From the IMG/VR virus record IMGVR_UViG_3300030376_004022, positions 1 to 36,401 of that record: a stretch of DNA of 36,401 bases. One strand, written 5' to 3'. The stretch comes from a virus. Lineage: Duplodnaviria > Caudoviricetes. Below the pieces are notes generated by a model that was not told the DNA's origin, did not search any database, and worked only from the letters and a program-made list of their open reading frames with translations. Of this stretch, positions 1 through 36,401 are shown piece by piece. The position numbers and the translations under genes were made by a program. How positions within the stretch are numbered: position 1 is the first letter of the stretch; every line of letters begins with the position of its first letter.

Positions 1-9
1 CCCGCCACA
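1..9. repeat. 9-bp terminal direct repeat (CCCGCCACA), left copy; circular overlap
   Basis: Identical to 36393-36401; merging the two copies joins an ORF in frame. Confidence 0.85.
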
Positions 10-341
10 CGGCGCCATGCCGGCCCTCTCTGCCGCCTCACTGCCGAATGAGCCACTGCCCATACCAAACGAGCGTCATCGGCCTCCAGCAGCCTTGTAA
101 GCCGCAACGCCGCATCCCAGCGATCAACCTCACCCGCATCAGCCGGACTCGGTCGCACCTCAAACTCTCCATACCCATAAGCCAGCCCCGGATCAGGCAG
201 ATAAGTCGGCCAGGCGACACGATACTTCTTCCGCATCACTCCCGGCATCTTCCGCTCAGTCTCAGCGGCTTCAAAGAACAAACCAGCCAACCCATCGACA
301 TCGCCAACGTGCTGCCGCAAGGCTTCAAATTCACCCATCAT
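1..341 (-). CDS. DUF6362-like putative late transcription regulator, 5' part (continues across the junction at 36401-36317)
   Basis: Manual translation MMGEFEALRQHVGDVDGLAGLFFEAAETERKMPG...RGPAWRRVAG runs off the window start; absent from the ORF track because it is split. Confidence 0.75.
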   Translation of the reverse strand, partial: MMGEFEALRQHVGDVDGLAGLFFEAAETERKMPGVMRKKYRVAWPTYLPDPGLAYGYGEFEVRPSPADAGEVDRWDAALRLTRLLEADDARLVWAVAHSAVRRQRGPAWRRVA

Positions 342-500
342 TGCGCACCTTTCGCCAACGTACTAGCCACGTTTACTGCGCACCAAGTGCGCGCCAAATG
401 CGCAGCAAGCGCATTGGCGTGCGCGTGCGCAGTAAACTAGTACGGAATTTTTCTGCGCGCGCACTTTTTGCGCAGCTAATGCGCAGTAAGCGCGCAGTAA
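341..500. repeat. GCGCA/TGCGC-rich array with inverted repeats; candidate replication origin
   Basis: More than 10 GCGC-containing units; perfect 13-bp inverted repeat GTTTACTGCGCAC (371-383) / GTGCGCAGTAAAC (425-437); directly downstream of the primase-helicase. Confidence 0.6.
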
Positions 501-526
501 CAGACCAAAAACAAACACCCCAATGT

Positions 527-2572
527 TCACCCATTGTTCACCCCCGGCAGCTTGTCATAATCAACGAATAATCCTTCATCAGATCGCCGCCGAACTGGGT
601 TCTTATACTCATCTGAATACAGGACGCCGGACTGTTGCCACGCTCGAATGATGGTTTTTGCTGCGCCATCTGCGATGCCCATTTGCACCAGCACTGTGCC
701 GGCCCAGCGTGAGGCAGACCTTTGGGTCCAGGTGTAGCGTTGGCCGTCGTCCAACCCCTCGCCAATCAGCAGCAAAGCACGCCGCGCACCATCAACGCCC
801 AGCCCTTCGAATGGGTCAGGCGGCGCCCAGGGCGCTAAAACGCCAACATAATCGCCCTGCATTAACTCAACCGAATGCCGCTCAAACCACACGGCATCCT
901 TACTGGGTGCGCTCATATTGCCCTTGGCGTCATCGACGCGGACGTACCAGCCCTTGCGCTGCGGATCGATGTCAAACGCCTCTGCCTCTTTGTCTGACAT
1001 CGGTGTAATGGTCCGCGCCGATCGCACGGCACCGGCCAAAGCGCCGGCGCCTCGCGCAGTGTTGATATCTCCTGCTGTCGCAACAAACCCGGACGGCGGC
1101 TTGCGGGTGTGATGGACAAGATCAATGGCCGCACCGCAGCGTTTGGCTACATCAGCAAATACATCAAGCACCGCATCGATCTGCTTGTTGTCATTCTCTT
1201 CTGCGTAGTGTGCCTTCACCAACGGATCGACCTGGAGCAGCCCGATGTCCAGCCGCTGCATCTGTTCAATTACCTGCTCCGCGGCCACTGTCGGCGCCAC
1301 AATGCCGTCAGTTGGCTCGGCCACAATCATCTTGCAGTCGCGGCCACTGTCCAAGAACAGCCAGCCTTCAAGCTCCACAGGCGGAATATCAAACCGCTCG
1401 CATATGGCCCAGGCACGCCGCAGCAGCTCGTCGCGAGGATCTTCCAAGTTGTAATGCCACACACGAACCCGCTCCCGCACTGGAACGCCTAACAGGTCGC
1501 GCCCGGTCGCTAATGCAATGGCCTCAGTCAGTTCGAGCGTCGTCTTGCCCACGCCACCCGGCGAGACGGTAGCCGACACATAACCACGGATTAGATGCTT
1601 GCCATACAGCCACCGCCGCGGCTCAACGCCGCGCATGTCGGCAGCGGTGAACCCTGACGCCATAACGCGCACGATGCGAGTCTGGACCCCCTCCAAGACC
1701 GCCTCACGGCCCTCCGAAACCCACACGTCGTTCCAATCGGCACCAACCTCGTCCGGCATGACGATGTAGTCCGGCTTCGCCTTCCTCGCACCGTCCATGC
1801 CCGCACCGCTGGCGTCGTTATCAGCCGCGACAACGATCTCAGCGCGCGGCCACGCGGCCCGCAGTCCTTCCACCACCGGCGCCAGGTTGCCCGCATCAAA
1901 CGCGCACACTGCACACGCACCTGTCGCCTCATATACAGACGCCGCGGTCGAATAGCCTTCGGCGACATAGATCACGCCCTGCGGGCGCCCCAGCATGAAG
2001 AAGCCGCCCTTCTTACGTCCGCCGGCCAGAAACCGCTTCTCGCCGTCAGCCCCAATGGTCTGGTGCGAAATCACCTGCCCGGAACCATCGACAATCGGGA
2101 TCAGCAGCTTGTCGCCATCCAGCAGCAACCCGTGCGATCCGACCTGCTTGGCTACCAGGTAAGGATGATCGACCGCGAACTCTGCCGCAGCGATGTCCTG
2201 CTCCGCCTGGGCCGCTGCCTCAATGCGTCGCGCTTCGATCTCTGCCGCTTGGCGCTCACGCGCAAGCTGGATGTTGTGCTTCTCAACAATGGTTAGCGCG
2301 CCAGCCTCACGGCTGCACCATGTTTGCTGACCACGTCCTGCCTTCCATGAGCCGAACGACCCGTACAGGATGCCGTCCAACTCGGACAGCACATACCAGC
2401 CCGACGTATTCTTGCCGCGCGCCTCACCGTCCGCGACCCGGTGGATCTGGTCATCTGCCACTGCCACGCCAGCCAGGCGCAGACCGAACGCGGACGCCGC
2501 GTCCGTAAAGTCGCGCACCGCTTCCAACCCGCTTACCTGCGGGCGTATAATTATCTCAGGTATCGCGACCAC
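527..2572 (-). CDS. Primase-helicase (Toprim domain plus RepA/AAA_25-type helicase)
   Basis: Toprim motifs VAEGYSTA, AADND and DWND; Walker A SPGGVGKT; Walker B LLQVDP; VHHTRK and ARGAGAL motifs. Confidence 0.9.
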   Translation of the reverse strand: MVAIPEIIIRPQVSGLEAVRDFTDAASAFGLRLAGVAVADDQIHRVADGEARGKNTSGWYVLSELDGILYGSFGSWKAGRGQQTWCSREAGALTIVEKHNIQLARERQAAEIEARRIEAAAQAEQDIAAAEFAVDHPYLVAKQVGSHGLLLDGDKLLIPIVDGSGQVISHQTIGADGEKRFLAGGRKKGGFFMLGRPQGVIYVAEGYSTAASVYEATGACAVCAFDAGNLAPVVEGLRAAWPRAEIVVAADNDASGAGMDGARKAKPDYIVMPDEVGADWNDVWVSEGREAVLEGVQTRIVRVMASGFTAADMRGVEPRRWLYGKHLIRGYVSATVSPGGVGKTTLELTEAIALATGRDLLGVPVRERVRVWHYNLEDPRDELLRRAWAICERFDIPPVELEGWLFLDSGRDCKMIVAEPTDGIVAPTVAAEQVIEQMQRLDIGLLQVDPLVKAHYAEENDNKQIDAVLDVFADVAKRCGAAIDLVHHTRKPPSGFVATAGDINTARGAGALAGAVRSARTITPMSDKEAEAFDIDPQRKGWYVRVDDAKGNMSAPSKDAVWFERHSVELMQGDYVGVLAPWAPPDPFEGLGVDGARRALLLIGEGLDDGQRYTWTQRSASRWAGTVLVQMGIADGAAKTIIRAWQQSGVLYSDEYKNPVRRRSDEGLFVDYDKLPGVNNG

Positions 2573-4164
2573 TACAGCTTCTCCACGGCATCAATCCGCT
2601 GTCCGATCCAGCGCATCACATTGACCGCCATCGAATTGCCCAGCGCCTTGTACCGGGGACCATCAGGGCAGGCGTCAGCGTCCTTGCCGCGATACGGTAT
2701 CCGCGTCCAGTTATCAGGAAAGCCCTGCAGGCGTTCGCATTCGGTCGGCGTGAGGCGGCGCACAGACATATCTGGCTGCATCACACCGTCGTGCCTTCCG
2801 CCACCACCGCCACGCTGTACAGTGCCAGCGACATTTTCCGACGCTGTTAATTCTTCAGTCCAAGCAATCGGGTCGGCCACATAATCGCCGCCCTGGTTGC
2901 CGCCCACCGGCCCACCCGCCATGAGCGGCTGCGACACGTCAGTCTCGCGTGCCTTGTAGTCCTTGCCGCTGTTCATCGGCATGATGCTGTAAGCTGTCGG
3001 CACCAGCCCATGCTCATCACGAAACCCGGTGTGCGCGTCACCCTCTGATACCAGCGTCGGCGCTGTGTCAGGCACCAAGGGCGTGCCGCGCCCCGTGCCG
3101 TCCTCACTGGCATCAAAGCCTTCCGCGCGCAGGGCGTGAGTGACCGCCATATATGGCTGCTCATGCACCGTATTTAGCGTCGGCGCGACGTTCTCGCTAA
3201 ACGTCGCGTTCCATTGCCCATCGCTCGCGCAGATGATCTTATTAGCATTAACGTCAGGCACGAACATGCCGGCACCGTTCAGCGCGTGCTGGTCTTCAAG
3301 CCCCATTTTGTCGCCATACTTTGTATTTACCGTTGGCGAGACTTCGGCAGGCCAACTGGGTACAAGCGTGGCATCTTCATTTGGACTTTGTGCGTTGGAC
3401 GGGCTGGCGCCAAACGACGCCGCAACAGCTACCACCGCATCTTGCCCGCGCGTCTCGCCGGTGCGCTCCACCCCCCGGCCACTACTAACAAGAGCCGGAG
3501 AAACATCGTGCGTTATGTCGCCGGGGAACCCGCTACATTGGTTAGCGCCGACCGTAAGGCTGTCGGCAATTCTTTGCCGCGCTTCGCGGCGCGGCGCAAT
3601 ATGCCCTGACAGGCTTTCGCGCTCAAAAAGTACCGCTGCGGCACGCCTCCAGTCTCCAATATATCCGACAACGAACACACGCCGTCGTCGCTGGGGAACT
3701 GCTCTGGCAAAGCCGTCCACTCGGACGTACTGAGCGTCAAGAACTCGGTAGGCGAACCCATACCCGAGTTCTGCCAGCCCTCCGAGTATGGAACCAAAGT
3801 CCCGTCCTTGTCCTGACGACAGGACGCCGGGGACGTTCTCCCAGACCAGCCACTTGGGCCGCAGTCTCTGAGCCAATCTAAGATATTCGAGTGCCAGGTT
3901 GCCGCGGTCGTCATCCAGTCCGCCGCGGAGTCCTGCGATGGAGAAAGACTGGCAAGGTGTTCCTCCGACCAGAAGGTCGATTGGCTCATATTGGTTTTCC
4001 TCAATGGTTGTAAAATCGCCGTGCAGCGGCACGTCAGGAAACCGATGCGCCAGCACGGCGCACGGAAACTTGTCAATTTCAGAGACAAAAGCGGCAGACC
4101 AGCCCAGCGGCGCCCACCCCACGGATGCGGCTTCAATGCCGGAACAGACGGATCCGTAAATCAA
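2572..4164 (-). CDS. DNA (cytosine-5) methyltransferase with a long variable region
   Basis: Motif I variant SVCSGIEA, motif IV GGTPCQSFS, VI WENVPG, VIII QRRRRVF, IX RRLTPTECERLQGFP, X YKALGNS. Confidence 0.93.
   Translation of the reverse strand: MIYGSVCSGIEAASVGWAPLGWSAAFVSEIDKFPCAVLAHRFPDVPLHGDFTTIEENQYEPIDLLVGGTPCQSFSIAGLRGGLDDDRGNLALEYLRLAQRLRPKWLVWENVPGVLSSGQGRDFGSILGGLAELGYGFAYRVLDAQYVRVDGFARAVPQRRRRVFVVGYIGDWRRAAAVLFERESLSGHIAPRREARQRIADSLTVGANQCSGFPGDITHDVSPALVSSGRGVERTGETRGQDAVVAVAASFGASPSNAQSPNEDATLVPSWPAEVSPTVNTKYGDKMGLEDQHALNGAGMFVPDVNANKIICASDGQWNATFSENVAPTLNTVHEQPYMAVTHALRAEGFDASEDGTGRGTPLVPDTAPTLVSEGDAHTGFRDEHGLVPTAYSIMPMNSGKDYKARETDVSQPLMAGGPVGGNQGGDYVADPIAWTEELTASENVAGTVQRGGGGGRHDGVMQPDMSVRRLTPTECERLQGFPDNWTRIPYRGKDADACPDGPRYKALGNSMAVNVMRWIGQRIDAVEKL
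3513..3989 (-). CDS. Nested alternative-frame ORF inside the methyltransferase gene (M.EcoHK31I beta-like, 158 aa)
   Basis: ATG at 3989 with GAGGA Shine-Dalgarno upstream; WQNSGM...CSLSDILETGGVPQRYFLSAKACQGILRRAAKRGKELP resembles my recollection of the EcoHK31I beta polypeptide. Confidence 0.6.
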   Translation of the reverse strand: MSQSTFWSEEHLASLSPSQDSAADWMTTAATWHSNILDWLRDCGPSGWSGRTSPASCRQDKDGTLVPYSEGWQNSGMGSPTEFLTLSTSEWTALPEQFPSDDGVCSLSDILETGGVPQRYFLSAKACQGILRRAAKRGKELPTALRSALTNVAGSPAT

Positions 4165-4499
4165 AACGGAATATCGTCGTTTAACTCAGCCGCACGCCGG
4201 CCAGCGTTCAGTTCAGCCGACCGCCCAATCACCGACCGCAGAAACATCAGCCACTGACCCTTATCAAGCGCCCGCAGATCAGTGATCCCGATCGAGTCCA
4301 GATACTGCCCGCCGGACTTGCCGGCTTCCAAAATCATTTCGTTTTCTTCGTCCGTCCAATCCATCTTCTTCTCTCTCCAAATTTTCAAATGTTCCATCGA
4401 ACAGAACCAGCGATCAGGCCGGCTCACCCCAATAAGTCGCGGCGACCAGCCGAACCCGCGATCGGGTTTCCAGCACACCGCGCACAGGCCGTGCGTCAC
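4161..4499 (-). CDS. DUF6511-like phage protein with N-terminal Cys/His motif
   Basis: CAVC...FCSMEH and GGQYLDSIGITDL; GTG start overlaps the upstream stop. Confidence 0.65.
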   Translation of the reverse strand: MTHGLCAVCWKPDRGFGWSPRLIGVSRPDRWFCSMEHLKIWREKKMDWTDEENEMILEAGKSGGQYLDSIGITDLRALDKGQWLMFLRSVIGRSAELNAGRRAAELNDDIPF

Positions 4500-5293
4500 A
4501 CCCCACACATGCCCTCGCACTCCTCGTTAAAGAAGTTGAGTTGCCCCATGTCTTCCAGGTTGCGAAAGTCCACTTCGTCGAGCGGCTTGCATGAGCGGTG
4601 GACAAACTGCTGCTTGTTACCGCGCGTGCTTTTTCGGATGGCTTTATCAAAAGCCACGGCATCAACGAATGACGAAGGGTCGTTCAGTTTCATGTCTCGC
4701 CACTCGCGAGCGTTGTGAAACGGACAACCAATGCAGGCAGATTTTGCTAGAGGCCGCAGCGGGTATCGCTTCTCAAACCACCGCAAACAATCTTGGCGCG
4801 ACATTTCAGCGTCTATAAGCGGCCAAACATTTTCAATCCAAGCGTCCCGCGCTGGTTTCATCCGCATCGCTTCGTCGGTGCTGATACCAATCCATGTGCG
4901 GGCGACAACGCCTATACTGCGCTGGCCTTTTTTTAGGCCCAGCATTTCGCGCATCTTCAATCGGATTGGTTTGATTTTGTAATGGCTGGTGCATTCACGT
5001 CGACCGATCCCCTCAACGCCATTTTCAAGCGTAAAAAACGGAATAGGCTGAAAGTCTCCAAGCGATGGGGAGCCGCCAGCAATCGTGTCCGCGCGCAAAT
5101 CGCCCATCGTCACCCGGTAGACAGGAAACGGTAGCTGTGCCTCAAGCCAATCCAAATGCGCGTAAACTTCCGCTGGCTCCCACTGCGTATCAGCAAAGAT
5201 TGCGCAGTCGGGCATCGGCAACTCACCATGCGCGGCCATCAGCGCCATCACGCTGCTTTGCACACCCGCGCCAAGGCTAATCACATTCAACAT
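4496..5293 (-). CDS. PAPS-reductase-like adenine nucleotide alpha-hydrolase (PP-loop) protein, probably Fe-S binding
   Basis: SLGAGVQS PP-loop variant, FADTQWE, RECTSHYKIKPI, GISTDE, KSACIGCPF, C-terminal ECEGMC. Confidence 0.8.
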   Translation of the reverse strand: MLNVISLGAGVQSSVMALMAAHGELPMPDCAIFADTQWEPAEVYAHLDWLEAQLPFPVYRVTMGDLRADTIAGGSPSLGDFQPIPFFTLENGVEGIGRRECTSHYKIKPIRLKMREMLGLKKGQRSIGVVARTWIGISTDEAMRMKPARDAWIENVWPLIDAEMSRQDCLRWFEKRYPLRPLAKSACIGCPFHNAREWRDMKLNDPSSFVDAVAFDKAIRKSTRGNKQQFVHRSCKPLDEVDFRNLEDMGQLNFFNEECEGMCGV

Positions 5294-5442
5294 TCGTCAT
5301 CCTCAACCTCGCCCCATCCACCGCACCGCTCGCACTCCACGAAATAGACGTCGTACCCCTGCCACGGGTTGCCGTGGCTGTAGCCGCCGACCACGCGCTC
5401 GCGCTCGACCTCGCCCTCGCCATGACAATCAGGGCAAATCAC
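5287..5442 (-). CDS. Small zinc-finger protein with DnaJ-type CxxCxGxG repeats (51 aa)
   Basis: Manual translation VICPDCHGEGEV...ECERCGGWGEVEDDEC; overlaps both neighbours in operon style. Confidence 0.7.
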   Translation of the reverse strand: MICPDCHGEGEVERERVVGGYSHGNPWQGYDVYFVECERCGGWGEVEDDEC

Positions 5443-6317
5443 GCCATCGCCTCACGCTTTGAATAATCTTCGCAGCCCGCCGCCTGCTCGCCCGCGTCCA
5501 GATATTTTTCGTGCTTAGTGCAGAGCCATTGCGGCCCATCGACCGGCTTGGCGAACGAACAGGTGCGGCAGTTCCGCGCCACTGGCGCGCCTTCGTGGCA
5601 AATGTCCTTGTAATCGCACCACATGCAGTCGGGCGCCTTCGGAGTTTCCGCCACGCGCTCCGGTAGCTCGCCGACATTCTCGACCATCGACCGCATACGC
5701 TCGGCGAGATACTCGGCCTCATCGCGGACGAACTCGGTGCGGCAACTGTCCCAGTCGCGGCACCCTGCGGACGCAACCGTCGTCCAGTGCCGCTTGTAGC
5801 CGCCGTGCAGCATGTAAAGCTGGGCCTGCACCCAGTAGACAAAGTCCCACTGCCGCAACGTGGCCTTCTCGCCATCCTTCGCTTTGAGCTTGCGGAAGGC
5901 GTCAAACTTGCGCTGATTGACGACCTTGCATTCCCAAACGTGCGGCGTCTTTGGTGCCGCCGGATGGCCGTAAACGACGCCGTCCATGTGGCCCGCCACA
6001 TGCCCGCCCGCATCAACAACTTCAAACTGCCGGCCTGTTTCCGGGTCGCGGGTCAGCAGCGATGCGTCAGGCGCCGCTTGCAGCCGCGCTGCAATCACAT
6101 CTTCGCCACGATTACCGTCATCGATCGCGCACAATCCGCGCGCTGGTATGCTGCGCGGCGCGGCCCACAACCAGCCGTACCATTGCCGCCTTGGACAATA
6201 TCCGCCGCCGCTCATGCCGAGATGCAGTCTCGGCGGCTTCGCTGTCTCACGCCGCTCCATCTCCGCGTCAGCGGCTGCAAGCAGCCCGTCGCCCTCGTTT
6301 ATTTCAATCGCAACCAT
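5439..6317 (-). CDS. Cas4-like PD-(D/E)XK exonuclease (phage recombination)
   Basis: CPRRQWY, GHMDG, WECK, QAQLYM, CMWCDYKDIC Cys pattern plus an extra CRTC motif. Confidence 0.85.
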   Translation of the reverse strand: MVAIEINEGDGLLAAADAEMERRETAKPPRLHLGMSGGGYCPRRQWYGWLWAAPRSIPARGLCAIDDGNRGEDVIAARLQAAPDASLLTRDPETGRQFEVVDAGGHVAGHMDGVVYGHPAAPKTPHVWECKVVNQRKFDAFRKLKAKDGEKATLRQWDFVYWVQAQLYMLHGGYKRHWTTVASAGCRDWDSCRTEFVRDEAEYLAERMRSMVENVGELPERVAETPKAPDCMWCDYKDICHEGAPVARNCRTCSFAKPVDGPQWLCTKHEKYLDAGEQAAGCEDYSKREAMA

Positions 6318-6328
6318 GTCTTCTCCCG

Positions 6329-6356
6329 AAAAAGGGCGGGCGCCGAAGCGCCCGCC
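6329..6356 (-). terminator. Intrinsic terminator after the SSB gene
   Basis: GGCGGGCGC-TTCG-GCGCCCGCC followed by CTTTTT on the minus strand. Confidence 0.75.
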
Positions 6357-6368
6357 AGTTGAACCGCT

Positions 6369-6815
6369 TCAGCTGGCCCACGGCGCGGACGCCGGGGCAG
6401 GGGCTGGAGCGGGTGCTGCGGGGGAGACAGCCGCAGCGGGCGACGGGGAATCGGTCGTCGCCACATAGCCGAGAACTTCGTTGTAGTTGGGGTTGCGCTC
6501 TTGGATGCCAACGCGCACACGCACTCGGCGCGCTAGTAACTGATCAGTGTCATCGATCTTGGTCATGCCCAGCGCAGTACCGATCGCGCTCAACCGTTCC
6601 TTGGCAATCTCAACCGCCTTCGGGTTGGTGTGCCATAGGTTCAGATTGTCCCAGACCTTCCCCTTGTCGGTCTGAATTTCGAGAGACAGCATATTCGTGC
6701 CGCTCCGCGTTTCCTTGATGTCGCAGCCGACGATCTCGCCGTCGTACTCACCCGCCGGCAGCGGACCAAACGAAGACGGCTCGACCGCCTCAACCTCAAA
6801 ATTAAGCTCAACCAT
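6369..6815 (-). CDS. DUF669-type single-stranded DNA-binding protein
   Basis: PLPAGEYDGEI...VWDNLNL; Ala/Pro-rich tail ending APWAS; located between Sak4-like ATPase and exonuclease. Confidence 0.8.
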   Translation of the reverse strand: MVELNFEVEAVEPSSFGPLPAGEYDGEIVGCDIKETRSGTNMLSLEIQTDKGKVWDNLNLWHTNPKAVEIAKERLSAIGTALGMTKIDDTDQLLARRVRVRVGIQERNPNYNEVLGYVATTDSPSPAAAVSPAAPAPAPAPASAPWAS

Positions 6816-7560
6816 TCTTCTCATCCTTCTGTGTGATTGCGTTCATCAACGCCGCCCATTCGAGCGGCAGTTCTTCGGGGATTTGGTATCGGGTCTTAGC
6901 GACGAAGTTGGGCCGCGATGCACAGCGCAGGACGCGCTCGCCAGACCCAACGGCCTTGACCTTCTTCTGTCCGAACGACGATGTCGTTTCGCGTGTCGTC
7001 ATCTTGTGGTTGGCAAAACCGACGACGTCGCAGAACTCCGTGTACAAATCGGATGCGCGCTTGTGCAGCTTGATCTCGAACCGATCGAAGGCTTCGGTCG
7101 TCGGATCTTCAAACCGCTTGACTTGGCTATGCGCCAGCAGGACGCACGCCATGCCCTTTTCGCGCCGCAACTGCGTCAGCTTGCCAAGCAATGCCCGGTG
7201 CTGGGACAAGGCGGCGACGTATCCCTTGCCATACCCCATGTCCTCAATCGAATTGAGCTTGTTCTCTTCACAGACCGTCGCCCAGGTCAGCGCCTCAAAC
7301 CAATCAAGGCTGTCAATCGCGACGACCTTGTATTCGTGCTTCTCTTTGATCAGTTGATCCAGCGCAGCCATCACCGCGCCGGTGCTTTCGCACAGGTCAA
7401 AGCGGTCAACGCCGACAACGTCAGCGCCTTCCTCAGTCGGCACGAAGATCGCGTGCTTGCCGCTACCGGCTGCGAACGTCGTCTTGCCTACGCCCGGCGG
7501 GCCGTAGATCAGAATGCGGGGCGGCGCCATTGCCGTTCCGCTCGTTATGTTAAGAGTCAT
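6808..7560 (-). CDS. Sak4-like AAA_24 ATPase (recombinase)
   Basis: IYGPPGVGKTT, IDSLDW, GYGKGY, LLAH, AKTR. Confidence 0.85.
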   Translation of the reverse strand: MTLNITSGTAMAPPRILIYGPPGVGKTTFAAGSGKHAIFVPTEEGADVVGVDRFDLCESTGAVMAALDQLIKEKHEYKVVAIDSLDWFEALTWATVCEENKLNSIEDMGYGKGYVAALSQHRALLGKLTQLRREKGMACVLLAHSQVKRFEDPTTEAFDRFEIKLHKRASDLYTEFCDVVGFANHKMTTRETTSSFGQKKVKAVGSGERVLRCASRPNFVAKTRYQIPEELPLEWAALMNAITQKDEKNG

Positions 7561-7885
7561 CAGATTTTCCTTTCTCTCTCTTCAACAATTCCAAGACGAC
7601 GGCCTCGCGCAGCACCCACAGGCGCGGCGATCGATCAGCGCGCACAACCACGATGTCGGCGTCGTCCTGATCAAAGGCGTCCATAATTATTTTGAAGCCG
7701 TTCTTGCGGCGCTTGCATTCGATGCGCAGCCCTTCCACGACCACGTCGCCGGCAAACTCTTCGCCAAGCTGCTGTTTGAATGCGCCTGAACCGAAGATGC
7801 GTTTCGCTTCCAGCCCGGCAGCTTCGGCAGCCAGCACGACCTCGCGCTCTAACTCGTAGCCGCGCTGTTTGTTCCGCGCGCTCAT
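7550..7885 (-). CDS. Hjc-like Holliday junction resolvase
   Basis: KQRGYELEREV...GDVVV...IECKRR, a PD-(D/E)XK pattern. Confidence 0.75.
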   Translation of the reverse strand: MSARNKQRGYELEREVVLAAEAAGLEAKRIFGSGAFKQQLGEEFAGDVVVEGLRIECKRRKNGFKIIMDAFDQDDADIVVVRADRSPRLWVLREAVVLELLKREKGKSDDS

Positions 7886-8088
7886 TGCTGCGCCTGCATA
7901 TAGGCAAACTGGTGGTCGTCAGCCGTGACCTCGCCGCCGGTCTGGCGCATGATGTTGGCGGTAATCCGTGCGCCAGGGCGCATCCGCCCAATGGCGTAGT
8001 AGTAGACTGCGGGCCGGCTGCACTCGAACAACTCGGCGGCCGCGGTATAGGTCAGGTCGTTTTCGAGAAGGTAATCCCGGAGTAACAT
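7882..8088 (-). CDS. Cro-like HTH regulator
   Basis: 68-aa HTH (LTYTAAAELFECSRPAVYYY...RP...TGGEVTADD), divergent from the repressor. Confidence 0.8.
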   Translation of the reverse strand: MLLRDYLLENDLTYTAAAELFECSRPAVYYYAIGRMRPGARITANIMRQTGGEVTADDHQFAYMQAQQ

Positions 8089-8221
8089 TTTATCTCTTTT
8101 CCATTACGTTTCGTAACGTCAGAAAAGAGGTATCATTAAGTAACAAAGTCTGACAATATAAAAGTTATGCTACGTGAGAATGGTAATAAAATGTAGCATG
8201 AAAAAATAAAAGGTGAGACAA
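8089..8221. promoter_or_regulatory. Divergent cro/cI control region with candidate operators
   Basis: AT-rich spacer; CATTAC-N5-GTAAC at 8102-8117; ATGCTAC/GTAGCAT inverted repeat. Confidence 0.7.
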
Positions 8222-8836
8222 ATGGTCAACAATCGCATAGCGGAACTGGCCGCGCGGGCAGGGATAAAAATTCCCGAACTCGCAAAACGAATCCACATGA
8301 AGGCGGCAACGCTGCGCGTCTATACACGCGGCGAACGCGAACCGCGCCCTGCCCTGGCGGAGAAGATCGCCGAGGCGCTTGGTTGCACGGCCAACGAGGT
8401 GATGGGCTTTGATATGAACGGCGGACCACCACCGCGTGAGGCCGGCGACAATCAGATACCTCTGTATGGCAATGCCGCCGCCGGCATAGGCGCCGACGTC
8501 ACCGACGTCAGCAGCCCGGTCGAGTACATCGACCGCCACCCTGCGATGATGAGCAGCGCGGCTGGCTACGCCGTGTTCGTGATCGGCACGTCGATGGAGC
8601 CGCGTTTCCGTGAAGGTGAGATCGTTTACTGCCGACCGGGCAAGCCAGCGCGCCGAGGCGACGATGTCGTCGTCCAGCTTGAGGACGGCACGGGCCGCAG
8701 GGCCATCGTCAAAGAATATGTGTCGGCGGATGACACTGTCATTACACTACGCCAATACAATCCCGACAAAACGATAACGATTCCCCGTGATACGCTTGTT
8801 TCTGTCCATACGGTGTGCGGAACGACAATAGTGTAA
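8222..8836 (+). CDS. CI-like repressor (XRE HTH plus S24 autopeptidase)
   Basis: N-terminal HTH; Ala-Gly site (AAAG); catalytic GTSMEP and IVKE. Confidence 0.9.
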   Translation: MVNNRIAELAARAGIKIPELAKRIHMKAATLRVYTRGEREPRPALAEKIAEALGCTANEVMGFDMNGGPPPREAGDNQIPLYGNAAAGIGADVTDVSSPVEYIDRHPAMMSSAAGYAVFVIGTSMEPRFREGEIVYCRPGKPARRGDDVVVQLEDGTGRRAIVKEYVSADDTVITLRQYNPDKTITIPRDTLVSVHTVCGTTIV

Positions 8837-8843
8837 TTTTTTA

Positions 8844-8873
8844 TAGACAAACCGTAATGTCATAGATTACGCT
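8844..8873 (+). promoter_or_regulatory. Putative sigma70 promoter for the rightward early operon
   Basis: TAGACA-N18-TACGCT, overlapping GTAATGTCA...ATTAC. Confidence 0.45.
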
Positions 8874-8901
8874 TCCCTCTCGTTTTTTTTGGAGAGGGAA
8901 A

Positions 8902-9006
8902 ATGCTCAGATTTTTTACAGAACTTGTCGTCCTGACAGGCGTACTCGCCGCAACCTATCTCACTTTAATTATGACCTGCGCGTCGATTGATCGGTGCTTT
9001 ATATGA
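8902..9006 (+). CDS. 34-aa single-pass membrane peptide
   Basis: GGAGAGGG RBS; MLRFFTELVVLTGVLAATYLTLIMTCASIDRCFI; stop overlaps the next ATG (ATGA). Confidence 0.6.
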   Translation: MLRFFTELVVLTGVLAATYLTLIMTCASIDRCFI

Positions 9007-9179
9007 GCGCCGTTCTGTTGAGCAAGAAAGACGCGTGTCTGCGCCTCTTTGGTGCAGCCAGCAGCTACCGCTATCGCCAACTTGAAGACCTGGCGGCGTC
9101 GGGCGAGATCAAAATGGTCGGTGACCGCTGGGTGCCGACGTCCGAAATACGGCGCCTTGCAGGCGAGCGCGATGAGTGA
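9003..9179 (+). CDS. Excisionase-like small DNA-binding protein
   Basis: LLSKKDAC...GEIKMVGDRWVPTSEI fits the Xis/MerR-like winged pattern. Confidence 0.55.
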   Translation: MSAVLLSKKDACLRLFGAASSYRYRQLEDLAASGEIKMVGDRWVPTSEIRRLAGERDE

Positions 9180-9486
9180 GTGCGAAAAGTGCCACGGCGA
9201 CCATTTCTATCGCACGTCCAACGGCATGATCGTGCAGTGCGAGTGCATCAGCGACAAAAGCTACGATTTGGTTAACCGCCCTGCCCACTACGCGCAGGGC
9301 GACATCGAGTGCATTGACGCAATCAAGTCGGCCATCAAGGAACTGAAGGGGTTTGATGCCTACGGCACCGGCACCGTTATCAAGTACGTCTGGCGACACG
9401 CACACAAAAACGGTGTCGAAGACCTGCGCAAGGCGCGCTGGTTTTTGGACGTGATGATCGAAAACACCACAGAAAATTCTAAATAG
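9172..9486 (+). CDS. DUF3310 (SaV-like) protein with N-terminal Cys motif
   Basis: VNRPAHY...IECIDAI...KYVWR...KNGVEDLRKARWFL. Confidence 0.85.
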   Translation: MSECEKCHGDHFYRTSNGMIVQCECISDKSYDLVNRPAHYAQGDIECIDAIKSAIKELKGFDAYGTGTVIKYVWRHAHKNGVEDLRKARWFLDVMIENTTENSK

Positions 9487-9529
9487 CGCGCAGCGCGCTC
9501 CGCTGCATTAAAACCGGGAGAGAGAAGAT

Positions 9530-10426
9530 ATGCTACAGCATTACGAAACAACCACCCCGTCGCGAGCCGACACATTTCACTCCGCCCATGATTTTGACAC
9601 TCGACTTCTTGAGTGTATCGACGCGCCGACGTCGTTCACTGTCGATGAATGGCGGATCACCCCGGCGCAGGCAGAGACGATGCTTGCGTGGAACAAGAAT
9701 AACCGTGGACTTAAACAGGCATTGGTCGAACGCATTCGGCGGGATATGGCAAACGGCAATTGGCACTACACCGGCGAGCCAATCATTTTCTCGAACACGC
9801 GCCTGCTCGATGGTCAGCATCGGCTGCGCGGTTGCGTTGCGGCTGGTGTTCCATTTGTTACCAACGTCACTTTCGGCGTAGCAGACGATTCGTGGTCATA
9901 CATTGACGTTGGCACTGCGCGGTCCCCAGGCGACGTCTTCAAAATTCACGGCGTTAAGTCTGCCAACGATATGGCCGCGGCCACCAGAATTATCTATAGC
10001 TACGAAACAGACACGATGCGCGAGCAAAGGAAGTTGAAGGGCGCGCTTAATCACGAAGAACTTTACGCGAAGTATCTGACCTACGACGGCATTCACAACG
10101 GACTTCGTTTTGCCGCAAAATGGCGCGAAGAAAGGCTCTGCGGCCGCAACGCTGTCATCGCCGCCTTTTACATTTGCCAGAAAATTGACGCCACCCAGGC
10201 GGAAATGTTTTTTTCAAAAGTCGGCAGCAGTTTAGGTTTTTTGGGGCCGAACGATCCTGCGCTGGTCCTGCTTAAATTTTTTCGGAAACGGGTATCAGAG
10301 GGCCACTCAATTCGAAACTATGACGGCGTAGGCGCTATTTTGACGGCTTGGAACTCAATGCGCGCTAAGCGTTCGCCGCGAAAGCTGCCATTTGAGGTGG
10401 GCGATGCCTGTCCGAGGGCCAAATAA
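9530..10426 (+). CDS. DGQHR (ParB/Srx-like) domain protein
   Basis: ITPAQAETML...NNR...LLDGQHRL; GA-rich RBS. Confidence 0.7.
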   Translation: MLQHYETTTPSRADTFHSAHDFDTRLLECIDAPTSFTVDEWRITPAQAETMLAWNKNNRGLKQALVERIRRDMANGNWHYTGEPIIFSNTRLLDGQHRLRGCVAAGVPFVTNVTFGVADDSWSYIDVGTARSPGDVFKIHGVKSANDMAAATRIIYSYETDTMREQRKLKGALNHEELYAKYLTYDGIHNGLRFAAKWREERLCGRNAVIAAFYICQKIDATQAEMFFSKVGSSLGFLGPNDPALVLLKFFRKRVSEGHSIRNYDGVGAILTAWNSMRAKRSPRKLPFEVGDACPRAK

Positions 10427-10638
10427 TGGCCAACGATCTTGATGACGCTTGGCGGTTTCGCCATTCAAAAATGATAGCCGCCCCGGCTGAAAAGGCGGCG
10501 CGGCTGAAATTGCCTGACGTTGATTTTGGTGGGCAGTTTGAAGACGACCCCCGCGCGGTGCGCGAGGGCGGCAAGTTGAGCCTAGCAACCCAGCGAAAGC
10601 TCCTCGCTCACGCTATCGCTGCGAGCAGCCGGCGATAA
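10426..10638 (+). CDS. Hypothetical protein
   Basis: Start coupled to the upstream stop (TAATG). Confidence 0.55.
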   Translation: MANDLDDAWRFRHSKMIAAPAEKAARLKLPDVDFGGQFEDDPRAVREGGKLSLATQRKLLAHAIAASSRR

Positions 10639-10815
10639 GGTTAAGGGCTTGGTTATCTGAACCGGGCCGACCGAATTAAACAGATCAGCGGCGCGATCGG
10701 CGAAAGCCATCGCGTCGTTTTTTGTGGCAAATTCAAATGCAAGAATGCCGTCGGCGCCGTCGTCGATCGTGACGTCGCAGCAATCGTCTTGTTGGTGGAC
10801 GTTTATCAAAAGCAT
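10582..10815 (-). CDS. Hypothetical protein
   Basis: ATG at 10815 with AGGAGAGGGAG RBS; converges on and overlaps the + strand gene. Confidence 0.55.
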   Translation of the reverse strand: MLLINVHQQDDCCDVTIDDGADGILAFEFATKNDAMAFADRAADLFNSVGPVQITKPLTLSPAARSDSVSEELSLGC

Positions 10816-10912
10816 AAAAAATCTCCCTCTCCTGCTGATGATAGAACCACGGGGAGAGGGAGAAACAAACAAGAGAAGGCGGAAATTTTTTCCGGCAAAT
10901 CTTTCCGCTAAC

Positions 10913-11647
10913 TTAGCTTGACTTTTCTGCTTTTTCCATGAGCTGCGCGATAAGTTTGTGGAACTCGGCGAAATCTTCCGCGTAATTTGCGAGGGAATAA
11001 CGCTCCTCACCGAATAACTCGATGATCATTTTATTTAGTAAAGCAAACACGCCCTCTCGGCCCTCTTCAACGCAACCAAAAAAATTATCTGTGTCGGATA
11101 CCAACGCCCTAGTCGGGTAGTAGCACTTCCGCCTTTTGTCCTCGGCCATAGGCTCGGGGTCGAGTGAGCCGATTTGCACAGCCGTCCGGAGCAGTTCGCG
11201 GACAGTGCGGCTCGTGCTGCGCACGACCGTCACGATCTCGTCCTCTGGAGTGGGCAGGTCATACAAATAATAATTGCTCATAATCAGATGATGCAGCGTG
11301 ATCCGGTCACTGTTCGAGAACCACCACCGCAGACCAGTGGCAGGGTCTTGCGCCATCGTGATCGCATGCAACCTTCCTTTCAAAAACGCACCTTGAAATC
11401 TTCGGAAATTTTGCGCCTCCAGAATTTTTCCGCGCTGCCGCTGCGCCCGGCGGGGGTTTTTTTGCAGCTGCTTGCTGCGGTCGTTCCGGCCAAAAAAAGC
11501 GTCCCAATTCGGCCCGAATTCTTCCGTGCTCAGATGTTCTTTGAGTGAGTAGCTTTCGAATTTTGCCCCGCCTATTGGTGCGACAGGCGCGCTCCGAGGT
11601 TCTCCGATTTTTCCGTCGACGGTGGCGAGCGTTATTTTCGTTTTCAT
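10913..11647 (-). CDS. Hypothetical protein with a MarR-like winged helix
   Basis: STSRTVRELLRTAVQIGSL...EDKRRKCYYPT; strong RBS directly after the integrase. Confidence 0.55.
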   Translation of the reverse strand: MKTKITLATVDGKIGEPRSAPVAPIGGAKFESYSLKEHLSTEEFGPNWDAFFGRNDRSKQLQKNPRRAQRQRGKILEAQNFRRFQGAFLKGRLHAITMAQDPATGLRWWFSNSDRITLHHLIMSNYYLYDLPTPEDEIVTVVRSTSRTVRELLRTAVQIGSLDPEPMAEDKRRKCYYPTRALVSDTDNFFGCVEEGREGVFALLNKMIIELFGEERYSLANYAEDFAEFHKLIAQLMEKAEKSS

Positions 11648-11658
11648 TTTCTCTCTCC

Positions 11659-12744
11659 CTATCTAAACGCTTTGGACATCATCTTCGCCAGCGCCTCGTC
11701 GCGCCGGGGATCAGACCGCCAATGTGCGTATTGCTTCCGCGTAAAATCAATCGACGTGTGTCCGAGGAACTGCGTGATCTGCGCGTCGGTCAGGTTTGTT
11801 TCGAAAAGTAAAACACTCGCGTAGTAGTGACGCAAGTCGTGCCACCGGATGCGCGGTATCCCAGCGCGGTCACAAGCTGGATGAAGGCCGCGCTTCCGCC
11901 AGTTGCCAGCGCCAGCCAAATTGCCTTCGGAAGAGGGGAAAACCAGCCCCTTGTGCCTCTGCTTGAGCGGCTGCGCGATCTTCCACTCGCGCAAATCCGC
12001 AACGAGGTGATCCGGTAGCAGGATCGTGCGGATGCCAGCCTTTGTTTTGACTGAGCAGCTTTGTCCGTGGCGGGCAGAGTTCCTGACATGATAGGCGGAG
12101 CCGTCCAAATCCAAATTATCCCAGCCCGTCGCTATTTCCTCACCGACACGCGCGCCGGTGTAGGCGGCGAACTTGATCCGCAAAGCGTACTCGCCCGCGT
12201 TGTCGATAATGCTTTGAATGTCGGCGTTGCTGATGCGTGGCGCGCCCTCAAATTTGATTTCCTTTTTAGGCAAATCCACATTTGAGCATGGGTTCGCGCG
12301 CGTGAAATTGTTTTTGACCGCGAACTTGAGCAACTGGCGAAGCGTGTCAAACCGATTGAGGCCGGTGCTATGCGCTTGCCGAAAAATAACGGGAATGATT
12401 TCGGCTTCGATGTAGGCGGTGGTGACGTCCATGATCTTGCGCTTCCGCAAGCCGGGCGTGTTATTAAAAATGAACTGGATGTTGCGGCGATGGGTTTGTG
12501 TCTTCTCCTCGTTGGCATCTTTTTTCGCGCGCACGTTATTGATAAATTCTGCCGCCACTTCTTGCGTGATCGGGTTAGTCGTGCGCGCGATATATTCCTC
12601 GTTCTGGTCGTCAGCGAAGGCTTGGTCGCGGACATCTTGCGCCTGTTCCAGCGTGTCAAAAATCTCGCGGCCACCGCCGATCTGCCGCAGGTCAAGGACG
12701 TAGTCGTTGCCCTTCTTGGTGATGTTGTCGTTTTTCTTCCTCAT
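11659..12744 (-). CDS. int: Tyrosine integrase
   Basis: Catalytic residues in YTGARVGE, HDLRH, LGH and QYAH; start MRKKND with GGAGAG RBS. Confidence 0.92.
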   Translation of the reverse strand: MRKKNDNITKKGNDYVLDLRQIGGGREIFDTLEQAQDVRDQAFADDQNEEYIARTTNPITQEVAAEFINNVRAKKDANEEKTQTHRRNIQFIFNNTPGLRKRKIMDVTTAYIEAEIIPVIFRQAHSTGLNRFDTLRQLLKFAVKNNFTRANPCSNVDLPKKEIKFEGAPRISNADIQSIIDNAGEYALRIKFAAYTGARVGEEIATGWDNLDLDGSAYHVRNSARHGQSCSVKTKAGIRTILLPDHLVADLREWKIAQPLKQRHKGLVFPSSEGNLAGAGNWRKRGLHPACDRAGIPRIRWHDLRHYYASVLLFETNLTDAQITQFLGHTSIDFTRKQYAHWRSDPRRDEALAKMMSKAFR

Positions 12745-12754
12745 GCTCTCTCTC

Positions 12755-12961
12755 CTATCGGCAGCGGTGCTGACGGCACCGCTCGCGGTAATGGTCAACT
12801 GCTTCATCAAAGTTGTCGTGCAGTGAAGTCCATAGCTCATGCCCGTCGTCGCGCAGGTAGGACGTTGCAAACGGCCAGCGCGGCGATTGATGGTCGCGGC
12901 GCAGTGCGATGACCGCCGTGTCGCGGCGGGTGGGGCGGGAGTCGATGATGTCGAAATTCAT
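12755..12961 (-). CDS. Hypothetical protein
   Basis: MNFDIIDS..., GAGGAG RBS, ATGA overlap with the upstream gene. Confidence 0.6.
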   Translation of the reverse strand: MNFDIIDSRPTRRDTAVIALRRDHQSPRWPFATSYLRDDGHELWTSLHDNFDEAVDHYRERCRQHRCR

Positions 12962-13263
12962 TTGCTGTCTCCTCGTTTTGCGACAGCAACAAACGCCAAG
13001 ACCGAAGTCCATTCATTTGTCTGCAAATCCGGCAGCTGACCATCTCCGTAATTCTCCTCTAATTGCACGGTAAAGCGGATTTCGTCTGGGCCGGTTTCGC
13101 GCTGTTTGGGGTCGGGGTGGTCAATGAAGATTTGCCATCCATTAACAGACCAGCTTGGGCAAGCGTCGTTTCCGTAGCTGATGTCTTCCCAACCTTCAGG
13201 CATTTCTAAGTCGGCAACGCATTCATTGAAAAAACCAGTCACTTCGGGGTTCATCCGTGGCAT
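12958..13263 (-). CDS. Hypothetical phage protein
   Basis: AAGGAGAG RBS; GWEDISYGNDACPSW motif. Confidence 0.7.
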   Translation of the reverse strand: MPRMNPEVTGFFNECVADLEMPEGWEDISYGNDACPSWSVNGWQIFIDHPDPKQRETGPDEIRFTVQLEENYGDGQLPDLQTNEWTSVLAFVAVAKRGDSK

Positions 13264-13284
13264 AACTCTCTCTCCTTAGTTGAT

Positions 13285-13304
13285 GCCGGGGCCTAGGCCC
13301 CGGC
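13285..13304. repeat. Perfect 20-bp palindrome GCCGGGGCCTAGGCCCCGGC
   Basis: Intergenic and self-complementary. Confidence 0.7.
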
Positions 13305-13310
13305 GTTGAA

Positions 13311-13532
13311 TCAGCGTTCGCGGATTGTGTGGAAGCAGAAGTCGCGCTTGCTCTCCGCGATCAAACGCTTGGCGCTTGGTGTCTTGTTGAAAAGCACCCG
13401 CGCCTCTTTGAGTGCTTCGGCTTTGTTCTCGCACCAGATCGGCTCGTCGCTCTCGGCGAACCCGTCGCGGGTGGCGACGACTTCCCATGTGTCGCCGGTG
13501 ACGCAGATTGCAATTTCGGTAATGTCGTCCAT
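13311..13532 (-). CDS. Hypothetical protein, first gene of the integrase operon
   Basis: AGGAGAGAGAG RBS before ATG; 73 aa. Confidence 0.65.
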   Translation of the reverse strand: MDDITEIAICVTGDTWEVVATRDGFAESDEPIWCENKAEALKEARVLFNKTPSAKRLIAESKRDFCFHTIRER

Positions 13533-13579
13533 CTCTCTCTCCTGATCTGCGGATGCCCCATCAGCGGGTCACCCTTCGT

Positions 13580-13610
13580 CATTACAAATAGTAACATATT
13601 ATGACGTTAC
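13580..13610. promoter_or_regulatory. Candidate operator/promoter of the integrase operon
   Basis: CATTAC-N5-GTAAC (13580-13595) and TGACGTTAC (13602-13610), both shared with the cro/cI spacer. Confidence 0.55.
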
Positions 13611-13677
13611 AAGGCCAAAAGATAACAAAATGACCTTCTGATTAATTTCGGGGGAAAATTTTTGGCAGTTGAATGCG

Positions 13678-13708
13678 AAAAACCCCCCGATCCTAAGATC
13701 GAGGGGTT
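13678..13708 (-). terminator. Terminator downstream of the att tRNA fragment
   Basis: AACCCC.CGATC-loop-GATCG.GGGGTT hairpin followed by a T run on the minus strand. Confidence 0.65.
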
Positions 13709-13721
13709 CTAAAAACACCGC

Positions 13722-13734
13722 TAAGTGCTTGATA
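13722..13734 (-). promoter_or_regulatory. IHF consensus site, left of the attP core
   Basis: TATCAAGCACTTA matches WATCAANNNNTTR. Confidence 0.65.
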
Positions 13735-13739
13735 TTAAA

Positions 13740-13786
13740 TGGTGCCGGCTAGAGGATTCGAACCCCTGACCCCCTGATTACAAATC
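13740..13786 (-). other. attP core: 3' half of tRNA-Thr(UGU)
   Basis: GATTTGTAATCAGGGGGTCAGGGGTTCGAATCCTCTAGCCGGCACCA contains the anticodon loop, T arm and CCA; no 5' half. Confidence 0.88.
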
Positions 13787-13815
13787 CGTGGGAGGTCGCG
13801 CAAAGCCTCGTTTAA

Positions 13816-13828
13816 TATCAAAGGTTTA
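13816..13828 (+). promoter_or_regulatory. IHF consensus site, right of the attP core
   Basis: TATCAAAGGTTTA matches WATCAANNNNTTR. Confidence 0.65.
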
Positions 13829-13952
13829 GCGTTTAAACCATTCGATCAAAAGACAAAGATTTTCTTACAGGGGATTTTCGAAACTGACAAGGGAATAATT
13901 TGCAGACATATTTTGGCAGCGCCGGTCCACACTCAGTGGGTCGGCCACGGCG

Positions 13953-14267
13953 TTATGAATTGTCGATCGGCGGCACGACATGAACGTCGCGGGTGTCGAG
14001 ATCGATGTACGCGACACGAACTCCCAGCGATTTTTGCAGGGCCGTCAGCGGACGATGAATGCGCGCAGGATTTTTTCGGCCAGGGTTTACGCGACGCGCT
14101 TCCTGCTTGGCGTCCAGCAGCAGGATTTCACCGTCGTCGTTGTAGGCGACACAATCGACCGGCCCCTGGCCGGCGAGGGGGCGACACACATAATATCCCT
14201 GCCGCAGTAGCCACTCGGTCAGGATAGTCTCGCAGATCTGCCCCTGCTGTTGCCGGAAGTCAGGCAG
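13953..14267 (-). CDS. Small PD-(D/E)XK endonuclease-like protein (start uncertain, possibly CTG)
   Basis: GQICE...LLRQGYYVCRP...GPVDCVAY...LLDAK. Confidence 0.65.
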   Translation of the reverse strand: MPDFRQQQGQICETILTEWLLRQGYYVCRPLAGQGPVDCVAYNDDGEILLLDAKQEARRVNPGRKNPARIHRPLTALQKSLGVRVAYIDLDTRDVHVVPPIDNS

Positions 14268-14700
14268 AGTAAACCCCTGACCTAATGCGGCCAGCGATAC
14301 GGTCAGCGCGCTTGCCAACCTGCTCTGCCCATCGGGACGACAGTGCCTCGTCGGCGGCGCCCGCGTAATCCTCTTCACTCAACGCGGCAAGCATCCGCCG
14401 AAACTTAGCTAGGTTGCCAGCGCCCATATTGAAGCACATCTCGATCAGCGCCTCGCGACGTGTCTGGTTCAGCAGCGACCATGTAGCCTCGCCGGCCACG
14501 CGTTGCGCGGCTGCCTCAAAACGCGCTAGATCATTTGAGAGCAGCATTTCGGCTTCCGCTTCGGTGATACCCGTGCCGGGTTCGTCGGGGTCCACGCACC
14601 TGCCAAATCCGATCGTTAGCCTGCCGGTGGGGCAGTGGTACGCGGTCGCGCTGAAGCCTTCGCCGGTTTTGATGCTGTTGATCAGGTTACCGGAGATCAC
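14260..14700 (-). CDS. Endolysin, GH24 lysozyme
   Basis: EGFSATAYHCPTGRLTIGFG; MCFNMG; SRWAEQVGKRA. Confidence 0.9.
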   Translation of the reverse strand: MISGNLINSIKTGEGFSATAYHCPTGRLTIGFGRCVDPDEPGTGITEAEAEMLLSNDLARFEAAAQRVAGEATWSLLNQTRREALIEMCFNMGAGNLAKFRRMLAALSEEDYAGAADEALSSRWAEQVGKRADRIAGRIRSGVYSA

Positions 14701-15098
14701 TTACTGACCCCCTTGGTACGCTCCCAGCTTCGCAGCCCGCCAAGTCCCAACATGCCCAGCAGGATCGGCATCATCTGCGACATATCAAGCGCCGGCAGAT
14801 CGACCAGATGGCCGGTCTGCGCCAGCACGAACGACGCCATCGGCTGGAGCAGATACGTCCATGCAAGCGATGCCGCGCACGTCCACCCGGTGAGCGGGCG
14901 CCAGGACGACTGAAACCAGTTGCCCTTCGCCTCTTCCTTGTTCACGTCAATCTGCGCGAGATCGACCTTGGCGAGATGTTCTGTGAGCTGCGCCTTGATC
15001 GCGCGTTCCGCCTTCGCCCGCTCCTCCTTATCTTCCGGCAGAAACCTGCCGACGATGTCAGTTACTGCCGGCAGCACGGCTGATATCAGGCCGATCAT
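14697..15098 (-). CDS. 3TM holin-like protein (GTA-holin/DUF3154 type)
   Basis: NKEEAK..WFQSSWRPLTGW...LLGMLGLGGLRSWE. Confidence 0.8.
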   Translation of the reverse strand: MIGLISAVLPAVTDIVGRFLPEDKEERAKAERAIKAQLTEHLAKVDLAQIDVNKEEAKGNWFQSSWRPLTGWTCAASLAWTYLLQPMASFVLAQTGHLVDLPALDMSQMMPILLGMLGLGGLRSWERTKGVSK

Positions 15099-15385
15099 TT
15101 AATGCGGCTCATCAACGCGTCTTCGATTTTGGGCAGCAGCCTGATGCCGCAGTACCCAATAATAAACGCCAGAGCGATGGCGGCCTCCGGCCCAAACTGA
15201 AAATGCGCCATTGCCGCGGGGATGAAAAATTCCGCACATATCCAGCCCACGACCACCGCAATCACGATGTCTTTTATGGCCGACAGGTTCCATTTTTTTT
15301 GCGTTAGCACGTTTGCCAAACCACCGGCGCCTGATGCAAAAATGCAGCACAGCTTTCCGCCGAATGTTGAGAGCAAATATTCCAT
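15095..15385 (-). CDS. Membrane protein, holin-like (3 hydrophobic segments)
   Basis: Three hydrophobic stretches; located in the lysis region. Confidence 0.6.
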   Translation of the reverse strand: MEYLLSTFGGKLCCIFASGAGGLANVLTQKKWNLSAIKDIVIAVVVGWICAEFFIPAAMAHFQFGPEAAIALAFIIGYCGIRLLPKIEDALMSRIK

Positions 15386-15714
15386 TACTTGTGTTCTCCG
15401 TTGTGCATTCGTTTCAAAACTTCCAGATCGCGGATTGCTGTCCTCAGTTCGCTGGCAATCGTCGCAACTTCCCGCGCCCTTTGTTCTCTCTCTTTTGGCG
15501 CAAGCATCGAACTGGTCACGTCTGCCCTCTGTGTAAGGTTTTGGATGGCGACTTCCTGCGAGTCGGAAATTTTATCCATGTCGCGCAAACGAGATTCTAG
15601 GTCACGCAGCACTGAGGTGATATTCTTCACTTCAAAGCGAACGACGGCAAAGGCACCGGCCAGCGTGGCAACAGTCGTGCCCAAACTGATAAGCATACGC
15701 GGGTCGTCAAACAT
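15385..15714 (-). CDS. Membrane-anchored coiled-coil protein
   Basis: N-terminal hydrophobic segment followed by a heptad-like region. Confidence 0.6.
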   Translation of the reverse strand: MFDDPRMLISLGTTVATLAGAFAVVRFEVKNITSVLRDLESRLRDMDKISDSQEVAIQNLTQRADVTSSMLAPKEREQRAREVATIASELRTAIRDLEVLKRMHNGEHK

Positions 15715-15879
15715 TTAGCTGCGTCCGGTGAGCCGTTTAACCGTGTCCATCTCCCAAATGCGCAGCGCGAGCCAGATCACGCTGAAAAGCGCGGCGACAT
15801 CAGGCAGCCAGCTTAACCAACTCCCAAACCCAGCACCGACTGCGGCGGTGTCAACCGCGATTTTTGTGTCAGCGTTCAT
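15715..15879 (-). CDS. Small holin-like membrane protein (54 aa)
   Basis: Manual translation MNADTKIAVDTAAVGAGFGSWLSWLPDVAALFSVIWLALRIWEMDTVKRLTGRS. Confidence 0.6.
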   Translation of the reverse strand: MNADTKIAVDTAAVGAGFGSWLSWLPDVAALFSVIWLALRIWEMDTVKRLTGRS

Positions 15880-16177
15880 ATTTAGCTTCCTCGCCCGTTG
15901 GTCTTACAAACTTCCAGCCCTCGCCCATCCACACCAGGCAGACCATGCCGTCGTTTTTTGGCGGGCTAAACGTGATCACGAACGCGCCGCTTAACGTCAC
16001 CGACAGCTTGATCAGCCCCTGCTCGGTCAGCCCGTAGCCGCGTAATGTGTCGCGCGGTTGCAGCAACTCGCCTTGCTCTTTGGTGAAACAGGGAAGGTCG
16101 TGTCCGTGCGCGCTGGGCATAAAAAAAGCCGCCAGTAAGGCGGCATAAATAAACGTAAAGCATGATCGCCTGATCAT
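15869..16177 (-). CDS. Hypothetical protein with signal-peptide-like N-terminus
   Basis: Hydrophobic N-terminus, AHG cleavage-like site, CLVWMGEGW near the C-terminus. Confidence 0.6.
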   Translation of the reverse strand: MIRRSCFTFIYAALLAAFFMPSAHGHDLPCFTKEQGELLQPRDTLRGYGLTEQGLIKLSVTLSGAFVITFSPPKNDGMVCLVWMGEGWKFVRPTGEEAKYER

Positions 16178-16515
16178 GCCGGCGGCGTCGGCCAGTTCAC
16201 GTCAGCCGGGTCAGCCGTGTTTGCGGGAAGATCACGCAACTGCTGACGGTAAGTTGCCCATGCTGCCGCATCGACCGGCGCGTCGGCGGCTTGCGTCCAA
16301 TCAGACTTCAACAGCAGCGCGTCACGCTTCGACCGCAGGTCGATCATCGTCGGCGTCGGCAGCGTAAATTTTACGACCGCGTCATCGACCCAAGTGTCCT
16401 TTGTGGTGGTGTCATCTGCGACATCGACCCACACCAGCGATTCGTGCACCTCAAATTCATCGCCGTCGTTCACGATTTCGCAAATGCGTGTGCCGTCTGT
16501 TAATGCTTTTTTCAT
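16174..16515 (-). CDS. Tail fibre assembly chaperone
   Basis: LRSKRDALLLKSDWTQAADAP...WATYRQQLRDLP...WPTPP. Confidence 0.85.
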   Translation of the reverse strand: MKKALTDGTRICEIVNDGDEFEVHESLVWVDVADDTTTKDTWVDDAVVKFTLPTPTMIDLRSKRDALLLKSDWTQAADAPVDAAAWATYRQQLRDLPANTADPADVNWPTPPA

Positions 16516-16523
16516 ATCAGCCT

Positions 16524-18137
16524 CTACTTGTATTCAAAAACCACGACGATCCCGGCACCGCCCGCCGCTCCAGCATATCCACCGCCCAACGCTGCGGTCG
16601 CTGAGCCGCCGCCCCCGGCGCCGTACGTGCCGGTTGTCGGACCGCCGACAGAACTGCCTCGATACTGGCCGACGCCGCCCGGACCCCAGAAACTAGCTCC
16701 ACCCCGTGTCGCGCCTTCGGCATTGTATGAGCCGTTGCTCGCCCCGGCTCGGGCATAGTAATAAGCGTCGCCGCCCTTCAAATTGATATCGCCGCCGCTA
16801 CCGGTGCCTCCTGCGGTCGCCGCAACATCGCTGCCCGGGGCTGTGCTTCCTTCGCCACCAGCACCGCCGGTTGCGCTGCAATGCGATCCAAAAGACGAAG
16901 TCGCTCCGGCCCCACCGTCGTTGCCGTTTGCCGCACCGGCTGCACCGGCTGCGCCTACGGTCACAGTCTCGCTGGAAATGGAAGACACATCGATGGCCTC
17001 GATTGCCGTCCCACCAGCAGCGCCGCCGCCGCGTGCTGAATCGTTTGGCGTCCCGCCGCCACCGCCGCCCGATCCGGTCACGTACACAAGCACTTTTTTT
17101 ATGCCCGAAGGTTTTGTCCAAGTGCCCGAACTAGTAAACACTTGCACACTGTTAAACCCGCCGCCCGCCGGAGCCTGAAAAGTCGGCGCGCTGCCGCTGC
17201 CATTGGAGGTCAGCACATGAGAGCTGGTCCCAACAGCCGTCGCACCTACCGCGCTTGTGCCATTTCCAAAGAGAACGCCGTTTGCCGTTAGCGAGGTTGC
17301 CGCAGTGCCGCCATTAGCAACGGGCAGTGCGCCGGTTACTTTGCTCGTCAAATCGATGCTGCCAGCCAACATCGCGTTGGTGACAGTAGACCATGACGGG
17401 TCCGTGCCGTTTGTTGTTAGCACCGTATTAGCAGAGCCGATGGCAAGCCGCTCGCTTGCGCTGGCCCCACGCTTGATCACATCGCCGCGTGTCGTCAGCA
17501 CGTTGTCGGGGTCGCCTGTTGCACCCGTCGCCCCTGTCGCTCCGGTCGGGATACCAAGCGCAAGCGCGCCTGTTGCGACCGTGAATGCAGCGGTCGGCGA
17601 TCCGCCGACGGAGACAGCAGAAGCGGTTACCGAACTCACGCGGCCAGTCGTGCTTTCCAGATCGCCGTCGCTGTCAAAGCCCAGCAATTTGCTGGCGCGC
17701 GCGGTTGCATCGTCGGTGAATTCGGCACTGGTAATCGTGTTCGTGCGGCTAATTTTGAACGAACGGTCCAGCTCCTCCTGCAACCCCTGGGTAATCATAG
17801 TGAGGCGATCGAGGCCGTCTTCGTGGCTTTCTGCCGGAAACGGGTCGTTCTCGACGTAGTCAGTCCCCTGCGTCAGCGCCAGGTTACGACGCAGCACCAC
17901 AGTCTCACCAGATGCCGGAATGTTGCCGCTGGTAAACGTCACCGTGCCACCAGCATCAGCGCCGGCCCCGCTGACGGTGTAATGCGTGGTCAGCGTCTTC
18001 GTCGTTTCTGTGCCGGTAGACGAGCGGATGATCACCTGCATTTCGCTGTCGGCAAAAATCTTGAATGTGTAGTTAAAGCCGGCGGTCGATCCGTCGCCCG
18101 ACGCTGAAACTTTTGTGGTGGTCGAGGATACACTCAT
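16524..18137 (-). CDS. Tail fibre protein
   Basis: T7 gp17-like N-terminal anchor (GDGSTAGFNYTFKIF...LDRLTMITQ), short GAT collagen-like stretch, glycine-rich C-terminal domain. Confidence 0.85.
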   Translation of the reverse strand: MSVSSTTTKVSASGDGSTAGFNYTFKIFADSEMQVIIRSSTGTETTKTLTTHYTVSGAGADAGGTVTFTSGNIPASGETVVLRRNLALTQGTDYVENDPFPAESHEDGLDRLTMITQGLQEELDRSFKISRTNTITSAEFTDDATARASKLLGFDSDGDLESTTGRVSSVTASAVSVGGSPTAAFTVATGALALGIPTGATGATGATGDPDNVLTTRGDVIKRGASASERLAIGSANTVLTTNGTDPSWSTVTNAMLAGSIDLTSKVTGALPVANGGTAATSLTANGVLFGNGTSAVGATAVGTSSHVLTSNGSGSAPTFQAPAGGGFNSVQVFTSSGTWTKPSGIKKVLVYVTGSGGGGGGTPNDSARGGGAAGGTAIEAIDVSSISSETVTVGAAGAAGAANGNDGGAGATSSFGSHCSATGGAGGEGSTAPGSDVAATAGGTGSGGDINLKGGDAYYYARAGASNGSYNAEGATRGGASFWGPGGVGQYRGSSVGGPTTGTYGAGGGGSATAALGGGYAGAAGGAGIVVVFEYK

Positions 18138-21100
18138 CGCCTGATTTTCCCTTGCTCTTTGTAAACGTCTTTCATGGAAATAAAGTCGCGGTAAGCACGC
18201 GCGACGTCCTGGTACTGCGGCATATTGAAAACCACCTCTAGACCGGAATCGTAGAACCGATCTTCAACATCACGCATAGCGTTGTGCTGTTCTTTTTCAG
18301 TCATGCCGCTAAAGGCCACTGAGCTGACAAGGTTGGTCAGCGCCTGCGTAAATGTCTCCGCTTCGCCGGTGGCCGGATTTTGCACGCTGATTGTTCTCTT
18401 TGCGATCCGCGTCCACTCAGACTGGAACGCATCGGTAAAAGCGAAACCGTCCGCCTTTTCCTTCGCAGTACGTAACGGCCCATTGAGAGTGATCTGCAGG
18501 CGTTGCAATGCGTTAGGCGCCTGGCCTTTGCGGATGTTAAAGGGGATGATCAGATTGTACGCAGCCTGCACTGGATTGACGTCGAACCGCACACCCATCT
18601 CGCGCGCTTCGCCGAACACGTCGTACTGAATTGCAGACGTCTCATCGCTGGCGCCGCCCATGATGACGCGATCGTTCAGCATGGAGTCCCACTTCGCCAT
18701 CGCATCAGTGAAGCTGCCGCCCAGGCCACCCTTCACCATGCCAACCAGTTCGTATTGCGGGTTGCCGTCAGGGCCGGGTTTCATGCCCTGCACGTCTTCG
18801 ATCGTATAGTAATTCACGTCGCCGCTGGCTCTGCGCTGCGTCGGATCTACTGCGCGCTCACCAGCTCGCACCGCCGCCGAGTACGGCATAAACGACTTCA
18901 GCGGTCCTTCAGCAATCAGACTGATGTCGCCTTTTTCAAACGATTTTACGATTTCGCCGACTGTCTGAACCATCGGCATTTCAGTAAAGTATGTGGCGGC
19001 TGCAGCAATGGCGTTGGTTGCCAAAGCGTTGCGCGCCTCGGGGTCGTTGGAACGGCGCATACGCTCCACCGTGGTTGCAGCGATACCCAGTACAGCACCG
19101 ATCGGCTCAAGGCCGGCATAGCTTACATAGGTCAGAGCGCCATTCGGCACGCCGGTGCGCGGATCAAACAACGGGAAGTCATCGCCTTCGGCGTCCTTCG
19201 GCCAGTCATCTCCCTTGAACACCAGCGAATACGGACGCCAGCCTGGCGGGAGCATATTGCGCTGCCGCTCATCCTTCGGCATCGCGCCTGTGACCCGTCC
19301 CGACGAAGCGTATTCTGCAAAAGCGTACATAACGCCGTAGCCCATGCCTGCGCGTGCGATTGCTTTCTGCCTGGCAACTGGATCGCGGAAGTAACCGCCC
19401 GACACGCCCATACGTTCCATCGCACGCAGGATTGCGTTCGTCGGTGCTTTGGCAAACGGTAACAGGACGCGGCCAAAAAACGGAACTTTCTGAATCATGT
19501 TGGCAACGTCACCGAACACGCCCATGTCGTTAGTCAACGTGTTATAGCGCGCGGCCTCGTCAAGCTGGTTAGCGTAGGAGCGTGGGTCCAAGATGACCAT
19601 CGCCGCGTTATCAACGGCTTCTTTGTCAGTCTTGCCCAGCGCCTTGGCAGACATTGCCGAATGGTACGCTTCAGAATACAGCTCGCCCCGCTGACTGAAT
19701 ACGCGCCAAAGGTCGTCTGCGGCCATCAATGCTCGACCTGGTATGCGGATAATCTTGCCGACAGCGTCAGCGAAGCGTCCCGCCATACCACTTAGATTAA
19801 GCGCTTCAGAGCTGATCGCCTTCAGCTCCCCACCTTCAATTTTCGTAAGAGCGTCGGCACCCTGTTCGTACTTGAATGTCTGGCCTGCAATAATCAGCGA
19901 ATCTTTGAGAGATCGGCTAAAGCCGTAGATACGCGCAACAGCTTGGCCGGCATACACGCCGTCCGCAGTGCTACCAAAGCCAGCGCGACCGTAGCCCTTG
20001 GGACCAGCACCTACTGCCTTACCAACGCCGCGTTCGACGCCGCCCACTATACCGGCCAGCACTTCCTCGGCTGTCTGGTACGCCATGAACACAGGCGTGG
20101 CGAAGAAGTTCTTGACGTGGGTGTAAGTCCAGCTCAACAGGCCATTGACGTACACTTCCTGAAACACGCCGTTGGCCTTGCTCAAGAAACCGCGAAAAGC
20201 GTAACCGTGGACCGCAGCCGAGCCGCCCTCGGCTTCTGCGCGTAACAGGCCAGCGGCCAGCTTCTTCGCTTCCCTTGCCCCGCCTGTTGACCGCAACATT
20301 TCTGCTGCTGCCTGCGCCTGCGCCTCTGCGGTGCGTGCGCTGGCAGGTATATTGAAGGCAGACAATGCGCGCGCGATTTCCGTCTGCATACCCTTGACCT
20401 GCATCTGTATGCCGGCGTGGATTGCCATCTGTTTCCGAAACTTTAGCAGAGTGGCTGAATCGTCAGCGCCGTCGCGTACCGCTCTCGCCAGGTCGGTCAG
20501 GCGTTCGCCCGATCGTACGAGCAGAATGCGCGCCGCTGTTGCCTGCTCTGCGTTGAGCAGCTCGCCGGTCTTGCGTTTCAAGAGCTGGCGCGTAAAGCCC
20601 ATCTCGTCTGCAAGCAGACCCTCAGCCTGCTCCAGCGTCTCGCCGCGGCTGATGACGCCGCGCTTTGCCGCCTCGGTCGGGTCGGCGTAAATCTCGCTAA
20701 CCTCGTTGAACAGGTTCTTGACGTCATCGCCGGTTTGCAAACCATCGAAATTGAAGTCCAGCCCGTCACCGCCGCTCCGCACGAAACTGCTAACCCGCTC
20801 TGGCTCTGTGGCTCGGACAACGCCAGCGGCGTCCATGCTATCAGCCGCGCCGGCTTCACCGGCGCCAGGCCGCAATGCCGCTTGGGCGTCAGTAACTACG
20901 TCAGCGGCTGGGTCAGCACCGAGAGCTTCCAATGCCTCTGTCGTCGGCGGTGGCTCAATCGCGTCCCTGGCAACTCCACCAGCCTCATCAAATCGCTGTT
21001 GGCCCTCTGGCGATAATAGCTGCGGCGCAAGTTCTTCCTGTCGCTGCTTGTACGGATCAGGCTCGCCTAGCTCACGCTTTGGCAGCGCAGTGCCTTCCTC

Positions 21101-21265
21101 GACCGATGTCGGCACACCCTTATCTGCCCGTCGCGGTGCCACGCCAAGCATCTTGAATAGCTCAACGATAACGTCGCCCTTGCCCGCAACTTGTATATTC
21201 TCATCATCAGGCAATAGGGTGCCGCCGCGGCGTGAGGCTTCAGCCGCCTGTTCAGATATAGCCAT
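18134..21265 (-). CDS. Large internal virion (ejection) protein
   Basis: 1043 aa, Ala-rich and predicted helical; PFAKAPTN and GWRPYS motifs; position before the tail fibre. Confidence 0.7.
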   Translation of the reverse strand: MAISEQAAEASRRGGTLLPDDENIQVAGKGDVIVELFKMLGVAPRRADKGVPTSVEEGTALPKRELGEPDPYKQRQEELAPQLLSPEGQQRFDEAGGVARDAIEPPPTTEALEALGADPAADVVTDAQAALRPGAGEAGAADSMDAAGVVRATEPERVSSFVRSGGDGLDFNFDGLQTGDDVKNLFNEVSEIYADPTEAAKRGVISRGETLEQAEGLLADEMGFTRQLLKRKTGELLNAEQATAARILLVRSGERLTDLARAVRDGADDSATLLKFRKQMAIHAGIQMQVKGMQTEIARALSAFNIPASARTAEAQAQAAAEMLRSTGGAREAKKLAAGLLRAEAEGGSAAVHGYAFRGFLSKANGVFQEVYVNGLLSWTYTHVKNFFATPVFMAYQTAEEVLAGIVGGVERGVGKAVGAGPKGYGRAGFGSTADGVYAGQAVARIYGFSRSLKDSLIIAGQTFKYEQGADALTKIEGGELKAISSEALNLSGMAGRFADAVGKIIRIPGRALMAADDLWRVFSQRGELYSEAYHSAMSAKALGKTDKEAVDNAAMVILDPRSYANQLDEAARYNTLTNDMGVFGDVANMIQKVPFFGRVLLPFAKAPTNAILRAMERMGVSGGYFRDPVARQKAIARAGMGYGVMYAFAEYASSGRVTGAMPKDERQRNMLPPGWRPYSLVFKGDDWPKDAEGDDFPLFDPRTGVPNGALTYVSYAGLEPIGAVLGIAATTVERMRRSNDPEARNALATNAIAAAATYFTEMPMVQTVGEIVKSFEKGDISLIAEGPLKSFMPYSAAVRAGERAVDPTQRRASGDVNYYTIEDVQGMKPGPDGNPQYELVGMVKGGLGGSFTDAMAKWDSMLNDRVIMGGASDETSAIQYDVFGEAREMGVRFDVNPVQAAYNLIIPFNIRKGQAPNALQRLQITLNGPLRTAKEKADGFAFTDAFQSEWTRIAKRTISVQNPATGEAETFTQALTNLVSSVAFSGMTEKEQHNAMRDVEDRFYDSGLEVVFNMPQYQDVARAYRDFISMKDVYKEQGKIRR

Positions 21266-21279
21266 GCGTGTTCCTAATT

Positions 21280-21303
21280 AAAAAACCCGCTTCCAAGCGG
21301 GTT
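21280..21303 (-). terminator. Intrinsic terminator-like hairpin
   Basis: AACCCGCTT-GG-AAGCGGGTT followed by a T run. Confidence 0.6.
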
Positions 21304-21451
21304 GACATCGGTACTCAAACCGCTCAATTTAAATCAGCGGGTTAGCTGTCCTTGGCGTTGTATTCATGCCCTTCAAGGTGCGCCTTGTTGGATTGTCTAC
21401 TTGGTAAACGAAAGTGCACGCACTGGATACCCGAGCGGACGCTGCCCGCGT

Positions 21452-23152
21452 CTATTGCTCACTCAAAAATTCTTTGTAAGCGTTTTTGATTTGATCAATA
21501 TATTCTTCTGGCCCTTCAATTGAGTCGTCGACAATCAACTCATCCGAATACCTGGTGCCGAACGTGGCCTGATTATACTCTCGCTCTGGCGTTGGCGGCA
21601 GATTGTGATCTGAGACGCGAATCTCAAACTTTTCATCTGGTGACACAATATATCGACTAGATGCCCGGCCCCTGTTTTTGGAAGAATAGCGCAAGGTCCA
21701 CCCTTCCTTTTTTAAAAGTCTGGGGATTGCTTCTAGGTTGGCCCTTGTCGCTGCCTTGCTAAATTTGCTGTATTTTATGTCTTTCTTCACTTTTTCAGCA
21801 AAATCTTTGCGCCACAGTTTTTTATTAACTAATTCATCAATAGCCGTACTGTCAGTTTTTACTCGTTTATCTGTTTTAAAACTATCTAGTCTGCGCTGCA
21901 TATCTATATTTGCTCGCAACAAAGGGTCAGTGCTGCGTCTTTGGTCAAACCGATTTTTTCGGAGTTCATGAATTTCTAAAGTGTCGTCGCGTAGCGCTGT
22001 AATTTCTTCATCAGACAAATTATACCCTTGGTCTTTTGCGGCCTCACGAAAGTGTTTTATTTGGCGACCGCCTCGCGGTGTTCCCAGCCCACCAAGGGAG
22101 CCTGCTAATTTTGAACTAAAAGGCTCATCCGTACCGGGATCATCACGGGTAAGCCGCTTCGCCACCTTACCAGCAGCCGACAATGCCATGTCACCGGCAG
22201 CACCGATCGGGTTTGCCGATAACGTCTCGCCGCGCATAACGCTGCCAAGCCGTTCGTCCGCACGCGCGCCAGCCTGCACAATGCGCTCGCGCAGGTCGTC
22301 GGTGTTGACGTTCTTGGCGTACTTAACACCGAGAACCGCGCCCTCAATAAGTTTTTCAATCGCCCCGCCAATTACCATGCCGTCAAGCGCCTCACGCGCT
22401 TTGCTGATAATTTCTGGGTCGCTTTCCTGCTTTTCAACGACAAGCATAATCGCGTTCGCAAACGCGCCGCGTTCTTCGGGCGTGGCGCCCGACAACATTT
22501 TCGTAACAGCCGAAATCGCGCCGTCATTGTCGGGTTGTGCGTTAATGAAGTCCGCGATGCCGCCCCAGGCAATACTACGCGCAAACGGCGACATAACGCT
22601 GAACGCGCGCAGATACAATGCGGGGGTTACTGCATTCACGCCGAACTTGGTTATCTCTTCGACAATGCTCTGCAGGATTTTGCTGTTGGGCGGCTCGTTT
22701 ACATATTCAGCGAACGCCTCGTTTGCCCCTTTCGGCACAAGGTCGTTGCCGAACTCCACCACAGCCGAAACCCCGTCGCGTATCATTTCGCTGCCAAGGA
22801 ACGGTTTGTCAGATGCCAGGTCCACCCCGATAAGTTCACCCACCTCACGCAGTCCCTCGTTAACCAGGTCTACCGGCGTGCCAAGCAGCGGCAGCGTATC
22901 GCCGAGCGCCTTACTTGCGCCCATTGTGCCGCGGGTCATTGCACGGCCCACGTCACGACCGGGGCCACCCTCCTGCTCTTTTGGCTGGTCGTTGATCTTG
23001 ATCGGGACATCCATGACGATGCCGTATGCGTTGCCCTCGTTGTCGATCTCGACGTTGGCAAAGTCGTCTATTCCAAGCTGCGAAAAATCCGTTGCGCGGA
23101 TAGACGCTGCGGTTTCGTAGTCGTCAATGGTGTTATCAATCTGAGTCATCAA
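21452..23152 (-). CDS. Putative internal virion protein with an AT-rich variable C-terminal domain
   Basis: Position among ejection genes; composition shifts in the 3' third. Confidence 0.6.
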   Translation of the reverse strand: MMTQIDNTIDDYETAASIRATDFSQLGIDDFANVEIDNEGNAYGIVMDVPIKINDQPKEQEGGPGRDVGRAMTRGTMGASKALGDTLPLLGTPVDLVNEGLREVGELIGVDLASDKPFLGSEMIRDGVSAVVEFGNDLVPKGANEAFAEYVNEPPNSKILQSIVEEITKFGVNAVTPALYLRAFSVMSPFARSIAWGGIADFINAQPDNDGAISAVTKMLSGATPEERGAFANAIMLVVEKQESDPEIISKAREALDGMVIGGAIEKLIEGAVLGVKYAKNVNTDDLRERIVQAGARADERLGSVMRGETLSANPIGAAGDMALSAAGKVAKRLTRDDPGTDEPFSSKLAGSLGGLGTPRGGRQIKHFREAAKDQGYNLSDEEITALRDDTLEIHELRKNRFDQRRSTDPLLRANIDMQRRLDSFKTDKRVKTDSTAIDELVNKKLWRKDFAEKVKKDIKYSKFSKAATRANLEAIPRLLKKEGWTLRYSSKNRGRASSRYIVSPDEKFEIRVSDHNLPPTPEREYNQATFGTRYSDELIVDDSIEGPEEYIDQIKNAYKEFLSEQ

Positions 23153-24759
23153 TCGAATATCCGCAGCTCAAATGCTTTGTTCAGCGTCGTATTGAAGCCA
23201 GTCAACAAAGGATCAGTGCTACCTCGCGCAAGTTCACGGGCGACTGCAGCCTGAACCTCTTCAAGTGTGGCCGTGGCCGGGTTTGGTATTCTGCCTCGCA
23301 GCACTGGCGAAAGTAGCGTGTATCCCGCTTTCAATGCCTTTGCCTTAAAGGCTCTAAACTGGGCTTCAAACCGCGGCTTCTGCAGCTTGATTAGACGAGT
23401 TGCTTCAGCCATAACCTTTGCATAGGAAACGCCCGGATTATTTCTGACAAAACGACGAATATCGCGCCGTGATTGCATAAATGCCTGGCGCGATGGCGTA
23501 CCCAGCAATTTTTCGTCCGCTAACTCCGTGTACCGAAAAACGTCTTTAAACTCGTTGATGGCGTCCGTCTCAGCCTCGCCGCGCTCCTGCTCCAAGGTGT
23601 TAAGCATACCCGTGTACCACTGCTTCGTGACGTTGCCTTTGTTTGCCAGCAGCTCCTCATAGTCCAACTGATTGAGGCTTTCCTTTTCTTCCAATTCGGA
23701 TTCAACCGCGTCGGTCGCAGCAGACTTTTTCGGGAACGCACCGCCCTCGGCTTCGGACTCTAAACTCTTTAGAACTGCATCCACCTGCGATGGCTTGGTG
23801 AAATAACCAGCCCCCAGCAAACGTGCTAAATTTTCTTTAGCTTCGTTGACGGCTGCTGGATCGTTGCGATCAACATTGACAATCGAGTTGTACAGAGCGT
23901 TGTTTGAGGCGTTTGCGTCTTCTTCCTTTTGATCGCGCAGGCTCTTCCGCAGCTTGACCATTGCGTTGGCCTGTTTAGTCGCGGCAATTGCGATGGCGTC
24001 TACTTTCTCTGGTGTTAGGTTTGCCGTCGCGGCTTGTATAATTCCATCGTTCAGTTTGCCCTGACGAAACTGCTCCACGATTGACAGCACATCTGCGTTA
24101 GGTGCGTTCATGTATGCGGACAGCGTATTCTGCACCAGATCCTCGTAGTAGGTGTCTAGTCGCACCTGCACCTCTTTTTCACCAAGGTCAGAAAGCGCGT
24201 CCGTAATTAGCAGTTGCCCTGTTAACGCAGCGTCACCGCGAGCGTTTGACCCTAAAGACAAGTCTGCCGCTGTTTTCACTGAGGCATCGCTGTCGGCTGT
24301 CAGGTTTGCTTTTCGCGCCTCGACCACGCGCGCGTTATTCGCTTTCATAAACCGAATGCGACTCGCGGCGTTGATACGAGCGGCCTCACCAGAAAACGCA
24401 CGCCGCGCAAGCGTATTAGACATACTTGAGCCGAACTGTTTGGTAATCCTGTTCGCCTCTGAAATAAACGTCTGCTCGGCTTTTTGTGGGCTTTCCTGTT
24501 GCGCTGCTTTGGCTTCAGCTTCAGCCATAGCGACTTGCATTCCGATCGCAGCATTCTTCGCTTCGCTGTCGGCACTGACCTGCGCCTTCTTCATACCGAA
24601 AGCGGCAAGCTCTGCGCCGGCCTGCGCAAGCTGTGCGCCGCTCTCTGCATATGCGCGTGCGGGCGCCGCCATAGCCGACGCACTGAGCTGCGCGGTGAGA
24701 AACTGACCCTGCCCCTGGCGTGGGCGTTGAAGCTGTGCTGTGTAGGTTGGAACCTTCAT
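23149..24759 (-). CDS. Putative internal virion protein
   Basis: MKVPTY start, Ala/Gln-rich; synteny with podovirus ejection genes. Confidence 0.65.
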   Translation of the reverse strand: MKVPTYTAQLQRPRQGQGQFLTAQLSASAMAAPARAYAESGAQLAQAGAELAAFGMKKAQVSADSEAKNAAIGMQVAMAEAEAKAAQQESPQKAEQTFISEANRITKQFGSSMSNTLARRAFSGEAARINAASRIRFMKANNARVVEARKANLTADSDASVKTAADLSLGSNARGDAALTGQLLITDALSDLGEKEVQVRLDTYYEDLVQNTLSAYMNAPNADVLSIVEQFRQGKLNDGIIQAATANLTPEKVDAIAIAATKQANAMVKLRKSLRDQKEEDANASNNALYNSIVNVDRNDPAAVNEAKENLARLLGAGYFTKPSQVDAVLKSLESEAEGGAFPKKSAATDAVESELEEKESLNQLDYEELLANKGNVTKQWYTGMLNTLEQERGEAETDAINEFKDVFRYTELADEKLLGTPSRQAFMQSRRDIRRFVRNNPGVSYAKVMAEATRLIKLQKPRFEAQFRAFKAKALKAGYTLLSPVLRGRIPNPATATLEEVQAAVARELARGSTDPLLTGFNTTLNKAFELRIFD

Positions 24760-25280
24760 GCGATCTGGCTCATCTGATACCCGCCCTTGGCAAGCGTAGT
24801 GAGCGCGCCAAACTGCGCGCTGCGTGCCTTGATGTCGTAGGCGAGTTTCTGCTGGCGCCCTTCGAGCAGCGCCACCTGTCCAGCCAAACGCTGATTGACG
24901 CTTTGCTCGCGCATCCGCCCTGCGTCTGTCGCTGCGGTCAGGCGGATGGTTTGAATCTCTTCCTCGGCTTCGTTGGCATTGTCCCGCAGCACCTCCAGCG
25001 GTGTGCCTGAGCTGGCAATGACGCCGGACTTGCGATACGCGGTGCCAGCACGGGCTTGCAGCTTATCAAACTGCTTTTTGAACCGGACGACTTCCTGACC
25101 ACCGACGCGCTCGCGGAACTTGGCTTCCTGATCAGATACCCGCGCATTTCGGTCGCGGACGCCTTTATTAAACTCTGCCGTCTGCATCGCGGCATTGCCT
25201 GCTGCCTTCATGCCCTTCGCGGTTTGCATCTGGCCGTAGGCACTTATCGCGGTGCCAACGGCCAACATTCCTATTGCCAT
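24756..25280 (-). CDS. Small internal virion protein (T7 gp14-like position)
   Basis: Gly/Ala hydrophobic N-terminus; SGVIASSGTPL motif. Confidence 0.7.
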   Translation of the reverse strand: MAIGMLAVGTAISAYGQMQTAKGMKAAGNAAMQTAEFNKGVRDRNARVSDQEAKFRERVGGQEVVRFKKQFDKLQARAGTAYRKSGVIASSGTPLEVLRDNANEAEEEIQTIRLTAATDAGRMREQSVNQRLAGQVALLEGRQQKLAYDIKARSAQFGALTTLAKGGYQMSQIA

Positions 25281-25714
25281 AACCGTGCGTACCTTTCGTA
25301 ATCTAATTTGTTTGCGCCGTACTGACGCATGGTGCCTTCGTGTTCCATGCCGAGAAATTTCGCCCAGCGTTCAAGCTCGGGCCAATCGCTACGCATTACG
25401 GCTTGTACTCGCCACAACCCTTGCTCTTCAGCAACTCGCAGCAGTCCCTTCCGAACTAGCTTTCCTATACGAATCTGATGCCGACCGACCCGGCTGGCCC
25501 CCAAAAACCAAGCCTCGCCGACGCCTTTCCAGATCGGGAAAATACCGGCAGCGGCTATCAGATAGCCGTTATCTATTGCGGTGAACGCCATGCCCTCACG
25601 AACCATCGTCGGCATAAAGTTGCCGAACTCCGGTGCTGGGCGGTTGCGGTCGTCGTTTAAATCAGCCTCAAGCAGCGCCTCACCGTGCGCGATCTCAAAC
25701 GGAATAAGCCTCAC
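25271..25714 (-). CDS. GNAT-fold virion assembly protein
   Basis: GVGEAW...RVQA...WAKFLGMEHEG..RQYG. Confidence 0.7.
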   Translation of the reverse strand: MRLIPFEIAHGEALLEADLNDDRNRPAPEFGNFMPTMVREGMAFTAIDNGYLIAAAGIFPIWKGVGEAWFLGASRVGRHQIRIGKLVRKGLLRVAEEQGLWRVQAVMRSDWPELERWAKFLGMEHEGTMRQYGANKLDYERYARLWQ

Positions 25715-28185
25715 TGATCGAAGGTACTCAGCGTTGCGTAGACGGCGAGAATATTCATCGGCAGCGGCTGGTCCTGTCGGATCGTGAGCTGGCCGTCCGT
25801 GTCGTAGTTGCCGTTCAGCTCGATTTCCTTGTCGCCGGTGTACAGCGCGATCGGCGCGTTCATCGATGCCGCCGACGATCGGAAAGGCACGATGTCCAGG
25901 TTGTTTGCATCGCGGCCAACCTTCAAGCCGACAGATCGATACAGCCGCACCGTCAGCTCGTTAATGCGCTTGATCTTGCCCTGGCTGGTCCCCATCGCGC
26001 TGCCGGCATCGACGCGCAGTGTCCGCAGTGTCGAGTTGTATGACAGCCCTGCGTGCGCCTTGGTGACGTACCGCTCCAGGGTGACCGCGCCGCTTGATAC
26101 TGTCTTGTCAGGGTGTACAGATCCATCGCCCAGTATGCTGACCGTCTGGCCTTCGAGATGGCTTAGACCAGACAGAGACAGAGTAGCCTGCGTGACCGTT
26201 GCGCCCGAGCTGTGCGCCGCTGCAGCGCCAACGACCCCGCGGACGCAGCCCGTCAAGTCGTTCGTGCTTTTGCCGCTGTAGGTGATCACCTCGGTGCCAA
26301 TCTTGATTGCGCCGGAACTGGGAAACGAGGACGCATCTGCGAGCGTGATTGTCGTCTGGTCCGCCGCCTCGGCGCCCGCCAGCGTGCTGGTCGCGCCTGT
26401 AAAGGTCAGCGAGCTGTCCACGAAGATCGCGTTGTTGACGTCGGTGCCAAAATCAAAGTCGCGCATATATTCTATATATCTTTTGGTCGCACCGCCTATT
26501 GTGCGCTTGACCACAACCCAAACCTGATCTTCGTTTAGATCGCCAGGGATCGTGGCAATGCTTTCCACGACCGCGTCACCTGTACCAAACGCGCCGCCGA
26601 TAATCTGACGCGACCAGCCGATGACCTGCTCTTCGCGCTTGTAAGTCATGCAGGCAAGCTGACCATCGCCGCGGAGTGTCCACAGGATGCTGTCCGGCTC
26701 CTGTTGGTAGGCCAGCTCGTCCAGACCGTTTTCGGTGATATGCTCCGAAATCAAGGCGACGTCAGGCGCAACGTAGCCATCGACGTCAAAATTAAACTGC
26801 AGCTCCAGAACTTTTCGCTTTGCGCGCTGCACAAACAGAATCGCGTTGCCTGCCTGCATCGGCGTGATGTCAGCGGCGCCGTGCGACGTTTGCTGCTTGA
26901 TCTGTATGTTGGTCGGGGTGATTGCTTCGTCCGCTCCTGACGCGCGAACCACAAACTCGCCCGAAGATGTTCCAACGATCAGATTTCGCGTAGACGCAAG
27001 GAACCTGATGACGTTGACCATCGTAGAGCCGATTGTGTACACCATGCCGTCGTCGGCATTCACGCCACTCTCAAAGTTCTCGAAGTCGCCACCCTGAGAA
27101 AAGAACAGCGTCTGCGGCTGCGAGTCGGTGCCGGCAAACACAAGGCGCTGTTCGTAAAACGCCACTGCGCGCGGGTATCCGGTCGCCTTACTGAACGCAC
27201 CCAGCGACCACTTGTCGGTTGCAACTAGCTTGCCCTGCAGTGTGTGGCCGCTGTCGGCTGCTTCTGCTGCCAGATCAGCACCCGGTGCCAATGTGATGAC
27301 GGTGTCGATCACATCAACGATCAGGTGGCCGTCGGTCGTATTGTTTGACGTCGAGCCGCTGATGATAATCGTCTGGCCGACTTTGAAACCTTGGTCAATG
27401 AACTCCCCTGCGGTGTCCTCAATGCGGTCGTTGTGTTCCAGCCCGGTAGCGTCAGGATCGCCTTCGTGAAATGAAATTGTCGCCGCGACGTAGCTGGGCA
27501 GTATTTCCGATCGACCGTCTTCCAGCTCCTGCGCTGTACCGTCTACTACGGTCGCAGACGACCGCGACGTGATCTTCACAAACCCGTCTTCAATCTTTAC
27601 CAGGCGACCGACATCGTCGGCGGTCCACAAATCGGCGCTCGCGGTCAGGCGGATGGTGCCATCTCGGCTGTCCGGTGTCAGCGTGGTCGTTGTTATATTC
27701 TGATCAAGAAACGGGCCGCGCGCGGTCGTCACTTCGGTAATCGTCCACGCAGTGTGGCTGGTGCGGGTGATTTTATAGATCGGGTGGTTTGCCGAAACGA
27801 CGTACATAACGTCCGCCGCCTGTGCAAACTTCAGCCCTGCTAGGTCCGCCGCTGCGTAGACCGTCGTGACCTCAACCGCTGAACCGCTGGATGTTACCTG
27901 ACCTCCGTCCTTGTAGATGCGGAAGTAAGTCGGGCCGAACTCCAGAACGTAGGCTTGCTCGACGTTGAACTCGAAAGGAATCAGCCGCACCGCGTTGGCG
28001 CTGCCTTTCACTTCCGATATAAACCGCGTGCCAGGGCGGCGGTGAACACCACCATGCGGCTGCACCAGAAAGTTCTCGACCGTCTCGGCACCATTGTCAT
28101 ACTTCGATATGTCGGTGCGACCGTACAGCTTTGGCGTGATCTCGCCAGCAGTAAAGTTGCTAAAGGCTTTAGAAACTTTAGCCAC
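25711..28185 (-). CDS. Tail tubular protein B / nozzle
   Basis: FSNFTAGEITP.LYGR.D, GGVHRRPG, YPRAVAFYEQRL, QDQPLP. Confidence 0.85.
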   Translation of the reverse strand: MAKVSKAFSNFTAGEITPKLYGRTDISKYDNGAETVENFLVQPHGGVHRRPGTRFISEVKGSANAVRLIPFEFNVEQAYVLEFGPTYFRIYKDGGQVTSSGSAVEVTTVYAAADLAGLKFAQAADVMYVVSANHPIYKITRTSHTAWTITEVTTARGPFLDQNITTTTLTPDSRDGTIRLTASADLWTADDVGRLVKIEDGFVKITSRSSATVVDGTAQELEDGRSEILPSYVAATISFHEGDPDATGLEHNDRIEDTAGEFIDQGFKVGQTIIISGSTSNNTTDGHLIVDVIDTVITLAPGADLAAEAADSGHTLQGKLVATDKWSLGAFSKATGYPRAVAFYEQRLVFAGTDSQPQTLFFSQGGDFENFESGVNADDGMVYTIGSTMVNVIRFLASTRNLIVGTSSGEFVVRASGADEAITPTNIQIKQQTSHGAADITPMQAGNAILFVQRAKRKVLELQFNFDVDGYVAPDVALISEHITENGLDELAYQQEPDSILWTLRGDGQLACMTYKREEQVIGWSRQIIGGAFGTGDAVVESIATIPGDLNEDQVWVVVKRTIGGATKRYIEYMRDFDFGTDVNNAIFVDSSLTFTGATSTLAGAEAADQTTITLADASSFPSSGAIKIGTEVITYSGKSTNDLTGCVRGVVGAAAAHSSGATVTQATLSLSGLSHLEGQTVSILGDGSVHPDKTVSSGAVTLERYVTKAHAGLSYNSTLRTLRVDAGSAMGTSQGKIKRINELTVRLYRSVGLKVGRDANNLDIVPFRSSAASMNAPIALYTGDKEIELNGNYDTDGQLTIRQDQPLPMNILAVYATLSTFDQ

Positions 28186-28769
28186 TAGAACCTCGAAGAG
28201 ATGAATACATCAGACTCGGTATACGCCGCGCGATCGATGTTGACCGTGTTCGCAGGCGTGCCTTCGGTCGCATCAACGAAGCGGGCTTCAGACAGTTTCG
28301 TGTCGTAAGTCGCCATCAGCATCTGCGACAGGCTGGCGCTATTGATCAGCGCGTAACTGATATCTGCGGCCAGACGCGCGGCAATCGACTCAATCAGCAG
28401 CAAGTCGTATTCGTTGGGGTCAGTGACGCGCGCGACGTAGATCATTTTGAATGGTGTCGTGCTGGATATAATCTTTCGGCCCTCAACGCGGAAGACCGTG
28501 TCAGGGTTTTCTGGGCGTAGAACGCGCAGGCAATCAGCAGGCAGTGTGTGCTGATGATCAAACTCGAACGCAGGCGTGTCGCTGTCAGCAGCCAAGCTAG
28601 TGCGCGTGACTAGGCAGTTCCACGGGTGCGCTCTAAATACGGAGTCGCGGACAAACTCGTAACGCTGGTTGCAGACACGCGCAGCGCGGCTGTCTTCTGT
28701 CAGCGAGATGATATTACTCGCGCCGATCATATTCAGCGCCGAGTTACAGATATCCACGTTCGAGGCCAT
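28185..28769 (-). CDS. Tail tubular protein A / adaptor
   Basis: MASNVDICNSAL...HPWNC...LPADCLR. Confidence 0.85.
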   Translation of the reverse strand: MASNVDICNSALNMIGASNIISLTEDSRAARVCNQRYEFVRDSVFRAHPWNCLVTRTSLAADSDTPAFEFDHQHTLPADCLRVLRPENPDTVFRVEGRKIISSTTPFKMIYVARVTDPNEYDLLLIESIAARLAADISYALINSASLSQMLMATYDTKLSEARFVDATEGTPANTVNIDRAAYTESDVFISSRF

Positions 28770-28781
28770 TTTGAATCCTTG

Positions 28782-28809
28782 AAAAAGAGAAGGGGGGCCG
28801 AAGCCCCCC
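28782..28809 (-). terminator. Terminator after the capsid genes
   Basis: GGGGGGC-TTCG-GCCCCCC followed by TTCTCTTTTT. Confidence 0.75.
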
Positions 28810-28816
28810 CACCCAA

Positions 28817-29296
28817 TTAGTCGATGACGTAGTGGATCAGGAAACTCATCGTTCCCGCCGTTCCGCCAGCCGCTGCCATAGTGGCAGCGATGTAGTAGTA
28901 CCCACCGGGATTGACTGAATCCCCAGCAAGTTCCCACACCCGCTTACCAGCAGTGTCGATGTTCGCGGCTTCAAACCGGACATCGGCCATCGCTGCAGCA
29001 TCGGCAACGGCAGAAGCAAAGACGTCTTCGTCTTTAACTACGCCGGCCGTGGTGTAGATGCCTACGTTGAACGTGCAGCTTCCGCCAAGCGTATCAGACC
29101 CAATGAAGAGCTGGGTGATGTTCGCGTGGGCAGGAATCTGAGCGAGCATGACAATGTCATCATCGTCAGAGTCCCCGGCTGCAAGTTCGATGGTGCCAGC
29201 GGCTACACGCACTACGCCATGTAGATCCTGGCTTGCGCTCAGTGTCGGAGGATCTGCCTCAAACGCTGTAACGATATCGGAGTTTTTAGTACCCAT
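28817..29296 (-). CDS. Putative capsid decoration / minor capsid protein
   Basis: Directly follows the major capsid gene with a GGGAGGAG RBS; beta-rich pattern. Confidence 0.6.
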   Translation of the reverse strand: MGTKNSDIVTAFEADPPTLSASQDLHGVVRVAAGTIELAAGDSDDDDIVMLAQIPAHANITQLFIGSDTLGGSCTFNVGIYTTAGVVKDEDVFASAVADAAAMADVRFEAANIDTAGKRVWELAGDSVNPGGYYYIAATMAAAGGTAGTMSFLIHYVID

Positions 29297-29311
29297 GACT
29301 ATCTCCTCCCC

Positions 29312-29573
29312 TTACTCGTTGCACGCAATTTCAACGACCATGTCTTCCTGCATCCTAGTGCTACCGAACGTGGCGCAGTAGTAAACTTGCGTGGAATAAG
29401 ACTTGTCGCTGCGTTCATCGATGCGAGCCATCACATCTTTGCCGATTGCCAGCTTGCAGCCATCCTGCGCCCATGCGTAGCAAAGGCGAGAAGTGCCATC
29501 GTCTGACAGACGATTAGAAGTGATGAACTTGAAACCGACAAACGTGTCGATGTCACCCTGTACAAGTGCCTTC
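29312..29573 (-). CDS. Major capsid protein, exon 2
   Basis: (V)KALVQGDIDTFVGFKFITSNRL...IDERSDKSYSTQVY...GSTRMQEDMVVEIACNE*; no start or RBS of its own. Confidence 0.88.
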
Positions 29574-29767
29574 CGTCACACTTCGGCTTTCGCCGCCAGC
29601 TTTTGCTGTTCGTGCGCTGGACTTTCTCTTCATCTCGATGAGATGCTGCCCGTCAAGTCTCTACACCTTCCGCTTTCGCGGCTTGGCTCGGGATTAGCAT
29701 TTTAAAGCCTTCCCCGAATTTGAGCAGTTTTCGTCTGACCGTCGCCGATCAGATAGGCAAAGTGTTT
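29574..29767 (-). ncRNA. Group I self-splicing intron (IC3-like, 194 nt, no ORF)
   Basis: Upstream exon ends in U and intron ends in G; core elements AAAUUCGGGGAA, AAUCCCGAGCCAAG, AAGGUGUAGAGACU, AAGAGAAAGUCC; P1-P9 can be paired by hand; removal restores the reading frame. Confidence 0.92.
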
Positions 29768-30363
29768 ACCGTATTGAAATCACTTGAAGTTACAGAGGTC
29801 GTGTTGAGCAGGTCTTCGATCTGCTCGGGGCTGACAACGATATAACGCGGAATAGATGGATCAACGCTTTGGGCGTCGAGCAGCTTTTTCGCGGATACCA
29901 GCTTGGCAACCGTTAGGCCGGCAGAACCATGTGCGATTTTCTGGCCGCTTGGGAACGCCGTAGAGGTCGTTCCTTCCTTGCCGGTCTTCGCGGTTCCACC
30001 AAGTGCGCTGATGATGGTGTCGTCCATCGCACGACCTATCGCCGCCGCAGCCGCACGGGCATACGAGGACGTCGGGTCGATCAACATACGAACCTTGTCA
30101 GCATCGTCAATCAAGTCAGCCCATTCGTAAGTGGTTAGGCTGACCATACGCCGAGAGTGTGGCGTCTCGACGAGGGGGGTATCCCCGTGTCTTGACGACC
30201 GCGCTACTGCGGCTGCTTCTCCGACTTGGTCGAAGAAGGCTTTTTCGCCGGTGACACTTTCCGTATCAACGGCTCCTCGCAACAGACTTCCCATCTGCTG
30301 CGAGAGCATAGCGACGTTGGAACTGAATTGGTTCACAAACGCCGTATTCACTTGAGTACTCAT
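29768..30363 (-). CDS. Major capsid protein, exon 1 (spliced product 285 aa)
   Basis: MSTQVNTAFVNQFSSNVAMLSQQMGSLLR...AIGRAMDDTII; AGGAG RBS; position after the scaffold gene. Confidence 0.9.
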
Positions 30364-30435
30364 GACTCAATGCTCCTACAGTTGTGGTTGGAATGTATGC
30401 GTGGGTTATCAGGCTCGCGCCTGGCTCACTGTCGG

Positions 30436-30615
30436 TTAGGCCGACTGATCCGCCTTACTCACAGGCTTGCGCCGCGGGGCCGACTTAGACTTATCCGCGG
30501 GTTTCACGAAACTGAAGTATCTCTCAGCGAGATCGACAGGGTCGTTTATCGTGCGCGCACTGCCGAACTGTACGGCAAGGCGCAAACATTCGAGGCGCAG
30601 AGCATCATTCTCCAT
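30436..30615 (-). CDS. Small hypothetical protein (59 aa)
   Basis: Manual translation MENDALRLECLRLAVQFG...DLAERYFSFVK. Confidence 0.6.
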   Translation of the reverse strand: MENDALRLECLRLAVQFGSARTINDPVDLAERYFSFVKPADKSKSAPRRKPVSKADQSA

Positions 30616-31408
30616 GCATCTGCTCCCGTAATCTCAGCACCTCATTGACCACGCGGTCATGCTCGGGGTGGTGCTTTTCCCAGTAAGGCGAGTTCTTCGC
30701 CGTCATCTCAGACATACGCGCCTGCAGGTCTTCGTCGGTAATGCCGGGTCGGCTATCCCTGCCTGCCAGGCCGTCCTCGCTGATCTGCTCGGCAACATAG
30801 TCGCTGATATTGACCATCAGCTTGACCAGCTCGGGGTTGTCGCCCAGCAGGCTGCCGTCTGCGAGCTGTATCTCTGTCAGGTCCGGTGCGTCGAACTCTT
30901 TGAGCAGCTCGTTTGCGCGGGACATCTTGTCGTCAAACTCGCCGCCGAACTCTTTTCGTAGCTCTGTCTCTACTTCTGATCGGCGTGTTTCCATCGCCTC
31001 TTCAGACATGACCGTCGCCTGGCCGGCAAAATCGCCATACGCTTCTGCGAGCTTCGCGGCCTGCCGATCGGACAGTCCTGATTGATGTGCGGCATCGCGG
31101 AACCAGTCCGCCATGTCGCCTTCCATTTCACCTATATCGTAATCGCCGGCTTCCTGCGGTCTGCCCAGTTTGTTGTAAACCAGATCCCAGTCTTCATCGG
31201 TCGCCCAGTTGCCGGGTATCGCGAGCTTCTCCGATCCGACCATTTTCTGCGCGTTGATGTAACTTTTAGCCATGCCCTCGACACTGCCGATATGCTGCAG
31301 TGAAGGGTCGCTTGCTATTTCGGGGGGCAGTGATGCCAGCCAGTCGTCACTCCCAGACGGTGCCTCCCCGGCATCTGCCGGAGCTTCCGCTACCTGTTCG
31401 TCGGACAT
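30605..31408 (-). CDS. Capsid scaffolding protein
   Basis: Acidic; KSYINAQKMVG, YNKLGRP, LGDNPELVK. Confidence 0.8.
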   Translation of the reverse strand: MSDEQVAEAPADAGEAPSGSDDWLASLPPEIASDPSLQHIGSVEGMAKSYINAQKMVGSEKLAIPGNWATDEDWDLVYNKLGRPQEAGDYDIGEMEGDMADWFRDAAHQSGLSDRQAAKLAEAYGDFAGQATVMSEEAMETRRSEVETELRKEFGGEFDDKMSRANELLKEFDAPDLTEIQLADGSLLGDNPELVKLMVNISDYVAEQISEDGLAGRDSRPGITDEDLQARMSEMTAKNSPYWEKHHPEHDRVVNEVLRLREQMHGE

Positions 31409-31414
31409 ATGTGA

Positions 31415-31621
31415 TTACTCCTTTGGTGGTTGATCCTTAATGATGTTGGTCAGGAACAGCACGACATCGCGCTGGCCCTCTCTAAACGCCGTCTCGTCCG
31501 AGTTTGGCGTAAAGCTCGATTTCCAGAGTCCGAAACGTGCGCCCAGGTCTTCCATGACCTTCTCGCCGTCCTCGCTCATCAATACTGATCGGTAGGTTTC
31601 TTTCAGCTCTTTCGGCGTCAT
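31415..31621 (-). CDS. Bbp19-like small protein
   Basis: SEDGEKVMEDL...TAFREGQRDVV. Confidence 0.75.
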   Translation of the reverse strand: MTPKELKETYRSVLMSEDGEKVMEDLGARFGLWKSSFTPNSDETAFREGQRDVVLFLTNIIKDQPPKE

Positions 31622-33255
31622 GCGGCGCCTTCAATCAGTTCCTGACCGATCTCTGTTTCATCAACAGCACGCAGCGCCGGGGCCGCATCACCTGCCGCAC
31701 TCGCCATCTGCTGTGCGGCCATCATTTCCTGCTGTTGCTGCATGGCAGCGGCACGGTTCTCGCGAATGCCTGATACTTCGCCCTCACCACGCACCACAGT
31801 CGCCGGCGTGCCGGTGACCTTGATGATGTGCTTGGCAAGGCCGTCCATGTCCAAATAGTCGGCCACGCCCTGGTCAAGCTGCATGAGCGGCATCAGGAAC
31901 TCGATCATCTGCAGGATGCCCTGGATGTCACCGCTGCGCTGTGCCTTCGCCAGAGGCGAGACGTATTCGATGTCGATGTTGCCGTCCTGCAGCATCGGCG
32001 GCGCCGGTGCGAATTTCTTTTGACGTGACAGTATGGCAAAGCAGCGACCGATCAGTGGCTGTAGCAGCTCTGCCTGCAGGCGTCCCAGCACTGGGCCTAA
32101 GAGCCGCATCTTTTCTTCGGTGCGTTGGACGACCTCGGTCGCAGTCATTTGCGGCCCGGTGCCAAGTATAAGCTGATCAACGTAGAACGCCGATCGAATA
32201 GCCTGTCGGCGCTGATCCAACTGCATTTCGCCCAGAGGGTTGTTGGCGCCGATGTTCAGCGGCTCGATGCGATCGCGCGTACCCGATCGATAGAAGTTCA
32301 GACCGCCCGGCGTGGTACGCACCGGCAGCATGAAGCCATCGTCCGGCACCATGAGCGGCGGGTGGATCTGCAACTGGGCGGCACGGATCACCACCTCGGA
32401 CATCTTGTTGACCATCTTCGTGTCGGGCAGCGCCGTCATTGCCGGCGATCGGCCGTATCCAATCTCAAAGCTGGCCTTTAAGAACCGCGGTACACAATAC
32501 GGAAACTCGTCGTATCCGCTTTCGCCGATGACCATCTTCTCATCGGGGTCGATGTAAACGCTGGCGAACGGTTTGTTCTTCGCGTTCTTCTTGCGCCGGT
32601 CGCGTTCTTCGCGCGGCATGACGACGTGCAGCAGCTCGATCTCTGCGTAAGGATCATCTGTGTTCAGCTTGGATATGCGTTGCGTGACCTGTTGCTCACC
32701 AAACTGCCGCACGGCGGCGCGCGCCGTGGTCTTGTACTTGCGAAAGACCGTATCGACACGCCCCTGTTCGTTCTCCGATACATACACCTCGGCGATGTGC
32801 CGGGTGCTGAAACGGAAACCATCGTCGTCGTCGTTTTCAATAAAGATGACCGCGGTGCCAAACGTCACCAGGTCAGAGTAAAGTTCGTGAATCTGCTCTT
32901 GGAAGTTTGACCGCGCCAGGTGCTGGTACATCACATCGGTCGCGCCTTCGAGCCATTCCTTCGCCTCGTCGTCAGCGTTCAGCTCGTTGTTCTCGTACCG
33001 CAGATCGAACCACGGAGTCGCCGCGTTGGTCAGCATACCGTGCAGAGATGCAGACATCAGCTCGGCGGCGTGGACCGCCGTGCCGTCAAAGAGCAATTCG
33101 GTGCGCTTGTCGCCACCTGTGCGCTTCTTCGTGATGTCGGCCTTGCGTGGGCATATGTAATCGCCCAGCTCCTGCCAGTGCGATTCCCAGTGGCTGCGGT
33201 TCGTTTGCAGCGTGCGGTATCGCTTCAGCAGCCCGGTTGCGCGCGGATCATCCAT
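31618..33255 (-). CDS. Portal (head-tail connector) protein
   Basis: YGRSPAMTALPD, MTATEV..R.EE, IEYVSPLAKAQ. Confidence 0.92.
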   Translation of the reverse strand: MDDPRATGLLKRYRTLQTNRSHWESHWQELGDYICPRKADITKKRTGGDKRTELLFDGTAVHAAELMSASLHGMLTNAATPWFDLRYENNELNADDEAKEWLEGATDVMYQHLARSNFQEQIHELYSDLVTFGTAVIFIENDDDDGFRFSTRHIAEVYVSENEQGRVDTVFRKYKTTARAAVRQFGEQQVTQRISKLNTDDPYAEIELLHVVMPREERDRRKKNAKNKPFASVYIDPDEKMVIGESGYDEFPYCVPRFLKASFEIGYGRSPAMTALPDTKMVNKMSEVVIRAAQLQIHPPLMVPDDGFMLPVRTTPGGLNFYRSGTRDRIEPLNIGANNPLGEMQLDQRRQAIRSAFYVDQLILGTGPQMTATEVVQRTEEKMRLLGPVLGRLQAELLQPLIGRCFAILSRQKKFAPAPPMLQDGNIDIEYVSPLAKAQRSGDIQGILQMIEFLMPLMQLDQGVADYLDMDGLAKHIIKVTGTPATVVRGEGEVSGIRENRAAAMQQQQEMMAAQQMASAAGDAAPALRAVDETEIGQELIEGAA

Positions 33256-33256
33256 A

Positions 33257-33475
33257 TTACTGTCCCAGCAGTGTCTTCTTGGTGGTCGGCGCTTCGGTCG
33301 TCAGACCCAAGCCGCCCGTGACGTTAGCCTGGCGCAGACCACGCTTGCGCCGTGCCTGGTTTTCCACGCGCTCGGTTTCCTTGGTGTCCTTCGGCTTGAT
33401 AGGCGGGTCCGGCGGGACCGGCGGAATCGGCGGGGGCGGTGGCGGGCTGGGCGGTTTGGATGCTAAAAATCCCAT
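33257..33475 (-). CDS. Proline-rich small virion-associated protein
   Basis: MGFL..PPPPPP...KKTLLGQ, between terminase and portal. Confidence 0.7.
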   Translation of the reverse strand: MGFLASKPPSPPPPPPIPPVPPDPPIKPKDTKETERVENQARRKRGLRQANVTGGLGLTTEAPTTKKTLLGQ

Positions 33476-34767
33476 CAAGCTGCTCCATATTCATAAGGGT
33501 TGTAGGCCATCTCCGCGTCTCGCTGCGGTGGTGTGCCATCGGTCAATCGTTGTGTTTGAAGTCCGATCGCCGCGGTGCGGAACGCATCAGCGGCGTGGCT
33601 TGACCAGTCATGCACGGGCTGATCACGGAATTGTCTCGTTTTCTCTGAATAAGCGCGGTGGTAATGGCGCAGTGCTTCCAGACCATCGCGGCAGTTGTCG
33701 CGATCGAAGTAGCAGCGCGGTATCAAGAGCCGCGAAGCATGGATGCCATCTTCGACAGGCAGTCGCGGAACCACTCTAAAATTGAGGCCAAGGTTGTACG
33801 CAGCTTCGCGGCGGCTTTTGCCAGTACCCATTTCACGGACTTCCAGATCGTGAGGCCCGTAGTGCGTGCCATAGACATGGCCCTTTTCATGTAGCGTCCG
33901 AACATAGTGCGGTAATCCCTCGCCCTGGTTCTGGTAGAAATCGATCACGTTGACGCGGCCACCCGGCAGGGACTGTGTCAGCCAGATCGCCGTGTAGTCG
34001 TGCATCCCGATATCCCAATGGGTATCGACCTTGATATCCTTCTGGTGCGGGACATTGGTAATTCTGCCGGCGTCGTCAGACTCCTGCAGCTCCTTGCCGT
34101 ATACGCTGCCTGGCACGTTCGCGACCCAGGAACACTCAAACTCCTGATTGTACTGGTCTTCGGTCATGGTCGCGCGTGCGGCTTCCAGTTCTTCCGCATC
34201 GAGCAGTTGCGTTTCAGATGCCTTGTACATCTTCCGCTCCCAGCCATCGGTAGCGGCGGCGGCCTCCCAGAGATCGTGAAAGTAATTATGGCCCTGCGGC
34301 GTCCCTATAAACGTGCAGCCGCCCTTACGATCGGACAGTGCCGGCCGGATGACCTCGGGAAAGATGCTCTCCGGCATATCCGCGACCTCGTCCATGACAG
34401 CGAAGTCGAGGTAGATGCCTCGCAGGCTGGACGGGTTTTCTGATCCCAGCAGGCTTATCCTGGCGCCGTTAGGCAGGTCGCAGCGCAGTTCCGTCTCATG
34501 GTACTTCGTGCCGGGGATCTTTCCGCTAAACTGCTTGAGATAGTCCCATGCGACGTTCTTTGCCTGCCGATACGTCGGCGCTATGTACGCCAGCCGCGGG
34601 TTGGGCTTCTGCTCTTCAATCGCGCGCTTGAGCAGATGATTGATCGCACAGACCGTCTTGCCGAACCGGCGGTGCATGACCAGCACGTTGAAGCGGTTCT
34701 TGTCCAGCATCTGGTGCAGTTCCTGCTGCAACGGGCGCGGCGTGTAATCGATCTGTATCGTCTTCAA
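33475..34767 (-). CDS. terL: Terminase large subunit
   Basis: HRRFGKT, LRGIYLDFAVMDE, IGTPQG, QEFECS, WDIG, SHAADAFR. Confidence 0.95.
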   Translation of the reverse strand: MKTIQIDYTPRPLQQELHQMLDKNRFNVLVMHRRFGKTVCAINHLLKRAIEEQKPNPRLAYIAPTYRQAKNVAWDYLKQFSGKIPGTKYHETELRCDLPNGARISLLGSENPSSLRGIYLDFAVMDEVADMPESIFPEVIRPALSDRKGGCTFIGTPQGHNYFHDLWEAAAATDGWERKMYKASETQLLDAEELEAARATMTEDQYNQEFECSWVANVPGSVYGKELQESDDAGRITNVPHQKDIKVDTHWDIGMHDYTAIWLTQSLPGGRVNVIDFYQNQGEGLPHYVRTLHEKGHVYGTHYGPHDLEVREMGTGKSRREAAYNLGLNFRVVPRLPVEDGIHASRLLIPRCYFDRDNCRDGLEALRHYHRAYSEKTRQFRDQPVHDWSSHAADAFRTAAIGLQTQRLTDGTPPQRDAEMAYNPYEYGAA

Positions 34768-34925
34768 TGCACAAGCTCGCCGGCGGACTCTTCCCAGCCC
34801 TCAAACGGCTCCATAAGCTGTCGCAGAAACCATTCAGCTGCCTCTTGGGTGTCAAAGCCTTCCAGCATCACGCACAAGCCTACCTTGCCCTCCATGTCGG
34901 GGACGCAGTAGGCGGAGTAGTGCAT
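34764..34925 (-). CDS. Hypothetical protein (53 aa)
   Basis: Manual translation MHYSAYCVPD...GELVH; coupled to both neighbours. Confidence 0.55.
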   Translation of the reverse strand: MHYSAYCVPDMEGKVGLCVMLEGFDTQEAAEWFLRQLMEPFEGWEESAGELVH

Positions 34926-35071
34926 TAGCCGCGGCCCATCACAGACTTCTTTTTCTTCTTAGGGAAGCCCGCCTTCATGTCGGCGTAGGCTTTTGGGCTG
35001 ACCGTAGACTTCTTCTTCGATCGGCTGGTGCCAGCGGCTTTGCGCTTGTTCATGTTTGCGTAGAGGCTCAT
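34925..35071 (-). CDS. Small basic protein (48 aa)
   Basis: MSLYANMNKRKAAGTSRSKKKSTVSPKAYADMKAGF; ATGA overlap. Confidence 0.65.
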   Translation of the reverse strand: MSLYANMNKRKAAGTSRSKKKSTVSPKAYADMKAGFPKKKKKSVMGRG

Positions 35072-35364
35072 GCTTTTTTCGCCTTGTTTCGTTTGCTGAT
35101 TGCCGCCGCTTTGCTCTTTGCGTCGGCTTTGGATGAAGCGCCCCACGCGCGGAGAGAAAGAGAGAGACGCGTGGGGCGTCCCTTCGCATCGCGCTCTGGT
35201 CCCTTCATGTTGCCCATACGGGCTAGGAAACTGGCGCGGCGAGGATTGTCGCCTTTCTTGACCGGCGGCTTGAGCGTGCCGCCCTTGTAGCTGGCGCGGC
35301 CTTTGGCGTTTAAGCCGCCTTTCGGATTCTTGCCGGCCTTGCGCTGCCATGCGGGTGTCTTCAC
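35068..35364 (-). CDS. DUF6321-like basic protein
   Basis: AWQRKAGKNPKGGLNAKGRAS...RRASFLARM...SLRAWG. Confidence 0.7.
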   Translation of the reverse strand: MKTPAWQRKAGKNPKGGLNAKGRASYKGGTLKPPVKKGDNPRRASFLARMGNMKGPERDAKGRPTRLSLSLRAWGASSKADAKSKAAAISKRNKAKKA

Positions 35365-35489
35365 TTGCCCTGACCTCTATATCGCTTCCGTGTGTTTCCG
35401 CGCCGGGTGAGACGAGAGCGCACCGAGTTGCCGATGCACGTCTTTTTCCTGATGCGTACAGGGGGTGGAGCTGACTTAGTCTTAGCCAC
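35361..35489 (-). CDS. Small basic protein ending KRYRGQGK (42 aa)
   Basis: GTG start with GAGG RBS; stop overlaps the next start. Confidence 0.6.
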   Translation of the reverse strand: MAKTKSAPPPVRIRKKTCIGNSVRSRLTRRGNTRKRYRGQGK

Positions 35490-35622
35490 GATGAGCCTCA
35501 GTTGTGGACGTATTATGTACTATGGAACGGCGCCCGATTTGCTTGGGGGGTGGGGGGGGGTCGCTAGGAAATTCGCACCTATCGGCACACCTTTCTGGCA
35601 GCATATCCGAACGAATGACCGC

Positions 35623-35635
35623 TAACCCATTGATA
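35623..35635 (-). promoter_or_regulatory. IHF consensus site downstream of terS
   Basis: TATCAATGGGTTA matches WATCAANNNNTTR. Confidence 0.5.
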
Positions 35636-35733
35636 TCATTGAGCTGACCTTCGGATTATGTATCAGAAAAATAAAATAAAAAAAGATTTGGGGGGGGTCA
35701 CGCGCGTATTGATAGCAACGTCAGACTCTAACG

Positions 35734-36219
35734 CTAACGGGTGTTTTCACCACCATCGCTGACCAGCTTCACTACCTCCGCTGGCTCGGTCTTGCCTTGC
35801 TCCTGCTCATCCGGCACGGCTCCCCACACCAGCGTCACCGGACCGTTCTGCTGCTCGATGTCTTCCTTCTTATGACGCACGCCACGGGGCTGCATCTTCG
35901 CAAACGTCCACTTCTTGGTGTCAACCTCAAGCCGACGACGCTGCACCTCGGCGTTCATGTATCGAGGGTCCATGTCAGTTGGCAGCGGAGACGCCGCCAG
36001 GTCATGCATTTCGTCGCTCAGAACCTCGGCGCCGATCGCTCTCGCCCGGCTGTACATATCAAACAGGTCTTCATCACGCTGCACCGCCTTCAGCACGGTG
36101 ACCCAGTGCGGCATGTTCTCGCCCTTGTCACACACGGACCGCAGCGACTTGCCCTTCGCAAGTTCGTCGCAAACCTCCTGCATCTTCGACTTCGTGACCT
36201 TGAACCGCTTGGTCATCAT
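35734..36219 (-). CDS. terS: Terminase small subunit (Sf6-like)
   Basis: EVCDELAKGKSLRSVC...MP...YSRAR...RRLEVDTKKW..AKMQPR. Confidence 0.85.
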   Translation of the reverse strand: MMTKRFKVTKSKMQEVCDELAKGKSLRSVCDKGENMPHWVTVLKAVQRDEDLFDMYSRARAIGAEVLSDEMHDLAASPLPTDMDPRYMNAEVQRRRLEVDTKKWTFAKMQPRGVRHKKEDIEQQNGPVTLVWGAVPDEQEQGKTEPAEVVKLVSDGGENTR

Positions 36220-36227
36220 CCACCCAT

Positions 36228-36249
36228 AAAAAAACCCGCCGAAGCGGGT
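36228..36249 (-). terminator. Terminator immediately upstream of terS
   Basis: ACCCGC-TTCG-GCGGGT followed by a T run. Confidence 0.65.
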
Positions 36250-36277
36250 GATTGGCGTCAGAACGCCACCATACAAA

Positions 36278-36307
36278 AAAATACCCACATTTAGTGTGCA
36301 TCGTCAA
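36278..36307 (-). promoter_or_regulatory. Putative late promoter
   Basis: TTGACG-N18-TATTTT right after the DUF6362-like stop codon. Confidence 0.45.
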
Positions 36308-36316
36308 CACTTAATA

Positions 36317-36401
36317 CTACATCTTGTACCACAGCTCTAAAATAGCCCGCTCGAACCGCCTTTTCGCCGTCGCCGGGTGACAGCCCGCCATACCCGCCAC
36401 A
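36317..36401 (-). CDS. 3' part of the DUF6362-like regulator
   Basis: VAGMAGCHPATAKRRFERAILELWYKM*, an HTH-like segment in frame with 1-341 after merging the 9-bp overlap. Confidence 0.75.
   Translation of the reverse strand, partial: VAGMAGCHPATAKRRFERAILELWYKM
36393..36401. repeat. 9-bp terminal direct repeat, right copy
   Basis: Identical to 1-9. Confidence 0.85.

Follow-up and report, generated by a model that had tools for sequence, protein, structure and literature searches.

As set out in the available parts of the accounts cited here and below, the 205-nt intron of the Azoarcus BH72 pre-tRNA-Ile is a group I intron of subgroup IC3, as are the tRNA-Leu introns of Anabaena and Synechococcus (PMC3895272, PMC4498298). 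The Azoarcus ribozyme performs best in a design with an anticodon stem, with less than 2% splicing from an mRNA in E. coli (PMC3895272). In the Anabaena intron, the short P1 is stabilised by the anticodon stem, which may also keep inhibitory pairings from forming (PMC3895272, citing Zaug 1993). P5abc and P7.1/7.2 are marks of IC1/IC2 and IA2 (PMC4498298, PMC11835236). In phages, group I introns have already been published in the major capsid protein genes of crAss-like phages (PMC7886860), and those of the Jug phages average about 206 nt, with metatranscriptome support for 37 of 76 (PMC12363816). Most viral group I introns, more than 50%, fall in subgroup IA2 (PMC11835236), which bears out the contrast that a first-pass annotation of the present locus had drawn between its intron and the usual introns of phages. 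Further sources served as background only (PMC11878797, PMC3984707, PMC12350094, PMC6125680, PMC7913685, PMC10580990, PMC6487183, PMC12880540).

The DNA analysed, called the window below, is a whole virus record of 36.4 kb with a G+C content of 57.3%. Genes for terminase, portal, scaffold, capsid, tail tube, internal virion, integrase and primase proteins were read in it, and the sequencing runs that contain parts of the region are labelled marine. The capsid protein belongs to the HTVC010P type, with 62-69% identity to those of 21 pelagiphage records. Its gene lies on the minus strand, to which all features of the intron and exons described below belong, as exon 1 (29768-30363, 596 nt; phrog_3437, PF19821), which ends in the GU of Val200, and exon 2 (29312-29573, 262 nt including the stop codon). 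Between them sits an ORF-less group I intron of tRNA type (IC3-like) at 29574-29767, 194 nt long with its terminal G at 29574, and contigs from RNA libraries skip exactly this span. The unspliced ORF encodes 204 aa, and excision yields a capsid protein of 285 aa. Among 20 in-frame U/G junction choices near the intron, only removal of 29574-29767 restores the reading DFNTVKALVQ, which occurs in 75 of 105 homologs of at least 270 aa among the best 120 listed; the other 19 junctions conflict with the homologs and were rejected. The two capsid halves match the PHROG 3437 profile end to end (profile positions 3-205 and 203-292), and the spliced protein is colinear with uninterrupted homologs, the closest sharing 96.5% identity to either side of the junction. 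The first-pass annotation had placed the intron and its junction, drawn the helices and predicted the 285-aa product as they are found here. Ten database proteins, the window's own included, terminate in N[T/A/S]LPI as the unspliced ORF does, so that further gene calls are cut short by this intron too. Elsewhere in the window, a C5 DNA methylase of 530 aa (2572-4164, minus strand) matches Pfam in two parts and exceeds the family profile in length, possibly through an insertion. After the gene that follows the capsid gene, a G+C-rich hairpin with a pyrimidine/U tail (28789-28810, minus strand) resembles a terminator, and a promoter and terminator scan gave nothing special beyond it.

The genome record holds a single match to the group I covariance model RF00028, at 29606-29777 on the minus strand, with an E-value of 4.6e-10 and 50.3 bits, which is marginal against the cut-off of 50. 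The intron folds with a z of -3.66, and 0 of 200 shuffles were equally stable. Across 20 distinct introns at the same site, the drawn structure pairs in 99.0% of cells and 29 of its 55 pairs have changed on both sides, a level of compensation that none of 500 shuffles reached; slid controls paired at 25-42%, a comparison in which the structure has the advantage of being drawn from the window's own sequence. With a model match above the cut-off and this degree of covariation, the insert is indeed the group I intron that had been proposed, and the features of the group that were seen are a P3-P9 core with a guanosine site in P7, a U.G pair at the 5' splice site, a terminal G and a P10.

In P1 (29756-29770), which is invariant in 20 of 20 introns, the exon bases GGU (29770-29768) pair with the guide GCC (29758-29756), with U.G at the 5' splice site and a 3-bp extension. 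The G at exon position -3 that P1 needs is present at 24 of 25 intron-bearing junctions versus 16 of 210 intronless ones, and the sole intron-bearing junction without it holds a different type of intron whose guide matches. P10 (29570-29762) joins the guide CUUU (29762-29759) to the first four bases of exon 2 (29573-29570) and covaries, with seven distinct guide/exon combinations and 19 of 21 positions paired against a permutation mean of 14.9 (p 0.005). Compensatory changes were found in seven of the eight pairs of P2 (29734-29753), which carries a GCGA loop of the GNRA kind, and in five of the six pairs of P3 (29727-29722 with 29651-29646), which encloses, within 29646-29727, P4, a P5 region of just 14 nt with P5abc absent, P6 and P6a. 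P7 (29661-29655 with 29624-29619), with a bulged A, and P8 (29645-29631) occupy 29619-29661 and are supported by covariation, as is the branched P9 domain (29577-29616), which is closed by P9.0 and includes a GAAA-capped hairpin at 29595-29584. The guanosine-binding site is assigned to the G-C pair in P7, which we take to be its established place in group I introns. The link between P7 and P3 is 3 nt, with P7.1/P7.2 absent. The L2 tetraloop tracks P8, as the GNRA-receptor rule leads one to expect: GCGA goes with CU:AG (8 of 8), GCAA with CC:GG (2 of 2) and GAAA with an internal-loop P8 (9 of 10). The P8 receptor of the window is plain helical, the internal-loop motif, presumably the IC3 receptor ('IC3 motif'), occurs in 9 of 18 distinct capsid cores, and the canonical 11-nt receptor is not present in the intron. 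P10, the covariation of L2 with P8 and the exon-exon helix described below go beyond what the first-pass annotation had described.

The explanation in which we place strong confidence is that the capsid gene harbours a group I intron, free of ORFs and with a core resembling that of bacterial tRNA introns, which likely splices itself from the capsid mRNA, likely with the help of a helix between the two exons that co-varying silent codon sites preserve. By standard group I chemistry, guanosine would bind P7 and attack after the U.G pair, and exon 1 would then attack after the terminal G, restoring the 285-aa frame. Since unspliced RNA would give only the 204-aa fragment, splicing is needed for capsids. 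As in tRNA introns, only three pairs of P1 involve the exon, and the guide is able to mispair with exon 2 (+3 to +7). The exon helix may tie the exons together and block this mispairing, in the manner of the anticodon stem of the Anabaena and Azoarcus introns.

The two strands of the exon helix, recognised by complementarity and covariation, lie at positions -19 to -14 (29781-29786), in codons for Ser-Ser-Asp, and at positions +6 to +11 (29563-29568), in codons for Ala-Leu-Val. The mean energy of the exon duplex is -9.8 kcal/mol for 43 intron-bearing junctions versus -5.0 for 138 intronless ones, the median z against synonymous shuffles is -2.1 versus -0.04, and 51% versus 6% of the junctions beat such shuffles at p<0.05. 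Where the serine in question has an AGY codon (38 of 43 intron-bearing and 118 of 138 intronless junctions), the third positions of Ser and Ala form a Watson-Crick pair in 35 of 38 (15 U-A, 20 C-G) against 38 of 118. Over distinct combinations, 30 of 40 wobble pairs held in the intron-bearing set, where 0 of 20000 permutations were as high, against a permutation p of 0.087 in the intronless set; the second wobble pair is the weaker (12 of 20 distinct combinations). At least eight different versions of the helix, in two registers, are perfectly paired. On an exon tree built without the helix codons, the Ser and Ala letters of intron-bearing alleles undergo 9 and 10 changes, which amount to 10 changes of the pair state, whereas the 23 and 23 changes in intronless alleles amount to 41. 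As two intronless sets were gathered by motifs that favour the helix, the contrast with the intron-bearing junctions is conservative.

In the folded natural precursor both P1 and the exon helix form. When the 5' strand of the helix is removed, the predicted probability of P1 in the window falls from 0.94 to 0.47 and that of the guide/exon-2 mispair rises from 0.00 to 0.41, and P1 is predicted to be more probable with the strand in 50 of 50 alleles, in a calculation that allows no pseudoknots (P3/P7 ignored) and takes truncation of the flank as its control. Several alleles of this site, at codon 200, have a weak helix (L470, L464, L509 and L001). The signs that the helix strengthened after arrival are mixed, with a Spearman rho of 0.49 (p 0.0009) across 43 alleles and a p of 0.11 in a group test of 5 against 38. 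Among six introns of the same type at other capsid sites, five had no exon helix in the flanking spans tested (p 0.24-0.97). By analogy, the exon helix likely takes the place of the anticodon stem that the introns of Anabaena and Azoarcus require. This co-varying helix is what the finding adds; in the literature covered, with subscription titles mostly outside its scope, neither IC3 introns of phage capsid genes nor an exon helix or surrogate stem in an mRNA were described.

Introns at the same site measure 188-210 nt at 65 of the 68 loci of one scan, 37 of them distinct and none with room for an ORF; of the other three loci, two are cut by contig ends and one fell outside the search expression. 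The first-pass view that the intron is among the smallest natural group I introns was thus overstated, as bacterial tRNA introns of 193-194 nt (ARAGORN; L124, L227) and the Jug-phage average given above (PMC12363816) also indicate. Scans of 24 and 37 ORFs found no homing-nuclease family in or near the intron, and a distant, sub-threshold PDDEXK_15 match lies at 7553-7885. The intron is present in 18 separate clades of the exon tree (13 changes). Between the near-identical alleles L470 (with intron) and L016 (without), the junctions differ only at -3, +1 and +4, and two further pairs of this kind differ across about -30 to +16 (L521/L076) and at -33 to -3 (L497/L003). Nine pairs combine an intron identity of at least 93% with an exon identity of 80% or less. 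These patterns fit transfer at the DNA level with short co-conversion, and the intron may have spread by recombination that took along about 5-45 nt of flank, a possible driver being a nuclease acting in trans, for which no candidate was identified. Introns of this type are also inserted near codons 48 and 53, there too behind a GGU, a hint that the guide may direct movement to new sites.

The same capsid family holds a second, longer type of intron, IA-like and about 225-265 nt, with stems between P7 and P3. It is found at about ten other capsid sites (L015, L082, L088, L092, L098, L108, L011 and others), L098 and L108 having up to four introns per capsid gene, and a 253-nt example with its own matching guide occupies the very insertion point of the tRNA-type intron (L021:3600-3855). 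The cultured pelagiphage HTVC120P carries an unannotated 197-nt intron of tRNA type (L232:2457-2653, equal to MH598807.1 19609-19805) that divides the capsid gene between gp29 and gp30; without it, the encoded protein has 325 aa and is 92.6% identical to the intact one of HTVC309P. This intron scores 67.9 bits with the tRNA-intron profile, gives no RF00028 match at E 0.01, and has no exon helix in the span tested (-3.0 kcal/mol). The capsid gene of Chosvirus KM23-C739 (L233, KT997847.1) has unannotated RF00028 matches at 2446-2626 and 3155-3335, with 77-78 bits.

The intron might be active and the exon helix still have no role in splicing, the pairing being either flank that hitch-hikes with the intron or a matter of mRNA folding or target recognition. 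The short flanks that moved with the intron in the L521/L076 and L497/L003 pairs do include the helix strands, and the helix is absent at most other sites and present at 14 of 138 intronless junctions. Nevertheless, the many perfectly paired versions in two registers, together with about ten joint changes on the tree, need selection on pairing, and the intronless alleles are without the coupling seen in the intron-bearing ones, so that a helix with no splicing role appears somewhat unlikely. Taking the helix as an aid to splicing, we lean towards a broader account: a tRNA-type ribozyme lineage would have settled in the capsid mRNAs of widespread marine podophages, the exons of the main site would have evolved the surrogate anticodon stem that it needed via silent positions, and intron and stem would travel as one nuclease-free cassette.

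Splicing in the cell could also require the help of a protein, from host or phage, or of the adjacent RNA context. Such help would accord with the poor splicing of the Azoarcus intron from mRNA in E. coli (PMC3895272), and with the very short P5 and the lack of a canonical 11-nt receptor. Against this, the core is intact, the L2-P8 contact co-varies, and the intron persists in 18 exon clades of varied G+C, hence probably in varied hosts; a need for helpers is in our estimate unlikely, and an intron that splices itself remains the preferred reading.

The kinship of the core with tRNA introns was examined in a bacterial comparison set chosen with the P4 motif of the window, a choice that inflates the similarity. 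The motif has an estimated ~4000 matches in bacterial genomes; among the matches listed, introns of tRNA genes called by ARAGORN hold it in 110 of 120 bacterial loci, and ARAGORN called a tRNA in 0 of 32 capsid loci. In this window-derived set, the closest cores belong to tRNA-Leu introns of Carnimonas, Parvularculaceae and Rhodobacter and to a tRNA-Arg intron of Bartonella, with 88-91% identity over 90 positions. A profile of 101 tRNA-intron cores gives the window 80 bits, T4 td -0.9 bits and T4 nrdB no match, and an IA-like profile built from 25 longer capsid introns gives T4 td and nrdB 55-61 bits and the window 35. The tRNA-type (IC3-like) core suggested by the first-pass annotation is in keeping with these comparisons, and the intron, judged by core similarity and by the absence of P5abc and P7.1/7.2, behaves as IC3 introns do and probably belongs with them. 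In four viral contigs (L091, L100, L101 and L103) the core motif lies within tRNA-Leu(UAA) genes, which might link the tRNA sites with the mRNA sites.

In a FastTree phylogeny of 138 cores (90 columns), 29 of 36 capsid cores form one clade (support 0.955) that adjoins 15 bacterial tRNA introns (support 0.739), and the other capsid cores fall in three further places. Such a clade of their own, in a tree that is short and arbitrarily rooted, and the poor fit of phage introns to the subgroups (PMC11878797) could be taken to place the intron in a lineage resident in phages and separate from IC3 proper, one that did not arise from tRNA introns. That the nearest neighbours are proteobacterial tRNA introns, with about 90% core identity, and that capsid cores stand, with moderate support, in four places among tRNA introns, make this quite unlikely. 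As the root is arbitrary, the direction of transfer from tRNA to capsid can only be inferred; on that reading, a tRNA intron would have colonised the capsid mRNA.

Spliced joints were sought in 8 of the 23 RNA-library runs listed, the evidence consisting of contigs and not of reads. Two of the eight, from two studies with metatranscriptome labels, contain an exact 194-nt skip on an intron-bearing haplotype, for which intronless twins are possible; the other six had no joint across the junction. Contig X1, of 1155 nt, is labelled metatranscriptomic cDNA yet flagged 'probably DNA' by a tool, and it skips exactly 29574-29767 with at least 255 nt on either side. It has the haplotype of the intron-bearing L090, sharing all 17 exon-2 variants at 29366-29540 and the five listed variants of exon 1, and the two have equal variant counts (18) over 29768-30174. 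Contig X5, from rRNA-depleted RNA-seq of the other study, skips the same span and agrees with the intron-bearing L449 at four of four variants, with a joint that has only 28 nt on its short side and a depth of 3.6. X2, in which exon 2 is joined to an exon-1 end with 4 of 28 positions unlike the window, was rejected as splice evidence. Short RNA pieces from inside introns (X5, X11) carry many differences and probably derive from other introns.

In DNA scans able to catch both forms, all alleles whose exon is at least 90% identical to the window near the junction carry the intron, the nearest intronless alleles being 75-87% identical there, and the haplotypes of X1 and X5 were found only with the intron. 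L485, with the intron, and L064, without it, are viral DNA contigs with identical junctions, and the joins in the RNA libraries might therefore stem from an intronless twin that went unseen; splicing in vivo is accordingly likely rather than proven. That the insertion is dead, with the capsid gene broken, the phage defective or complemented and the joined RNA contigs derived from intronless relatives, is very improbable, for although 68 of 81 capsid regions of relatives are uninterrupted and one intronless allele with an identical junction exists, exon 2 is still 96.5% identical to intact homologs, P1, P10 and the core co-vary in 20 distinct introns, 37 distinct introns share the site, and the window has no second match to the capsid query.

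This capsid gene contains a real and probably active intron of tRNA type; the kind is known, the host gene less usual, and the intron not unusually small. IC3 ribozymes of tRNA type depend on the anticodon stem and splice badly in mRNA (PMC3895272), and these phages look like a natural solution to that problem. Dozens of alleles record which exon pairings stay, and they offer a direct test of group I movement between tRNA and mRNA as well as a clear case of selection for RNA structure at synonymous sites of an essential gene. Compact ribozymes adapted to mRNA are of possible use in circular-RNA or trans-splicing work. On the practical side, capsid genes of a marine phage group, that of the cultured HTVC120P included, have been mis-called as split or truncated.

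Among phages, the crAss-like (PMC7886860) and Jug phages (PMC12363816) resemble the window in that group I introns interrupt their late or core genes, and differ from it in being gut jumbo or crAss-like phages, the window being a 36-kb marine podophage. No IC3 assignment or exon helix was found in the available parts of these two accounts, and 'IC3' does not occur in the main text and the parts of the supplements available for the Jug phages (PMC12363816). T4 td and nrdB and the IA introns of Bastillevirinae (PMC11878797) have in common with the capsid intron the group I chemistry and a conserved, essential phage host gene, whereas phage IA2 introns carry P7.1/7.2 and usually a homing endonuclease (PMC11878797), neither of which the capsid intron has. 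The HTVC010P-type pelagiphages (PMC8477408) and the window share a similar gene set, including an integrase and a cysH-like gene; in the available part of that account the word 'intron' is absent. The G+C of the window, 57%, lies outside the 29-36% that defines these pelagiphages (PMC8477408), so its host is probably not SAR11.

Nearer to the capsid intron in core sequence are the proteobacterial tRNA-Leu(UAA) and tRNA-Arg(CCU) introns (Williams 2020, 10.1101/2020.01.27.920355), at the 88-91% identity over 90 core positions given above for the window-derived set; these lie within anticodon loops, and most of them exceed the capsid intron in length, at about 200-260 nt (ARAGORN). With the Azoarcus and Anabaena introns, the former represented in the sequence comparison by the betaproteobacterial CAU-tRNA introns L168, L185 and L191, the capsid intron shares a compact ORF-less core, a P1 of three exon base pairs plus an extension, the lack of P5abc and P7.1/7.2, and GNRA loops at L2 and L9. 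Unlike them, it resides in a phage mRNA and has a branched P9 and a very short P5. Reliance on exon-exon pairing, shown for the Azoarcus and Anabaena introns, is inferred for the capsid intron, whose exon helix is written in synonymous letters and has its 5' strand 13-15 nt from the splice site, against 3 nt in the tRNA.
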